A stretch of DNA of 64,000 bases from Dehalococcoidia bacterium (GTDB lineage Bacteria; Chloroflexota; Dehalococcoidia; UBA2979). Positions 1 through 64,000 of the stretch are shown in pieces; position 1 is the stretch's first letter, and each line of letters opens with the position of its first letter. The position numbers were made by a program, and so were the translations under genes. The stretch lies in contig CAXXDN010000001.1 of assembly GCA_963667465.2 (NCBI GenBank), positions 768,001-832,000 of the forward strand, written 5' to 3'. The notes under the pieces are model-generated. The model was given only the letters and a program-made list of their open reading frames with translations, was not told the DNA's origin and ran no database searches.

Positions 1-71
1 GCGTGGCTTCGGCGGTCGAGTCGGTCATGGCTTCCCCCCAATGGATCAGTGCTGTGTGCGGTAGTCCGGCA

Positions 72-1862
72 TCAGGGTAGCGCGATCGCGTAGGCGATGG
101 CGCTGCGAGGCGAGGCGGCGGCCTCGCAGAGGCCGTCGGCGGGGCGGTAGGAGGCGGCCATCACGCGCCCGTGCCGCCACGCCCCGCTGCGCCGCACGCG
201 GTGCCCGCGCCGCTCGAGCTCGGCGAGCACGCCCTCCTCGATGCGCGTTTCGGCGTCGACGAGGCCGGGGTTGGCGAGGCGCGGGTAGAACGACTCGGGC
301 CAGTGCTCGCTGTGCACCGTCGGCGCGTCGATTGCCGCCTGCAGGTCCTCGAAGCCGAAGTCGACGACGTTGAGCAGGAAGTGCAGCGACCACTGGTCCT
401 GCTGATCGCCGCCCGGCGTGCCGAAGGCGAGGCGCCGTCCGTCCGGCAACTCGGCCAGCGAGGGCGTGAGCGTGGTGCGCGGGCGCTTGCCCGGCGCCAG
501 CGCGTTCGGGTGCGCCGGATCAAGGACGAACATCTGCCCCCTCGTGCCGACCGGGAAGCCGAGCTGCGGGATCGTCGGCGAGGACTGGAGCCAGCCGCCG
601 CTCGGCGTGCAGCTCGCGAGGTTGCCCCAGCGGTCGACGGCATCGCAGTGCGTCGTGTCGCCGCGGCCGGACGCGGCGAGCAGCGCCTCCGGATCGGCGC
701 GCGGCAGCCCGGCGGGACTCAGCGCCGCGCCGTCCTCGTCCCTCGCCAGCAGCGGCCAGCCCGCGGGCAGCCGGCCGCGGCCGGGCCGCAGCTCCAGCGA
801 GGCGCGCGCCGGATCGACGAGCGCGCGGCGGCGCTCGCTGTAGCCGTCGGAGAGCAGCTCGTCGAGGGGCACCTCGACGTGGGCGGGGTCACCGTAGTTC
901 GCCTCGCGGTCGGCGAAGGCGAGCTTGGCGCACTCGATCCAGGTGTGCAGTGCTGCGGCGCTATTGTGGCCCATCGCCGCGAGGTCGAAGCCCTCGAGCA
1001 GCCGCAGCTGCTGGAGCAGCACCGGGCCCTGTGACCAGGGCGGGCACTTCCAGACCGTGACGCCGCGGTAGGTGGCCGAGACGGGCGTTTCCACGGCGCC
1101 CTCGTAGCCCGCGAGGTCGGCGGCGGTCAGCAGGCCGGCGTGCGCCTCGCCCGAGGCGTCGCGCACGGGCTCGCGCAGGAATGCCTCGATCCATTCGGCG
1201 GGCTCGCCGCGGTAGAACGCGTCGCGCGCGGCGCGAATGCCGGCCTCGCGCCCGCCTCCCGCGGTCCGCTCGGCCTCGGCCATGCTCGCGAGCAGCGAGG
1301 CGAGCGCGGGGTTGCGCACCCGCTCGCCGACCGCCTTCGCGGGCAGCCAGATCGCGGCCGTCGTCGGCCACTCCGCGGCGATGCGGTCGCCGGCGATCTC
1401 GAGCAGCCGGCGGAGCGCGGGGTACATCGGGAAGCCGCGCTCGGCGAGGGCGCGGGCAGGCGCGAGCACCTCGGCGAGCGTGCGCGTGCCGAAGCGTTCG
1501 AGCAGCAGCCGCCAGGCGTCGAGGGCGCCCGGGATGGCGGCGGCCGTCAGCCCGTCGCCGGGGATGCGGTCGAGGCCGAGCGAGCGGAAGTGCTCGATCG
1601 TCGCGGCTGCCGGAGCGGCGCCCTGCCCCGAGATCGCGTGGGTCTCACCGCTCGCGGCGTCGTGGTAGAGGATCGGAGCCTCGCCGGCGAAGCCGTTCAT
1701 GTGCGGCTCCAGCACCTGCAGGGCGAATCCCATCGTGCAGGCGGCGTCGGCGGCGTTGCCGCCCTCGGCGAGCAGCTGCGCGCCAGCCTGTGCGGCGAGG
1801 TAGTGCCCGGCGCTGACGGCGCCGCCGTAGCCGCGCACGGTCGGACGGGTGGTGAACTCCAT
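72..1862 (-). CDS. ggt: Gamma-glutamyltransferase family protein
   Basis: GGNAADAA N-terminal motif, DTTH nucleophile Thr, PGKRPRTTLTP and GTPGGDQQ motifs. Confidence 0.92.
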   Translation of the reverse strand: MEFTTRPTVRGYGGAVSAGHYLAAQAGAQLLAEGGNAADAACTMGFALQVLEPHMNGFAGEAPILYHDAASGETHAISGQGAAPAAATIEHFRSLGLDRIPGDGLTAAAIPGALDAWRLLLERFGTRTLAEVLAPARALAERGFPMYPALRRLLEIAGDRIAAEWPTTAAIWLPAKAVGERVRNPALASLLASMAEAERTAGGGREAGIRAARDAFYRGEPAEWIEAFLREPVRDASGEAHAGLLTAADLAGYEGAVETPVSATYRGVTVWKCPPWSQGPVLLQQLRLLEGFDLAAMGHNSAAALHTWIECAKLAFADREANYGDPAHVEVPLDELLSDGYSERRRALVDPARASLELRPGRGRLPAGWPLLARDEDGAALSPAGLPRADPEALLAASGRGDTTHCDAVDRWGNLASCTPSGGWLQSSPTIPQLGFPVGTRGQMFVLDPAHPNALAPGKRPRTTLTPSLAELPDGRRLAFGTPGGDQQDQWSLHFLLNVVDFGFEDLQAAIDAPTVHSEHWPESFYPRLANPGLVDAETRIEEGVLAELERRGHRVRRSGAWRHGRVMAASYRPADGLCEAAASPRSAIAYAIALP

Positions 1863-2001
1863 CGTGCGAGGAGTCTAGCCGCCCACGCCTCGCGCCGGCG
1901 GAGGTTCACGCGAGCGGGCGCGTTCCGCCATAGTGGCGGGGGAGCCCTCGCCGCGGCGGCCTCGAGGCGCGCGCGGCGGGCGGTGCGGACGGAGGTCGGC
2001 G

Positions 2002-3324
2002 ATGAGCGGGACGGAGCAGTGGGGTGCGCTGAGCGGCGTGCGCGTCATGGAGTTCACAGTCGTGCTCGCCGGACCGGTCTGCGGGATGCTGCTCGCCCAG
2101 CTGGGCGCCGACGTCGTGAAGATCGAGCCGCCGATGGGCGATCCGCAGCGCCGCAACGGCAGCGTGGTCCCGGGCGAGAGCAAGCACTACCAGGCCTATA
2201 ACCACGGCAAGCGCAGCCTCGTCGTGGACCTCCGCGAGGAGCGCGGCCGCGCGCTGATCCAGCGCATCATCCCGCAGTTCGACGTGGTGCTGACCAACTA
2301 CCGCCCCGGCGTCACCAAACGCCTTGGCATCGACTACGAGACGCTGCGGCAGTACCGCCCGGACCTCGTCTATCTGGAGATGAACGCCTTCGGCTTCCAC
2401 GGCCCCGAGGCGCCCCGTGCGGGCTCGGACGTGGTCGTGCAGGCCTACGCCGGGCTGATCGCCGGCGGTGGGCAGGTCGACGATGATGGCGCGCCCCGCT
2501 CGGCACTCTCGATCGCTCTCGCCGATCACATGACGGGCACGGCCTCGGCGATGGGCATCGCGGCCGCGCTCTACCACCGCGCGCAGACCGGCGAGGGGCA
2601 GCTCGTGCGCGGCTCGCTGCTGCGCTCGACGCTGTTCGCGCAGGGCTCGGCGGTGATGCGCGAGCCGGTCACCGATGCTTCCAGCCGCGATGTGATGATG
2701 GCCGAGCTCGAGGCGATCCGTGAGCGAGGCGGCGACTACGCGGAGCAGGTCGCCGCGCACAACGAGCGGCGCGGCCTCGGCGCGGGTTTCAACCTCTACT
2801 ACGGTGGCTACCAGGCGAAGGACGGCGGGCTGTTCTTCGGCGCGCTCAGCCCCGCCGGGCGTGACACGATCCGCCGCGCTGTCGGCGCCGAGGCCGAGCG
2901 CTCCGACGACCCCGGCTACGACGTGTACGACGCCGGCAACATCGCCGAGGCGCGCCAGTGGAAGCGCACGATCCAGGAGCGAATCCGCACCAGGACCGCC
3001 GCCGAGTGGCGCGCGATCCTCGACGAGGCGGGCGGCGCGCCGGTCTCGCAGGTGCAGTTCGCCGAGCAGATGTCGGAGGACGAGCACGTCCAGGCCGAAG
3101 GCATGGTCTGGGACATCGAGCACGAGATCACCGGCCCGCAGCGCGTCGTCGGCCCGATCGTCGAGATGGAAGGCACGCCCACGCGCGTGCCGCGCGCCGC
3201 TCCGCCGCTGGGCCGCCACACCCACGACATCCTCAAGGAGCTGGGCGTCACCGAGGAGGAGCGCGCGGCACTGCTGGCCGCCAACGTGATCCGCGACGAC
3301 GCGGCAGGGCCGTCGCGGCAATGA
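2002..3324 (+). CDS. CaiB/BaiF family (class III) CoA-transferase
   Basis: LSGVRV...LAGP...LGADVVKIEPP-GD, GKRSLVVDL, PPLGRHT; ATG at 2002 after GGAGG. Confidence 0.9.
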   Translation: MSGTEQWGALSGVRVMEFTVVLAGPVCGMLLAQLGADVVKIEPPMGDPQRRNGSVVPGESKHYQAYNHGKRSLVVDLREERGRALIQRIIPQFDVVLTNYRPGVTKRLGIDYETLRQYRPDLVYLEMNAFGFHGPEAPRAGSDVVVQAYAGLIAGGGQVDDDGAPRSALSIALADHMTGTASAMGIAAALYHRAQTGEGQLVRGSLLRSTLFAQGSAVMREPVTDASSRDVMMAELEAIRERGGDYAEQVAAHNERRGLGAGFNLYYGGYQAKDGGLFFGALSPAGRDTIRRAVGAEAERSDDPGYDVYDAGNIAEARQWKRTIQERIRTRTAAEWRAILDEAGGAPVSQVQFAEQMSEDEHVQAEGMVWDIEHEITGPQRVVGPIVEMEGTPTRVPRAAPPLGRHTHDILKELGVTEEERAALLAANVIRDDAAGPSRQ

Positions 3325-4325
3325 GCCTTGCGCCCGCGCTGCGCGCGGCGATCGTCGAGGCGCTCTCGCGCTGGGACCTCGCGGGTGAGGCCGAACCGCT
3401 GGGCGGCGGAGCGGCCAACGAGCACTGGCGCATCACCGTCGAGGGCGAGGATCGCCCCTGCGTGCTGCGCCGCTACCACCCGCGCCACGACGCCGGCGAT
3501 GTCGCCTACGAGCATCGCGTGCTCGGCTTCCTCGGCGACCGCGACTGGCCGGTGGCGCCGCCGATCGCGGACGCTCGAGGGCGCACGCTCGGCGAGACCG
3601 ACGCCGGGCTGTGGGCGCTGTTTCACTGGCGCTCGGGCGAGCCCGCGCCACCCGACGCGCTGCTCTACCTGCAACGCAAGGGCGCGTTGCTGGCGCTGCT
3701 CCACACCGACCTGGCCGAGGCGCCGGACTTCGGCCAGCGCCCCGGCTTCGGGCGCGCCGACGACCTCGACGCCAACGTGCGCGCCGATGGACACGAGGGC
3801 GTCGGGGCGCTGCTCGGCTGGTACGCCGGGCGGGACGAGGCGCGGGCAGGGGTGCTCGCGGACGCCCTCGCGCGCAACAGCGAGGCGCTCGCCGAGGGCG
3901 GCTTCGCAGCGCTGCCCGACCAGCTCGTCTACTACGAGTGCCTGGGCGAGAACGTGCGCTTCCGCGACGACACCGTGACGGCGCTGTTCGACTTCGATTT
4001 CACGCATCGCAACGCGCGTGCCGCCGACATCGCGCGCAGCCTCGCCGTCGACTGCGGCGTCTCGGCGAAGCGCGCCGGTGCGTGGCTGGCCGGCTACGTG
4101 AACCTGGCGCAGCCCCCGCTCAGCGAGGCCGAGGCGGCGCTGATCGCTCCGCTGATGACGGCAGCCGAGCTGTGGAACACGGTGCTCCCGCTCTCGATCG
4201 GTGCGCGCTGGGGCAGCGAGGCGCAGCTCCGCTCCGCCGAGACCTCGATCGACCGTCGCCTCCCGTTCAGCGAGGACGCCGAGCGCCTGCTCGGCGCAGT
4301 CGCGCAGCAAGCCGCGCGCACCTGA
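3321..4325 (+). CDS. APH/homoserine-kinase-type phosphotransferase (degenerate catalytic loop)
   Basis: GGGAANEHWRI, VLRRY, LFDFD; HGDxxxxN appears as YYECLGEN; ATG overlaps upstream stop. Confidence 0.75.
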   Translation: MSLAPALRAAIVEALSRWDLAGEAEPLGGGAANEHWRITVEGEDRPCVLRRYHPRHDAGDVAYEHRVLGFLGDRDWPVAPPIADARGRTLGETDAGLWALFHWRSGEPAPPDALLYLQRKGALLALLHTDLAEAPDFGQRPGFGRADDLDANVRADGHEGVGALLGWYAGRDEARAGVLADALARNSEALAEGGFAALPDQLVYYECLGENVRFRDDTVTALFDFDFTHRNARAADIARSLAVDCGVSAKRAGAWLAGYVNLAQPPLSEAEAALIAPLMTAAELWNTVLPLSIGARWGSEAQLRSAETSIDRRLPFSEDAERLLGAVAQQAART

Positions 4326-4352
4326 CATCGAGGCAGCAGTCAGTCCGGCGAG

Positions 4353-4548
4353 CCCCCTCACCCCCGCCCGCTCCCCCAGGAGAGGGGGCCGGAGGGGCCG
4401 GATCGGGTTCGAGGGTTCGGGCGGTGCAAGCGCAGCCTGAGGGCGTGGGGGCGCAGCCCCCCGCGGCAGGCCGAGGTGCGCCCTCGGGAGTTCGCGCCAG
4501 CCGTGGCTTCGCCCCCTCACCCCAACCCGCTCCCGCCAGGGGCGAGGG
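4353..4548. repeat. REP-like palindromic repeat pair (CCCCTCACCCC(C/A)(G/A)CCC(T/G)CTCCC...GGG(A/C)GAGGG family)
   Basis: Copies at 4353-4389 and 4512-4548 with GTGGGGGCGCAGCCCCC module between; same family recurs elsewhere in window. Confidence 0.85.
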
Positions 4549-4584
4549 AGCAGGGAGGGGAGGGCCCGAGCGGAAGTGGGCAGG

Positions 4585-5457
4585 TTAGGGGAAGACGACC
4601 GTCTGGTTGCCGTGGACGAGGATGCGGCTCTCGATGTGCCAGCGCACCGCGCGGGCGAGCACGACGCGCTCGATCTCGCGGCCGCTGCGGATCAGCTCGG
4701 CGCGCGTGTCGCGGTGCGAGACGCGCGCCACGTCCTGCTCGATGATCGGACCCTCGTCCAGGTCCTCGGTCGCGTAGTGGGCGGTGGCGCCGATGATCTT
4801 CACGCCCCGCTCGCGCGCCTGGCGGTAGGGATCCGCGCCGATGAAGGCGGGCAGGAACGAGTGGTGGATGTTGATGATCGCCTCCGGGAACTCGTCGAGG
4901 ACCGTGGGCGTGAGGATCTGCATGTAGCGGGCGAGCACCACGAGGTCCACGTTTCCTCGCAGCAGCGCCAGCAGCTCCTGTTCCTGCGCGACCTTCGTCT
5001 CCCGGATAACGGGCAGGTGGTGGTAGGGCACGCCCAGCGGTTCGACATCGGACCGGAAGCGGTCGTGGTTGGAGATCACCATCGCGATGTCGGCGTGCAG
5101 CTCGCCCGAGCGCCAGCGCCAGAGCAGGTCCAGCAGGCAGTGGCCCACGTTGGAGACGAGGATCGCGATGCGCGGCCGGTTCTCGCTGTAGGAGACGCGC
5201 CAGTGCATCCCGAAGCGCGGCGCGATCTCCTCGCCGAACAGCCCGGCGATCTCGCCCGGGTTCGCGTCGAGGCCCGCCAGCTCGTACTCCATGCGCAGGA
5301 AGAAGCGCGGCTCCTCACCGCCGCTCGCGTACTCATCGGCCTGGACGATATTCGCGCCGTGCTGGAAGAGGAACTGGGAGACGCCCGCAATGATGCCGGG
5401 GCGATCCGGGCACTGCACCAACAGGCGCGCGGTCCCCTCGGTCGGCGTGTCGTTCAC
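4585..5457 (-). CDS. purU: Formyltetrahydrofolate deformylase
   Basis: ACT domain CPDRPGII, LARYMQIL, INIHHSFLPAFIGA, GVKIIGATAHY, LDEGPIIEQ; GTG start inferred. Confidence 0.95.
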   Translation of the reverse strand: MNDTPTEGTARLLVQCPDRPGIIAGVSQFLFQHGANIVQADEYASGGEEPRFFLRMEYELAGLDANPGEIAGLFGEEIAPRFGMHWRVSYSENRPRIAILVSNVGHCLLDLLWRWRSGELHADIAMVISNHDRFRSDVEPLGVPYHHLPVIRETKVAQEQELLALLRGNVDLVVLARYMQILTPTVLDEFPEAIINIHHSFLPAFIGADPYRQARERGVKIIGATAHYATEDLDEGPIIEQDVARVSHRDTRAELIRSGREIERVVLARAVRWHIESRILVHGNQTVVFP

Positions 5458-5524
5458 GAGGGCGATGATAGCCCGGTGGCCGGCTAGCGCCGACCGCAGC
5501 GCGCGGATCGTTGATACTTGCACC

Positions 5525-5929
5525 ATGGACGCGCAGCAACCTACTCGCTTCGAGCGCCTCGGCGGGCGCGCCGCCATCGAGGCGATCGCCGATACGTTCT
5601 ACGAGCGCATCGATGGCGATCCGGAGCTGCGGCCGGTCTTCCCGCCAGACCTGCGGCCGGGCCGCGACAAGCAGGCGGTGTTCCTCGAGGAGCTGTTCGG
5701 CGGCGAGGCGCGCTACGCGCAGCTCTACGGCGAGGCGGCGCTGCGCCGCCGGCATCGCGCGTTCACGATCACGGAGCTCGGCGCCGAGCGTTGGCTGGAG
5801 CACTTCGCCGCGGCGCTCGAGGCACACGCGGTTGAGGAAGCGCTCGCCCGCGAGATCATGGACGCCCTGCGCCCGCTGGCGCTGCGCATGGTCAACACCC
5901 TGGAGGTCGTTACGCGCCTCGACGGGTAG
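5525..5929 (+). CDS. Truncated hemoglobin (group II-like globin)
   Basis: FERLGG..I...ADTFYERI..DPELRPVFP, FGG...Y, LRRRH.AFTI, W motifs. Confidence 0.85.
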   Translation: MDAQQPTRFERLGGRAAIEAIADTFYERIDGDPELRPVFPPDLRPGRDKQAVFLEELFGGEARYAQLYGEAALRRRHRAFTITELGAERWLEHFAAALEAHAVEEALAREIMDALRPLALRMVNTLEVVTRLDG

Positions 5930-6653
5930 CGACGTGCAGCGCGACCGTGCCGAGGCCGAAGCGGCGGATCGCTGCCGCCTCGAAGCCCGCGTCCTCGATC
6001 CGCTCCGCCAGCTCCGAGGCCGCCGGGAAGTGGTCGACGGAGTCCGGCAGGTAACGGTAGGCCGAGGGGTGGCGCGTGATCATGCGCCCGAGCAGCGGCA
6101 CCACCCGCTCGAAGTGGAAGCGCGCGAGCGGTCGCAGCCAGCCGCGCTCGATCCTCGTGATCTCCAGCACGCCGATCCGTCCGCCGGGGCGCAGCACGCG
6201 CCGCGCCTCGGCGAGCGCGGCGTCGAGGTCCGGGATGTTGCGCAGCACAAAGGCGGCGCACCAGACATCGACGCTCGCGTCGGCCAGCGGCAGCCGTGTC
6301 GCGTCGGCGGCGGCGAAGGAGCTGGACGCCGTCAGCCGCGCGCCGGCCTTGCCGCGCGCGATCGCGAGCATCGGCTCGGCAAAGTCCACGCCGAGCACGG
6401 CCCCCGCGCCGCGCGCCGCGCAGTCGAACGCGAGGTCCCCGGTGCCGCAGCCGACATCGAGGACGGTGTCGCCGGGACGGACGAGGGCGCGCGCGGTGGC
6501 GCGTCGCCAGGCGCTGTGGCGGCCGCCGGTCATGACGGTGTTCATCAGGTCGTAGCGCCCGGCGATCTCGCCGAACATCGAGCGGACGTACCCCGCGCGC
6601 GCGGTGTCGTCCTCGAACAGCGTCGGCTCGCCGCGTGCGTCTCGTCGCGTCAT
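5910..6653 (-). CDS. menG: Demethylmenaquinone/ubiquinone methyltransferase (MenG/UbiE)
   Basis: MFGEIAGRYDLMN, LDVGCGTGDL, LRNIPD, AYRYLPDSV. Confidence 0.88.
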   Translation of the reverse strand: MTRRDARGEPTLFEDDTARAGYVRSMFGEIAGRYDLMNTVMTGGRHSAWRRATARALVRPGDTVLDVGCGTGDLAFDCAARGAGAVLGVDFAEPMLAIARGKAGARLTASSSFAAADATRLPLADASVDVWCAAFVLRNIPDLDAALAEARRVLRPGGRIGVLEITRIERGWLRPLARFHFERVVPLLGRMITRHPSAYRYLPDSVDHFPAASELAERIEDAGFEAAAIRRFGLGTVALHVATRRGA

Positions 6654-6772
6654 GCGGCGAGCCTACGACGCGGGCGCGGCGGGCAGGAAGCCCGCGGCTC
6701 GCGTGGTCGCTATACTGCGGGCACTCCCCGGCCTCTGTTCGCAACTCCACCGCGCCCGCGCGAGGTTCCGCG

Positions 6773-7833
6773 ATGCTGCGCCTGCTGCCCTGGTCTCCCG
6801 AGTACGGCAGCGCCATGCAGGCCGACCCTGAGTCGTTCGACGGCGCGGACGAAGGCCTGCGAGCCGACACGTCCGTCGAGGGCGAGTGGCGCGCGCGGCG
6901 ACCCTCGGGCGAGCCGCCCGGCGCAGTGCAGATCGTCGACGGCGTGCGGCGCGTCGAGGCGCACGCCATCGACGACCTCGCGGACGGGGAGACGGCGTTC
7001 GGGCTGTTCGGCTCCTACGCCGTCGGCGCCGTGCGCTGCGAGGGCGCTCGCTCCTGGGTGCTCGACGGCGACGCGCCGGAGGGGGATCGGCTGCGTGTGT
7101 TCCGCGTCTACCTGCAGGGCGGCGGCGAGCCGCGCGACCAGGAAGTCGCGGCGGGCGCGCTGCGGTTGCGCTTCCGCGCGCGCGTCGAGAACAGCGCGCG
7201 CACCTCGAATCAGCTGGCCGACGTGCTCCAGCGCTCGATGCTCGATGCGGAGGCGCAGCTTGCCGAGGCGCTCGCCGAGGACGAGAGCGCGCTCACGATC
7301 GTGGACGGGCCGCTGCGGCTGCGCTCCGTCGAGCAGCGCGTGGCGGGCTACATCAAGCGCATCCAGTCCTGGTACATCGGCGCGCACGAGTTCCCGCTCC
7401 TCGGCGAGCTTGCGGTGGGCGAGCGCACGTCGCTGTTCCGGATCCCCGGCGGCGGCGAGGCGGGCAGCCGCGGCCGCCCCGATCGCTACGCCTGGTACCT
7501 GCGGATCGCCGACCTGGGGCCGCACTACCACCAGCTGTCCGGCATCGTGCGCCTCGAGGCGCCCGGCGCGCTGCCGCTCGGTGCTGCGGCGCGGCTGGCC
7601 GACGAGTGTGCGCTGGCGCTGCCGCGGCTCGCCTCCTCGCCGGTGCGCGATCCGCGCGCACCGCAGAACCTGACGCCCGTCGGCGCGCTCGAGTCGCTGC
7701 TGACGCGGCGGCTCGGCGAGCGCGAGTGGGTGCGACGGCTGATCGCGAGCGCGCTGCGCGCCGTACCCGAACCCCTCGATCCAGCCCCGCCCGGGGATGC
7801 GCTGCTCTCCGCGAACGGCGCCGGAGGTGCGCG

Positions 7834-7840
<7 letters not shown>
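6773..7840 (+). CDS. nurA: NurA-family nuclease
   Basis: VDGVRRVE, VDGPL, GYIK, DPRAPQNL-PV-ALE motifs; first gene of herA-sbcD-sbcC operon. Confidence 0.8.
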
Positions 7841-9524
<1,684 letters not shown>

Positions 9525-9528
<4 letters not shown>

Positions 9529-10739
9529 GGCTGCTGCACACCGCCGACTGGCATGTCGGCCGCACGATGCGCGGCCGCAGCCGCACGGCCGAGTTCGAGG
9601 CGGTGCTGGCCGAGCTCATCGCGATCGCGCGCGACGAGGAGGTCGAGGCGCTGCTCGTCTGCGGCGACATCTGGGACAAGGCGACGCCCTCGCCGGAATC
9701 GGATCGGCTGGTCTTCGAGGCGCTGCGCGAGTGTGTGGGGCACGGCATCCAGGCCGTGCTGCTCGCCGGCAACCACGACAATCCGCGCAAGCTCGAGGCG
9801 CTGGGCCTGCTCTCCGAGCTGCTCGGCGTGCAGACCCAGCACGAGGTGCTGCGGCCCAACGCCGGGGGCGTGCTGACCATCGAGGGCCGCGAGCACGTCG
9901 CCCGGATCGCCGCCGTGCCCTTCATCACCGAGGGCCGCTACGTGGACGCGGCGGCCGTGATGGGCCTGCAGGAGGACTGGTGGGGCGCCTACGCGGACGG
10001 CGTCACGGGCATCCTGCGCGCGATCTGCGACGGGTTCGGCGACGAGCCCGCCGTCAACATCCTCGCGACGCACATCTTCGTCGACGGCTCACGCGTCGCG
10101 CGGGTCGATGGCTCCGAGCGCCTGCTGCACATCGGGCAGACCTATGGGATCAACGCGCCGCAGCTGCCGATCACGCCGCAGTACATCGCGCTCGGCCACG
10201 TGCACGAGCCACAGGAGATCCTCGCGGCGCCCGTGCCGACGGCCTACAGCGGCTCGTTGCTGCAACTCGACTTCGGCGAGCGCGGGCAGCAGAAGGTCGT
10301 GCGCATCATCGACGCCGTGCCAGGGCAGCCGGTGACGCACACGGCCGTGCCGCTCAGCAAGGGCCGCCCGCTCGCCGAGCTGCGCGGCAGCGTCGACGAG
10401 GTGCTGGCACAAGCCGGCGACCATCGTGAGACGCACCTGCGCGTGTACCTCGATGTCGAGCGGCCGGAGCCCGGCATCGCCGACCGTGTGCGCGAGGCGC
10501 TGCCCAACGCCGTCGACGTGCAGCTTGACTACGAGCCCGCGGAGGACGAGGGGGCGGTCGAGGCGTTCGGCCAGCTCAGCGCCGCCGAGCTGTTCACCCG
10601 CTACTACCTCGCGCAGCACGGCGCGGAGCCCGTCCCGGAGCTGCTTGCCCTGTTCCAGGAGCTGCTCGCGGAGGTCGACGACGTGCAGACGGCGGAAGCG
10701 GCCGGCGAGCCGCCCGCCCAGGCGGCGGTCGTGCCATGA
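9525..10739 (+). CDS. sbcD: SbcD/Mre11 exonuclease
   Basis: LHTADWHVG, GDIWD, GNHD, YIALGHVH, YSGS metallophosphoesterase motifs. Confidence 0.95.
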
Positions 10740-13700
10740 GACCGCTGCGCCTCGAGCTGCGGGGCTTCACCTCGTTCCGCGATACGGCGGTCGTGGACTT
10801 CGAGGACCGCCGGCTGTTCGCGATCACCGGTCCGACGGGAGCGGGCAAGTCCTCGCTGCTCGACGCGATCACCTGGGCGCTCTACGGTGAGGCGCCGCGC
10901 GTGGGAAGAGCGGCGCTCCAGCTGATCACGCACGGCGCGCGCTCGATGGCGGTGCTGTTCGAGTTCCGCGCGCGCGGGCAGCGTTACCGCGTGAGCCGGC
11001 AGGCGCCGAGCAGCACCGGCACACGCCTCGAACGGCAGCGCGTGGACGGCGAGTGGGAGCCACTGGCCGACCGCGCCCGCGAGGTCACCTCGCGCGTCAC
11101 GGAGCTGCTCGGGCTCGATTTCGCGACGTTCACGAAGACGGTGCTGCTGCCGCAGGGCGAGTTCGATGCGTTCCTGCGGGGGGAGGCGAGGCAGCGCAGC
11201 GACATCCTTGCCGAGTTGCTCGGCCTCGGACGCTACGAGGAGGCCGGCCGCGCGGCGCGCAACCGCTCCGCGGGCGCGAGCGAGGCGGCGCGCACGCTGC
11301 GCGAGCAGATCGAGCGCCTCGAAGCGGCCACGCCGGAGGCGATCGCCGGCCTCGAACGGGAGCACGACGTGCTGGCCGCACAGGTCGCAGCGCTCGAGGC
11401 GCGCAGTGGCCTGCTGGAGGCGCTGGAGCGGGAGGCGCGCGCGAGCACCGAGGCTGCTGCGGCGGCCGAGCGCGCCGCGGAAACCGGTGCGGAAGCCGCA
11501 CGCGGATCCGAGGCGGCGCGAAACGCCCTCGCCAAAGCGGAGCAGGACTGCGAGCGCGTGCAGGCGGTGCACGATCGTCTCGAGGCGGAACGCGCTGCCC
11601 TCGGCTACGACGAGCAGGCGCACCGCGACCTCGAACGTCAGGCCGTGCTGCTGGAGCAGCGCGCGGCCGCGACGCGCGCCGTCGGCGCCGCCGAGGCGGA
11701 GCAGCACGCGGCGATCGAGGCTGGCGAGGAGGCCTCGGAGCGGGCGGCGGTCCTCCAGACAGAGACGGAGCAGGCGGAGGCCGCGCGCGCGGCGGCGGAC
11801 GAGGTGCAGCAGACCGCGTGGGACGCTCTCGCGGCCGCGGCCGCGGCCGCGCTGGCCACCGAACGGGCACTCGGCGAGCAGGCGAACGCGTCGGACGAGG
11901 AGCGCGCTGTCGCCGAGGACGCCGCCCTCGCGCGTGCGGAGGAGGCGCGACAGCTCACCGCGCTCGCCGAGCGCCTGAACGAACAGCGCGAGGCAATCGT
12001 TGCCGCCGAGCGCGAGCAGCAGGAGGTGCATGAGTGGCACGAGGCTGCCGCCGGCGCCTCGAAAGCCGCTGAGGCGCTGCTGCGTGGCGCCGAGCAGGCG
12101 CACGCCGGTCGCGCCGGGGCGCTCGAGGTGGCCCAGCGCCAGGACGCGGCGCTCACGCTTCAGCGATCGCTGAAGCCGGGTGACCCGTGCCCCGTCTGCG
12201 GCGAGCCGATCGAACAGATCGAGTTGCACGCCGCCCCCGAACTCGACGAGGCGCGCGCGGCGCTCGATGCGGCGGAGGCGGTGCTGGTGGAGGCGCGCGG
12301 GGAGCACGCGACAGCCTCGACGGCCCTCGCGGCGGCGAAGGTGCGGGCCGCGCAGACAGGGGAGGTGCAGGAGCGTGCGCAGGCAGCGCTCGCCGAGCTG
12401 CGCGAGGAGGCTGCACAGGCAGGCGCCGATCCGGAGGCCGTCGACGAGGCCGTTGCCGCGGCCGGGACGGCCGCGGAGGCGGAGCGCGCCCGGGCAGCTG
12501 CCGCCGCCGCCGCTCGCGATCACGCCTCCGAGGCGGGACGGGCGCTGGCGCTGCTGCGCGCCTCGATCGGCGAGGCGATCGGCGACGAGGAGGCGGGCGA
12601 GGCGGGCGAGCCGGAGGCCGTGCAGGCCGCCCTCGACGCGGCGATCGGGCAGCAGCGCGCGGCGAGCGCCGCTGCCGAGGGCGCCCGCGAGGCCGCGCGC
12701 CAGGCGGCCGATCGCGCCCGTGAGGGAGCCTCGAACGTGACGCGCGCGCAGGAGCGCTGCGAGCGGGCCGAGGCCGCCCTGGCGCGTGCGCGCGAGCAGC
12801 TCGCCGCGCTCGGCGGCGAGGACGCGGACCCGGAAGCCATCCGCGCCGCGCTCGCCACGGCGAAGCAGCAGGCCGCGCGCCATCGCGCGCTCGAGACGTC
12901 GCTGCGCGAGGCCGGCCAGGCCCTCGCCGGCGCCGGTGCGACCCGCGACGCGGCTCGCGAGGCGCTCACCCGAGCGGACGCTGCCGGCGCGCGCCTCGAG
13001 GGTGAGCTCGCTGGAGCGCGCGCGGCGGCGGACGAGGCGGGGGCGCGTTTCGCGGAGGCGTGGACGGCGGCGCAGGCGGACGGGGAGCCCTCGGCGGAGC
13101 GCGTGCCCGCGCTGCTCGCCGCGCACCGCGCCGCGCACGCCGAGTGCGCACGGGATCAGGCCCTGGCAGCGCAGCGGCTGGAGCGGGCGCGTGCGGATGC
13201 GGAGCGCGCGCTCGGGCTGCAGGCCGAGGTGGAGGACTACGACGGTCGCGCGCAGCTCTCGGACGCCCTCGCGCAGGAGTTGCGGCGCAACCGCTTCATC
13301 GCCTACGTGCAGCGAGAGGCGATGCAGCTGCTGGCGGCCGATGCCGCGGAGCGGCTGCTCGCGCTCTCCAGCGGCCGCTACCGGCTGGTCGCCGAGGGCG
13401 ACGCATTCTCGGTGATCGACAAGCTGAACGGCGACGAGCGGCGCTCGGTCAAGACGCTCTCCGGAGGCGAGACCTTCCTCGCCAGCCTCGCGCTGGCGCT
13501 GGCCCTCTCCGAGCGGCTGCCCGAGATCGCCGGGCACGGCGGCGCGATGTCGCTCGAGTCGCTGTTCCTCGACGAAGGCTTCGGCTCGCTCGACCAGGAT
13601 TCGCTCGACACCGCGATCGGGGGCCTCGAGGCGCTCGCGGGCGGGCGGCGGCTGGTCGGCGTGATCTCGCACGTGCCCGAGGTCGCCGAGCGCCTGTCCG

Positions 13701-13801
13701 ACCGCATCGAGGTGGTGCGCAGCGGCGCGGTGAGCACGATCCGCGATTCGCGTGCGTCCAGCGCGAGGGAAGCCCTCGAGGCGGTCGAGCAGCCGGTCTA
13801 G
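10736..13801 (+). CDS. sbcC: SbcC/Rad50 SMC-like ATPase
   Basis: [14 protein letters not shown], coiled coils with CPVCG zinc hook, [18 protein letters not shown]. Confidence 0.95.
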
Positions 13802-14229
13802 GCGTCGCTGCGCCCGCGGCGGCCGCGCTGCAGGACGTGGGCGAGCAGCGAGACAAGCGAGACGATCAGTGAGCCGAACAGCGCCGACCAGAAGCCCTCG
13901 ATGCTGAAGGCCAGGCCGAGTTGCCCGCAGATCCAGGCCGTGGCGGCCAGCAGGCCCGCGTGGATCACGAAGATGAAGAGCCCGAGCGTCAGCACAATCA
14001 GGCAGGCCGAGGCGAGATAGGCGAGCGGCCGGACGAAGGCGTTCAGCAGCCCGAAGATCGCCGTCGCCGCCGCCAGCGAGGCCACGTCGCCGACCTGGAT
14101 GCCGGGCACGAGCCCGGCGGCGAGCCAGAGGCCCGCCGCGTGCACGACGAAGCGCACGAGGATCTCGCGCGGCGAGCGCGGCGCCGAGCCGCCGAAGTCG
14201 AAGACCCGTACGCGGATGTCTCGTCTCAT
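13798..14229 (-). CDS. Phage-holin-family (4 TMS, YvlD-like) membrane protein
   Basis: GLLNAFVRP, LTLGLF, GFWSALFGSLIVS motifs. Confidence 0.85.
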   Translation of the reverse strand: MRRDIRVRVFDFGGSAPRSPREILVRFVVHAAGLWLAAGLVPGIQVGDVASLAAATAIFGLLNAFVRPLAYLASACLIVLTLGLFIFVIHAGLLAATAWICGQLGLAFSIEGFWSALFGSLIVSLVSLLAHVLQRGRRGRSDA

Positions 14230-14354
14230 CTGGCTCGGCTCATCTGGCTCGACTCATCTGGCTCGGCTCATCTGGCTCGACTCATCTGGCTCGTCTCAAC
14301 TAGCTCGTCTCAACTGGCTCGTCTCATCTGGCCCGACTCACCTGGCTCGTCTCA
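14225..14354. repeat. 14-bp tandem repeat (CTCATCTGGCTCGN) x9
   Basis: Nine contiguous units from 14225 with no spacers; later units more degenerate. Confidence 0.95.
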
Positions 14355-14362
14355 CGCCGGCC

Positions 14363-15673
14363 TTACTCCGTACCGTCCGCCGCGAGCGCGCGGATGCGCT
14401 CCTCGTCGGCGGGGACGCGCGCATCCTCGGCGGCCCCGATGCGGCGCGAGTAGAGCACGACGATGGCGACCAGGACGGCGCCCGCGGCGCCCTCGGCGAT
14501 CAGCGCGCCGCGCACGCCGATCGCGTCGGCGAGCGCCCCGATTGGGAGCGAGATGAAGCCGAGGAAGCTGAAGCTGGAGACGATCAGCGCCTGCACGCGG
14601 CCATCGTAGCGGCGGTGCGAGTAGGCCATGCCGAGCCCCAGCACGAAGGAGATGTAGCCCATCTCGACGGCGCCGAGCAGCACGATGATCACCAGCGCGA
14701 TCGGGAAGGTCGGAGCAAGGCCGAAGGCGATGACGGCCAGCCCGAACAGGAACGAGGTTCCGAGGAAGAGGTGCCAGGCCACGGGACGATGCACGACCGC
14801 CGCCGCCCAGATGGTGACGCCGATCGCGCCGACGGAGGATGCAGACGTGATCGCGCCCAGCTCGAAGGAGTCGCGCCCAAAGACATCGATCACCATCCCC
14901 GGCAGCAGCACGAAGTAGGGGATCGAGGTCAGGGCCACGCAGTACGCCGTGATCACGGTGACGAGCAGCGCGGGCCGCCCTCGTACGTAGCGGAGGCCCG
15001 CGGTGAGGGTGCCGAAGAAGGAGTCGCGCGACTGCTCCTCGCTGCGAAACTCGCCGGGCACGCGGAAGGTCAGCCAGGCGGCGACGCCGTAGCAGAGGGC
15101 GACGAGCAGGAAGACCCCGCCGGCGCCGAGCAGCGTGCCGACCAGCCAGCCGCCGCCGATCGGCCCGAGGATGCGCCCCACGCCCATCGCGCCCTGCTGC
15201 AGCACCACACCGCGGCCCGCGCCCTGCGCGCCGAGCAACTGCCCGGTCATCGCCTGCCGCGAGGGCACGAGGAAGGCGACGGAGAAGCCCTCGACCAGGG
15301 ACTGGGAGAAGAGCATCCAGTACTCCAGCAGTCCGCTCAGCGTGACCACCCCGAGCAGCAGCGCCTGCGTCATGAGCAGCACCTGCGCGGCCGAGAGCAC
15401 CGACTTGCGCGAGAGACGGTCCGTGATCACGCCCGCCCCGATCATCGTGGGAAACAACGCGATCCCGAAGGCGAAGAGCTGCGCGGCGACGGCGGTGTTG
15501 GATCCGGTCAGGTCGAACGCGAGAAAGGCGCGCACGACGCCCGCCGTCATCATCCCGAGGAACTGGATCAGCGTTGCCGTCCAGAGCTGCCGGTAGGCGC
15601 CGCTGGCGAGCGGCGAGAGGGCGCCGCGACTCCACCTGCTCCCGGATTGGGCGTCCGAAGGCTGCGCGCTCAT
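14363..15673 (-). CDS. MFS transporter
   Basis: About 12 hydrophobic segments, GVITDRLSRK motif A, GRV-A C-terminal motif. Confidence 0.9.
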   Translation of the reverse strand: MSAQPSDAQSGSRWSRGALSPLASGAYRQLWTATLIQFLGMMTAGVVRAFLAFDLTGSNTAVAAQLFAFGIALFPTMIGAGVITDRLSRKSVLSAAQVLLMTQALLLGVVTLSGLLEYWMLFSQSLVEGFSVAFLVPSRQAMTGQLLGAQGAGRGVVLQQGAMGVGRILGPIGGGWLVGTLLGAGGVFLLVALCYGVAAWLTFRVPGEFRSEEQSRDSFFGTLTAGLRYVRGRPALLVTVITAYCVALTSIPYFVLLPGMVIDVFGRDSFELGAITSASSVGAIGVTIWAAAVVHRPVAWHLFLGTSFLFGLAVIAFGLAPTFPIALVIIVLLGAVEMGYISFVLGLGMAYSHRRYDGRVQALIVSSFSFLGFISLPIGALADAIGVRGALIAEGAAGAVLVAIVVLYSRRIGAAEDARVPADEERIRALAADGTE

Positions 15674-15743
15674 CGGCGCGGGGCGGCGCGGTTGCGGTGG
15701 GCTGCCATCAGGCGGTCACGCTACGCCCCACCCGGCCCTGCGG

Positions 15744-16802
15744 CTACAGCTCGACGAGCGCGACCGCGCGTCCCTCGGACCAGCTGCGCCAGACGGCTTC
15801 GGTGAACTGCATGTAGCGGACGCCGTCCTCGAAGCTGGTCAGTTCGACGGGCGCGCCCTCGCGGATCGAGGCAACGAAGTCGGCCTCGACGTTCCAGGCG
15901 CCTGCCGTGCCGGGGTCCGGCTCGAGGGGTTGCGGTTCCTCGCCGCGCGGGGCGAGCGTCATGCGGTCGCCGGCCTGCGTCCAGTGCAGGGTGGCGGCGC
16001 TGCCGTAGAGCGAGATGCCGTTGGCGGCGGCGGGGGCGTGCGTGAGCGCGCTCAGCTGGTAACTGACACGCGCGCCGCTGGCCATGCCGGCGAAGACGCC
16101 GAGGCTGTCGGGAATCCCGATCGCGTAGTCCTCGCCGCTTTCGGGGTCGCGCCGCGAGGTGACGAAGGTGGCGGCGTCGGCGACGACGCGCTCGGTGGGG
16201 CCGAGCCAGCGCTGCACGGTCTCGGCGAAGATGCCGAGCATCATCGTGTTGCGGCCGGAGTACTCGCTGCGCTCCCGCCAGTGCAGCGGCGTGGCGGGGT
16301 CGAGTGCGCCGCCGCCGAGCACCGTGACGTGCGCCTCGCGCAGCTCGCCGAGCGCCCCCTCGGCAAGCAGGCGGCGGATCGTGCGCCAGCTCGCGAGGTC
16401 GAACGGCGCCGGCACGAGCTGCGCCACGCGGTCGGGCCGCGCCTGCGCGGCGGCCAGCATCTCGCGCGCCTCGGCGGCGTCCATCGCCATGCGCGCCTCG
16501 CAGAGCACGTGCTTGCCCGCCTCGAGCGCGCGCACGCTGTACTCGCGGTGGCGGTAGGGCCAGGTGCCGATGCAGATCGCGTCGATCTCCGGGTCGTCGA
16601 AGATCGCCGCCGGGTCCTCGTCGACGCGGGCGATGCCGAACTCGTCGGCGACGCGCTGCCCGCTCTCGCGTGAGCGGTTGCAGACGGCGGCCAGCTCGAC
16701 GCCCTCGATCGCCTGGAAGCCGGGGATGTGGCGGGAGCGGGTGTTCGCGCCTGCGCCGATGAAGCCGATGCGCAGTGTGCCCCCGGTGCTGTCAGTAGCC
16801 AT
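15744..16802 (-). CDS. Gfo/Idh/MocA oxidoreductase
   Basis: IGFIGAG, AGKHVLCEARMA; ATG at 16802 with GGAGG. Confidence 0.9.
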   Translation of the reverse strand: MATDSTGGTLRIGFIGAGANTRSRHIPGFQAIEGVELAAVCNRSRESGQRVADEFGIARVDEDPAAIFDDPEIDAICIGTWPYRHREYSVRALEAGKHVLCEARMAMDAAEAREMLAAAQARPDRVAQLVPAPFDLASWRTIRRLLAEGALGELREAHVTVLGGGALDPATPLHWRERSEYSGRNTMMLGIFAETVQRWLGPTERVVADAATFVTSRRDPESGEDYAIGIPDSLGVFAGMASGARVSYQLSALTHAPAAANGISLYGSAATLHWTQAGDRMTLAPRGEEPQPLEPDPGTAGAWNVEADFVASIREGAPVELTSFEDGVRYMQFTEAVWRSWSEGRAVALVEL

Positions 16803-16927
16803 GCTCGCCTCCTCGGGCCACCGCCCGCTTGCTTGCGGCAGGGCGGCGGCGGCCAGCGTATCCTCTGCGTGCGAGCGGCAGCGCGCCAGACGCAGCGCGA
16901 CGCTCGCCATCGAGGGTGGAGCCCGGC

Positions 16928-17743
16928 ATGACGCTGCAGCGCGGCGGCGAGCAGCCCCAGGCGGAGGTCACGGCGCTGCTTCGCGCCGTCGGTCAGTTGC
17001 TGGTCGCCATCTCCGGCGACGAGGCCGCCCCGGCTTCGCAGGCCGAGCCGCCGCCGCGGACGGCGCCCTCGATGGACGAGATCGAGCAGATCCTCGCCGA
17101 TGCCCGCGCACGTGCGCAGCAGCTCATCGACGAGTCGTTCGCCGACGCGCGGGAGCAAATCGAGGCTCTCGCTGCCCCGGACGCCCCGCCCGGGCAGCCG
17201 CCGCCCGCCGAGGAGCCGGCCGGAGCGCTGGGCGAGAAGCTCCGCTCCCTGCAGGAGCTGCTCGGCGACATCGACGCGCTGCAGCAGGCCCAGGCCGGGG
17301 AGCCTGCCCCGCCGGAGCCCGAAGCGCCGGAACCGGCAGCAGCGAGGGACGCAGCGGCGGCGGCCTCGGAGGAGCCGGAAGCGCAGGCCGAGCCCGCCGC
17401 GGATGCCGGCGCGGAACGTGTGGAGGCCGTGGCGTGGAGCGATGACGGGGCCGAGGCGGGCGGCGTCTTCCAGCCGGAGGGCGGCTCGGTGCTGCTGCGA
17501 GTGACGCCCGTCGAGGGGTTCCAGGGCCTGCTGCGCGTGCAGGGGGCGCTCGCACAACTCGGCGGCGTGCGCCAGGCCTTCGTCGAGGGCTACGCCGAGG
17601 GCGAGGCACAGTTGCGGCTCACGTTCGACGCAGCGCTCGCCGCCGAGGCGCTCGGGGCGGCCCTCGGCGAGCGTCTCGGCGTGCGCGTGGAGGCGGCGGA
17701 CGTCTCCGAGGCCGAGCGCAGCCTGCGCTTCGAACTGCGGTAG
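16928..17743 (+). CDS. Hypothetical protein (coiled-coil N-region, acidic/Pro linker, small C-terminal domain)
   Basis: GC3-typical codon use; ends 19 bp before recF. Confidence 0.7.
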   Translation: MTLQRGGEQPQAEVTALLRAVGQLLVAISGDEAAPASQAEPPPRTAPSMDEIEQILADARARAQQLIDESFADAREQIEALAAPDAPPGQPPPAEEPAGALGEKLRSLQELLGDIDALQQAQAGEPAPPEPEAPEPAAARDAAAAASEEPEAQAEPAADAGAERVEAVAWSDDGAEAGGVFQPEGGSVLLRVTPVEGFQGLLRVQGALAQLGGVRQAFVEGYAEGEAQLRLTFDAALAAEALGAALGERLGVRVEAADVSEAERSLRFELR

Positions 17744-17762
17744 CCCGCCCACAGGGCGCCCG

Positions 17763-18968
17763 ATGCACCTCGAACGCCTCACGCTCGCCAACGTCCGCAC
17801 CTTCCGCGACCTCGATCTCTCGCTGGAGCCCGGCGCCTACGTAGTCAGCGGGCCGAACGCGAGCGGCAAGAGCAACCTGCTGGAGGCGATCACGCTGCTG
17901 GCGACCGCGCGCAGCGCGCGGGCGCGCGCCGACATTGAGCTGATCGCACGGGAGGCGTTGCGCGACGACCCGCTGCCCGCCGCACGTCTGGTCGCCGAGG
18001 TGTCGACGGCGAGAGGTTCGGTCGCCGCCGAGCTTGCGGTGACGGTGCGCGAGGGATCAGCGGCGGACGGCCGCCCGGCGGCGACGGGACGGCGCTTCCG
18101 CGTCAACGGGGTCGCGAGGCGCGCCTCGGACCTGATCGGCCAGCTGCGCGTCGTGCCGTTCTCCGCCGACGACCTGCAGATCATCGCCGGGTCGCCGGGT
18201 CAGCGCCGCCGCTACCTGGACATCACGATCTCACAGCTGGACGTGCGCTACGTGCGCGCGCTGCAGCGCTACCAGCGCGTGCTGACGCAGCGCAACGGGC
18301 TGTTGCGACGGCTACAGGAGCGGCGCGGCCGGGGCGCCGACGAGCTCGAGTTCTGGGACGGCGAGCTGGCGGCGGCCGGCGGCGTGATCCTCGCCGGGCG
18401 CGCGGCGGCGCTGGCCGCACTCGCCGCGGGCGCCGCCGCGCGCTGGGAGCAACTCGCGCCCTCCTCGCCGCCGCTCGAGGTGCGCTACCAGCCACGGCTG
18501 CCGCCGGAGCAGGCCGCGGCGGTCCCGGACGGCGGGCCCGGCGGCGCGGAGGACGCCACCGGGGCCGCGCAGTCCGCGCTGCTCGAGACGCTGCTGGCGC
18601 GCCGCGGCGACGACATCGCCGCGGGCATGACGCGCAGCGGGCCGCATCGCGACGATGTGCACTTCGCCATCGGCGAGGGCGAGGCGGGCGCGTTCGCCTC
18701 GCGCGGCGAGCAGCGCACGCTGGCCCTCGCGCTGCGGCTGGCCGAGGTTGCGCTCTCGCACGAGCGCACGGGCGACCCGCCGCTGCTGCTGCTCGACGAC
18801 ATCCTCTCGGAGCTGGACGCGGCGCGCCGCGAGCGCGTGCTGGCCGCCGCCTACGGCGTCGACCAGGTCGTCATCACCACGCCCGACCCGGACCGCCCCG
18901 GCGCCGACGAGTTGCCCGACGCGCGCCGCTACCGCATCGAGGACGGCGCGCTGCGCGCGGGCGACTGA
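17763..18968 (+). CDS. recF: DNA replication/repair protein RecF
   Basis: GPNASGKSNLLEAI, RRRYLD, QRN, GPHRDD, SRGEQR, LLLDDILSELD. Confidence 0.95.
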   Translation: MHLERLTLANVRTFRDLDLSLEPGAYVVSGPNASGKSNLLEAITLLATARSARARADIELIAREALRDDPLPAARLVAEVSTARGSVAAELAVTVREGSAADGRPAATGRRFRVNGVARRASDLIGQLRVVPFSADDLQIIAGSPGQRRRYLDITISQLDVRYVRALQRYQRVLTQRNGLLRRLQERRGRGADELEFWDGELAAAGGVILAGRAAALAALAAGAAARWEQLAPSSPPLEVRYQPRLPPEQAAAVPDGGPGGAEDATGAAQSALLETLLARRGDDIAAGMTRSGPHRDDVHFAIGEGEAGAFASRGEQRTLALALRLAEVALSHERTGDPPLLLLDDILSELDAARRERVLAAAYGVDQVVITTPDPDRPGADELPDARRYRIEDGALRAGD

Positions 18969-18995
18969 ACTGCGAGGTCTCGAGGGGTGCCCTGA

Positions 18996-19976
18996 CTACT
19001 CGCCGAGCAGCCCGTGCGGTCGCGGCGCGATCAGCACCTCGAGCGCCCTCGGCTCGACAGTGAGCGTGAGCGGCGTCGCGCCGAGGTACTCGCCGTCTGC
19101 CTGCACCGCGAGCGGGGTCTCCGGCTCGATGCGGATGGTTGCGCCGCGCCGGTAGTCGGCGGAGCCGCCGAGCAGCGGCGCGAGCGGGCCCCGGATGCCC
19201 CGCCCGAGGGCGCGCGGGATGGTCCGCGCGCCGAGCGAGAGGCGCGAGGCGAGACTGCCGCCGCAGAACGCCACGAGGTCCAGCAGGCCGTCGTCGGCGC
19301 GGGCGTCGCCCGTGAGCCGCGCGACGCCGCCGTAGAGTCGCGTGTTGCCGGCGATGGCGAAGAGCAGCGAGCGCTCGATCGGCGCCTCCTCGGGCCCCTC
19401 GATGGCGATGCGTGTGTGCGCCGCCGGCGCGCGCAGCAGGCGTTCCGTGCCGCGCAGTCCGTACGGAACCGGGCCGAGCCAGCGTTTGGCCCAGCCACCC
19501 CCGCCGATGCGCTGCACGACCGCGGCGTCCAGTCCGGTGCTGCACATCAGCAGGAATCTGCGCTCCTCGCGCTCCCCGCCGGGCCCCTCGAACCCGGCGC
19601 GGCCGAGGTCGATGCGGACCCGGCGTGCGCCCTCGATCCAGGCGAGTGCGCGGGCGGAGTTGCGCGGGATGCCGGCCTCCCGCGCCCAGACGTTGCCGGT
19701 GCCTGCGGGGACGGCGGCAAGCGCCGTCTCGCTGCCCGCGAGGCCGTTCATCGCCTCGTGGATGGTCCCGTCGCCGCCTGCCGCGACGAGCAGCTCGACG
19801 CCGTCGCTCGCCGCCGAGGCGGCGAGCTCGCGTGCGTGGCCGGGCGCCGAGGTGCTGCGCAGGTCGATCGCCACGCCTTGCGCGCGAAGCGGCTCGGCAG
19901 CCTCGCGCAGGGCGGCCTCCGAGGGCGCGCGGCGGGCGCGCGGGTTACGGACGATCAGCAAGCTGCCGGGTAGCAC
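18996..19976 (-). CDS. Diacylglycerol/lipid kinase family protein
   Basis: NP, AGGDGTIHE, PAGTGNVWA, NTRLYGG, DDGLLD, QADGE. Confidence 0.9.
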   Translation of the reverse strand: MLPGSLLIVRNPRARRAPSEAALREAAEPLRAQGVAIDLRSTSAPGHARELAASAASDGVELLVAAGGDGTIHEAMNGLAGSETALAAVPAGTGNVWAREAGIPRNSARALAWIEGARRVRIDLGRAGFEGPGGEREERRFLLMCSTGLDAAVVQRIGGGGWAKRWLGPVPYGLRGTERLLRAPAAHTRIAIEGPEEAPIERSLLFAIAGNTRLYGGVARLTGDARADDGLLDLVAFCGGSLASRLSLGARTIPRALGRGIRGPLAPLLGGSADYRRGATIRIEPETPLAVQADGEYLGATPLTLTVEPRALEVLIAPRPHGLLGE

Positions 19977-20423
19977 CCCTCGATGCTAGTGGCTGGCCCC
20001 TCCGAGGCCAACGAAGGCGAGACTGGCGGGCGTGCCTCCATCCCTGGGAACATCAGCGCCGTCTCAGCATGTTCGTTAGGTTCCACGGGGGTAATCTCCA
20101 GCATGATCGTCATGAGGCAATCCCCCTGCTCCAATCCGGCTGCCATGGCCTCGCAGAATGCGCCTCGAAGGAGGTCACCGCTGGTAGCGCCCCATCGAGC
20201 GCGGGTCGAAGGGAAAGCGCTTCCTCGGTCGGTGTCATTTCTTTCGGTCCCGCCGCAGCGCAATCTACAATGCCGGGGCTGGTTGGCGCGCAAAGCCGTC
20301 CTGTAGAGGCGCTTGCAGTCGAGGAGGGTAAGCGCACCGCCTTGCCAGGGAGCGTGGGGCGTGCGACGCGCGCCCGGGGTGCTCCGCCGCCCCGGAGCGA
20401 GAACCTATTGAGAGCATGACCGC

Positions 20424-21989
20424 ATGACAGCCATCGGTTCGCCCTGGTCACGACGCGTTGCCTTGCTCCTTGCGGGTTTCGCGACCGTCATGGCCTTGGC
20501 TTGCAGCGGCGGTGATGAGGCGATCGGCGAGACGGTAGTCCCCACTCCTGGCCACACCACTGAAGCGCCGCCGGAGACTCCGACCCAGGCGCCACAGCCG
20601 ACTGAAGCACCGCCTGAGACTCCCACCCAGATGCCGCAGCCCACTGAAGCACCGCCTGAGACTCCCACCCAGATGCCGCAGCCGAGTGAAGCACCGCCTG
20701 AGACTCCCACCCGGGCGCCACAGCCGAGTGAAGCACCGCCTGAGACTCCCACCCAGATGCCGCAGCCGAGTGAAGCACCGCCTGAGACTCCCACCCAGGC
20801 GCCGCAGCCGAGTGAAGCACCGCCTGAGACTCCCACTGCACCGAACGCGACAGCGACCCGACGGCAATCCCGGTCCCCATGCGAACACATCGACCCTTCC
20901 CCGCGGGCAATTGAGTTCGAGGGCGACTTCTCGCCAGAACAACGCGTCAGATACGCAGCCGAGATCACGCGAGAGTACGAGAGCGTGGCCTGCTTCTTCT
21001 CCACACGCTTCGGGTTGACGGCGCCGGCACTGACTATCCGGCTCGCGGCGCCTGATGCACCGGGAGCGCAGGGCTTCGCGTACGGCGGGGGAGTCATCCA
21101 CCTGGAGCAGTACCGCCGCTCAACCACCACCACCGAGGTGCGTGGAGGGACGGTGACAGTGGGTGCTGATGAGCTGGGGTTCGTCGGGGTCATCGCGCAT
21201 GAATACGTGCACGCGCTCCAGATTCAGATTGACAACGACACATGGGCGCCCTCCTGGATTCACGAGGGGACGGCGTGGTATCTCGACGCTCTCCACGATC
21301 AGGTGAGTGGGAATCATGACTTCTTCAAGAGCCGCCCGCATCTGTTGTGGTTCGCCAGGGGCTGGAGGGGCTCGCTCCGCGAGATGGAGTCTCCGGATTG
21401 GTGGCACGCGGGGGTCGGATTCCTCGCGATAGAGCGGCTTGTTGAGCGTTCCGGCGAGGCCTCCCTGTTCGACTTCTACCGGCAACTCGCCGCCGCCTCC
21501 GACTGGCAGGTGGCGTTCGAGAGCAGCTTCGGTCTGACTGCGGAGGAATTCTACCGGGACTTTGAGTCCTGGCGCGCTGAAGCGGTACCACCGTGGTCAT
21601 ACTTCTCTGGGGTGGTCGTCGGGCCCGATGGCAATCCCGCACAGGGCGTTTTCATCGGCGCGGTGCGTTCGCTTCCCGGGTCCCTGGCGAGCGCTACGGA
21701 CAGTTGGGTTGTCCCGATTGGCGTGAGCGGGGACGAGGGCATGTTCCGCACATCTGCGGAGCCCGGCCTTACGGTCCTCATTGTCGGAACCGAAGCCTGC
21801 GGGGACGTTGGCTTCGTGAGCAACGAGGGAGGGCTCACCCGCGATCCAGGCGCTGCGCGCCGGTACACGATCGAACTCGAAGGCGTATCAGGCATCAACG
21901 TGCGGTTGCCACGCTCTCCCGAAGATCTGTGCGCGCCCGAAGACGCTTACACATGGAACCCGATACGGGCCATGGGCTGGAGGGACTAG
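20424..21989 (+). CDS. Secreted lipoprotein with Pro/Thr/Glu repeats and zincin (peptidase MA-like) domain
   Basis: Lipobox LAC, repeats, HEYVH...W..EG zinc-binding motif; lower GC than flanks. Confidence 0.75.
   Translation: MTAIGSPWSRRVALLLAGFATVMALACSGGDEAIGETVVPTPGHTTEAPPETPTQAPQPTEAPPETPTQMPQPTEAPPETPTQMPQPSEAPPETPTRAPQPSEAPPETPTQMPQPSEAPPETPTQAPQPSEAPPETPTAPNATATRRQSRSPCEHIDPSPRAIEFEGDFSPEQRVRYAAEITREYESVACFFSTRFGLTAPALTIRLAAPDAPGAQGFAYGGGVIHLEQYRRSTTTTEVRGGTVTVGADELGFVGVIAHEYVHALQIQIDNDTWAPSWIHEGTAWYLDALHDQVSGNHDFFKSRPHLLWFARGWRGSLREMESPDWWHAGVGFLAIERLVERSGEASLFDFYRQLAAASDWQVAFESSFGLTAEEFYRDFESWRAEAVPPWSYFSGVVVGPDGNPAQGVFIGAVRSLPGSLASATDSWVVPIGVSGDEGMFRTSAEPGLTVLIVGTEACGDVGFVSNEGGLTRDPGAARRYTIELEGVSGINVRLPRSPEDLCAPEDAYTWNPIRAMGWRD
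20559..20837 (+). repeat. 42-bp intragenic tandem repeat x~6.6 encoding (T/S)EAPPETPTQ(A/M)PQP
   Basis: Units start 20559, 20601, 20643, 20685, 20727, 20769, 20811. Confidence 0.95.
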
Positions 21990-22291
21990 CGGGGTCAGTC
22001 TGCGGCCGCAAGCGGTGCGGCGAAAAGATGCTCGACCTCGTGACCTTTATCATATTCGGCCAGCCACCGCGGGACGAGTCGGCGCAGGGACGAACCCCCG
22101 AGGGTGATCGGCTAAGACCAGGCGACACATCGCGCTATGCGTCAGGACCATACCTTGGCCTTTCCGATGACGCGCTCGGGGGTGCGGCCACGGGTCCAGC
22201 GGCCGACCTTCCCTGGCAGGACGCCTCGCCGCGCCGGCGCCGTTCGTCGCAGGGCGGCGGTTTCGTATGATGGCCGCCGGACGGAGGGCCC

Positions 22292-23188
22292 ATGCTCGAG
22301 ATCACGCGCATCGACCGCGTCGGCGTCGTCGTGCCGGCGTTGCCGCCGCAAGTCGCGCTGTTCGAGGAGCTGTTCGGCTTCCGCGCCGGCACACCAACTG
22401 TCGATGCCGACGGCAGCGCGGTGCGCGTCCGGCTCTCGATGCCGGGCCGCTCCGGCGTCGACTGGGAGGTGGCCGCGCCGACGCTCAAGTCCTCGCCGTT
22501 ACAGGCGTTCATCGACAGCCCACTCGGGCCGGGCATCCACAACCTCGTGCTACGCGTTCCCGGCCTCGATGCTGCCGTTCAGGAGCTGCGAAGCCACGAG
22601 ATCGAGCCGTGGCGCGGCGACCCCGGCGACGGCAGCGAGCCGGGCGAGGAGGTCTTCATCCACCCCTCGCGCGGCGGGCAGGGCTTCCTCTTCCGCCTGC
22701 GCGGCCTTGAGGATGGGGGCGAGCGGCCGCCGCCGCCCGAGGACCACGAGGGCGCGCTCGGCATCATCGCGCTCGACCATCTCTCGCATGCGCATGGCGA
22801 GCGCGACGCCCTCGCGGACTGGTACGAGCGCGTCTTCGGGATGCGGCTCGGCCGCCGCGGGCAGGCGGACGAGCGGCCGTTCGTGACCACGGTGCTCGAC
22901 ATTCCGACCGGGCAGCTGCACTGGGAAGTGATCCAGCCCGTCGGCGAGCGTTCGTTCATCCAGCGCTTCATCGATCGGCGCGGTCCCGGGATCCACCACG
23001 TCACCTTCCAGGTCGGCGACTGGGAGCGCGCGCTCGCCGCCTGCGAGGCCTACGGCGTGACCACCTTCGGCGGCTCGGAGGGCGTCAGGGACGGCTCGGG
23101 CTGGGCCGAGACCTTTCTCCATCCCCGCCAGGCCGGCGGAATGCTGGTGCAGCTCTTCTGGGAAGAGCACCCGGGCGTGTGGATCTAG
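22292..23188 (+). CDS. VOC family protein, tandem methylmalonyl-CoA-epimerase-like domains
   Basis: Two repeats of F(I)D..GPGIHH/N and F(I/L)HP..G.G motifs. Confidence 0.85.
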   Translation: MLEITRIDRVGVVVPALPPQVALFEELFGFRAGTPTVDADGSAVRVRLSMPGRSGVDWEVAAPTLKSSPLQAFIDSPLGPGIHNLVLRVPGLDAAVQELRSHEIEPWRGDPGDGSEPGEEVFIHPSRGGQGFLFRLRGLEDGGERPPPPEDHEGALGIIALDHLSHAHGERDALADWYERVFGMRLGRRGQADERPFVTTVLDIPTGQLHWEVIQPVGERSFIQRFIDRRGPGIHHVTFQVGDWERALAACEAYGVTTFGGSEGVRDGSGWAETFLHPRQAGGMLVQLFWEEHPGVWI

Positions 23189-23190
23189 GC

Positions 23191-24603
23191 GTGGCCTCGG
23201 ACCTCGACCTCGGCGCCGCGACGATCACCGGCCTCGGCGAGCGCATCCGGCGCCGCGAGCTCTCGCCCGTCGAGGTGATCGAGGCGACGAACGAGCGCAT
23301 CGAGCGGCTGCAGCCCGTGCTGCACTCGTTTGTCACGCACTGCGGGGACTACGCGCTGGAACGCGCGCGCCAGGCGGAGCGCGAGATCGCGGCGAACCGC
23401 TATCGCGGACCGCTGCACGGCATCCCCTACACGCTCAAGGACGTGATCGCCACGCGCGGCGTGCGCACCACCTTCGGCAACCCTCGAGGCGTCGACTATC
23501 GCCCGCCGGAGCAGGCGACGCTGCACCGGTTGCTGGAGGAGGCGGGTGCGATCCTCGTCGGCAAGGTCGTCTCGGAGATCGGCCGCGACACGCGCGGGCC
23601 GGTCGGCTGCCGTAACGCCTGGGACCCCTCGCGCAGCCCCGGCACGTCGAGCAGCGGCTCCGGCTCGGCCACGGCGGCCTCGCTGGGACTGCTCTCGATC
23701 GGCACGGACACCGGCGGCTCCGTCCGCCACCCCGGCAGCAACAGCAACCTTGTCGCGATGAAGCCGACGTTCGGGCGCATCTCCCGCCACGGCATCTGGG
23801 CCGCGTCGTGGAGTGACGACACCGCCGGCCCGCTCACGAAGACCGTCGAGGACAACGCCGCCGCCCTCGAGGCGATCGGCGCCTACGACCCGCTCGACCC
23901 GCTGAGCATCAACGAGCCGCCCTCGGACTACCGCGCCGGCCTCGGCGACGGCATCGCCGGCGTGCGCATCGGCGTCCCGGTGGACGACTGGATCTGGCGC
24001 GACTGGCTGAGCGAGGACGAAGAGGAGATCGCACGCGCGGCGATCGAGCGGCTCGGCGAGCTGGGCGCCGCGCTCTCGGAGGTGCGGATGCCGCTCGCGG
24101 AGCACGCCCGCAATCGCGCACTGGGCCTCTCGCTGGCCTCGGAGCGTCCGGTCTTCATCCGCGATCACTTCAGCGAGGCGGAGATCGAGGCGTGGACGGA
24201 GATCCACCCGCAGATCGAGACGGGCGAGGCGCAGCCGTTCGAGCAGTACCTGCATACGCAGCAGTTCCGCGCGCGCATTACGCAGGAATCAAACGCCGTG
24301 CTGCGCGAGGTGGACGTGATCGCGATGCCGACGGGCAGCACCTACGGTGACGCCTGGGACGCGGAGACGGTCGTGATCCGCGGCCGCGAGGTGCAGGCCC
24401 GCTCGCGCGGTGTCTACCGCAACGGCGCCGCCAGCGTCTCCGGCCACCCGGCGATCTCGGTGCCGTGCGGCTTCGGCAACGACGACCGCTGGCCGGTGGG
24501 GCTGATGCTGCACGGCCGCTCGCTGGAGGAGGGGCTGCTCTACCGCGTGGCCCACGCCTACCAGCAGTCCACCGACTGGCACCTCCGCCAGCCGCCGCTC
24601 TGA
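23191..24603 (+). CDS. Amidase (amidase-signature family)
   Basis: GPLHGIPYTLKD, PGTSSSGS, GTDTGGSVR Ser-cisSer-Lys triad; start could be 23179. Confidence 0.92.
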   Translation: MASDLDLGAATITGLGERIRRRELSPVEVIEATNERIERLQPVLHSFVTHCGDYALERARQAEREIAANRYRGPLHGIPYTLKDVIATRGVRTTFGNPRGVDYRPPEQATLHRLLEEAGAILVGKVVSEIGRDTRGPVGCRNAWDPSRSPGTSSSGSGSATAASLGLLSIGTDTGGSVRHPGSNSNLVAMKPTFGRISRHGIWAASWSDDTAGPLTKTVEDNAAALEAIGAYDPLDPLSINEPPSDYRAGLGDGIAGVRIGVPVDDWIWRDWLSEDEEEIARAAIERLGELGAALSEVRMPLAEHARNRALGLSLASERPVFIRDHFSEAEIEAWTEIHPQIETGEAQPFEQYLHTQQFRARITQESNAVLREVDVIAMPTGSTYGDAWDAETVVIRGREVQARSRGVYRNGAASVSGHPAISVPCGFGNDDRWPVGLMLHGRSLEEGLLYRVAHAYQQSTDWHLRQPPL

Positions 24604-24810
24604 CCTCGCGGGCATGGCCGAGCCCGGTCATCGCGCACGAAGCCACGTTGCCTGAGAAGGCGCGGTGGTCCCGCCGCGCGCTGCCGGGGGCGGATGTATG
24701 CCCGGTCAGCGCAGAGCTGCCGGACTGTCATTGACCGGCGCCGCCCCGCTCCGTACGGTGTAGCCGCCCCGCGCTGGCCCTTGAACCCCTGCAGCACGCG
24801 CGCGAGGAGC

Positions 24811-25551
24811 ATGGTCTTGCGGCGTTTCGCGTTGTCCGTGGGGAAGCAGACCCTGGGCGCGCTTCGAGACCTGGCCCCCATCTTCGCCGTTGTCGCGTTC
24901 TTTCAGATTGTCGTCCTGCAACAGCCCTTTCCGGACATCGCCGACGTGATTGTCGGGTTGGTGTGCGTGGTCCTGGGGCTGGCGCTATTCGTCGAGGGGC
25001 TGGAGCGCGGGCTGTTTCCGCTGGGCGAGGCGCTGGCGCAGGGGATGGCGCGCAAGGGCAGCACGACGGCACTGCTGGCGATGGCGTTCTGTCTGGGCTT
25101 CGGGACCACCGTGGCGGAGCCGGCGCTGATTGCCGTGGCGGCCGAGGCGGCTGAGGTGGCGGCGGATGCGGGCTTCATCGGCGGCAGCCAGGCCGCCCAG
25201 AACCAGTACGCCCTCGAGGTGCGCGCGGTGGTGGCCGTCGCCGTCGGCCTCGCCATCGTGTTGGGCGTGCTGCGCATCCTGAAGGGGTGGCCCATTCACC
25301 GCTTCATCATCAGCGGCTACGTGTTGGTCATGGTGATGACCCTGTTCGCGCCCGAGGAGATTGTGGGGGTGGCGTACGACTCCGGGGGCGTGACGACCAG
25401 CACGATCACGGTGCCCCTGATCACCGCGCTGGGAGTGGGCCTCGCCTCCACCATCCGGGGGCGCAGCCCGATGCTCGACGGCTTCGGGCTGATCGCCTTC
25501 GCCAGCCTCACGCCCATGATCTGCGTGCTGGGCTACGGGATGGTGGCGTGA
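24811..25551 (+). CDS. DUF1538 membrane protein (copy 1)
   Basis: [38 protein letters not shown]. Confidence 0.9.
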
Positions 25552-26339
25552 TGCTGGAGTTTGCGGCGCGCTTCGGCGAAACCCTGCTGTACACGCTGAG
25601 GGACGTGACGCCCATCGTCGTGATCCTGGTGGTGTTCCAGTTGGGGGTGCTGCGGCGCAGCCTGCCCAACATCAGGGGCATCGTCACCGGGTCGGTGATG
25701 GTGCTGCTGGGCCTGGCGCTGTTCCTCATCGGGCTGGAGCAGGCGCTGTTCCCCATCGGCGAGACGATGGCGCGGCAACTCACGGAGACGGCCGGGTCGT
25801 CGTCGCTGACGAGCGCGGTGCGCTGGGAGGACTACTGGGTCGTCTATCTCTTCGCGGCGGCCATCGGCTTTGCGACGACTGTGGCCGAGCCGGCCCTGAT
25901 CGCGGTAGCGCTGAAAGCCGAGGAGGTTTCGGGCCGCACGGTGAACGCCTGGGGGCTCCGGATCGCCGTGGCGGTGGGCGTGGCCGCCGGGGTGTCGCTG
26001 GGGTGCTTCCGCATCGTGACCGGTACGCCGCTGCCGTGGTACATCGTGGTGGCCTACGTGGTCGTCATCGTGCAGACGTTCCTGAGCAGGCGCACCATCG
26101 TGCCGCTGGCCTACGACAGCGGGGGCGTCACTACCTCGACCGTCACGGTGCCGGTGGTGACGGCGCTGGGCCTGGGCCTCGCCGCCAACGTCCCGGGGCG
26201 CAGCCCGCTCCTCGACGGCTTCGGGCTCATCGCCTTCGCCAGTGTCTTTCCGATCATGTCGGTGCTAGGCTACGCCATCGTCGCGGAGCGGGTAGGGCGC
26301 TGGCGCACACGGAGGGAACGCCAGGGGGTCGAGTCATGA
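25551..26339 (+). CDS. DUF1538 membrane protein (copy 2)
   Basis: Same motifs ([35 protein letters not shown]); start overlaps upstream stop. Confidence 0.9.
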   Translation: MLEFAARFGETLLYTLRDVTPIVVILVVFQLGVLRRSLPNIRGIVTGSVMVLLGLALFLIGLEQALFPIGETMARQLTETAGSSSLTSAVRWEDYWVVYLFAAAIGFATTVAEPALIAVALKAEEVSGRTVNAWGLRIAVAVGVAAGVSLGCFRIVTGTPLPWYIVVAYVVVIVQTFLSRRTIVPLAYDSGGVTTSTVTVPVVTALGLGLAANVPGRSPLLDGFGLIAFASVFPIMSVLGYAIVAERVGRWRTRRERQGVES

Positions 26340-26686
26340 AGATGGCGCTGGTCGTCGCGCTGGTGAGCACCGAGAAGACGAACGACATCATCGATGCGGC
26401 GCGGGCCGGCGGCGCGACGGGCGCCACCATCATCGGCGGCGTGCGTGGCGAGGGACTGAAGCCGGCAAAGACCTTTCTCGGGCTGGACCTGGCGGCGAGC
26501 GGAGACGTTGTGCTCTTTCTGGTCGCGGAACCGCGGGCCCGCGACATCCTCGAGCGCCTCGCGGCGGCCGGGGGCATGGACCGCGAGCACGGCGCAGGCG
26601 TCGCCTTTCAACTTACTATCGAGGACGCCGTCGGCCTCTCAACGCAGTTGCCCACGCTCATGGAGGAGTTGGAAGACGCCGTATGA
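26336..26686 (+). CDS. P-II-like signal transduction protein
   Basis: AAR.GGATGATI...RGEG....TFLGL, G.GVAF.L.IEDAVGL. Confidence 0.85.
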   Translation: MKMALVVALVSTEKTNDIIDAARAGGATGATIIGGVRGEGLKPAKTFLGLDLAASGDVVLFLVAEPRARDILERLAAAGGMDREHGAGVAFQLTIEDAVGLSTQLPTLMEELEDAV

Positions 26687-27093
26687 CTGATCAGGGCGAC
26701 CATCCGGCGATCCGCGTGTCCGACATCATGGGGACCGAGGTGCACGCCATCGACGGACTGGCGACGGTGGCCGAGGCCATGGCGCTGATGAAGCGGCTGC
26801 AGATCAGCTCGTTGGTGGTCAACCGCCGCCACGACGACGACGAACCGGGGCTGATCACGGTGAGCGATCTGGCGCGGGAGGTTGTCGCGCGCGACCGCGC
26901 GCCCGAGCGGGTCAATGTCTACGAGGTCATGGCGAAACCGGCGTTGACGGTGCGCTCGGGGATGCTGGCGCGCTACGCGGTGCGGCTGCTGGTGCAGTTT
27001 CACGTCTCGCGCGCGCTGGTCGTCGACGACGCCGGGACTCCCCGCGGCCTGGTGACGCTGCGCGACCTGGTTTTGGGGCTGACCCGGGAATAG
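26683..27093 (+). CDS. CBS-domain pair protein
   Basis: VSDIM, ISSLVV, GLITVSD, VYEVMAKP, GLVTLRD. Confidence 0.9.
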   Translation: MTDQGDHPAIRVSDIMGTEVHAIDGLATVAEAMALMKRLQISSLVVNRRHDDDEPGLITVSDLAREVVARDRAPERVNVYEVMAKPALTVRSGMLARYAVRLLVQFHVSRALVVDDAGTPRGLVTLRDLVLGLTRE

Positions 27094-27260
27094 GCGCGGA
27101 GCCCCTTGCTTCGCGCGCCCGGGGCTCAACACACCGCTGACGGCGCAGGACGCGATGCAGATCCCTCACGGCGGCGCCGTGGCGAGACCCTGAGAGGCGA
27201 CGCCAACCCCTGTCAGGACCTCGGCGAGTGGCTACGGCGGGACACGGCCGGAACCCCGCG

Positions 27261-29486
27261 TCAGGCGCTCCGGCCGAGGCGCTTGCGCTTGCGCTGCACA
27301 TAGTCGACCAGAATGTACTCGCCGAGCTTGTCCGGCGTCGTGTAGAAGACACGGCCGCCGTTGATCTTCGCGAGCTGGTTCACGAACTCCTTGAGGTAGT
27401 AGTTGCGGTCCAGCATGAAGGTGTTGATCGTGATGTCCGCCTGCGTGCAGCGGCGGACCTCCTTCAGCGTCTCGCGGATTGTCGTCGGGCTCGGCGGATA
27501 GGAGAACTGCGAGCGGCCGCGCTCCAGGTGCGCGGTCGGTTCGCCGTCCGAGATCATGATGATCTGGCGCGTGCCGCCGCTGTGCCGGGCGAGCTTGTTG
27601 CGGGCCATCATCAGCGCGTGGTGCATGTTGGTGCCGAGCACGGACTCGTCCCAGCGCACGTACGGCAGATCGGCGATCCGCAGCTCCCGCGCGTAGGCGG
27701 AGAAGCCGAGGACGTAGAGCTCGTCACGCGGGTACTGCGTGCTGATCAGGTTGTGCAGGGCGAGCGCGACCTTCTTCGCGGACTGGAACGAGCCACGTAG
27801 CGCCATCGACCAGGAGAGGTCGACCATCACCACGGTGGCGGTCTCTGTCAGCTGCTCGGAGCGATGCACCTCGAAGTCGTCGGGCATGAGGCGCACGGGC
27901 GTCTGCGGTCCCTCACGCTCGACGGCGTTCATGATCGTGCGGCCCATGTGCAGGTGGAACGGGTCGCCGAACTCGTACTCCTTGGTGTCCTCGGTGCGTT
28001 CGCCGTGCCGTCCCGCCTCGGGGATCGGGTGGTTGCCGATGCCCTGGCGCTTGAGCTGTGCGTAGATCTCGGTGAGCGCGCGCTGGCCGATCATGCGCGT
28101 GCCTCGAGGAGTCAACTCCCAGTTGTTGCCCTCGCGCCGGATGTAGCCCTCGCGCTCCAGGATCTCGAGCAGCTCGCCGAGCTGGTCGATTGCCTCGGAC
28201 GCCTCGTCGCCGAGCAGCTCGCGCAGCTGGTCGAGGTCGATGCCGTCGATGTCGCCGTCGTACTGGGCGCGCTCCAGCTGGCGCTCGAGGCCGTCGATGT
28301 CCTGCATCTCCGACATCAGCTGCATCGCCGCCTCGAGGCCGATCTCCTCGTCGCCGCGGAACGGGTAGGCGGGCGCGCGTTCGGCGCCGGGGTTGAGGTA
28401 CTCGAGGTTGGCCGCGAGCTGTGAGAGCTCGCCCTCGAGCTCCGGGTCCCCGAACTTGTCGGCCATCAGCGACTGCAGCTGCTGGCGCTGGTCGCCGGGC
28501 AGCGACTCCATCAGCGACTGCATCGCCTGCGTCTGCGCCTGCATCTGCTCGATCAGCTCGTCGAGCGACTCGGGTGGGTTGTCGCCGAACATGTCGCCGT
28601 ACTTGTCCATGAAGGAGTCGAAGTCGGGCTGCTCGCCGCGCATGCGCTGGATCAGCATGTCGTTGAGGTCGCGCAGCATTTCCTTCATGCGCTCGAGGTC
28701 GCCCTCGGACATCTCGTCGACCATCTGCGAGACATCCTTGAAGAAGGATTCGGTCATCGCCTGCTTGAGCTGCTCGAGCAGTCCCTGGAACTTGTCGCGC
28801 GCGTCCGGGTTGAGGAACTCGTAGTTCTGCAGCGACTGGACCTGGCCCGCGGGCTCGTCCGGCAGCTCTTCGAGGTACTGCTGCTTGCGCTCGACGATGC
28901 GGCGCAGCATGTCGGACAGGTCTCCGTCCCCGGCTGCGCCGCCCTCGCCGCCGGACCCTTGCGCGGGCGCGCCGCCCGCCGTCTCGCCGGGGGCGCCGGC
29001 CTGCTGCTGCGCGGCGCCGCCGGCGCCCTGCTGGCCCTCGGCGCCCTGCGGGCCCTGCTGGTCCTGCTGGCCGTCCGTCTGCGCGCCCGCGCTTGCCTCG
29101 CTGTCCTCGTCCGGGGCCTGATCGGCGGCGTCCGGCTCTGGCTGCGAGGGGCCGCCCGCCTCGGCGAGCCGCTGGTCGAGGGTGCTCTGTTCGAGCTCGA
29201 GGATCTCGCGCAGCGCCTCCTCGATCTGCTGCATCGTGCCGCCGAGGTCGAACTGGTCGAGACGCTGGCGGCGCTGCTGCCGCAGCTGGTGGAGCAGGTC
29301 GCGCAGGCCCGGGGCGCGCGCTCCGTCTGGCCTGCGCATCCCGCGCTGCATCAGGTTGCGCAGCGCGTGCTGCAGGTCTCCGAAGTTCATCAGGTCGTCG
29401 GACAGCGCCTCGAGGATATCGCCGGCCTCGAGTTCCGGGATCTCCTGGCTGCCGTCCCAGGCGGAGTAGCGCGCGAGCAGCGTCAT
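27261..29486 (-). CDS. VWA-domain protein (Rv0959-like partner of AAA+ ATPase)
   Basis: RYS.WDGSQ N-terminus, coiled coils, MIDAS DLSWSM, GTN, SDGEPTAH. Confidence 0.88.
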   Translation of the reverse strand: MTLLARYSAWDGSQEIPELEAGDILEALSDDLMNFGDLQHALRNLMQRGMRRPDGARAPGLRDLLHQLRQQRRQRLDQFDLGGTMQQIEEALREILELEQSTLDQRLAEAGGPSQPEPDAADQAPDEDSEASAGAQTDGQQDQQGPQGAEGQQGAGGAAQQQAGAPGETAGGAPAQGSGGEGGAAGDGDLSDMLRRIVERKQQYLEELPDEPAGQVQSLQNYEFLNPDARDKFQGLLEQLKQAMTESFFKDVSQMVDEMSEGDLERMKEMLRDLNDMLIQRMRGEQPDFDSFMDKYGDMFGDNPPESLDELIEQMQAQTQAMQSLMESLPGDQRQQLQSLMADKFGDPELEGELSQLAANLEYLNPGAERAPAYPFRGDEEIGLEAAMQLMSEMQDIDGLERQLERAQYDGDIDGIDLDQLRELLGDEASEAIDQLGELLEILEREGYIRREGNNWELTPRGTRMIGQRALTEIYAQLKRQGIGNHPIPEAGRHGERTEDTKEYEFGDPFHLHMGRTIMNAVEREGPQTPVRLMPDDFEVHRSEQLTETATVVMVDLSWSMALRGSFQSAKKVALALHNLISTQYPRDELYVLGFSAYARELRIADLPYVRWDESVLGTNMHHALMMARNKLARHSGGTRQIIMISDGEPTAHLERGRSQFSYPPSPTTIRETLKEVRRCTQADITINTFMLDRNYYLKEFVNQLAKINGGRVFYTTPDKLGEYILVDYVQRKRKRLGRSA

Positions 29487-29541
29487 GGTTCGAGCCTCCC
29501 GCTTCTCCGTGCTCCGCCGGGTCTCTGCCCGGCCCGGTTCG

Positions 29542-29584
29542 GCTAGCCCCGGTACAGCTAGCCCCGGTACAGCTAGCCCCGGTA
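29542..29584. repeat. 15-bp tandem repeat GCTAGCCCCGGTACA x~2.9 containing the ATPase stop codon
   Basis: Units at 29542, 29557, 29572. Confidence 0.9.
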
Positions 29585-30973
29585 ATGGGCCTCGCCGTCG
29601 ATGCTGTCCTTGTTGAGGCGCTTGTTGAGGTGCAGCCCTTCGAGCACGAACTCGATCGCCGCGGCTTGCTCCGCGGCCGACTCGCCCGTGGCCACGGCGG
29701 CGACGGCCTCCGCGAGCCCGTCCACGCTGCCGAGCATCGACAGGTAGCCCTCCGAGGGCATCCCCTCCCCGACCTCGGCCGTGACGCCGGTCTTGAACGA
29801 CTCGATCAACGGCTCCATGTCGCTGATGCTGCAATGGCGGTTGAACACGGCCACGACCGCACCCTGGATCAGCCGCTCGATGATCTGGTCCTCGCGGCCT
29901 TCCTCGACGGTTTCGAGTTCGACCTTGCCTTCGAGCGAGGCGCGGATGAACCCGAGGTCGGAGATGCGCGGCGCGACCTCCGGCTCGCCGAGGCGCACGG
30001 CGCGCCGCAGCGCGTTGGCGACGAGCGATTCGTAGTTGGAGATCGAGGCGCGCACGGAAACCCCGGAGCGCTGGTTCACGTCCGGCGAGCGGCGCGCGAG
30101 GCGGGTGACCTCGGCGATGATCTCCTCCATGTAGCGCGGGATCCGCAGCTCGCGCCCGGCCGAGGCGATCTCGACACGCTCCTGGGCGACGATCTCCAGT
30201 TCCTCGTCGATGTCGCGCGGGTAGTGAGTGCGGATATGCGAGCCGTAGCGGTCCTTGAGCGGGGTGATGATGCGGCCGCGGTTGGTGTAGTCCTCCGGGT
30301 TGGCCGTCGCCACGATGAAGACGTCGAGGTCCAGGCGCACCTTGTGGCCGCGGATCTGGATGTCGCGCTCCTCCATCACGTTGAGCAGGCCGACCTGGAT
30401 GCGTTCGGCCAGGTCCGGCAGCTCGTTGATCGCGAAGATGCCGCGGTTGGTGCGCGGGATCAGGCCGTAGTGGATGGTCAGTTGGTCGCTCAGGTAGCGG
30501 CCCTCGGCGACCTTGATCGGGTCCACCTCGCCGATCAGGTCGGCGATGGTGATGTCGGGCGTGGCGAGCTTCTCGCCGTAGCGCTCGTCGCGGTGCATCC
30601 AGTGGATCGGCGCGTCGTCACCGTGCTCCCCGATGATCTGGCGGCCCTGCTCGCTGATCGGGCCGAACGGGTTCTCCGGGATCTCGGCGCCGGCGAGCGT
30701 GGGGATCCACTCGTCGAGCAGCCCGGTGAGGCTGCGGATCAGGCGGGACTTCGCCTGGCCGCGCTCGCCGAGCAGGATCACGTCGTGGCCGGAGAGGAGC
30801 GCATTCTGCAGCTGCGGGATGACGGTCTGGTCGTAGCCCTGGATCTCGGGGAAGAGGTCGTCGCCGCTCTCGATCGCCGCGATCAGGTTCTCGCGCAGCT
30901 CCTCGCGGACGCTGCGCACCTGGTAGCCGGAGCGGCGCAGGGCGCCGAGGGTCGTCGCTCGCTCGCTCGCCAC
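29573..30973 (-). CDS. AAA+ ATPase, Mg-chelatase/MoxR-like (Rv0958-like)
   Basis: GERGQAKS, EKLATPD, INELPDL, TANPEDYTNRGRIITPLKDR; GTG start with AAGGAGG. Confidence 0.9.
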   Translation of the reverse strand: MASERATTLGALRRSGYQVRSVREELRENLIAAIESGDDLFPEIQGYDQTVIPQLQNALLSGHDVILLGERGQAKSRLIRSLTGLLDEWIPTLAGAEIPENPFGPISEQGRQIIGEHGDDAPIHWMHRDERYGEKLATPDITIADLIGEVDPIKVAEGRYLSDQLTIHYGLIPRTNRGIFAINELPDLAERIQVGLLNVMEERDIQIRGHKVRLDLDVFIVATANPEDYTNRGRIITPLKDRYGSHIRTHYPRDIDEELEIVAQERVEIASAGRELRIPRYMEEIIAEVTRLARRSPDVNQRSGVSVRASISNYESLVANALRRAVRLGEPEVAPRISDLGFIRASLEGKVELETVEEGREDQIIERLIQGAVVAVFNRHCSISDMEPLIESFKTGVTAEVGEGMPSEGYLSMLGSVDGLAEAVAAVATGESAAEQAAAIEFVLEGLHLNKRLNKDSIDGEAHYRG

Positions 30974-31233
30974 ATGGTCCTCCTTGCCGATGCCCGCCCC
31001 CGCGGGCGTGCGTGACCGAGTCCGACGCGAGGCTGCCGGGCAGGGCCGCACCGTGCAGTGCGGCGGGTGTCTCGCCGCTCCGGCCGGGAGCGCCGTTTCC
31101 CGCCTCGTACGGCGCTCAGTATACGTGCAGTGTCATACACGGCGGCGAGCCGGTCCGGCCGCGTCCCTCGGGCTCGGTGGGCACAGCAAAAGCGGGCCGG
31201 CATGCGGCCCGCTGTCACGGGGTGCGCGGAGCG

Positions 31234-31584
31234 TCAGGAGGCGGCGCTGTGGCCGTTCGTCTCGCCGTAGCCGTTCGCGACGCTCTCGATCAGATCCGGC
31301 GACTCGACCAGCGCCTCCACGGCGCGCCCAAGCCGCGAGTCGCGGACGACGATCACATCGGTGGTCGCGACGATGTCGCTGAACGGCACGTCCAGCTCGG
31401 CGGCGATGTTCAGGGCAGTGGAGAGCGGAACCTCGCGCTTGCCCGTCTCATAGTTCGAAAGTGATGCCTGGGTGATGCCGGCGCCCCGGGAGACGTCGGT
31501 CTGGGAACGGCCGGCCTTGTGACGGAGGGTCCGCAGCTGCTGGCCGAGCTTTGCCCGGTGTTCCAGGCTCCCTGACTTTCGCAT
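31234..31584 (-). CDS. XRE-family HTH transcriptional regulator
   Basis: LRTLR...SQTDVS...GITQASLSNYETGKRE; GGAGGAG RBS. Confidence 0.9.
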   Translation of the reverse strand: MRKSGSLEHRAKLGQQLRTLRHKAGRSQTDVSRGAGITQASLSNYETGKREVPLSTALNIAAELDVPFSDIVATTDVIVVRDSRLGRAVEALVESPDLIESVANGYGETNGHSAAS

Positions 31585-31735
31585 TTCGGGTCCCGCTCCT
31601 CCCCTTGCCGCCACGCTGTGGAAGTCCGTCGACTCCCGCGAATTCGGCGATTGTTCAATCTTGCACAATAGAGATTATCGAGCCCGGCCCCTTGGAGCAA
31701 CGGGCCCGGCGGCGCACCCGTGCGAACAGCCAGAA

Positions 31736-33088
31736 TCAGCCGCCGGAGCCGAGCAACCCCTCCGCTCGGAGCTCTGAGATCGCGACGTCGAAGGCGGCCA
31801 GCGTGTCCTCGATCTCGGCCTCGCCGTGCGTCGCCGAGACCATGCCGCCGGTGCCCATCAGGTCCACGCCGTGGTTGAGCAGCGCCTGCCGCAGCGGGAT
31901 TGCCAGCGCCGCGTCCACGCCTCGAGCCTCCTCGGCGGCGTCCCACTCCACGTCGGAGGGCCGCGGCGCGTCGTAGCCGAGGTTGAGATGCCACATCGAG
32001 GAGACCGCAAAGGCCGAGCCGGGCACGGCGCGGTCGGCGAAGAGCGCGTTGAGGCCGCGCACGAGCGCCGCCGTGGTTGCGTCGGCGCGCTCCGTCTGGC
32101 CGCCCGCCTCGATGATGCGGAGCGCGGCGATGCCCGCGGCGGCGGCGGGCGGCTGCGCGTTGTACGTGCCCTGGTGCGGCACGCGCAGGCGGCGGTTCCA
32201 GACCTCGTCGCCCGGGCGGAACTCGAGCATCGAGATCACGTCCTCACGGCCGGCCACGCAGCCGCCGGGCAGGCCGCCCGCGAGGATCTTCGCGTAGCTC
32301 GCGAGGTCGGCGGTGATGCCGAGGCGCTCCTGCGCACCGCCGGGGGCCATGCGGAAGCCGGTGATCACCTCGTCCATGATCAGCAGCGTCCCCGCCTGCT
32401 CGGTCAGCTCGCGCGCCGCCCGCAGGTAGTCCGGATCGAGCGGATGCAGTCCCCAGTGCGCGCCCGTCGGCTCGAGGATCAGTGCCGCCACGTCGCGAGG
32501 CGCGAGCGCCTGCTCGAGCGCGGCGACGTCTCCGGACGGCACGATCGTGAGGTCATCGTAGAAGCCGGGGGGCACGCCGGCCGCGCTGGCCCGCGTCTCG
32601 CTCTCGCGCAACTGGCCGACGGCGAGGTCGTGCCAGCCGTGGAAGTGATCGGCGAGCTTGATCACGCGGTTGCGGCCCGAAAAGGCGCGTGCGAGGCGCA
32701 GCGCCATCATCGTCGCTTCGGTGCCGGATGAGGTGAAGCGCACGCGCTCGGCGCAGGGCGACAGGCGCAGCACCAGCTCGGCCCACTCCAGCTCGCGCGC
32801 CTGCGAGGAGCCGAAGTGCGTACCGTCCTCGAGCGCCGCGCGGATCGCCGCCAGCACCTCGGGGTGGTTGTGCCCGAGCAACAGCGCCCCGTGTCCGCCG
32901 ATGTAGTCGACGTACTCGTGCCCGTCGACGTCCGTCTTGCGCGGCCCCTGCGCGCGCTCGACGTAGATCGGGAACGGCTCGAACGCGCGAATATCGTGCG
33001 TGACGCCGGAGGGGAATACGGAGGCAGCGCGCTCCGCCAGCTCCCGCGAGCCGGGGTGTCTGTCCTCGAAGGTCTGGAGGATGGTCAC
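31736..33088 (-). CDS. Class III aminotransferase (GSA-aminomutase-like)
   Basis: DVDGHEYVDY, RFTSSGTEA, DEVITGFR, AKILAGGLP, GTYNA. Confidence 0.9.
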   Translation of the reverse strand: MTILQTFEDRHPGSRELAERAASVFPSGVTHDIRAFEPFPIYVERAQGPRKTDVDGHEYVDYIGGHGALLLGHNHPEVLAAIRAALEDGTHFGSSQARELEWAELVLRLSPCAERVRFTSSGTEATMMALRLARAFSGRNRVIKLADHFHGWHDLAVGQLRESETRASAAGVPPGFYDDLTIVPSGDVAALEQALAPRDVAALILEPTGAHWGLHPLDPDYLRAARELTEQAGTLLIMDEVITGFRMAPGGAQERLGITADLASYAKILAGGLPGGCVAGREDVISMLEFRPGDEVWNRRLRVPHQGTYNAQPPAAAAGIAALRIIEAGGQTERADATTAALVRGLNALFADRAVPGSAFAVSSMWHLNLGYDAPRPSDVEWDAAEEARGVDAALAIPLRQALLNHGVDLMGTGGMVSATHGEAEIEDTLAAFDVAISELRAEGLLGSGG

Positions 33089-33114
33089 TGGTGGGGCCGG
33101 TCGGTGCTCCCTGG

Positions 33115-33984
33115 TTAGCGCCAGTTGTACGAGTCCCGGACCATCTGCTCAAGCGACCACATGTGCCCCAGGTCGCCGTTCCTGCCGATCAGCTCGCCGG
33201 GCAGGTCGGGGTTGAGATGCACCAGCCGATCGATTGCCGCGTTTCGCATTGCGGGCGCGGTCTCTGCGATCACCTTCCTCAGCCGCGCCGTCCCGAACTC
33301 GGCCGTCACCCCGAAAAAGCGACAGTCGTTGTTCTGCGCCCGCGCTGCGGGCATGTAGGCCCGAGCCTCGTCGATAATGTCGACGCGATCGTGGCGGTAC
33401 GTCCACCTGGTTGTGATCAGCGCGACGATGCGCGGGCCGCGTTGCGCCACGATGTCGATACGCGCGGCTTGGCTGCGGTTCCCAAAGTCCAAGCCGGGGA
33501 AGAGATCGTGGGGTGAGACTTCTTCCCGCACATCGAGGTCTGGATCGCCGAACATCGCGAGGGTCTCCGCGACGATTGAGCGGAAGGCATGGCCCCGGGG
33601 GTTCTGCGGCTGAAGTTCCACGATCTCAGGGTGCCGGAAGAACTGGCCCAGTTCCGCACACAGACCGTCTGGATCGGCATCGATCTCGGCAGCGATCCAC
33701 TCCTTAACGAGGAAGGCATCCGCCAACGCCCGGTTCGGGTCGCCTCGCCTTGTATGGCCGTAGTCGTTCTGCTCGCGCAGCACAGGCGCGTCGTAGAGCT
33801 CCGTCCAACCCGGTCCCCAGCCGCAGCGAGGGCAGCGCAAGGGGTTCCATACCTCGCACGTCATCAGCAGCATCGCGATCGCGAGCCACGACTGTTCAAG
33901 ATCCCAGCCGTGCTGGGTGAGCAGTTCGTTGTAGAGGTCGACTGCCAGTTCGGCGTGTGCATCGGATGTACCGTGCCTAGGCAC
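33115..33984 (-). CDS. Putative divergent type II restriction endonuclease (CCGG/NgoMIV-like family)
   Basis: GHAF, IDIV, RWTYRHDR..E, VTAE, ID..H parallel NgoMIV motifs as recalled; GTG start overlaps MTase end. Confidence 0.65.
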   Translation of the reverse strand: MPRHGTSDAHAELAVDLYNELLTQHGWDLEQSWLAIAMLLMTCEVWNPLRCPRCGWGPGWTELYDAPVLREQNDYGHTRRGDPNRALADAFLVKEWIAAEIDADPDGLCAELGQFFRHPEIVELQPQNPRGHAFRSIVAETLAMFGDPDLDVREEVSPHDLFPGLDFGNRSQAARIDIVAQRGPRIVALITTRWTYRHDRVDIIDEARAYMPAARAQNNDCRFFGVTAEFGTARLRKVIAETAPAMRNAAIDRLVHLNPDLPGELIGRNGDLGHMWSLEQMVRDSYNWR

Positions 33985-34996
33985 GAGTGGTCTCGTATGC
34001 GCCGGATTTGTCCAATAGCCGGTGCTGAGCGCGCAGCACAGCATGCCCATTGATTCGCCTGCCTGTGAGAGCCTCGCGAATGGCCACGCCGACTGCACAG
34101 GCGACGGGCGGAGGGAATGCGTTGCCGACTTGCCGGTACGCAGCTGTCTTGCGGCCCGCGAACATCCAGTCGTCCGGGAACCCCTGAAGGCGGGCGATCA
34201 TGCGCACGGTAAGCCGCGGGAGGACGTCCGGGTTGTGATCGGGCGGAGGTGGCGCATCAGCGAGGCCTAATCCGTCGACGCCGAGTGTGCGCCACTGTTT
34301 GCGCGCCCGCGTCGGACCGAGGTCAGGGCCGCCATGCTTCTTCGAGCCGCCCACAAGGGTGGGCGCGATCGAGTTGGCTCCCTTGGCCCATGCCGTTGCG
34401 CCGGGCCAGCCATCGGCAGCCATGAGATCCCGCAGGGTTTCCCCGACTGTGGGCGCTGCAGACGTTCCCTCCGGCCACGCGAAGCGCTTGGCGTGCTTCG
34501 GGCGCAGGGCTACGAGGACGAACCTCGGGCGCAACTGCGGCACACCGAAGTCCGACGAGGTGAGTAGACGCCAGTCTGGGTCGTAGCCGAGTTCGCGCAG
34601 TTCGCCGAAGAGCCAACTCCGGTATTGCTCAAAGCGCTTCGTTGCGAACCCACGCACGTTCTCCAGCATGACCGCTGCCGGACGCGATTCCCTGATCAGC
34701 CGCAGAGCCTCAGGGAACAGGTCGCGCTCGTCGTCTGCGCCCAACTGATCGCCGGCGATGGAGAATGGTGGGCAAGGAACACCCCCGGCCAGTAAGTCCA
34801 CGCCCCGGTACTCCTTGCCGTCGATTGCCGCCACGTCGTCCTCAATCACGTCCCACGACGGGCGGTTCCAGCGGAGGGTTGTGCATGCGTGCGGATCGTT
34901 GTCCACCGCCGCGGTGTGCTCCCATCCGGCGGCCTCCAGGCCGATGGCTTGCCCGCCTGCGCCGGCGCAGATCTCAAGGACGCTGAGTCGGCTCAC
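33977..34996 (-). CDS. dcm: C5 DNA cytosine methyltransferase (M.NgoMIV/M.NaeI-like)
   Basis: EICAGAGG, GGVPCPPFS, ENV, PQLRPR, TRD TLVGGSKKHGGPDLGPTR, YRQVGNA. Confidence 0.93.
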   Translation of the reverse strand: MSRLSVLEICAGAGGQAIGLEAAGWEHTAAVDNDPHACTTLRWNRPSWDVIEDDVAAIDGKEYRGVDLLAGGVPCPPFSIAGDQLGADDERDLFPEALRLIRESRPAAVMLENVRGFATKRFEQYRSWLFGELRELGYDPDWRLLTSSDFGVPQLRPRFVLVALRPKHAKRFAWPEGTSAAPTVGETLRDLMAADGWPGATAWAKGANSIAPTLVGGSKKHGGPDLGPTRARKQWRTLGVDGLGLADAPPPPDHNPDVLPRLTVRMIARLQGFPDDWMFAGRKTAAYRQVGNAFPPPVACAVGVAIREALTGRRINGHAVLRAQHRLLDKSGAYETTRA

Positions 34997-35418
34997 CGGC
35001 TCGCCCTCTCCGGTACCCCGCGCAGCCCCTCAAGTCGGCGCATGAGGCGCGAGGTGTCTCGCTCGAGCGTGCATTCCCTGATGGTGAACACGTCCCATTG
35101 CTCCTCTTCGAGGGAGTAGGCGTTGCGTTGGTCCCGGACCATGTTGCCCTCGATCTTCGGCCCCCAGTAGGAAGTGTTCTTGCGAGGCCGGCCTGCGCGT
35201 TCGCAGTCATGCCCGTGCCAGAAGCAGCCGTGGACGAAGACCGCGAGCCGGTAGCGGGGGAACACGAGGTCGGGGCGACCGGGGAGATCGCGTCGGTGCA
35301 GCCGGAAGCGGAATCCCGCCGCGTGGACGCGGCGGCGCACGTGCAGCTCAGGCTTGGTGTCCTTGCTCCGGATGGCCGCCATGTTGCGGCGGCGGCCCTC
35401 GGTCGGAGATTCTAGCAC
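34993..35418 (-). CDS. vsr: Very-short-patch repair endonuclease
   Basis: MAAIRSKDTKPE, LPGRPDLV, FVHGCFWHGH, N..RD. Confidence 0.93.
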   Translation of the reverse strand: MLESPTEGRRRNMAAIRSKDTKPELHVRRRVHAAGFRFRLHRRDLPGRPDLVFPRYRLAVFVHGCFWHGHDCERAGRPRKNTSYWGPKIEGNMVRDQRNAYSLEEEQWDVFTIRECTLERDTSRLMRRLEGLRGVPERASR

Positions 35419-35472
35419 AGACGTTCCGCTAGCGGGGGAGAGCCTTATCGTACGCCGCTCTGCCCTGCCGCT

Positions 35473-36264
35473 TCAATCGCCCACCCCGTCGATAAACGCC
35501 AGCACGGCGGCGTTCCAGGCTTCCGGGCGCTCGAAGTAGGCGGAGTGGCCGGCGCCCTCGACCTCGACGTAGCGGGAGCCGGGGGTCAGCTCGTGCGAGA
35601 TGCGGACCAGCTCGGCAGGCACCACGCGCTCTTCCGCGCCGGCGATCCAGAGCAGCGGCGCTCCGCTGTCGAGCAGCCGCTCGCGCGTCGAGCCCCGGTA
35701 GTTGCGCATCGCCGGCGGCGGCGCCAGGAAGTCGCGAGGGCGCGGCGGGTTGATCGAGCGGATACGGCGATAGAGCCACTCGAGGGCCGGCTCGCGCTTC
35801 CGGAAGTCCTCGGCGAGCGCGCGCTGCAGCAGGCTGCCGGAGAGCGCCCCCGAGGCCTGTAACTCGGCCTTGCGCTCGCGCAGCCGGTCGTCGACGCAGC
35901 CGGCGTTGGAGCCGGAGATGGTGAGGGAGCGGAAGCCGTCCGGCCTGTGCCGCATCAGCCCGATCGCCGTGCGCGCGCCCATCGAGTGCGCGACGAAGTG
36001 CACCGGGCCGAGGTCCAGCCGCTCGACGAGCGCATGGATGTCGTCGCCGAAGGCGGCGCGGCCGGGGCCGCCCGCGATGTCGGGAGAGCGGCCGAAGGCG
36101 CGGTGGTCGAAGGTGACGACGGAGTAGCGCTCGCTGAAGGCGGGGATCTGCCGCCACCAGGACATGGCGTTGCCGCCCGCGCCGTGCGCGAAGACGACGG
36201 GCGGGCCCTCGCCGTGGCGCTCGTAGTAGAGGTGGAAGCCGTCGTCGAGTTCGAGGTGCGGCAC
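35473..36264 (-). CDS. Alpha/beta hydrolase
   Basis: HGAGG oxyanion loop, AHSMG nucleophile elbow, AGH.AYFE. Confidence 0.88.
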   Translation of the reverse strand: MPHLELDDGFHLYYERHGEGPPVVFAHGAGGNAMSWWRQIPAFSERYSVVTFDHRAFGRSPDIAGGPGRAAFGDDIHALVERLDLGPVHFVAHSMGARTAIGLMRHRPDGFRSLTISGSNAGCVDDRLRERKAELQASGALSGSLLQRALAEDFRKREPALEWLYRRIRSINPPRPRDFLAPPPAMRNYRGSTRERLLDSGAPLLWIAGAEERVVPAELVRISHELTPGSRYVEVEGAGHSAYFERPEAWNAAVLAFIDGVGD

Positions 36265-36485
36265 GGTGCAGGTCCTCGGCTGCGGGTCACACGGTACAGG
36301 CGAGGCTGGTTGCTGTCCGCGCTCGGGAGGGAGGGGACCCATCCACGCGCCCTCCATGTGCGGGCTTCGCCCGGTGCCCCTGCTTGTGGGGGGCTGCGCC
36401 CCTCACAAGCAGCTACGCGGGCCAGCTCGGAGGGCGTTGTGCATTCGGAGCGGCGCTCGCGCGCCGTCCCACTCACCCCAACCCT

Positions 36486-36728
36486 AATGGGGTTCGACCG
36501 GACCCTGGAGCGATCTGGGAGACTGGTCTTGGACCGGCCGGCCGGTGAGCACTGCCCCTCCCCGAGACACTGCGATCTCCAGGGAGAGACCGTGCCCCGG
36601 CTGGTGCGTCCGGGTGGTCCACAGCACTCCTGGGGTGTCGTGCCCGAGAGCACTGGTCCATTAGGCCGTCGCAGGACCAGCCCGGCAGGTCGCAAACAGC
36701 AGCACGAAGCGCAGGAAAGCGAGGCACG
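36486..36728 (+). ncRNA. Putative IS110 bridge RNA (target- and donor-binding loops); exact ends unknown
   Basis: 36629-39 identical to right end 37964-74; 36658-64 is revcomp of left end 36484-90; 36582-88 is revcomp of target CTCTCCC; both loops enclose small hairpins. Confidence 0.8.
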
Positions 36729-37952
36729 ATGACCCTCTACGTCGGTGACGACTGGTCCGAAGACCACCACGATGTCCAGCTCATGAACGAGGCCGGCGAA
36801 CGGCTCGCCGCCAGGCGGCTGCCCGAGGGCGTCGCGGGCGTCGCCGTGCTGCACGAACTGGTTGCCGAGCACGCCTCAGACCCGGGCGCGGTCGTGGTCG
36901 GCATCGAGACCGACCGCGGACCCTGGGTCACGGCCCTGCTCGCGGCCGGCTACCGCGTCTACGCGATCAACCCCCGCTCGGCGGCGCGCTACCGTGAGCG
37001 TCACCACCTGGGCGGCGCCAAGTCCGACGCCGCCGACGCGAAGCTGCTCGCCGACCTCGTGCGCACCGACCGCCACAACCACCGTCCGCTGGCCGGCGAC
37101 AGCGACGAGGCTGCCGCGGTGCGCATCCTCGCCCGCGCCCACCAGCAGCTGATCTGGGACCGCGTGCGCCAGACCAACCGGCTGCGCAACGCCCTCAGGG
37201 AGTATTTCCCGGCTGCCCTGCAGGCCTTCCCCAGCCTCGCGCACGGCGACGCCCTGGGCGTGCTGGCGCGGGCGAGCGAGCCGCGCGAGGCGGCGCGCCT
37301 GAGCACGTCGAAGATCCGCTCGGCGCTGCGCCGCGGCGGACGTCAGCGCAACCTCGAGCGGCGCGCCGCCGCGGTGCGCGACGCGCTGCGCTCCCCGCAA
37401 CTCGAGGCGCCGCCTGCCGTGAGCCGGGCGTTCGCCGCGAGCACCCGCGCGGCGGTCGCGCAGATCAGCGAGATCAACCGTCAGCTTACGGAGCTCGAGG
37501 CCGCGCTCACGAGCCATTTTGAGCAGCACCCGGACGCCGCAATCTACCGTTCCCTGCCCGGTCTCGGTGTCGTGCTCGGCGCCCGGGTGCTCGGCGAGTT
37601 CGGGGACGACCCCGAACGCTACGAGTCGGCGAAGTCCCGCAGGAACTACGCCGGCACCTCGCCGCTCACCGTAGCATCGGGCCGCAAGCGCAGCGTGCGC
37701 GCCCGCTTCGTGCGCAACCGCCGGCTCGCCGACGCCGTGGACCGCTGGGCGCTCTGCTCGCTGCAGGCGAGCCCCGGCTGCCATGACTTCTACCACCGCC
37801 GCCGCGCCGCGGGCGACCTCCACCACCAGGCGCTGCGCGCTCTCGGCAACCGCCTCGTCGGCTACCTCCACGGCTGCCTGAAGGCACGTCGCCCCTACGA
37901 CGAGGCCACCGCCTGGGCGCACCGCCACGACCGCGAACAGCTCGCCGCTTGA
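36729..37952 (+). CDS. IS110 DEDD recombinase/transposase
   Basis: VGDDWSEDHHD, GIET, INP, KSDAADA (DEDD), LPGLG, YAGTSP...SG Tnp-domain Ser. Confidence 0.96.
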   Translation: MTLYVGDDWSEDHHDVQLMNEAGERLAARRLPEGVAGVAVLHELVAEHASDPGAVVVGIETDRGPWVTALLAAGYRVYAINPRSAARYRERHHLGGAKSDAADAKLLADLVRTDRHNHRPLAGDSDEAAAVRILARAHQQLIWDRVRQTNRLRNALREYFPAALQAFPSLAHGDALGVLARASEPREAARLSTSKIRSALRRGGRQRNLERRAAAVRDALRSPQLEAPPAVSRAFAASTRAAVAQISEINRQLTELEAALTSHFEQHPDAAIYRSLPGLGVVLGARVLGEFGDDPERYESAKSRRNYAGTSPLTVASGRKRSVRARFVRNRRLADAVDRWALCSLQASPGCHDFYHRRRAAGDLHHQALRALGNRLVGYLHGCLKARRPYDEATAWAHRHDREQLAA

Positions 37953-37975
37953 CGCCTTAGCACCCTGGGGTGTCT
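37949..37975 (+). promoter_or_regulatory. -35 half (TTGACG) of a predicted IS110 circle-junction promoter
   Basis: Joining right end to left end gives TTGACG-N18-TCTAAT upstream of the non-coding region. Confidence 0.55.
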
Positions 37976-38038
37976 CTCCCGCCAGGGGCGAGGGGGCCGG
38001 ACCGCCGTCTCCCGCCAGGGGCGAGGGGGGCGGACCGC
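37975..38038. repeat. Tandem duplication (~33 bp x2) of the right half of the REP target
   Basis: TCTCCCGCCAGGGGCGAGGGGG(C/G)CGGACCGC at 37975 and 38008. Confidence 0.9.
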
Positions 38039-38043
38039 TCTGG

Positions 38044-38517
38044 CTAGTCCTCGTCCCAGGGGACGCCGGTGGCGTTGGCGACGACGTCGAGGATGTCTTC
38101 GATGTCGCCCCGTAGCTGCGGGTCGGGGTCGAGGGTGAGAGCGCGGCGGAGGATCTCGGTGGTGGCGGTGTAGAGGGTGGCGGCGTCCTGCGCGACGGGC
38201 TGGTGCGGCTGGCGCTGGCGCGGGTGATCGAGGGCGTGCGCGACGAACTCGCGGCACCAGCCGAGCGTGTAGAGGATCGCGGCGTCGCCGGGGCAGAGTG
38301 CGACGGCGCGCTCCAGCGCGCCGAGGCCGTCCGCGAAGCGCCGCTTGCGCGTGACCAGCGTGTTGCCGAGGTAAGCGTGCGCCTCGCAGAACTCCGGATC
38401 GAGTGCGACGGCCCCCTCGGCAGTAGCGAGGGCGGCGTCGATCTGGTCGTCGCTGTGCAGGCGCATCGCGCGGCGCAGCAGCGCGCGAGGGTCCTCGCCC
38501 TCGGCGCTGGTGGTCAC
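38044..38517 (-). CDS. TPR-repeat protein
   Basis: A..LDPEF.EAH.YLG, RAV.L.P.DA..LY.LG helical repeats. Confidence 0.75.
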   Translation of the reverse strand: MTTSAEGEDPRALLRRAMRLHSDDQIDAALATAEGAVALDPEFCEAHAYLGNTLVTRKRRFADGLGALERAVALCPGDAAILYTLGWCREFVAHALDHPRQRQPHQPVAQDAATLYTATTEILRRALTLDPDPQLRGDIEDILDVVANATGVPWDED

Positions 38518-38539
38518 GCGTTGTTGTCCGCCGCGCGGC

Positions 38540-39376
38540 TCAGGAGACGGCGTCGTAGTCCGCGATCACGCGGGCGTTGCGCTGCTCGTACTCGGGGCGC
38601 GTGTCCGGGTGGCTGAAGATGAACAGCCGGTTCGCACGCACGCCATCGATTGTGCGGCGGGCGACCTCGACCGGGTCCATCGCCGGATCGACCTCGACAA
38701 GTTCGTCGCGCTCTGCCATCCGTGCCTCTGCGGCGGGTGGCAGCTCGGCGGGCCCGCCCAGCTCCTCGGGGCGGTTGCGGGTGGCGGTGAAGATCTGCGT
38801 GTCGACGCCGCCGGGGCAGAGGACCGAGACGCCGATGCCATCCGGCTCCAACTCGCTGCGCAGCGTCTCCGCGAAGCCCACGACGGCGTACTTCGAGGAG
38901 ACGTAGACGCCGATCGGCGTCTCGTGGATCGGCCGCGTGCCGGCGATCGAGGCGGTGAACACGATGTGCCCCTCGCCGTCCTGCTCGCGCATCCGCGGCG
39001 CGAACGCGTTCGCGCAATGGATCGCGCCGTAGAGGTTCACGCCGAGCGTCCACTGCCAGTCCTCGATCGGCGTCTCGAGCAGCGGTGCGACCATCATCAC
39101 GCCGGCGTTGCTGCAGAGCAGGTTGACCTGGCCGAACTCCTCGTAGGCGCGGTCCGCCAGCTCGCCCACGGAGGCGGCGTCCGAGACGTCCGCGCGCAGG
39201 CCGATCGCCTCGCCGCCAAGCTCGCGAATCGAGTTCGCGACGCGGGCGGCCTGGTCCTCCTCGATGTCCGAGACGACGATGCGCATCCCGGCCTCGTGGC
39301 AGATGCGGGCGAACCCCTCGCCAATGCCGGAGCCGCCCCCGGTGATCACTGCGACGCGGCCTTCGAGTTGCTCCAT
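38540..39376 (-). CDS. SDR family oxidoreductase
   Basis: TGGGSGIG, NAGV, YVSSK. Confidence 0.93.
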   Translation of the reverse strand: MEQLEGRVAVITGGGSGIGEGFARICHEAGMRIVVSDIEEDQAARVANSIRELGGEAIGLRADVSDAASVGELADRAYEEFGQVNLLCSNAGVMMVAPLLETPIEDWQWTLGVNLYGAIHCANAFAPRMREQDGEGHIVFTASIAGTRPIHETPIGVYVSSKYAVVGFAETLRSELEPDGIGVSVLCPGGVDTQIFTATRNRPEELGGPAELPPAAEARMAERDELVEVDPAMDPVEVARRTIDGVRANRLFIFSHPDTRPEYEQRNARVIADYDAVS

Positions 39377-39407
39377 GACTTTGCTCCGTTCGCGCCCGGC
39401 GTGCGGG

Positions 39408-39797
39408 CTACAGCTCCCTGACGATCTCCTCGGCGGCGTCGCGGCAGAGCACCACCGCGGCGTCCTCCGTTGTGCTCGGGTTGACGATCTGATGCGGCGC
39501 GTTGGCGGGCACGTAGAGGAAGTCGCCGCTCTCGGCGCGGTGCTCCAGCGCGAGCGCGGGGCCGTGGCGCATCAGGACGGGGCCGGCGAGGACGAACATC
39601 GCCGTCTCGCAGTTGGTGTGGACGTGGGGGGTGCTCTCCATGCCCGGCGGGATGCGCTGGTGCGTCATGAAGACGTTGTGCGAGCCGCTCAGCTCTCCCG
39701 AGACGCCGAACTGGATGCTCATCCCGGAGCGGTGCCCGGACCACGGCGCCTCGGCCCCCCGCGTCAGCACGATCGGAGCGGGATTGGCCTCGGCCAT
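39408..39797 (-). CDS. Cupin-domain protein
   Basis: PHVH...ET.MFVL.G and GDFLYVPANAPHQ motifs. Confidence 0.88.
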   Translation of the reverse strand: MAEANPAPIVLTRGAEAPWSGHRSGMSIQFGVSGELSGSHNVFMTHQRIPPGMESTPHVHTNCETAMFVLAGPVLMRHGPALALEHRAESGDFLYVPANAPHQIVNPSTTEDAAVVLCRDAAEEIVREL

Positions 39798-39918
39798 CGT
39801 CGATCACCCTCCGGCGCGCAGCGCTCCGCGCGGGGCTCATCCTACCGCGCGAATCCCGCAAACGCCGCAGCACGGGCGACCCGCTCGAGGTTGACGAGCG
39901 CGCGCGGCGCTGCCTAGC

Positions 39919-40893
39919 GTGCCGCCGATGTCCTCCGCGAGCCTTGCCGCAGACCGCGCCGCCATCGTCGCGCTTGTCCACGCCTACCCGCGGCTGCAGG
40001 ACGCGGCGGACTTCGAGGGCATCGGGAAGCTGTTCGCGAAGGGCCGCTTCTCCTCGACGCTGGGCCGCTCCCTGGGCGGGGCCGAGCTGACGGCCGACCG
40101 CGCGCGCGGTATCCGCCTGCACGAGGACGGGACCCCGCGCACGCGCATCCTCACCAGCAACCTGCTGATCGCCATCGACGCCGCGGCCGGCACGGCCCGC
40201 ACGCGCTCCTACTACGCGCTGCTCAAGCAGCCCCCCGGCGAGCCGCTCAGCGTCGTCGGCGCCGGACGCTACTACGACGAGTTCGTGCGCGAGGACGGCG
40301 CGTGGCGCTTCGAGGAGCGCGTCAGCAACTTCGACCTTTCGGGCGACGTGGGCGGCTTCCTGCGCGCCGCACCGCGGCGGCAGCCCTCGCTGGCGCTGCG
40401 CGGCCCGCCCGCGGCCGAGCTGCGGCCGTTGCCCCCGCCTCCGGACGCGGCGGACGCGATCGAGGCGCTGATCTACACCTACGCCGAGCGGATCGACCTC
40501 GCGGACTTCGCGGGCGTCGGGGCGCTCTTCGCGCACGGGCCGTTCGTCGGCGAGACGGCGGATGGCGGGAGCTACGAGCTGCGCGGCGAGGGGCTCGCGA
40601 AGGGCCTGCGCGGTGCGGTCCGGCTCTACGAGGGCAATCCGCGCACCAAGCACGTCACCACCAACGTCGCCGTCGAGGTGGACGAGGCGGCCGGGAGCGG
40701 CCTCGCGCGCTCCTGCTTCGTCGTCCTGCAGCAGACGCCGGAACTGCCGCTGCAGCCGATCATCAGCGGTCGCTACCGCGATCGTTTCGAGCATGTCGGC
40801 GGCGCCTGGCGCTTCGCGGAGCGGCGTGTGCAGACGGACATGGAGGGCGACCTCAGCGCCCACCTCCGCGCGGGCGGCGGCACGGGCGCTTGA
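39919..40893 (+). CDS. Tandem SnoaL/NTF2-like domain protein
   Basis: Two repeats of Y...D.ADF..G.LFA, PRT.H..TN, GRY.D.F...G.WRF. Confidence 0.85.
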   Translation: MPPMSSASLAADRAAIVALVHAYPRLQDAADFEGIGKLFAKGRFSSTLGRSLGGAELTADRARGIRLHEDGTPRTRILTSNLLIAIDAAAGTARTRSYYALLKQPPGEPLSVVGAGRYYDEFVREDGAWRFEERVSNFDLSGDVGGFLRAAPRRQPSLALRGPPAAELRPLPPPPDAADAIEALIYTYAERIDLADFAGVGALFAHGPFVGETADGGSYELRGEGLAKGLRGAVRLYEGNPRTKHVTTNVAVEVDEAAGSGLARSCFVVLQQTPELPLQPIISGRYRDRFEHVGGAWRFAERRVQTDMEGDLSAHLRAGGGTGA

Positions 40894-40939
40894 CGGCCCT
40901 CGCGGCGCGCTCATACGGTCCCGCCGGGGTGTGAGGCCG

Positions 40940-41884
40940 ATGACGAAGAGCCGCGACGCGATCCGCGATCTGATGATGCGCTACGCGCGCTTCACTGATC
41001 TTGCCGACCACGACACGGTCGGCGAGATCTTCGCGCACGGCCCGTTCCGCTCGTCCCTCGGATCCTCGCACGCCGGCGCCGAGATGGCGGCGAACCGCAA
41101 GCGGCGGATCCTCACGCATGACGGTTCGCCCGGCACGCGCCACGTCCCGACCAACATCATGATCGACATCGACGAGGCTGCCGGGGCGGCACGCGCCCGC
41201 TCCTACTTCTCGCTCTTCCAGGCGACGCCGACCATGCCGCTGCGGCTGGTCGGCAGCGGCCGCTACTACGACCGCTTCGAGCGCATCGAGGGCGAGTGGT
41301 GCTTCACGGACCGCCTGAGCATGCTCGACAGTCGCGGAGACCTCTCGCAGCACATCCTCGGTTACCAGGCGAGCGAGTTGCCGTACGACGTGCCGGTGCT
41401 TGGACCTCCGCTCGAGGAGATTCCACCGATGCCGGTGCCGGACGAGCTGCACGCGGCGGTCGAGACGCTGATCTTCAGCTACGCGGAGCGGATCGACCTC
41501 GGAGACTTCGAGGGGGCCGGCGAGATCTTCGCGCACGGCGGCCGGCAGCATGGGCCGGAGGGGACGCCGCTCGGCGGTCCGGCGCTCGCCGAGGCGCTGC
41601 GCAGCAGTTTCCGCATCCACGACGGCAGCCCGCGCACGAAGCACGTCACGACCAACGTGCTGATCGAGCCGGGCGAGGAGGCGGGCACGGCAGCAGCACG
41701 TTCCTACTTCACCGTCATGCAGGCGACCCGCGGTCTGCCGCTCCAGATCATCGCTGTCGGTCGCTACCACGACGCTTTCGAGCGCGTCGACGGCGCCTGG
41801 CGCTTCCGTTCGCGGGTGATCCTGCTCGACCATCAGGGCGAGATCGAACACCATGTGCCACCGGGCTCGGCGCTGCTTCGCTAG
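40940..41884 (+). CDS. Tandem SnoaL/NTF2-like domain protein (paralog)
   Basis: Same duplicated motifs; ATG at 40940. Confidence 0.85.
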   Translation: MTKSRDAIRDLMMRYARFTDLADHDTVGEIFAHGPFRSSLGSSHAGAEMAANRKRRILTHDGSPGTRHVPTNIMIDIDEAAGAARARSYFSLFQATPTMPLRLVGSGRYYDRFERIEGEWCFTDRLSMLDSRGDLSQHILGYQASELPYDVPVLGPPLEEIPPMPVPDELHAAVETLIFSYAERIDLGDFEGAGEIFAHGGRQHGPEGTPLGGPALAEALRSSFRIHDGSPRTKHVTTNVLIEPGEEAGTAAARSYFTVMQATRGLPLQIIAVGRYHDAFERVDGAWRFRSRVILLDHQGEIEHHVPPGSALLR

Positions 41885-41919
41885 CGTCGCACGGCGGCAT
41901 GTGAACGGAGGCTGAGCGC

Positions 41920-42819
41920 GTGGATGTAGGCATCCTGCTTCCCCAGGCCGGCGATCGCGCCACCCGCGAGGTGGTGCTGCGGCACGCCCGCGCCGCCGAG
42001 GAGGCCGGCTTCGATTCGCTCTGGACCAACGACCACGTCGTCTTCCCTCGCGAGTACCGCTCGCGCTACCCGTACAGCGCGGACGGCAATCTGCCGGGGC
42101 GGGTCCACATCGACGCCTCGCTGCTGGAGCCGTTGACGGAGCTGGCCTTCGTTGCTGGCGCAACGAGCCGCGTGCAGCTCGGCGTGGCGGTGCTGGTGCT
42201 GAACATGCGGCAGGCCGTGCTGCACGCGAAGATCATGGCCACGCTCGACCACCTCGCCGGCGGGCGCTTCATCCTCGGCGCGGGGATGGGCTGGGCGAAG
42301 GAGGAGTTCGAGGTGCTCGGCATGCCCTCGGACCGCCGCGGCGCACGTTTCGAGGAGAGCCTGGAACTGACGCGCAAACTCTGGACCGAGGACTGGGTCG
42401 ACGGCTTCCACGGCGACACCTACGAGGTCGACGGCTGGACCTCGCGGCCGCACCCGCCGCGCCACGTGCCGATCTGGATCGGCGGCGACAGCCCGCAACA
42501 GATGCGCCGCATCGGCGAGCTGGCGGATGGCTGGCTGACGCACGGCAACTACCTCGACAACGCCGGGGAGGCGATGCAGCCCGCCCGCGAGGCGGCCGAG
42601 CGAGCCGGTCGCGACCCCGCTGCGCTCAAGATCGGGATGACCGGCATCGCGCTCCTCGCGAGCGATCGCCTGGAGCAGGTGCGGGAACGGCTGGGCCGAG
42701 CGCGCGAGGCGGGCGTCGACCACGCGATCGTCGGCCTGCACCCCGCCCAGTTGCTCGACGCGCCGGACCTGATGCGCCGCTTCGGTGAGGACTACCTCGC
42801 CGCGGCGAAGACCGGCTGA
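41920..42819 (+). CDS. LLM-class (putative F420-dependent) oxidoreductase
   Basis: AEEAGFDSLW.NDHVV.P, ATLDHL.GGR, GW.KEEF, PIWIGG. Confidence 0.9.
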   Translation: MDVGILLPQAGDRATREVVLRHARAAEEAGFDSLWTNDHVVFPREYRSRYPYSADGNLPGRVHIDASLLEPLTELAFVAGATSRVQLGVAVLVLNMRQAVLHAKIMATLDHLAGGRFILGAGMGWAKEEFEVLGMPSDRRGARFEESLELTRKLWTEDWVDGFHGDTYEVDGWTSRPHPPRHVPIWIGGDSPQQMRRIGELADGWLTHGNYLDNAGEAMQPAREAAERAGRDPAALKIGMTGIALLASDRLEQVRERLGRAREAGVDHAIVGLHPAQLLDAPDLMRRFGEDYLAAAKTG

Positions 42820-42844
42820 GCGCGGACGGGCGCCGGCGAGGGCG

Positions 42845-43141
42845 ATGGAGCTCGAGATCACGGCCGCGGCGGCCGAGCTGGCGCGTCGCAGGGGCGGCGA
42901 GTTCGCGCTGGACTTCATCACGCCAATCGGCTGAGGCGGCGTCCTCGCTGTGCCGGTCGACACCTACCTCAAGGGCAAGAATCTCACCCGCTACGAGAGC
43001 GTCCGGCACCACGACCTGACAGTCCACGTCGCACCGGCGCTGCTGCAGTGGGCAAGCGCCGTGCGCGTCGACGCGGAACGCGTCCTCTTCTTCTGGCGTC
43101 GCTTCACGGTCGCGGCGGACCACCGCCACCAGCCGACCTGA
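42845..43141 (+). CDS. Putative small HesB-like selenoprotein (in-frame TGA at 42932)
   Basis: ATG 42845 in frame with ORF 42950-43141 through a single TGA in PIG-U-GG; SECIS-like hairpin follows. Confidence 0.6.
42932..42971 (+). promoter_or_regulatory. Candidate bacterial SECIS element
   Basis: TGAGG/CCTCA lower stem, GTG/CAC upper stem, GGTC apical loop 20 nt after UGA. Confidence 0.5.
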
Positions 43142-43193
43142 CAGCACTCGTAGCCCCGCCGGAGGCGGGGGACGGGGGCGAGGGCGGTCGCGG

Positions 43194-44045
43194 CTACATG
43201 CGCGCGATCAGGTCGCGCGAGATGCGCTCCAGCGTGCGCCGCGAGGACGGCACGTCCGGGTCGGTGATCAGGATGTTCAGGCGCGAGACGCCAAGCTCCT
43301 CGAGACGCTGCGCCAGCTCCAGCTCGGGCGGCACGCCGGCGCTGATCTCGACGTCGTCGGGGTCGCGGCCATGTGCCTCGGCGGTGCGGCGCGCCTCGGC
43401 GATCAGCTCGTGCCAGGCGCGGCCGAAGACATGCGGGAAGAAGCCGGCGCCGTACTTTCCGGCGCGCCGCGCCGCGGGGATCGAGTGCCCGCCGATGATG
43501 AACGGCACGCCGCCCGGCTGGACCGGCTTGGGGTCGCAGGCGAGGTTGGAGAAGCGCACCAGTTCGCCCTCGTAGCTCGCCACGGGCTGCGTCCAGAGGG
43601 CGCGCATTGCCTCGATGCACTCGTCCGTGCGCTTGCCGCGGCGCTCCCAGGGCACGCCGATCGCCTCGAACTCCTCGCGCAGCCAGCCGACGCCGATGCC
43701 GAGATCGATGCGGCCCTCCGAGTAGACGTCGAGCGAGGCGAGCTGCTTGGCGAGCACCACCGGGTTGCGCTGCGGGAGGACGAGGACCGAGGTGCCCAGG
43801 CGCAGCGTCTTCGTCTTCGCGGCGACGAACGTGAGCGTGACGATCGGGTCCGGGATCGGCGCGTCCTCGTAGGGCATGCGCTCGGCGTAGGGGTAGTCCG
43901 AGTCGTGTCCCTGCGGGATCACGACGTGGTCGCTGGTCCAGAGGGTGTCGAAGCCGCAGTCCTCGGCGGCCTGGGCGAAGCCGGCGAGGAACTCGGGCGA
44001 GGTCACCGGCTGCTCGTTGAAGTCGACCGTCACTCCGAAGCGCAT
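43194..44045 (-). CDS. LLM-class F420-dependent oxidoreductase (Rv2161c-like)
   Basis: GFDTLWTSDHVVIP, VLPQRNPVVLAKQ, GVGWLREEF. Confidence 0.9.
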   Translation of the reverse strand: MRFGVTVDFNEQPVTSPEFLAGFAQAAEDCGFDTLWTSDHVVIPQGHDSDYPYAERMPYEDAPIPDPIVTLTFVAAKTKTLRLGTSVLVLPQRNPVVLAKQLASLDVYSEGRIDLGIGVGWLREEFEAIGVPWERRGKRTDECIEAMRALWTQPVASYEGELVRFSNLACDPKPVQPGGVPFIIGGHSIPAARRAGKYGAGFFPHVFGRAWHELIAEARRTAEAHGRDPDDVEISAGVPPELELAQRLEELGVSRLNILITDPDVPSSRRTLERISRDLIARM

Positions 44046-44192
44046 CTCGGCCTCCGTCTCTCGCTCAGTGTCGGGCAGTGTCCGCGTTCCGCCGCATCCT
44101 AGCGGAGCGCTCGCTTGCGCTCACGGCGTGCCCGGCGCGCGGCCTCGCGGTAGGCTTGGCGCACGGGACGGACGGCGGAAGGAGCGAGGGCG

Positions 44193-45038
44193 ATGACGGC
44201 GGGGGCAGTGCTGGACGCGAGCGATGCGACGTTCGCGACGGACGTGATCGAGCGCTCACACCAACTGCCGGTGGTGGTCGACTTCTGGGCGCCCTGGTGC
44301 GGCCCCTGCCGCGTGCTCGGCCCCACCCTCGAAACGATCGCCTACGAACGCGCGGGCGAGGTGCAGCTCGTCAAGATCAACGTCGACGAGAACCCCGGCG
44401 TCGCCACGAGCTACCAGGTGCAGGGCATCCCGGCGGTCAAGGCCTTCCGCGACGGCGAGGTGGTCAGCGAGTTCGTCGGCGCGCTGCCCGAGCCGCAGGT
44501 CCGTGGATTCTTCGACTCGCTCGTGCCGACCGCCGCCGACCAGGCCGTCGCGGCCGCCCGGCACGCGATGCAGAACGGCCAGCCTGGCGCCGCGCGGCTC
44601 CATCTGGAGCACGCGCTCGAGCAGGATCCCGACCACCGCGGCGCCTCGGCGGCGCTCGCCGCGATCCTGCTCGCCGACGGAGCGGTCGCCCGTGCGCGCG
44701 AGCTGGCCGAGCGCTTCCCCGGCGATCCCGCCGCCGCGAGCGTGCTCGCGCAGCTCGCGTTCCGCGACGAGGCCGGGGACGAGCCGCGCGAGGCTCTCGA
44801 GACGCGGCTGGAGGCGGACCCGGACGACGCCGAGGCGCACTACCGGCTCGGCTGCCTGCTGGCGGCGGCGGCCGAGTGGCGGGACGCCCTCGAACACTTG
44901 CTGGCGACGGTGCGGCTCGATCGGGGCGTCGCGGACGACGGCGGACGGCTGCGCATGCTGGACGCCTTCACGCTGCTCGGCGACGGCCACGAGCTGACGC
45001 GCGGCTACCGCCAGCGCCTCACGAACGTGATCTTCTAG
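44193..45038 (+). CDS. Thioredoxin-TPR protein (CnoX/YbbN-like)
   Basis: DFWAPWCGPC, QGIP, C-terminal TPRs, YRQRL. Confidence 0.92.
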   Translation: MTAGAVLDASDATFATDVIERSHQLPVVVDFWAPWCGPCRVLGPTLETIAYERAGEVQLVKINVDENPGVATSYQVQGIPAVKAFRDGEVVSEFVGALPEPQVRGFFDSLVPTAADQAVAAARHAMQNGQPGAARLHLEHALEQDPDHRGASAALAAILLADGAVARARELAERFPGDPAAASVLAQLAFRDEAGDEPREALETRLEADPDDAEAHYRLGCLLAAAAEWRDALEHLLATVRLDRGVADDGGRLRMLDAFTLLGDGHELTRGYRQRLTNVIF

Positions 45039-45071
45039 CGAGGCGACAGAGCACTCACAGAGACGGAAGCG

Positions 45072-46385
45072 ATGGCCGAAGCGATCGACTGGCCGGCCGT
45101 CCACGCCGAGGCGCTCGACGTCCTCCAGCGCTACCTGCGCATCGACACCTCGAACCCGCCGGGCAACGAGGCCCCGGCCGCCCGTTTCCTCGGATCGCTA
45201 CTGGAGGCGGAAGGCGTCTCTTGCGAGTACATCGAGACCGCTCCCGGACGCGAGGCGCTGGTCGCGCGGCTGCGCGGGGACGGCAGCCGCCGCCCGCTGC
45301 TGCTCGGCAACCACCTCGACGTGGTGCCGGTCGAGGAGGAGTTCTGGGATGTCCCGCCCTTCGGCGGCGTCGTGCGCGACGGCCGTATCTACGGCCGCGG
45401 CGCGATGGACATGAAGGGTGCGGGCGTGATGCAGCTCATGGCCGTGCTGCTGCTCCAGCGCCGCCGCGCGCCGCTGCGCCGCGATGTCGTCTTCCTCGCC
45501 GCGCCCGACGAGGAGATCGGCAGTACCTACGGCGTGCGCTGGCTCGTCGAGCACCGCCGCGATCTGTTCGATGCCGAGTTCGCACTCAACGAGGGCGGCG
45601 GCGGCCTCAGCGACTTCGCGGGCCGCGAGGACCGGCGCATCTTCCTCGCCAGCGTCAACGAGAAGTCTGTGGGCTGGTTGCGGCTGCGCGTCGAGGGCAC
45701 GACAGGGCACGGCAGCTTGCCGACCGGGGACAACTCGGCGCTGCGCCTGATCCGCGCGCTGCTGCGGCTCGCCGACTGGGATCGCGGCCTGCAATTCGAG
45801 CCGGGCACCGCGCGCCTCGTCGACCAGCTCTCGCGCGCCGGGCTGCTGCCGTCCCCCGATGACGCCGAGGCGTTTGAGCAGGCGCTGCGCAGCGACCCCG
45901 CCGCGCTGGCGATGTTCATCAACACGCTCAACGTCACCGTCATCGACAGCGGCTTCAAGGCGAACGTCATCCCCCCGCGCAGCGAGGCGGTGATCGACTG
46001 CCGGCTGCTGCCCGGGCAGACCCTCGAGGACTGGATCGAGCAAGTCCGCGCACGCATCGACGACCCGCTCGTCTCGGTCCGGCCGGAGCTCGACGACTTC
46101 ACCTCGACGGCCTCTTCGGACTTCGGCACGGAGCTGTTCACGGCGATCCGCGAAGTGGTCGAGGAGGCGTTCGAGGGCGCCGTGGTCGCGCCCTCGGTGG
46201 CCTCGTTCGCGACCGACAACCGCTTCCTGCGCGAGATCGGAATGCCGTCCTACGGCTTCATCCCCTGCATGTTCAGCGCGGAGGAGCGCGCCGGCTTCCA
46301 CGCGCACAACGAGTTCCTGACAGTCGAGAACCTCAACAGCGGCTGCGAGCTGATGTACGAGATCGTGCGGCGCGTCGTCTGCTGA
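45072..46385 (+). CDS. M20/M25/M40 metallopeptidase
   Basis: NPPGNE, HLDVVP, YGRGAMDMK, DEE, H..NE. Confidence 0.92.
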   Translation: MAEAIDWPAVHAEALDVLQRYLRIDTSNPPGNEAPAARFLGSLLEAEGVSCEYIETAPGREALVARLRGDGSRRPLLLGNHLDVVPVEEEFWDVPPFGGVVRDGRIYGRGAMDMKGAGVMQLMAVLLLQRRRAPLRRDVVFLAAPDEEIGSTYGVRWLVEHRRDLFDAEFALNEGGGGLSDFAGREDRRIFLASVNEKSVGWLRLRVEGTTGHGSLPTGDNSALRLIRALLRLADWDRGLQFEPGTARLVDQLSRAGLLPSPDDAEAFEQALRSDPAALAMFINTLNVTVIDSGFKANVIPPRSEAVIDCRLLPGQTLEDWIEQVRARIDDPLVSVRPELDDFTSTASSDFGTELFTAIREVVEEAFEGAVVAPSVASFATDNRFLREIGMPSYGFIPCMFSAEERAGFHAHNEFLTVENLNSGCELMYEIVRRVVC

Positions 46386-46409
46386 CGCTCGTCGAGCCCT
46401 CGCCGGCGG

Positions 46410-47486
46410 CTACAGCATCCCCAGCTGCGTGAGGGCGACGCGCGTGACAAGTTGATGCAGCTCCGCGCGGCGCTCGAGCGCCTGGTGCTGCTGCCCCATC
46501 TCCACGAGGATCGGCGTCAGGCCCTCGACGTAGTTGCCCAGCGAGAGCGAAGTGCCTCCGCGCCCCGGCCGCCAGGCCCAGCTGCTGGTGTCATCGAACG
46601 ATGGCCCGTCCGGAGAAGTCGAGAAGCCCCAGCTCCTCCGGTCCCGCGCGACCAGCTGATCGCGTTCAATCTCCACCTGTGCGTTGAAGTCCTCGGCGAT
46701 GCGCGTCGCGGCCTCGCTGTCCGTTCCGGGTCCGCCCGTGATCGTCTGGCCGATGAACGCCGTGCCGCTGTTCGACCCGCGGTCGACGTAGAACCCCCAC
46801 GACTCGTGCAGATCGAGGACGAGCGAGACGCGGTAGCGGCGCGCGACCTCGACGATCTGCGCCGCCATCCGCGACATCGGCAGCTCGGCGTCGTCCGAGC
46901 CGGGGTAGAGCCGGTTGAGGTCGCCGAGCTCGGGCAGCGTGCGTTCGCCGACGCGGGTGGCGACGATGTTGGCGCGCGGGATGACGATCAGGCTGCCGCG
47001 CACCGGCTGCCACTCGACGATCTCCTCGGTCGCGAGCCAGCTCCCCGGCTCGTTGCCGTGCACCCCGCCGAGGACGAGCACGGCCGGCCCCTCCTCGCCG
47101 CTGTGGTGGGCGACCAGCGGGTTCTCCCACTCCGTGCCTTCCAGTAGCGCGATCTCCTCGCGACCGGCGGGCCATGGCGTCGGCTCGGGAGTCGGCTCCG
47201 GGGTCGGGACGGGTGTGGGGGTCGGAGTCGGTGGTGGCGTCGAGGTAGCAGTGGGCACGAGGGTGGGCATGGGCGTGGCGGTAGGCGTCGGCGCCGCGGT
47301 CGCGGCGGGAGTGGGCGGCGGCGGGGGTGTCGCCGAGGGCGTGGGACTCGGCGACGGCGCGACGGCAACCTGCTCGGCCGTGTCGCCGCCCGCGCCGCAG
47401 GCGACCAGCAGCCCGCCGAGGCCGCTCGTCGCGGCGAGCTGGAGGAAGCGGCGGCGGCTGTGCGGCCTGGCCGGTGAGCGGGTCAT
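46410..47486 (-). CDS. Tat-exported succinylglutamate desuccinylase/aspartoacylase (M14-like) family lipoprotein
   Basis: SRRRFL Tat motif, VAC lipobox, Pro/Thr linker, GGVHGNE, DLNR.YPG, LDLHE. Confidence 0.82.
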   Translation of the reverse strand: MTRSPARPHSRRRFLQLAATSGLGGLLVACGAGGDTAEQVAVAPSPSPTPSATPPPPPTPAATAAPTPTATPMPTLVPTATSTPPPTPTPTPVPTPEPTPEPTPWPAGREEIALLEGTEWENPLVAHHSGEEGPAVLVLGGVHGNEPGSWLATEEIVEWQPVRGSLIVIPRANIVATRVGERTLPELGDLNRLYPGSDDAELPMSRMAAQIVEVARRYRVSLVLDLHESWGFYVDRGSNSGTAFIGQTITGGPGTDSEAATRIAEDFNAQVEIERDQLVARDRRSWGFSTSPDGPSFDDTSSWAWRPGRGGTSLSLGNYVEGLTPILVEMGQQHQALERRAELHQLVTRVALTQLGML

Positions 47487-47542
47487 CGCGCCAATCCTGC
47501 CTGAGGCTGTGTCACCTCACCCTAAACCGGCGGCAGCCCAGG

Positions 47543-48532
47543 CTACAGCAGCGAGCCCTGCTGCTCGGCAGCGCCGCGGGCGGAGGACGGCGAGGCCTCG
47601 ACGGGTTCGAAGCCCGCGATGGCGGCGAGACCGTGCTCCTCGAGGCGCCGTTGCAGCAGGTCTGCATTGACCGGGCCCTGGTCGTGGTTGTTGGTGTTGA
47701 CGATCAGGTGCACCGCCTCGGCCTCGCGCGCGAGCGCCTCGATGCGCGGGACCCACTCGTCCAGCTCCGCGGCGTCGTACCAGTAGTCGAAGCGCTCGGA
47801 GGAGGTGCGCGTGCGGCGCTCCCAGGTCTCCGTGTTGCGGCCGTGGAAGCGCACAAAGGCGAGCGCGTTCGTCGCGGCGGCGAACGGCGGCAGCGAGGAG
47901 TCGAAGCCCTGCGGCGCGTCGACGCAGATCAGCGAGAGATCGAGGTCGCCGAGCAACGCCAGCGTCTCCTCGCGTTGCTCGGGCTCGAGCCAGCGCCGCT
48001 GGCGGAACTCGACCGCGCCTCGGAACGGCCCGAGGCGGTCGCGCGTCTCCTCGAGCGTGGCGAAGGCGCGCGGGCCGGGCACGAACCACTTGGGGAATTG
48101 CAGCACGACCGCGCCGAGGCGCCCGGCGTCGTGGAGCGGCAGCAGCGCGTCCGTGTAGCTGGCCCAGCAGAGATCGAGGATCTCGTCCGGCGTGTCGCGA
48201 CGGTAGAAGCGCCCCTGCGCCTCGAGGTCGGGCGGAAGGACGGCACGGATCGCCTTCGGCAGTCGCGCGACGGGCGTCGGGTGCTCGGTGAACAGCGAGT
48301 ACGCCTTCACGTCGAAGGTAAAGCCCTGCGGTGTGCGCTCGATCCAGCGCGCCGCCTGCTCCGGCGTAGGAAGCCCGTAGTACGGTGCGTCGATCTCGAC
48401 GAGCGGGTAGCGCGTCGTGTAGTGGCGCAGCCGCGCCTCGGCGCTCTTCGCCTGCGGCGGGTAGAAGCGCCCACTGTCGATCAGCGGCTTGTCGGTCCAC
48501 GAGGCGGTCCCGAGGAGCAGCGGCGCGGTCAC
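47543..48532 (-). CDS. DUF72 (YecE-like) protein
   Basis: GTASW, VEID..YY, F.FDVKA, LQFP, VEFR, VRFHGRN, NNH. Confidence 0.92.
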   Translation of the reverse strand: MTAPLLLGTASWTDKPLIDSGRFYPPQAKSAEARLRHYTTRYPLVEIDAPYYGLPTPEQAARWIERTPQGFTFDVKAYSLFTEHPTPVARLPKAIRAVLPPDLEAQGRFYRRDTPDEILDLCWASYTDALLPLHDAGRLGAVVLQFPKWFVPGPRAFATLEETRDRLGPFRGAVEFRQRRWLEPEQREETLALLGDLDLSLICVDAPQGFDSSLPPFAAATNALAFVRFHGRNTETWERRTRTSSERFDYWYDAAELDEWVPRIEALAREAEAVHLIVNTNNHDQGPVNADLLQRRLEEHGLAAIAGFEPVEASPSSARGAAEQQGSLL

Positions 48533-48614
48533 GTCTCAAGCCTACACGGGTGGGGTGCCCTCATCCTGACTTCGGAGGCCCGAAGTGCGCCCCGGAGCGG
48601 CGCTGGCGCGCCGA

Positions 48615-48967
48615 CCCCCTCACCCCCGCCCTCTCCCGCAAGGGGAGAGGGGGCTGGACTCGCCCTCGTCGGTGCGTTGCCCCCTCCGGCGAGCTGCGCC
48701 CGCTCCCCCCCACCCCCGCCCTCTCCTCGCGGGGAGAGGGGGCCGGACGGTGCGCCCTCCAAAGCTCCGAGGGGGGCGTGGGGGCGCAGCCCCCACAGAG
48801 AGAAAATCCGAGGGCGGGTGGGTGGGCCAGAGCCGCGCAGCGTGCTCGTCCGGGATGGGGGTGTGGGGGGCGCAGCCCCCCGCAGCAGACACGCGCCTGG
48901 GCTTTGGAGGGTCGTCGTGTGCTCGGAGTGGCGCTCACCCCCGCCCTCTCCCGTCAGGGGAGCGGGG
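48615..48967. repeat. REP-like/BIME-type cluster (3 REP copies plus GTGGGGGCGCAGCCCCC modules)
   Basis: Copies at 48615-48653, 48705-48742, 48934-48967; modules near 48779 and 48864. Confidence 0.85.
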
Positions 48968-48990
48968 ACCGGAGGGTCGTTCGTGCAGCC

Positions 48991-50772
48991 CTAGACGGCG
49001 CACTCGCCTTCGCCGCGCTCGAGGACGTAGAGGCCTTCCCGCTCCCAGTCGATGAACTCGTCCATCGTCTGGACGGAGAACTCCGGCGGCAGCGTCAGGT
49101 CCGTTACGGCCTCCTCGAACGGGGCCTTGCCGACGCGGTCGAAGAAGTCGTTGAACTCCTCGCCGTCGCTGCGCTCCGCCTCGTAGAGACGGATGAAGCG
49201 CTCGACGGCGTCCGGCACGCGCTTGGCGGGCAGGCGCGCCTTGATCAGCGTGCCGAGGCGCAGATCCTGGCCGGTGCGGCGGTTGCCGGCGATGAATACG
49301 TGATAGGCGGGGGCCTGGCGATCGCCAGACTTGATGGCCGCGCCGTGGAAGCCGATGTTCGCGATGTGGTGCTGGCCGCACGAGTTGGGGCAGCCGCTGG
49401 CGTTGATCAGGATCCGCCGCGTCAGCGGGTCCGTGATCTGCAGCGAGCGGACGTGCTCGGAAACCGCGCGGTTGAGGCCCATCGAGCTGGTGATGCCCAG
49501 CTTGCAGCTGTCCGTGCCCGGGCAGCTCACGACGTCCTCGATCTCGAGGATGCCGCCGCCATTCAGGCCGAGCTCGCCGAGCGCCAGCCAGACGGCGTAG
49601 ACGGACTCGTTCGGGATCCAGCGCAGCACGATGTTCTGCCACGGCGTGGTGCGGGCGCGGCCGGAGCCGTACTCGCGCATGATCGTGGCCAGACCGCGGA
49701 ACTGCTCGGGCGTGAGGTCGCCCTGCGGTACCTGTACCTCGATGGCTGCGTAGCCTGCCTGGCGCTGCGCCTTCACTGCTGTGCGCGCCCATTCCTCGAA
49801 GGTGGCGCGGTCGGTGTCGGTCGGCTGCGGCGCGTCATCGGGCGGGGCTGGGGCGTCGGCCTCCTCGTCGTCGAGGAAGAGCAGCGGGTCGGGCAGGGCG
49901 TCGGCCTGCGCCCACTCGCCCTCGAGCTCCGCGTCGACCATCGCGCGGAACGCCTCCTCGCCCACGCGGTGGACGAGGAACTTGATGCGCGCCTTGGCGA
50001 GGTTCTTGCGCAGCTCGTCGGCGTCGTTGAAGACGCGCAGCACGGCGTGCGAGTGCCTGAGGTACTCGTCGACCGAGACCCACTCGCGGAGGACTACGGC
50101 GTGCTTCGCCATGATCGAGAGCCCGCCGCCGGCGACGATCCGGAAGCCCCTGGTAGGCACGCCAGCGACCTCGCGGATCTCGGGGATGAAGCCGAGGTCG
50201 TGGATCTGCGTGAGCGCGGAGTCCTCGTCGCTGCCGGAGAAGGCGACCTTGAACTTGCGAGGTAGCAACTGGGTCAGCTCGCTGCGCACGAAGTAGCGCA
50301 CGAAGGCGCCGGCGTAGGGGGTGACGTCGAACGGCTCGTCGTCGCGGATGCCGGCCCAGGGGTCGCCGGTGACGTTGCGCACGGTGTTGCCGCAGGCCTC
50401 GCGCGTGGAGAGGCCGGCGCGGCCGAGCACCTGCAGCAGCTCGAGCGTCTCGTCGAGGGGGACGTGGTGGTACTGCACGTTCTCGCGTGTGGTCAGGTGG
50501 CCCTTGCGCAGCGGCGTGAAGCGCTCGGCGACCTCGCCGAAGGCGTCGAGCTGGTCAGAGGTGACCCCGCCAAAGGGCAGCTTGACGCGGATCATCTGGC
50601 GGTCGGCCTGACGCTGACCGTAGACACCCTGGCGCAGCCGGAACTTGGTGAAGTCCAGCGCGTCCCGGTTACCCTCGAGGAACTCGGTCGCCTCGGTGGT
50701 GAAGTCCGCAAGTTCGTCCTCGAGGATCGGGATCACGAAACCGGGGGTGTCGGCACGGACGCTGGTGGTCAT
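48991..50772 (-). CDS. Ferredoxin-dependent nitrite/sulfite reductase (siroheme)
   Basis: GVYGQRQ, HLTTRENVQ, ACGNTVRN, LPRKFK, CPGTDSC...SGCPNSCG. Confidence 0.93.
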   Translation of the reverse strand: MTTSVRADTPGFVIPILEDELADFTTEATEFLEGNRDALDFTKFRLRQGVYGQRQADRQMIRVKLPFGGVTSDQLDAFGEVAERFTPLRKGHLTTRENVQYHHVPLDETLELLQVLGRAGLSTREACGNTVRNVTGDPWAGIRDDEPFDVTPYAGAFVRYFVRSELTQLLPRKFKVAFSGSDEDSALTQIHDLGFIPEIREVAGVPTRGFRIVAGGGLSIMAKHAVVLREWVSVDEYLRHSHAVLRVFNDADELRKNLAKARIKFLVHRVGEEAFRAMVDAELEGEWAQADALPDPLLFLDDEEADAPAPPDDAPQPTDTDRATFEEWARTAVKAQRQAGYAAIEVQVPQGDLTPEQFRGLATIMREYGSGRARTTPWQNIVLRWIPNESVYAVWLALGELGLNGGGILEIEDVVSCPGTDSCKLGITSSMGLNRAVSEHVRSLQITDPLTRRILINASGCPNSCGQHHIANIGFHGAAIKSGDRQAPAYHVFIAGNRRTGQDLRLGTLIKARLPAKRVPDAVERFIRLYEAERSDGEEFNDFFDRVGKAPFEEAVTDLTLPPEFSVQTMDEFIDWEREGLYVLERGEGECAV

Positions 50773-50790
50773 CAAGTGCTCCTGGGGAGG

Positions 50791-50845
50791 GATTTGCTAT
50801 TGTCGACAAATCCGGTAAACAACACAGACAATTCTGTCGGGCAAT
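50791..50845. promoter_or_regulatory. AT-rich divergent promoter region with palindromic operator candidates
   Basis: TTGTCGACAA (50800-09) and CAGAC-N6-GTCGG (50825-40). Confidence 0.45.
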
Positions 50846-50920
50846 CGTAACAGCCGGGGGAGCAGTGTCAACGCAAAACCTCCGGCGCGAACGCTCCGGC
50901 CCAGCCCGCGAGGCGTCCAG

Positions 50921-51547
50921 GTGACTGTCCCGGCCCCGCGCGACTGCGTCGACGCCGAGCGTTTCGCGCGTGCCATCGCCGCGATCGACGCCGCCAACGC
51001 CGCCGACCCGGCGACGATCATGGTTGGCGGCGAGCCACGCCCGAAGGAACTGACGCACGCGGCGCTGCTCTGCGAGTGGGTCGCACGGCTCGCCTCCTCG
51101 CCCGGCGAGGCGCTGCTGCTGGCGGCGCGGGCGCACCACATCCGGCGCTGGACCGTGCCGCGCTCGAGCTACCCGCCGGGCCGCGGCGCCTACCTGCGCT
51201 GGCGCCGCGATCTGCGCCGCTTCCACGCCGGCGAGGTCGCGCGCATCCTCCGCGCCGAGGGCTACGACGACTCGCTGATCGAGCGCGTCCAGCAGATCGT
51301 GCGCAAGGAGGGGCTGGTCAGCGACCCCGAGGTGCAGACGCTGGAGGACGGCCTGAACCTCGTCTTCCTGCAGACACAGTTCGATGAGTTCCGCGAGCGC
51401 CTCGGCGACGACGACAGGTTGGTCGCAATCGTGCGCCGCACCTGGCGCAAGATGAGCGAACGCGGTCGCGAGGCGGCGCTCGGCCTCGAGCTCAGCGAGC
51501 GCGGCCGCGCGATAGTAGCGAACGCGCTCGAGGACGCGGGGGAGTAG
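50921..51547 (+). CDS. DUF4202 protein
   Basis: IDAANAADP, LAARAHHIRRW.VPR..YP.GR.AYL.WR, VQTLED. Confidence 0.9.
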   Translation: MTVPAPRDCVDAERFARAIAAIDAANAADPATIMVGGEPRPKELTHAALLCEWVARLASSPGEALLLAARAHHIRRWTVPRSSYPPGRGAYLRWRRDLRRFHAGEVARILRAEGYDDSLIERVQQIVRKEGLVSDPEVQTLEDGLNLVFLQTQFDEFRERLGDDDRLVAIVRRTWRKMSERGREAALGLELSERGRAIVANALEDAGE

Positions 51548-51604
51548 CGCGCGGGCGTGATAGCCTAGCTCTTGGTCGGCGGGGAACCTCGGAGGGCGAG
51601 CACC

Positions 51605-52327
51605 GTGGCTCAGTCACCACATGAGCGACTGCAACGGCCCATCTACAGCTACGCCGAGGCCGATCGGATTACTGCGGTGACCCGCGGCACGTCGAAGCGA
51701 TGGCTCCGGGGCTACCAGTACAAGGTCGCCGGAGAACCTGTGAGCGCTCCTCCAGTCACGTGGGGACTTCCACGATCCGACGAACCAGGTGTGTCGTTCT
51801 TCGATCTTGTCGAGATCGCTGCGATCGGCCGACTAAAAGAGGTCGGGTGGTCGCTTCCCGTGATCCGAGCGGCTGCTGAGGCGTGCCAGCGCATGTTCCG
51901 TCTGCAGCGACCACTCGTGACCGAGCGGTTCATGACCGACGGCAGCGACTTCTTCGTGCGGCGTGACGGTGCCCTGATCGAGGTGGGAATTGGTCGGTTC
52001 CCGGGAGAGCGGGCCTGGGATGAAGTGCTTGCGCCATTCCTGGAGACTGTCGAGTACGAACGCCAGTACGTGCGCCGCTGGTGGCCAATCGGGCGCAACA
52101 GACGTGTGGTTGTCGACCCTGACTTCGGATTCGGGCTCCCCGTGATTGCGGGCTCCGGTGTACGAACGGAGATCGTGTACGAACAGGCGCAGGCAGGCGT
52201 CCCATACGAGCGCATCGCCTTGGACTTCGGGATTGGCCAAGACGACATCGACCACGCGATACAGTTCGAGGGTGCGCGTGATGTCGAGCACGCAACTTCG
52301 CACGAGGCGTCGCGTCTGCCTGCATGA
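51605..52327 (+). CDS. HTH + DUF433 antitoxin (VapB45-like)
   Basis: Y..AEA....V...T..RW HTH, SFFDLVE, VDPDFGFGLPVI..GVRT. Confidence 0.85.
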   Translation: MAQSPHERLQRPIYSYAEADRITAVTRGTSKRWLRGYQYKVAGEPVSAPPVTWGLPRSDEPGVSFFDLVEIAAIGRLKEVGWSLPVIRAAAEACQRMFRLQRPLVTERFMTDGSDFFVRRDGALIEVGIGRFPGERAWDEVLAPFLETVEYERQYVRRWWPIGRNRRVVVDPDFGFGLPVIAGSGVRTEIVYEQAQAGVPYERIALDFGIGQDDIDHAIQFEGARDVEHATSHEASRLPA

Positions 52328-52698
52328 TCTTCATTGATCGCTCCATCCCCCGGAGCGTTGCGAATGCGCTGAGTTGCGTCCGCGACGATGTCGAATGGTT
52401 GGAGCCACGGTTTCCGCACGATACCCCTGACGAGGAGTGGCTAGCCGAGGCCGGCCGCCAAGGTTGGGTCGCGGTGTCTCGCGACAAGAAGATTCGGACC
52501 CGTCCCGGTGCTCGTCAGGCAATCCAGGACAACGACACCGGCTGCTTCATCCTGACCCAGAGGCAGAATCTCGCCCCCTGGGATCTCTTGAAGGTCATCG
52601 TTCCGACCCTTGACGAGATGGAACGACTCTTTGCCGAGACGCCACGCCCCTTCATCTACACGATTGACAGTACAACGCGCTTCCGCCACGTCGTGTAG
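52324..52698 (+). CDS. PIN-like toxin (VapC45-like)
   Basis: IFIDRSI, TPDEEWL..AG..GW..VSRDKKIR; ATGA overlap with antitoxin. Confidence 0.85.
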   Translation: MIFIDRSIPRSVANALSCVRDDVEWLEPRFPHDTPDEEWLAEAGRQGWVAVSRDKKIRTRPGARQAIQDNDTGCFILTQRQNLAPWDLLKVIVPTLDEMERLFAETPRPFIYTIDSTTRFRHVV

Positions 52699-52750
52699 CG
52701 CGCGGAAGCGCCCGACGGTCGCTGCGTCCGCTGTCCTGTAGACTCGGCTG

Positions 52751-54043
52751 ATGATCACCCTCGAGTCGATCGGCCGGCGGCACCCCGCGCTGCAATCGCG
52801 GGACTTCCGGCGCATCTTCGCCAATGCCTTCTTCGCCTCGGCCTCGCACTGGACGATGCTGCTGGCGCGCGGCTGGCTGATCTTCGAGCTGACCGGTCAC
52901 GCCGGCTGGGTCGGTGCGGCCACCTTCGCGGGCATGGTCCCACTGCTCCTGGCCGGACCGATCGGCGGCGCGCTGGCCGACCGGGCGGACCGGCGGCGCA
53001 TGGCGATCGCCGCCGACATCGTCAGCATCATCTCGGCGTTGGGCCTCGCGGCAATCACGCTGCCGGGCTTCGTCGAGCCGTGGCACGTGATCGCGTTCGC
53101 GGCGCTGGGCGGCACGGCGCGCGCCTTCGGCACCCCGGCCGAGCAGGCGCTGGTCGCGAACGTCGTCCCCAAGGAGCACCTCCTGAACGCGATCGCGCTC
53201 GCCGGGATCACGCGCCACGGCTCGCGTGTGCTGGGCCCCACAATCGGCGGCGCGATGCTCTCCTGGCTGGGGTCGGGCTCCGTGTTCATCCTCTCCGGCT
53301 GCTTCGTCATGCTCGCCCTCTATCAGATCTTCAAGCTGGAGTACCGTGCGCCGCCAGCGGCGGGGGAAACCGACGGCCCGCTCTTCGATGGGCGCCGCAT
53401 CATGAGCGACATCGGCGCGGGCTTCGCTTACCTCGAGCGCGACGCACGCGTGGCGTTCGTCATGGCGCTCGTCGGGCTGCACTGCGGCCTGACGATGGCG
53501 TTCGATTCGATGATGCCGACCCTGGCGACGCAGGTCGGCGGGGCGGACCGCACCTACAGCGCGATCATCGTCGGCGTCGGCGTGGGTGCGATCTGCGGCA
53601 CGCTCGTGATCTCGATGCTGCGGACGGACGTGGCGCAAGGCCGCGCACTGCTCATCGTCGGCATCGGGAGCGGGGCCGCGATGCTCGTGCTTGGGTTCGC
53701 GGCCACGGCCTGGATGGCGGTCCTCGGCGGGGTTGCGACCGGCCTGACGCAGGCCAGCTACATGGCGCTCTCGGCGACGTTCGTGCAGCGCACCGTGCCG
53801 GACGAGTATCGCGGGCGCGTGATGTCGATCTACCTGATGCTCGCGGCGGGCCACATGGCCTTCGCGAACTTCGGTTTTGGCTGGCTCTCCAACGAGCTCG
53901 GCGTGCGCGTGCTGCTGATCATTCCCGCGATGATCTGGACGCTCTCCTTCCTCACGGCGGCGTTGCTGCTGCCCGAGGTCCGATCGCTGGTGCGCAGGGG
54001 GACGTTCCGCCCGCGGCCCGCGGCCGTGGGCGTCGAGCCGTAG
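52751..54043 (+). CDS. MFS transporter
   Basis: GGALADRADRRR motif A, PDEYRGRVMS. Confidence 0.9.
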   Translation: MITLESIGRRHPALQSRDFRRIFANAFFASASHWTMLLARGWLIFELTGHAGWVGAATFAGMVPLLLAGPIGGALADRADRRRMAIAADIVSIISALGLAAITLPGFVEPWHVIAFAALGGTARAFGTPAEQALVANVVPKEHLLNAIALAGITRHGSRVLGPTIGGAMLSWLGSGSVFILSGCFVMLALYQIFKLEYRAPPAAGETDGPLFDGRRIMSDIGAGFAYLERDARVAFVMALVGLHCGLTMAFDSMMPTLATQVGGADRTYSAIIVGVGVGAICGTLVISMLRTDVAQGRALLIVGIGSGAAMLVLGFAATAWMAVLGGVATGLTQASYMALSATFVQRTVPDEYRGRVMSIYLMLAAGHMAFANFGFGWLSNELGVRVLLIIPAMIWTLSFLTAALLLPEVRSLVRRGTFRPRPAAVGVEP

Positions 54044-54050
54044 TCCGCAG

Positions 54051-55310
54051 CTACGCCCTGCTGCCCGGCTTACCCCTTCCGTCCGAGGGCGCCTCGGCGT
54101 CTTGCGCGAGTGCGAGCGTGAAGCAGACCGTCGCCCCCGGCGTGCGATCGGCTACCCGGATGCGGCCCCCGAGGCGGTGGACGAGCTGGCGCGTGATCGC
54201 GAGGCCGAGGCCGGCCCCGCCGCCCGTCCCGCGCGAGTCGTCGCCTGTGTAGAAGCGCTCGAAGACGCGCTCGCGCTCGCTGGGCAGGATGCCGGAGCCC
54301 TCGTCGCGGACCTCGAAGCGCACCTCGCCGTTGCCGACGAACGCGGCGAGGGCGATGCGGCTGTCGTCGGGGCTGTGGCGCAACGCGTTGTCCAGCAGGT
54401 TCGCGAGCACCTCGCCGACGTACTCGCGGTGTCCCGCGACGAGCGCGCCGGTGGCCTCCTCGATGTCCACGCGGATCCGGCGCTGCGCGGCGACGGGCGC
54501 GACGCGTGCGGCTGCGCCCTCGAGCAGCTCCTCCGGCGTCAGCGGCTCGAGTTCGATCGGCTCGTCGCCGGACTCGAGCTGCGCGAGGAGCAGCATCCGC
54601 TCCACGAGCCTGCTCATCCGCTCGATCTCCTCGCCGAGCAGTCGCAGGAAGCGGTCGCGGTCGGCCGGATCCTCGGCCGCAGTCTGGAAGGTCTCGGCGA
54701 TCGCGCGCGCCCCCGCCAGCGGGGTGCGCAGCTCGTGCGCGAGGTTCGCGACGAGGTCGGAGCGCGCCCGCTGCGCAGCGCGCAACGTGGTCAGGTCCTC
54801 GACGGCGATCAGCTGCGTCGCCCGCCCGCCGGCCAGCGGCAGGTCGATCGGCGCCGCGCTGAGCCGCGCCTCGACGCCGTTCGTGAAGTGGGCTTCGCGC
54901 GAGCCGTGGAGGCGTTCCCGGGCGAACTCGACCAGCTCGATCTCACGGATCGCGCGGATCAGCGAGACGCCCAGCATCGTCTCGAGCGGGTGCTCGACGA
55001 TGCGCGCGAGCGTGTCGTTCGCGGCGAGCACGTTGAGCTGGTCGTCGAGCAGCAGCACGCCGCAGGGCAGCGGCGCGAGCAGCGGCGTGGCATCGGGCGG
55101 CGGCCCCGCCTCCGGCGAGGCGTCCGGGGCGGGTGACGGCTCGGGCGCCGGTCCGGCTACGCCGGGATCGGCGGCCCGCACGAGGAACGCGGTGGCGAGG
55201 AAGGCGACGAGCGCGATCGGAGCGGCCGCGGGGCCCGGCAGCAGCAGCACCGCGGCGGCGACGAGACCCGCCAGGCCGGCCAGCGCAGCCCAGCGCCAGC
55301 CGGGGGTCAT
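54051..55310 (-). CDS. Sensor histidine kinase (PhoR/SenX3-like)
   Basis: N-terminal TM helices, PAS-like segment, HELRTPL, NLLDNA, DEGSGI, GAGLGL. Confidence 0.9.
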   Translation of the reverse strand: MTPGWRWAALAGLAGLVAAAVLLLPGPAAAPIALVAFLATAFLVRAADPGVAGPAPEPSPAPDASPEAGPPPDATPLLAPLPCGVLLLDDQLNVLAANDTLARIVEHPLETMLGVSLIRAIREIELVEFARERLHGSREAHFTNGVEARLSAAPIDLPLAGGRATQLIAVEDLTTLRAAQRARSDLVANLAHELRTPLAGARAIAETFQTAAEDPADRDRFLRLLGEEIERMSRLVERMLLLAQLESGDEPIELEPLTPEELLEGAAARVAPVAAQRRIRVDIEEATGALVAGHREYVGEVLANLLDNALRHSPDDSRIALAAFVGNGEVRFEVRDEGSGILPSERERVFERFYTGDDSRGTGGGAGLGLAITRQLVHRLGGRIRVADRTPGATVCFTLALAQDAEAPSDGRGKPGSRA

Positions 55311-55345
55311 CGCTTGCGGCTCGAAGAGGGCTGTGCGGGCACGGG

Positions 55346-56038
55346 TCAGGGCTCGAACTTGTAGCCCACGGTCCGCACCGTCACGAGGTGTTGCGGCTTC
55401 GAGGGCGCAGCTTCGAGCTTCTGGCGCAGCCAGCGCATGTGCACGTCCACGGTGCGCGTGCCGCCGCCGAACTCGTAGCCCCAGACCTGCTCCAGGATGC
55501 GATCGCGCGTCAGCACCTGGCGCGGGTGGCGCATCAGGCACTCCAGCAGGTCGAACTCCTTCGGACGCAGCCGCACGACCTCGCCGTGACGCCGCACCTC
55601 GCGAGCCTCGGGCCGCAGCTCGATGCCGCCGCCGCGTAACGTCCCGCCGTTCACTCCTCCGGCGGCCTCGCGCGAGATCCGGTCACGACGCAGCATCGCG
55701 CTTACCCGCGCGATCAGCTCCTGCATCGAGAACGGTTTGGTGACGTAGTCGTCGGCGCCGAGGTCCAGCCCCGCGATCTTGTCGCCCTCGGCGCTGCGCG
55801 CGGTCAGCACCAGGATTGGCACGGGCCGCTCGTCGCGCACGATGCGGCAGACATCGAGGCCGGACATGCGCGGCAGCATCAGGTCGAGCACGATCAGGTC
55901 CGGCTCGGTCTCGCGCGAGAGCTGCAATCCCGAGACGCCGTCGGCGGCGGTGACCACGTCGTAGCCCTCGCGGCCGAGGTTGTAGGCGACCGTCTCGAGG
56001 ATCGCTGCGTCGTCTTCGACTACCAGCACGCGAGCCAT
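55346..56038 (-). CDS. OmpR/PhoB-family response regulator
   Basis: VVEDD, LDLMLP, GADDYVTKPF, TRTVDVH, TVRTVGY. Confidence 0.95.
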   Translation of the reverse strand: MARVLVVEDDAAILETVAYNLGREGYDVVTAADGVSGLQLSRETEPDLIVLDLMLPRMSGLDVCRIVRDERPVPILVLTARSAEGDKIAGLDLGADDYVTKPFSMQELIARVSAMLRRDRISREAAGGVNGGTLRGGGIELRPEAREVRRHGEVVRLRPKEFDLLECLMRHPRQVLTRDRILEQVWGYEFGGGTRTVDVHMRWLRQKLEAAPSKPQHLVTVRTVGYKFEP

Positions 56039-56183
56039 ACCCCCAGTCTCGCCGCCGCCCCCCCGGCCTCGCAAGCGCGAGCGTGCGTCCGGGGCCGATG
56101 GCGCGCCAATGTTTGGTTATCCAGCCTCCGGCGCCGCGCCCTCGCCGGTGCGTTGCCCTCGCTGGCCGCGCTGTCGCGCGGCT

Positions 56184-56299
56184 CCCCCTCACCCCCGCCC
56201 GCTCCCGCCAGGGGAGAGGGGGCTGGACTCGCCCTCGATAGTCTGTTGCGCCCGCGAATCCGGCCCCCTCTCCTGGGGGAGAGGGTTGGGGTGAGGGGG
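56184..56299. repeat. Inverted REP-like pair; minus-strand copy carries intact IS110 target CCCCAACC-CT-CTCCC
   Basis: 56184-56222 (+) and 56264-56299 (-); linker shares GGCTGGACTCGCCCTCG with the 48615 cluster. Confidence 0.85.
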
Positions 56300-56443
56300 C
56301 GCGCCTGCCTGGCTGCTGACTCGAAGGGTTGTTGCGCCCTCGGAGGTTCCCGGCGGGGGCGTGGGGGTCTGCGAGGTATCCTCGCGCCCGATCGAGACCG
56401 TGCCCCAACAGCAGACGCGCGCCTGGCTTCGAAGAACCGAGGG

Positions 56444-57745
56444 CTAGATCGCGCCGCGCTCCGCCAGCACCGGCAGGTCCTCGGCCGGGACGCCCAGCTC
56501 GCCGTGGTAGACGGCGTGGTTGTGCTCGCCGAGCAGCGGCGCGCGGCACGGCAGCCCGCGCGGGACGCCCTCGAAGCGGTACGGCCCGACGGGGAGGCGT
56601 GCCTGCTGCCCGTCGGCCAGCTCGATCGGCGCGAAGCTCTCGCGGTCCGTCCAATGCGGGTCGTCGAGGTTCTCCTCGGGGCGCCGCACGATGCCCCATG
56701 GCAGGTGCATCCCCTGCCCGCCGCGGTAGGCCTCCTCCGTCGTCAGCATCGAGACGAAGCGCTTGGTCACCTCGGAGAATCGCTTACGCTCCTCCTCAGC
56801 CTCGTTGCGGGCCGCGAAGATGGCGGCGCGGTAGCGCGGCTCGCGCAGGTCCTCGGCGGCGTCGTACTGGTCCATCCAGTCGAGCATGTCGTCGAGGTAG
56901 CGCGCGGAGCGCGGCTGCCCGCCGCCGATCACGTTCATGTGACGTCCGTCGATGGTCGGGAACTGGATCTCCGGCGTCGGGCCGGGCGCCGAGTGGCGGC
57001 CGGTGGCGCGCTGGTTGATCTCGCGGCGGTACTCCCAGCTCGGGAACGCGCCCTCGGTCGTGGCGCTCACCGCGTCGTGGATCGCGAGGTCAACCAGCTC
57101 CGGCCCTTCGGCGGCTCCGGCATCCAGCCCGAACAGCGCGCCGAGGATGCCGACCACCGCGTACTCGCCGCCCATCCAGTAGGAGTGGTCGAAGCCGCCG
57201 CGGATCGGCGGCAACTCGTGGTCCGTGTAGCCCGTGCTCATCATCGGGCCGCCGAGCGCGAGCTGGACGAGGTCGCTCGAGGCCCAGTTCGCCCACGGCC
57301 CCTCGCGGCCGAACGGCGTGATCGAGCACCACACGCGCGGGCCCGCCCAGCCGTCCGCCAGCCGCGCCTCCCAGCCTGCGCCGAGCGCGTCGAGGACGCC
57401 GTGGCCGGAGCCGTCGATGACCACGTCGGCGCTCTCGCAGAGCCGCCGCCACAGCGCGCGGCCCTCGGCGTGCTCGAGGTCCAGCGTGATGCCGCGCTTG
57501 TTCGCGTTGTGCGCGGCGAAGCGCAGCGACGTCTCGACGCCCGGCTCGTCGCCGGGGTAGGGCCCGATGTGCCGGGATGCCGCGCCCGAGGGCGGCTCGA
57601 CGCGAATCACGTCGGCTCCGACGTCGGCGAGCAGCCTCCCGGCGATCTCGCCGAGGTCGCCGACCTCGACGACACGCACGCGATCGAGGATCGGCGCGCC
57701 GTCCAGGCTATCGGCGAAGTCCGGCAGCGGGGGTGCGTCGCTCAT
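56444..57745 (-). CDS. CaiB/BaiF CoA-transferase subunit (BbsE-like)
   Basis: GRLLADVGADVIRVEPP, NKRGITLDL, APLLGEHN. Confidence 0.88.
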   Translation of the reverse strand: MSDAPPLPDFADSLDGAPILDRVRVVEVGDLGEIAGRLLADVGADVIRVEPPSGAASRHIGPYPGDEPGVETSLRFAAHNANKRGITLDLEHAEGRALWRRLCESADVVIDGSGHGVLDALGAGWEARLADGWAGPRVWCSITPFGREGPWANWASSDLVQLALGGPMMSTGYTDHELPPIRGGFDHSYWMGGEYAVVGILGALFGLDAGAAEGPELVDLAIHDAVSATTEGAFPSWEYRREINQRATGRHSAPGPTPEIQFPTIDGRHMNVIGGGQPRSARYLDDMLDWMDQYDAAEDLREPRYRAAIFAARNEAEEERKRFSEVTKRFVSMLTTEEAYRGGQGMHLPWGIVRRPEENLDDPHWTDRESFAPIELADGQQARLPVGPYRFEGVPRGLPCRAPLLGEHNHAVYHGELGVPAEDLPVLAERGAI

Positions 57746-58992
57746 ACGGCCGCCTCCGCCCGCAGTTGCGCGATCTCCTCGGGCGTGCAGCCCAGCTCCG
57801 TCAGCACCTCGTCGATGTGCTCGCCGAGGCCGGGCGCGCCGCGCTGCACGTCCCAGCCAAGCTGGCGGAAGAGGAAGGGCAGGCCCTCGTAGAAGCGATC
57901 GCCGACGTACGGGCTGGGGGCGGCGCGGTAGAAGCCACGGGCGGCCAGCTGCTCGTCCTGCATCTTGTCCGGCATGTGTTGCGCAAGGCCCGCGGGCACG
58001 CCGCGCGCCTGCAGCGCGAACATCAGCTTGCGAGCATCGCGCTGGCGCGTGCACTCCGTGATCGCCGCGTCCAGCTCGTCCTGCGCGGCGAGGCGCGCCT
58101 CGAGGCTGGCGAAGCGCTCGTCGTCGGCGAGTCCGGGCGCGCCGAGTTCCTCGCAGAGTTCGCGCCAGTGCTCCTCGGTCTCGATGGCTACCGTGATCCA
58201 GCGGTCGTCGCCGGCGCAGCGGTAGGCGCCGTGGGGCGCCATCGCCGGGTGCTGCGAGCGGTTGCCGAGGCGCTCCGACTGGCGGCCGTTGATCTGCCAG
58301 TCGAGCATGGTCACGCCGGTCATCACCATGCCGGTCTCCACCTGCGAGATGTCGATGCGCTGTGCGCCCTCGATGCGCTCGCGCCGCCGCAGGGCGAGCA
58401 GCATCGCGATCGCGCCGTAGTAGCCGGCCGAGTGATCGAGGTAGGAGTAGCCCCAGCCGGCCGGATCCTGGTCGGGCAGGCCGGAGATGTAGGTCAGCCC
58501 GGAGACAGCCTGCGCCGTCGGGCCCCACGTCACGTAGGAGCTGTCGCGACCGTAGTGGCCGTAGCCGGAGAGTGAGAGGTAGATGATCTTCGGGTTGAGC
58601 TCGCGCAGGCGCTCGAAGCTGAAGCCCATGCGGGCGAACGCGCCGGGGCTGAAGTTCTCGGTGACCGCGTCCGCCCCGGAGATCAGCTGCTCGATCAACT
58701 CGCGGGTGCGCGGGTGGTAGATGTTGGCGGTGATGCCGCGCTTGTTGCGGTTGAAGTTGTTGAAGATGCCGGAACGGTCCGGGTGGGGGTCCCCCTCCGC
58801 GGGCAGGCCCCCGCGCAGCGAGTCCATGTGCCCCTCGTTCTCGACGCGGATCACGTCCGCCCCGAGGTCGGCGATGATGCGCGTCGCCTGCGGCCCGGCG
58901 ACGATCCAGGTGAAGTCCACCACGCGGATCCCCGCCAGGGGCCGCGGCCGCTCGTCGTAGGCGCGGTCGCTGTTCGCGTCGCTCTTCGCCAT
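57742..58992 (-). CDS. CaiB/BaiF CoA-transferase subunit (BbsF-like)
   Basis: PLAGIRVVDFTW..AGP, NRNKRG, ENFSPG, YLD catalytic Asp, APGLGEH. Confidence 0.9.
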   Translation of the reverse strand: MAKSDANSDRAYDERPRPLAGIRVVDFTWIVAGPQATRIIADLGADVIRVENEGHMDSLRGGLPAEGDPHPDRSGIFNNFNRNKRGITANIYHPRTRELIEQLISGADAVTENFSPGAFARMGFSFERLRELNPKIIYLSLSGYGHYGRDSSYVTWGPTAQAVSGLTYISGLPDQDPAGWGYSYLDHSAGYYGAIAMLLALRRRERIEGAQRIDISQVETGMVMTGVTMLDWQINGRQSERLGNRSQHPAMAPHGAYRCAGDDRWITVAIETEEHWRELCEELGAPGLADDERFASLEARLAAQDELDAAITECTRQRDARKLMFALQARGVPAGLAQHMPDKMQDEQLAARGFYRAAPSPYVGDRFYEGLPFLFRQLGWDVQRGAPGLGEHIDEVLTELGCTPEEIAQLRAEAAV

Positions 58993-59380
58993 CGGCGCTC
59001 TCCGTCCGGGCCGCCAGTCGCGCTCCGCTCTCGCGTGAGCCTCGACAAGCGGCGCGAGGCTGTCAAGCGGGCGGGGGCGTGGGGCGCCCTCGGAGCCGGA
59101 TCTCGACGGCAACGCCGGCAGCCTCGCCGTCCCTCCCCCTCTTTGCCGCGGGGTGCCACGTGCTCCCCTCCGACGGGGTAGGCGACCCCGCAGCTCCCGG
59201 GTTTCCGCCGGAGTGCACGGCAATCACTTTGGCACGAAAACGTTACTGCGAAACCCGCGCAAGTTACGGAGGCGCCAATGTTCGCGCATGCTATTGTTTT
59301 CGCTCATCTCTCGGGGGCGGGCCGTCAGAGCCCGGTCGGCGCTACGGACCGGCGAACCGGTCCGGCGGGAGGTCGTTCCG

Positions 59381-60310
59381 ATGCAGTCTCGTACCCTTAA
59401 GCTGCTGTCGATCGTGCTCTCGCTCGTGCTGGCGCTGGCCATGGTGTCGCGCGGCGTGGGGCACGTGCTGGAGGCGGCCGTGGCCCCGGTTCCTGAGCCA
59501 GTCGCCATGATCTGGCGCGTCGCTCCCACCTCCGTCGATAGCGATAGCGATGGCGACGACGACGACGATGATGACGGCGACACTCCGACCCCGACCGACG
59601 ACGACGGGTACGACACGCCCGAGACCGACTACGACGGGATCGACACGCCCGACACCGACGACGATGGCGTCGCTACTCCGTACACCGACTACGACGGCTT
59701 CAGCACTCCTCCGACCGACGCTGACGGCGTCGACACCCCGACTCCAACCGATGACGATGGCATCGACACGCCCGACACGGACCGCGACGGCATCGACACG
59801 CCGTACAGCGATAACGACGGCATCGACACGCCGGGCACCGACAACGACGGGTTCGCGACGCCGTACACGGACTACGACGGGGTCGACACACCGCTGACCG
59901 ACGACGACGGCGTCGCCACCGCCTACACGGACTACGACGGCGTCGACACCCCCTTGACCGATGGCGACGGGGTCAACACCCCGTACACCGACTACGACGG
60001 CATCGACACGCCGACGCCGACAGACAACGACGGTACCGACTCGGACGGCATCGACACGCCGACGCCGACAGACAACGACGGCACGGACTCGGACGGCATC
60101 GACACGCCGACACCGACGGACAACGACGGTACCGACTCGGACGGCATCGACACGCCGACGCCGACGGACAACGACGGTACGGACTCGGACGGCATCGACA
60201 CGCCGACGCCGACGGACAACGACGGTACGGACTCGGACGGCATCGACACGCCGGCGCCGGAGACCGGAAGCGACGAAGACAGTGACGACAGTGGCAACGT
60301 CAGCAGCTGA
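59381..60310 (+). CDS. Secreted/membrane-anchored Asp/Thr-rich repeat protein
   Basis: GGGAGG RBS, N-terminal hydrophobic signal, then TPxTDxDGxD repeats. Confidence 0.75.
   Translation: MQSRTLKLLSIVLSLVLALAMVSRGVGHVLEAAVAPVPEPVAMIWRVAPTSVDSDSDGDDDDDDDGDTPTPTDDDGYDTPETDYDGIDTPDTDDDGVATPYTDYDGFSTPPTDADGVDTPTPTDDDGIDTPDTDRDGIDTPYSDNDGIDTPGTDNDGFATPYTDYDGVDTPLTDDDGVATAYTDYDGVDTPLTDGDGVNTPYTDYDGIDTPTPTDNDGTDSDGIDTPTPTDNDGTDSDGIDTPTPTDNDGTDSDGIDTPTPTDNDGTDSDGIDTPTPTDNDGTDSDGIDTPAPETGSDEDSDDSGNVSS
59996..60253 (+). repeat. 48-bp tandem repeat x~5.4 (DGIDTPTPTDNDGTDS)
   Basis: Units at 59996, 60044, 60092, 60140, 60188, partial 60236; degenerate 10-12 aa units upstream. Confidence 0.93.
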
Positions 60311-61541
60311 GCCGGAGGCGCCGACCGTCGCACCAGCGGTCGCTCCGCTCTACCCGCCGGTCGACTTCCCGGATGACCCAGCCCTGCCCGATCTGCCCGG
60401 GCTCTACGACCCCGAGTGGATCTGGTGCGCGTACGAGCAGCGGAACGGTCGGCAGGAGGTCAGCCCGCAGCGGATTCGCGTTCGCGAGCTGAGCCACAGC
60501 CCGGGCCGAACGGCCCAGGTCAGCTACGAGGCGCAGTGGCACGAGGACGACTATCTGCCCTCGCAAGTCTTCACGATCAGGGTCGAGCGCGACCAGCCGG
60601 CGGAGCTGTTCCAGTACCCCGATGACCGCACCTTGCCCGGCCTCGCCGAGGCCGCTCACGCCGACGGTGCGCTGCGGCTGCTCAACCAGCACGTGCTGGC
60701 GATCCCGGCGCGGCGAGTGCGCGTGGAGCTGGTTCGCTACCGCCCGGCGAGCCGGGCCGTGCTGCGCCACCGCGTGGGCAAGGCGCGCTTCTACGCGCGA
60801 GCGATGCGCCCCGACGCGGTAGAGCCGCTGCTCGCGGCCAGGAATCTCGCCGGGCGCTCGCGGTTTGTCGTGCCGAGGCTCGCTGGCCACTGGCGGGACG
60901 GCGCCGTGCTGTGGATGTCGGAGATTCCGGGCAGGAACCTCCGGCAGCGGATCCGCGCCGGCAAGGGGCCGGACCCCGGCGCGCTACTCGACGCGATCGA
61001 GAGCCTCTGGGCTGCGCCCCACGGGACGGGGGACGGGCGTCCCTTCAACCTCGCGGGCGCCTATCGCAGGGCGAAACGAAGCTTCAGGGACAAGGCCCGC
61101 GACGACGATGCGTCGCTGCGCGAGCTCAAGGCGGCTGTGAGGGTGCTCGATCCGTTCGTCGAAGCCTGGGAGCCCTCCGGGACCGCCCACAACGACTTCT
61201 ATGACGACCAGATGCTGGTCCTGCCCGACGGCCGGATTGCGCTGGTCGATTTCGAGGAGGCGGGACCGGGCGATCCACTGCTCGACGTGGGCAACTTCCT
61301 CGCGCACCTGCGCTGGGCCTCGCACTTCGGGCGCAGGCGTGACGCACCGGCGGCCGGTGCGTACCACGCAGACTTCCGGCAGGCTGCGCTCGATCGATTC
61401 GAGTGGAGCGAACGCGATCTCGCCTTGCGCGAGGCGGTATGTCTGTTCCGCGTCTGCACGAACGCGATCCGCCATCCCCGGCAAGACTGGCGCGCCCAGC
61501 TCCGGAAGGGCCTCTCGCTGGTGAACGAAACCCTGGCCTGA
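60291..61541 (+). CDS. APH-fold phosphotransferase
   Basis: LVRYRP..RAVLR, HNDFYDDQ, VDFEEAG.GDP..DVGNFLAHL; GTG start (60282 or 60291) overlaps upstream gene. Confidence 0.82.
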   Translation: MATSAAEPEAPTVAPAVAPLYPPVDFPDDPALPDLPGLYDPEWIWCAYEQRNGRQEVSPQRIRVRELSHSPGRTAQVSYEAQWHEDDYLPSQVFTIRVERDQPAELFQYPDDRTLPGLAEAAHADGALRLLNQHVLAIPARRVRVELVRYRPASRAVLRHRVGKARFYARAMRPDAVEPLLAARNLAGRSRFVVPRLAGHWRDGAVLWMSEIPGRNLRQRIRAGKGPDPGALLDAIESLWAAPHGTGDGRPFNLAGAYRRAKRSFRDKARDDDASLRELKAAVRVLDPFVEAWEPSGTAHNDFYDDQMLVLPDGRIALVDFEEAGPGDPLLDVGNFLAHLRWASHFGRRRDAPAAGAYHADFRQAALDRFEWSERDLALREAVCLFRVCTNAIRHPRQDWRAQLRKGLSLVNETLA

Positions 61542-61574
61542 GAGCGACAGGCGCTCGCCGCGCCGCGCCGCCCG

Positions 61575-62576
61575 CTACTGCGTTGCCGCGCCGCCCCCGG
61601 GGATGCCGCCGGCCGCGAGGTCGATCTCCAGCGTCAGCTCCGCGCCGTCGCGCAGCAGCACGACCTCGATCGTGCCGCCGCCGGGGTTAAACGAGCGCAG
61701 CAGCGCGTCGAGGCCGGCGATGCTCCAGAGCGGGCGGCCCGCCATCGAGACCAGCAGGTCGCCGGGGAGGATCCCGCCCGCGTCCGCGGGTGAGCCGGGG
61801 AAGACCGCGAACACGCGCAGCCCGTCCGCTGTCTCCTCGACCAGCTCGCCGAGCAGTGAGGGCGGCAGGTCCGGGCCGCCCGGAGCGCCCTGCAGCACCA
61901 GCGCGAGCGCCATGGCGCGCAGCAGCTCCGCGCGCCAGGCGTCGCCTTCGGACGCCGCCTCGCGCTCGAGGTCCACCAGCCCGGGCGCACCGCCGCGCCT
62001 GACCGTCAGCACATAGGCCGCGCCCTCGGCGACGGCCTCGATGGCGGCGCGCAGCTCCGCGTCACTCGCGACGGGCGTGTCGTCGACTGCGGTGATCTGG
62101 TCGCCCTCGACAAGGCCCGCGCGCTCGGCGGGCGAGCCGGGGAGGACGGCGACGACCGTTCCCGAGCCTCCCAGCTCGGCAATGATCACGCCCAGCAGTA
62201 GGTCGGCGCCGAGTGTGTCGAACAGCGCCCGCAACACCGGCGGCAGCGCGTCGATCGAGCCCGAGAACAGCTCGGAATCAGGATCGCTCATCGCGTCGAG
62301 CAGCAGGCGAATCACCTGCGCCTGTTGCTCGGGCGGCAGCAGGCTTTCGCCGTCGCCGGACGGCGGCCCCGCAGCCGTCGGCGTGGCGGTGGCCGTGCGT
62401 GCAGCGGGCGTTGGCGAGGGCGACGGGGCCGGGCTGGGTGTAGCTGTCGGCGTCGCTGTGAGCGAGGGCGTCGCGGCCGGTTCGACCTCGTCGTCGCCGG
62501 AGCAGCCGGGGAAGGTCGCGAGCGCCGCTGCCAGAGCGAGCGCCGCGAACGCGCCGAGCCGTGGGGCATTGCGCAT
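61575..62576 (-). CDS. Lipoprotein with two PDZ domains
   Basis: Signal/lipobox PGC, two V.PGSPA..AG...GD motifs. Confidence 0.82.
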   Translation of the reverse strand: MRNAPRLGAFAALALAAALATFPGCSGDDEVEPAATPSLTATPTATPSPAPSPSPTPAARTATATPTAAGPPSGDGESLLPPEQQAQVIRLLLDAMSDPDSELFSGSIDALPPVLRALFDTLGADLLLGVIIAELGGSGTVVAVLPGSPAERAGLVEGDQITAVDDTPVASDAELRAAIEAVAEGAAYVLTVRRGGAPGLVDLEREAASEGDAWRAELLRAMALALVLQGAPGGPDLPPSLLGELVEETADGLRVFAVFPGSPADAGGILPGDLLVSMAGRPLWSIAGLDALLRSFNPGGGTIEVVLLRDGAELTLEIDLAAGGIPGGGAATQ

Positions 62577-62620
62577 CGCCGTGGTCCTTCCTCGGGGCCC
62601 CGGCGAATCGCCCGCCGGGA

Positions 62621-62806
62621 CTACTCTTGCGGGCCGTAGCGGGCGGCCCGCTGGTCCGCCTTGTGCTCGTTGATGACGAGCACCGCATGGATGACCCCGG
62701 GGATCCAGCCCGCGACGGTCAGCACCAGATTGAGCAGCGACAGCCAGGGGCGCCCTACTGCCAGCACCGCGATCGGCGGCGCGATGATCGCGAGGAAGTA
62801 GAGCAT
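62621..62806 (-). CDS. YqaE/Pmp3 small membrane protein
   Basis: MLYFLAIIAPP.AV...G......LN..LT..GWIPGVIHA. Confidence 0.88.
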   Translation of the reverse strand: MLYFLAIIAPPIAVLAVGRPWLSLLNLVLTVAGWIPGVIHAVLVINEHKADQRAARYGPQE

Positions 62807-62811
62807 CGCGC

Positions 62812-64000
62812 CTAGCCCTCGCCGAGCACGGCCTCGGCGGCGGCGCGCCCGGCCGTGCGGCCGAAGACCGCGCCGGACATCAGGCCCGTTCCGCCGGCGT
62901 AGTTGTGGTAGAAGAGCCCGCCGACCAGCTCGCCGGCGGCGTAGAGGCCGGGAATCGCCTCGAGCTCCGTGTCCAGCACCTGCGCGCTGCGGTGGTCGAT
63001 GCGCAGACCGCCGAAGGTGAACGTGATGCCGCAGGTGACGGCCACGCCGAAGTAGGGCGGCTCGTCGAGCGGGATCGCCCAGTTCGACTTCGGCGGCTCG
63101 ATGCCCTCGGTGCTGACGCCGTCGAGGGCGGCCGGGTTGAACTCGCCCGGCTGGCAGGCGGCGTTGAACGCGGCGACCGTGCGCTCCAGCCCCTCGCGAT
63201 CGATGCCGAGGTCGTCGGCCAGCTCGCCGATGGTCTGGCCCTCGCCCTTCGTGATCTCGCGGATGCGGTACTCGTCGCGCAGGATCGGCACCGTCTTCTG
63301 GTCGAAGAGCTGGAAGGCTACGCCGTAGGGCTGGCGCAGGATCTCGCGCCCGTACTTGGCGTAGGTGTAGTTGCGCATGTCCGCGCCCTCGTCGACGAAG
63401 CGCTCGCCCTCGATGTTGACGATCAGGCCCAGCGGGTAGGAGTGTTTCTGGTAGAGGTCGCCGACGATGCGGTTGCCGGTCGGCGGCGCGTTCAGATCCC
63501 AGGCGACCGCGTGTCCCGAGGACCAGTGGCCGTGCGACTGCGCGCCCACGTCGAGGGCCATGCGGATGCCCTCGCCGGTGTTGTGACGGGTGCCGCGCAC
63601 CTTCGCCAGCTCCCAGCCGGGGCCCATGTAGCGGGTGCGCATCTCCGTGTTCGCCTCGAAGCCGCCGGCGGCCATCACGACGGCGCGCGCGTCGATGGTC
63701 TCGAGGCCGTCGGGGCCGCGCGCCTGCACGCCGCGCACGCTGCCGGCGTCGTCCATGACGAGGCCGACGGCCTTCGTGCCGTAGCGCACGTCGACGCCGT
63801 GGTGGTCGGCGGCGGCGAAGAGCGAGTCGGAGAGGCCCTTGCCGGCGCCGACGGCCTCGACGATCAGGCCGCCCCAGAAGCGCAGCTTGCCCTCCACCTC
63901 GTAGGCCTGGCGCCCATACATCAGCACCCAGCGCACATCGAGGCGCTCGCGCATCCACTGCATGGTGTCGAAGGAGTTGCGTACCAGGTGGTCGGTCAAC
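62812..64000 (-). CDS. tcuA: FAD-dependent tricarballylate dehydrogenase TcuA-like (5' end outside window)
   Basis: GRQA, FWGGL, AAGGFEAN, VRGTRHNTG, ERFVDEG, GITFTFGGL, AAGELVGGLFY.NY.GG.GLM. Confidence 0.85.
   Translation of the reverse strand, partial: LTDHLVRNSFDTMQWMRERLDVRWVLMYGRQAYEVEGKLRFWGGLIVEAVGAGKGLSDSLFAAADHHGVDVRYGTKAVGLVMDDAGSVRGVQARGPDGLETIDARAVVMAAGGFEANTEMRTRYMGPGWELAKVRGTRHNTGEGIRMALDVGAQSHGHWSSGHAVAWDLNAPPTGNRIVGDLYQKHSYPLGLIVNIEGERFVDEGADMRNYTYAKYGREILRQPYGVAFQLFDQKTVPILRDEYRIREITKGEGQTIGELADDLGIDREGLERTVAAFNAACQPGEFNPAALDGVSTEGIEPPKSNWAIPLDEPPYFGVAVTCGITFTFGGLRIDHRSAQVLDTELEAIPGLYAAGELVGGLFYHNYAGGTGLMSGAVFGRTAGRAAAEAVLGEG

What the first reader, a model, noticed from the sequence alone, without database searches (positions are those of the whole stretch)
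36484..37975. IS110 element with a decodable bridge RNA programmed against the host REP repeat
Seen: the element is bounded by a duplicated CT and splits a REP (ACCCCAACC-CT-CTCCC). The 243-nt 5' non-coding region has two parallel loops, each opening with AGCACT and ending in AG (revcomp of the core). Donor loop: CCTGGGGTGTC (36629-39) equals the right end 37964-74 at 11/11, then hairpin GTGC/GCAC, then CCATTAG (36658-64), the revcomp of left end CTAATGG. Target loop: GCCCCTCCCC (36554-63) matches ACCCCAACCC at 7/10 (9/10 with wobble to REP variant ACCCCCGCCC), then hairpin GAGA/TCTC, then GGGAGAG (36582-88), the revcomp of CTCTCCC. Established: IS621 uses a bridge RNA, a CT core and REP targets. 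Inference: a divergent ~407-aa recombinase clade that also targets REPs with apparently long guides (10-11 + 7 nt), a candidate programmable recombinase. An unoccupied exact target lies at 56264-56299 (-).
Basis: partly seen in the sequence, partly recalled or inferred. Interest (0 to 1): 0.8.

Follow-up and report, generated by a model that had tools for sequence, protein, structure and literature searches.

The report
Bridge-RNA insertion sequence targeting REP repeats
This is a mobile DNA element of the IS110 family that carries its own guide ("bridge") RNA aimed at a short palindromic repeat of its host genome: a convincing new example of a mechanism discovered in 2024, not a new kind of system.

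Summary
The genome holds 10 full copies with identical ends, and 9 of the 10 split the same about 40-nt palindromic repeat at a CT core. The 407-aa ORF is a DEDD/Tnp recombinase that passes NCBI's "IS110 family RNA-guided transposase" model. It is only remotely like IS621: no pairwise hit, profile E 6.5e-11.

The 243-nt 5' leader folds into a 5' stem-loop plus two internal loops. This fold is conserved across 36 distinct relatives: 92.1% of cells paired, 19 pairs changed on both sides.

- **Right target guide.** It tracks the right flank in 12 guide types (55 of 60 non-core positions against 1.64 of 5 for mismatched pairs).
- **Left target guide.** It tracks the left flank (122 of 184 against 2.71 of 8).
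- **Handshake base.** A handshake-guide base covaries with target position 7.

The guide lengths need correcting. The left guides are effectively 9 nt, as in IS621. The right target guide is 6-7 nt, within the range already published.

RNA expression, the circular intermediate and recombination activity were not shown. Verdict: a real feature, a new member of a known kind, of moderate interest.

The parts
36484..37975 (+). Complete IS110-family insertion sequence (1492 bp, counted with the CT core at both ends)
   Evidence: There are 10 genomic copies aligned over exactly 1-1492. Nine are 1492/1492 identical and one is 1491/1492.
36468..36485 (+). Left half of the split REP target (…CCACTCACCCCAACC) plus the left copy of the CT core (36484-85)
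   Evidence: The same left arm is found at 9 of 10 copies and at empty REPs.
36496..36528 (+). 5' stem-loop of the bridge RNA (outer helix 36496-501 with 36523-528; inner helix 36504-508 with 36515-519)
   Evidence: In one search, helix 1 has 95.4% of cells paired across 36 sequences. The inner helix is weaker (70-78%).
36531..36611 (+). Target-binding loop module: closing helices 36531-34/36608-11, 36538-45/36597-604 and 36547,49-52/36592-96, around an internal loop
   Evidence: In one search, helix 6 (13 pairs) has 98.1% paired, with 5 pairs changed on both sides.
36554..36563 (+). Left target guide block GCCCCUCC-CC. The effective guide is 36555-36563 (7 nt plus 2 core positions) and has the sequence of the top strand of the left target.
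   Evidence: Across 23 guide classes, 122 of 184 non-core positions are identical (150 of 184 with rU:dG or rG:dT), against a cross mean of 2.71 of 8. 0 of 100000 permutations reach this. Position 1 matches in only 6 of 23 classes.
36564..36579 (+). Inner hairpin of the target loop (GAGA…UCUC)
   Evidence: In one search, helix 7 is 100% paired and 3 of its 4 pairs change on both sides (AU to CG/GC, GC to AU).
36582..36588 (+). Right target guide GGGAGAG, the reverse complement of CT+CTCCC on the right flank
   Evidence: It matches 7 of 7 here. Across 12 distinct guide types, 55 of 60 non-core positions match the element's own flank, against a cross mean of 1.64 of 5. Per position the counts are 7,12,12,12,12,12,12 of 12.
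36589..36590 (+). Target-loop handshake guide (AC), complementary to GT, the last two donor bases before the core at the right end
   Evidence: AC or AU sits opposite donor GT in every locus that has a right end. The role is assigned by analogy to IS621 positions 81-82 (PMC11208158, passages read).
36612..36683 (+). Donor-binding loop module: helices 36612-20/36674-83 and 36624-27/36668,69,71,72, around an internal loop
   Evidence: In one search, helix 8 (9 pairs) has 84.9% paired with 6 pairs changed on both sides. In helix 9, A-U changes to G-C in 5 sequences.
36629..36639 (+). Left donor guide CCUGGGGUGUC, identical to the right end 37964-74. The effective guide is 36631-39 (UGGGGUGUC).
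   Evidence: The match is 11 of 11 here. In relatives, positions 1-2 do not track the right end, and the G/A at position 7 tracks it in 10 of 11 distinct pairs.
36640..36653 (+). Inner hairpin of the donor loop (GUGC…GCAC)
   Evidence: It is invariant in all 36 sequences, so always paired but uninformative for covariation (helix 10).
36658..36664 (+). Right donor guide CCAUUAG, the reverse complement of the left end CTAATGG
   Evidence: The match is 7 of 7. CAUUAG and the end TAATGG are invariant in relatives, so no covariation is possible. The L046 and L054 elements have U at guide position 1 with an unchanged end.
36665..36666 (+). Donor-loop handshake guide (GC). Its first base pairs with target position 7 (C).
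   Evidence: The first base is G where target position 7 is C (70 loci) or T (2 loci). It is C in the 3 loci (L071, L073, L079) where target position 7 is G.
36729..37952 (+). Recombinase gene, 407 aa (RuvC-like DEDD domain, long linker, Tnp domain)
   Evidence: PF01548 at 6.9e-38 and PF02371 at 7.1e-11. NF033542 scores 185.8 bits against a cutoff of 140. D8, D100, D103 and S317-G318 align with IS621 D11, D102, D105 and S241-G242.
37949..37954 (+). TTGACG, candidate -35 box of a promoter completed only in the circular form (18-nt spacer, then TCTAAT across the right-end/left-end junction)
   Evidence: TTGAC lies at the same distance from the end in 26 of 27 distinct right ends. The -10 box lacks the canonical A at position 2. 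No promoter-like site is found in the integrated copy. This is inferred.
37964..37975 (+). Right end of the element (left donor half CCTGGGGTGT) plus the right copy of the CT core
37976..38002 (+). Right half of the split REP (CTCCCGCCAGGGGCGAGGGGGCCGGAC), followed by a second direct copy of the unit up to about 38040
56254..56299 (-). Unoccupied REP with the same left arm as the occupied site (CCCCCTCACCCCAACC-CT-CTCCCCCAGGAGAGGGGGCCGG)
48615..48660 (+). Unoccupied REP target of the commonest type (…CACCCCCGCC-CT-CTCCC…). A second one lies at 48930-48975 (+), and an opposite-arm site at 48709-48754 (-).

Best explanation
The feature is an autonomous IS110-group insertion sequence that moves by bridge-RNA-guided recombination, as IS621 does.

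**Shown here**
- The element has fixed ends and a CT core on both sides.
- It has 10 near-identical copies in the genome.
- It encodes a DEDD/Ser recombinase.
- Its 5' leader has a conserved, covarying fold: a 5' stem-loop plus two internal loops.
- The donor loop carries the sequence of the right end (left donor guide) and the complement of the left end (right donor guide).
- The target loop carries the sequence of the left REP arm (left target guide, 7+2 nt) and the complement of CT+CTCCC (right target guide, 2+4-5 nt).
- In relatives with other insertion sites, those same positions change with the flanks.

**Inferred by analogy to IS621**
- The element leaves its site as a circle.
- Joining the right and left ends creates a promoter (TTGACG-18 nt-TCTAAT) that transcribes the leader from about 36493-36495, just before the 5' stem-loop.
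- Recombinase tetramers hold one target loop and one donor loop.
- Each left guide pairs with the bottom strand and each right guide with the top strand, around the CT core.
- S317 cuts after the core.
- Handshake bases (AC at 36589-90, G at 36665) pair with the exchanged strands.
- The circle is then inserted into the 5' arm of the REP hairpin.
For: **Copies and sites.** There are 10 full copies with identical boundaries. Nine of the 10 lie in …CACCCCnnCC|CT|CTCCC… and one has the right flank AACCC. Among 494 empty and 9 occupied CTCTCCC sites, all 9 occupied sites have at least 5 of 7 identity to left-target-guide positions 2-8, against 89 of the 494 empty sites (Fisher p = 3e-7).

**Protein.** PF01548 plus PF02371. 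NF033542 'IS110 family RNA-guided transposase' scores 185.8 bits against a cutoff of 140. A profile of 14 clade members hits ISCro4 (1.3e-11) and IS621 (6.5e-11), with the catalytic Asp, Asp, Asp and Ser-Gly aligned.

**RNA fold.** On 36 distinct leaders, 49 pairs give 92.1% paired cells, against 25.5-45.6% when the 3' partners are slid. 19 pairs change on both sides, and 0 of 500 shuffles reach this. Many G-U pairs occur (for example 13 GU, 12 AU and 11 GC at one pair), so the + strand is the folded strand.

**Guide-target covariation.**
- Of 81 sequences (80 loci plus the window's copy), 75 were parsed.
- The right target guide equals the flank at 7 of 7 in 52 loci, 6 of 7 in 13 and 5 of 7 in 3, out of the 68 loci with a right flank.
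- At class level, the right guide matches 55 of 60 non-core positions against a cross mean of 1.64 of 5.
- The left guide matches 122 of 184 against a cross mean of 2.71 of 8.
- In both cases 0 of 100000 permutations reach the observed score.

**Donor loop.** The matches are 11 of 11 and 7 of 7 here. A G-to-A change in the right end is mirrored in the left donor guide in 2 of 3 distinct pairs (5 of 6 loci).

**Handshake.** The first handshake base of the donor loop is complementary to target position 7 in 73 of 75 loci, including the 3 loci where both have switched. The other 2 are G opposite T.

**Junction.** The -35 TTGAC is kept in 26 of 27 distinct right ends.
Against: - No RNA, circle junction or recombination product was observed. 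No RNA run is listed, and assembled contigs show no joints, which is uninformative either way.
- The window copy's own left target guide is imperfect. It matches 5 of 7 at this site and 6 of 7 at the commonest REP (a U opposite the position where most REPs have G). Only 1 of the 10 copies sits at the fully matching variant.
- REP identity and guide match are confounded within this one genome.
- The single-sequence fold is no better than shuffles (z = -0.48).
- The junction -10 box (TCTAAT) lacks the conserved A at position 2.
- The donor guides are nearly invariant in the clade, so the donor loop rests on complementarity, one covarying column and analogy.
- One relative (L044/L045) has a perfect right target guide, but its left guide matches at only 2 of 8 non-core positions in register.
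- No Rfam family matches the leader.
Confidence: 0.93

Rival explanations
1. The leader is a DNA-level or translational control region. In this reading the repeats of the element's ends inside the leader are subterminal binding sites for the recombinase, or an attenuator of transposase expression. Target choice is then made by the protein reading the REP, not by an RNA guide.
For: No transcript has been seen (one search lists no RNA holder). The donor-loop sequences are almost invariant, as protein-binding sites would be. The window copy's left guide matches its REP sites imperfectly.
Against: - The helices flanking the guides covary and use G-U pairs, which work only in RNA of the + strand.
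- The guide positions change with the flanks in 12 right-guide types and 23 guide classes, while the protein stays 67-92% identical.
- The left guide has the sense of the top strand and the right guide the antisense, exactly the IS621 geometry (PMC11208160, section 7 passages).
Confidence: 0.04
2. The target is recognised by two cues together, as a 2026 preprint reports for ISPpu10. Bridge-RNA pairing supplies part of the specificity, and the REP stem-loop itself is a second, structural determinant. That would explain tolerated guide mismatches.
For: - The core lies in the 5' arm of a hairpin (CCTCTCC…GGAGAGG), seen directly.
- Copies sit at REPs with 5-6 of 7 left-guide matches.
- Relatives hit either arm of the same hairpin.
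- The ISPpu10 preprint 10.64898/2026.03.19.712850 reports such a stem-loop gate (abstract read).
Against: 15 of the 23 guide classes in relatives insert at non-REP sites, with the same quality of guide match (80 of 120 non-core left-guide positions). A hairpin is therefore not required in the clade. Nothing here tests structure recognition.
Confidence: 0.2
3. The complementarities are chance matches in low-complexity, G+C-rich DNA.
For: The genome is 70.7% G+C. The target is C-rich, and CTCTCCC alone occurs about 500 times. The 7 of 10 left-guide match is unremarkable alone.
Against: The permutation results (0 of 100000), the slid-partner controls and the identical architecture in 36 distinct relatives all count against chance.
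Confidence: 0.01

Closest known systems
IS621 (E. coli), the reference bridge-RNA IS110 element (Durrant et al. 2024, PMC11208160; Hiraizumi et al. 2024, PMC11208158)
   Same: - CT core.
- Long left non-coding end that encodes the RNA.
- 5' stem-loop, then target loop, then donor loop.
- Left guides in the sense of the top strand, 9 nt including the core.
- Right guides antisense and ending in AG.
- Handshake position 7.
- G opposite donor T7 in the donor-loop handshake.
- REP target.
- -35 box in the right end.
- DEDD plus Ser-Gly active-site residues.
   Different: - The protein is 407 aa against 326 aa, with about 78 extra residues between the aligned RuvC and Tnp blocks.
- No pairwise sequence hit is found.
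- The right target guide is 6-7 nt against 4 nt.
- The right donor guide pairs contiguously over 7 nt, whereas IS621's pairs discontiguously.
- The host is a 70.7% G+C Dehalococcoidia genome.
- The REP family is different.
ISPpu9 / ISPpu10 of Pseudomonas putida (PMC12288879 abstract in search listing; preprint 10.64898/2026.03.19.712850 abstract)
   Same: These are IS110-family elements present in several copies. Each is inserted into a repetitive extragenic palindrome or a conserved intergenic stem-loop.
   Different: The phylum and the repeat are different. ISPpu9 is described with an sRNA gene downstream of the transposase, whereas here the RNA is upstream. The structural gating shown for ISPpu10 is untested here.
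IS1111-group elements with seekRNA or a bridge RNA in the right end
   Same: They have the same DEDD recombinase family and RNA-guided targeting.
   Different: There the RNA lies in a long right end and subterminal inverted repeats are present. Here the right end is 23 nt after the stop codon and the RNA lies in the 243-nt left end.

Membership tests
IS110 family, IS110 group (bridge-RNA-guided insertion sequences) | RuvC-like DEDD domain (Pfam PF01548) with the catalytic acidic residues | tested here: met
   PF01548 scores 6.9e-38 over residues 5-161. D8, D100 and D103 align with IS621 D11, D102 and D105 (the chain numbering is offset by 2). E60 is invariant in the clade, but the profile alignment places it two residues off IS621 E60.
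IS110 family, IS110 group (bridge-RNA-guided insertion sequences) | C-terminal Tnp domain (PF02371) with the conserved Ser-Gly nucleophile loop | tested here: met
   PF02371 scores 7.1e-11. S317-G318 are invariant in 14 clade members and align with IS621 S241-G242.
IS110 family, IS110 group (bridge-RNA-guided insertion sequences) | Curated family model score above threshold | tested here: met
   NCBIfam NF033542 'IS110 family RNA-guided transposase' scores 185.8 bits against a cutoff of 140.
IS110 family, IS110 group (bridge-RNA-guided insertion sequences) | No terminal inverted repeats; a 2-bp core present at both junctions; one orientation relative to a specific target | tested here: met
   All 10 copies have CT at both junctions, and 9 of the 10 lie in the same orientation in the same repeat.
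IS110 family, IS110 group (bridge-RNA-guided insertion sequences) | Left non-coding end much longer than the right one (RNA encoded upstream of the gene) | tested here: met
   The left end is 245 nt and the right end 23 nt, each counted with its CT core (243 nt and 21 nt without it).
IS110 family, IS110 group (bridge-RNA-guided insertion sequences) | Non-coding RNA fold with a 5' stem-loop and two internal loops, conserved with compensatory changes | tested here: met
   92.1% of cells are paired, 19 pairs change on both sides and 0 of 500 shuffles reach this. Slid controls give 25.5-45.6%. The structure was drawn by me from the reference sequence and the RNAalifold output, which favours it somewhat in the slid control.
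IS110 family, IS110 group (bridge-RNA-guided insertion sequences) | Target-loop guides covary with the flanking target (left guide with the bottom strand, right guide with the top strand, core included) | tested here: met
   The right guide matches 55 of 60 positions and the left guide 122 of 184. 0 of 100000 permutations reach either.
IS110 family, IS110 group (bridge-RNA-guided insertion sequences) | Donor-loop guides complementary to the joined element ends | tested here: met
   The matches are 11 of 11 and 7 of 7 in the window. Covariation is limited to one column because the ends are nearly invariant.
IS110 family, IS110 group (bridge-RNA-guided insertion sequences) | Handshake guide complementary to position 7 of the non-cognate DNA | tested here: met
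   The donor-loop handshake base is complementary to target position 7 in 73 of 75 loci. The target-loop AC or AU sits opposite donor GT in all loci with a right end.
IS110 family, IS110 group (bridge-RNA-guided insertion sequences) | Promoter reconstituted at the circle junction | tested here: inconclusive
   TTGAC is conserved in 26 of 27 distinct right ends, 18 nt (17 nt in 5 of the 27) from TCTAAT. The -10 box lacks A at position 2.
IS110 family, IS110 group (bridge-RNA-guided insertion sequences) | Expressed bridge RNA, circular intermediate, RNA-dependent recombination | not testable with these tools
   No RNA holder is listed. Only assembled contigs were available, and they show no joints.
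IS1111 group / seekRNA elements | Guide RNA in a long right end, with subterminal inverted repeats of 7-17 bp | tested here: not met
   The right end is only 23 nt (21 nt before its CT core), and both loops lie in the left end.
REP (repetitive extragenic palindrome) as the target | Short imperfect palindrome, many copies, intergenic | tested here: met
   91 CTCTCCC sites carry the CACCC-type left arm, and the consensus is CCCCCTCACCCCCGCC-CT-CTCCCGCGAGGGGAGAGGGGGCCGGA. Intergenic position was checked for this locus only, which lies between a hydrolase gene and a TPR gene.

The most novel reading that the evidence does not exclude
This may be a deep-branching IS110 subclade of Dehalococcoidia and Actinomycetota. 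Its recombinases are about 396-407 aa, with about 78 extra residues in the linker between the RuvC and Tnp domains. Its bridge RNA reads a 13-14-bp target (7 + CT + 4-5) and uses rU:dG wobble in the left target guide to cover REP sequence variants. It has been naturally re-aimed many times, with at least 12 right-guide types, including a switch between the two arms of one REP by changing the left guide alone. If it is active outside its host, it would be an orthogonal, more specific bridge recombinase suited to G+C-rich targets.
Probability: 0.4. Interest if true: 0.55.

Novelty: new member of a known kind. Interest (0 to 1): 0.42.

Why it matters
The finding shows that the IS621 rules can be read directly from natural variation in a lineage too distant from IS621 for pairwise sequence detection. 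Those rules are the guide geometry, the CT core and the handshake position. The host is an uncultured, very G+C-rich Chloroflexota genome whose DNA turns up in runs labelled sponge metagenome.

The clade offers a set of natural 'reprogramming experiments': 23 guide classes, including two sub-lineages aimed at opposite arms of one REP. It also offers a recombinase with a longer right target guide and a longer linker that could be tried as an orthogonal editing enzyme.

For the genome itself, the element explains 10 identical 1.5-kb repeats and marks about 90 REPs as landing pads. It does not change the picture of how IS110 elements work.

Tried and rejected
- **Single-sequence fold.** The minimum-energy fold of the 243-nt leader gave -108.7 kcal/mol and z = -0.48 against shuffles. 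This is not informative at 70% G+C, and the fold pairs the two target guides with each other. I replaced it with the comparative analysis.
- **Rfam.** At E up to 10 on 36300-38100, no bridge-RNA-like family matched the leader.
- **PDB sequences.** The single protein gave no relevant hit at E up to 10. Only a 14-member profile reached ISCro4 and IS621.
- **Promoter and terminator scan.** The integrated copy gave 0 sites. The junction cannot be scanned with that tool and was read by eye and by script.
- **Sequencing runs.** No RNA holder is listed.
- **Contigs.** Contigs of 4 runs (X1, X2, X3, X8) were laid on 36300-38160. They show no joints, no circle junction and no empty-site form. The element is covered at several-fold the depth of its flanks. 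Contigs cannot show rare forms, so this is evidence neither way.
- **RNAalifold.** It paired the left end CTAATGG with the right donor guide. I did not keep this pair, because the inferred transcript starts downstream of the left end.
- **Alternative helix register.** I wrote an alternative in which 36610-14 pairs with 36681-85 instead of helix 36531-34/36608-11, but I did not count it.
- **Literature.** A search for 'IS110' plus 'Dehalococcoidia' found 0 papers. That one search is the only basis for saying this clade is not described in the library.
- **Supplements.** The supplementary tables of Durrant et al. (orthologue lists) could not be opened and may already list relatives.
- **Rows dropped before the guide counts.** L003 and L009 have no left end. 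L066, L070, L075 and L077 are cut by contig ends. Seven parsed loci lack a complete right flank (L027, L031, L059, L073, L079, L074, L078).
Full report
**Observation.**
- A 1492-bp unit runs from CT at 36484-85 to CT at 37974-75.
- Its flanks are …CCACTCACCCCAACC on the left and CTCCCGCCAGGGGCGAGGGGGCCGG… on the right.
- The 243 nt between the left end and the ATG at 36729 contain AGCACT twice, at 36548-53 and 36623-28.
- After the second AGCACT comes CCTGGGGTGTC (36629-39), identical to the element's last bases 37964-74.
- A GTGC/GCAC hairpin follows, and then CCATTAG (36658-64), the reverse complement of the left end CTAATGG.
- After the first AGCACT comes GCCCCTCCCC (36554-63), which matches the left flank ACCCCAACCC at 7 of 10.
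- A GAGA/TCTC hairpin follows, and then GGGAGAG (36582-88), the reverse complement of CT+CTCCC.
- The empty site at 56264-56299 (-) is there and has the same left arm.

**Element and copies.** The window is C1:768001-832000 of a two-contig, 2.97-Mb genome with 70.7% G+C. A DNA search of that genome gave 17 matches:
- 10 span exactly 1-1492, nine at 1492/1492 identity and one at 1491/1492;
- one is a partial copy cut by a contig end;
- six are weak.

All 10 full copies have the same ends. Nine lie in …C(A)CCCCnnCC|CT|CTCCC… and one has AACCC as its right flank.

The insertion here is intergenic. It lies between an alpha/beta-hydrolase gene (35473-36357, -) and a TPR gene (38044-38517, -).

**The target repeat.** There are 494 empty and 9 occupied CTCTCCC sites in the genome. 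In a separate scan of the genome with exact element copies removed (495 sites), 91 sites carry a CACCC-type left arm. The commonest form is CCCCCTCACCCCCGCC-CT-CTCCCGCGAGGGGAGAGGGGGCCGGA.

The unit is an imperfect palindrome (CCTCTCC…GGAGAGG), and the CT core lies in its 5' arm. All 9 occupied sites have at least 5 of 7 identity to positions 2-8 of the proposed left target guide. Only 89 of the 494 empty sites reach that level (Fisher p = 3e-7). Within one genome this is confounded with simply being a REP.

**Protein.** The 407-aa ORF has PF01548 (6.9e-38) and PF02371 (7.1e-11). It passes NCBIfam NF033542 'IS110 family RNA-guided transposase' at 185.8 bits against a cutoff of 140.

It is far from the solved enzymes. 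phmmer against all PDB chains finds nothing relevant even at E = 10. A profile of 14 clade members finds ISCro4 (9t56, 1.3e-11) and IS621 (8wt6, 6.5e-11). In that alignment:
- D8, D100, D103 and S317-G318 match IS621 D11, D102, D105 and S241-G242 (residue roles from PMC11208158, passages read);
- E60 is invariant in the clade but is aligned two residues off;
- the aligned RuvC and Tnp blocks are separated by 95 residues here and 17 in IS621, so the linker, a coiled coil in IS621, is about 78 residues longer.

**Relatives.** A scan of one genome per species found 243 encoding stretches, of which the best 80 were kept.
- 75-92% identical: MAGs labelled Dehalococcoidia, many of them with several copies.
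- 67-72% identical: records labelled Acidimicrobiales, Pseudonocardiaceae, Actinomycetota, Smaragdicoccus, Mycobacterium and, in three cases, Dehalococcoidia.

Of the 81 sequences (80 loci plus the window's copy), 75 could be parsed. L003 and L009 lack the left end, and L066, L070, L075 and L077 are cut by contig ends. The 75 give 36 distinct leaders and 23 classes of target guides.

**RNA fold.** I aligned the 36 leaders and took the RNAalifold output as a start. I then wrote a structure with these parts:
- a 5' stem-loop;
- a target module, made of three closing helices, an internal loop and an inner hairpin;
- a donor module of the same design.

Counted on the alignment, 92.1% of 1753 cells are standard pairs, against 25.5-45.6% when the 3' partners are slid by 1-3 columns. 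19 of 49 pairs change on both sides, and 0 of 500 shuffles reach the observed values for four of five measures.

Three details stand out.
- The inner hairpin of the target loop changes on both sides at 3 of its 4 pairs.
- The A of each 'AGCACT' is paired. A-U becomes U-A in 9 sequences and G-C in 1 in the target module, and becomes G-C in 5 sequences in the donor module. So GCAC is the last helix before each loop, not part of the loop.
- G-U pairs are frequent, which points to an RNA of the + strand.

I drew the structure partly from the reference sequence, so the slid control is somewhat favourable to it.

**Guides against flanks.**

*Right target guide.* This is the 7 nt ending in AG before A-Y-Y-R.
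- It equals the reverse complement of the right flank (CT+5) at 7 of 7 in 52 loci, 6 of 7 in 13 and 5 of 7 in 3, out of the 68 loci with a full right flank.
- Collapsed to 12 distinct guide types, 55 of 60 non-core positions match the element's own flank. Mismatched pairs average 1.64 of 5, and 0 of 100000 permutations reach this.
- All five misses are at the position farthest from the core, which matches in 7 of 12 types (binomial p = 0.014).

*Left target guide.* This is the 10 nt after GCAC-U, of which the last two face the core.
- It matches the left flank at 122 of 184 non-core positions, or 150 of 184 if rU:dG and rG:dT are allowed.
- The cross mean is 2.71 of 8, and 0 of 100000 permutations reach this.
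- Its first position matches in only 6 of 23 classes, so the working guide is 9 nt (7+2), as in IS621.
- The second core-facing base is often not U (C here, A in several relatives).

*Left donor guide.* It matches the right end at positions 3-11. Positions 1-2 do not track the end (5 and 7 of 11 distinct pairs). A G/A difference in the end is mirrored in the guide in 10 of 11 distinct pairs.

*Right donor guide.* Both it and the left end are nearly invariant, so no covariation can be seen.

*Handshake guides.* The base after the right donor guide is G where target position 7 is C (70 loci) or T (2 loci). It is C in the three loci (L071, L073, L079) where target position 7 is G. The two bases after the right target guide (AC or AU) are complementary to GT, the last donor bases before the core. 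This is the handshake-guide pattern described for IS621 and IS110 orthologues (PMC11208158, passages read).

**Natural retargeting.** 42 of the 75 parsed loci keep the guide GGGAGAG and sit in the REP. Within these, one sub-lineage (L001-L007, L055, L065) has a different left guide (GUGGCUCC-CU or GCGGACCC-CC). It sits at TCCGGCyCC|CT|CTCCCC, which is the opposite arm of the same palindrome read on the other strand. The other 15 guide classes sit at unrelated, non-REP sites with equally good matches (80 of 120). A REP hairpin is therefore not needed in the clade.

**Promoter.** In the joined form the right end contributes TTGACG (37949-54, overlapping the stop codon). The junction gives TCTAAT after an 18-nt spacer. 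TTGAC is kept at that distance in 26 of 27 distinct right ends, including elements whose ORF ends elsewhere. The integrated copy has no sigma-70-like site. The -10 box lacks the canonical A at position 2, so this part is inferred. A start about 7 nt downstream would put the 5' end just before the 5' stem-loop. That would leave the left-end bases, which could otherwise pair with the right donor guide, out of the RNA.

**Mechanism.** The copies, ends, protein family, RNA fold and guide-flank covariation are shown. The rest is inferred from IS621 (PMC11208160 sections 7 and 12 and passages; PMC11208158 passages; abstracts of PMC13626964 and of preprint 10.64898/2026.08.31.748434). The inferred steps are:
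- excision to a circle;
- transcription from the junction;
- a recombinase tetramer holding a target loop and a donor loop;
- top-strand cleavage after the core by S317;
- strand exchange helped by the handshake bases;
- resolution.

The one copy with a matching left half and a deviating right half (CT-AACCC; also seen at L001 and L002) resembles the 'half-match' off-target insertions described in that preprint's abstract.

**What is not shown.** There is no RNA, no circle and no activity. No RNA run is listed, and only assembled contigs could be laid. These show the element at several-fold the depth of its flanks and no joints. The window copy's left guide has U where most REPs have G, and only 1 of the 10 copies sits at the perfectly matching variant. 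The mismatch is evidently tolerated. Whether the hairpin helps, as reported for ISPpu10 (preprint abstract), is open.

**Comparison and novelty.** Every defining feature of an IS110-group bridge-RNA element that can be read from sequence is met. The IS1111 layout is not met. The guide lengths (9 and 6-7 nt, giving a 13-14-bp target) lie within the 8-14 nt reported for diverse IS110s. Longer right target guides than IS621's are already noted in PMC11208160 (sections 7 and 12).

What is new is the lineage, the REP family, and a clean natural data set of re-aimed guides with handshake covariation. One full-text search (IS110 + Dehalococcoidia) found no paper. Supplementary orthologue tables could not be read and may include relatives.

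I rate it a new member of a known kind, with interest 0.42.

Noticed in passing
G000 C1:222989-223828, C1:459421-460260, C2:26243-27082 (outside the window): The same genome holds a second, unrelated IS110-family element, about 1518 bp, in 3 copies, with about 30% amino-acid identity to the window's recombinase. Its leader contains GATGGGGACA, which equals its own right end. It also contains CGTAAGG, the reverse complement of its left end CCTTAC. So it too has a readable donor loop, and a TTGAC in its right end. Its flanks are not REPs.
   Followed up: partly
window 37553-37634 (-): Rfam RF02464 'Actinobacteria sRNA Ms_AS-4' matches at 65.1 bits (gathering score 50), antisense and inside the recombinase ORF, over the conserved GLGVVLGARVLGEFGDDP segment. 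The family may simply be a conserved IS110 coding stretch seen as antisense RNA.
   Followed up: no
L001-L007, L055, L065 (relatives): A sub-lineage targets the opposite arm of the same REP (TCCGGCyCC|CT|CTCCCC) with a changed left target guide and an unchanged right guide. Genomes such as the one holding L002, L025 and L055 carry both sub-lineages.
   Followed up: partly
L008-L043, L061-L064, L068 (relatives): The REP-directed left guides of relatives (UCCUUGCC, GCCUUGCC, UCCUCGCC) place U opposite target C at 2-4 positions (rU:dG). One of these positions is where REP variants carry C or T. This could be a way of covering repeat variants.
   Followed up: no
L003 and L009: These copies are truncated at the 5' side. 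L003 keeps only the donor loop and L009 keeps neither loop, and unrelated sequence lies upstream.
   Followed up: no
L044/L045; L026-L031; L080: Three oddities turned up. L044/L045 have a perfect right guide, but their left guide matches at 2 of 8 non-core positions unless slipped by 1 nt. The L026 family needs a 2-nt shift of the left-guide register. L080 has TT instead of CT at its left junction.
   Followed up: no
window 36380-36411: A different G+C-rich palindrome (CTGCTTGTGGGGGGCTGCGCCCCTCACAAGCAG) lies just downstream of the hydrolase gene. Similar CGCAGCCCCCCACAG-type motifs appear in the flanks of several relatives' insertions, so it may be a second repeat family or a terminator.
   Followed up: no
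window 37976-38040: The right half of the split REP is followed by a second direct copy of the unit (TCTCCCGCCAGGGGCGAGGGGG…). REPs here occur in tandem clusters, as is also seen in the genome list.
   Followed up: no
runs X1-X8 (coded): The stretch is held almost completely (0.81-0.97 of sampled words) by 8 runs from 3 studies. Three of these runs are labelled sponge metagenome and five carry the coded label 'organism A'. The host is therefore probably a sponge-associated bacterium.
   Followed up: no
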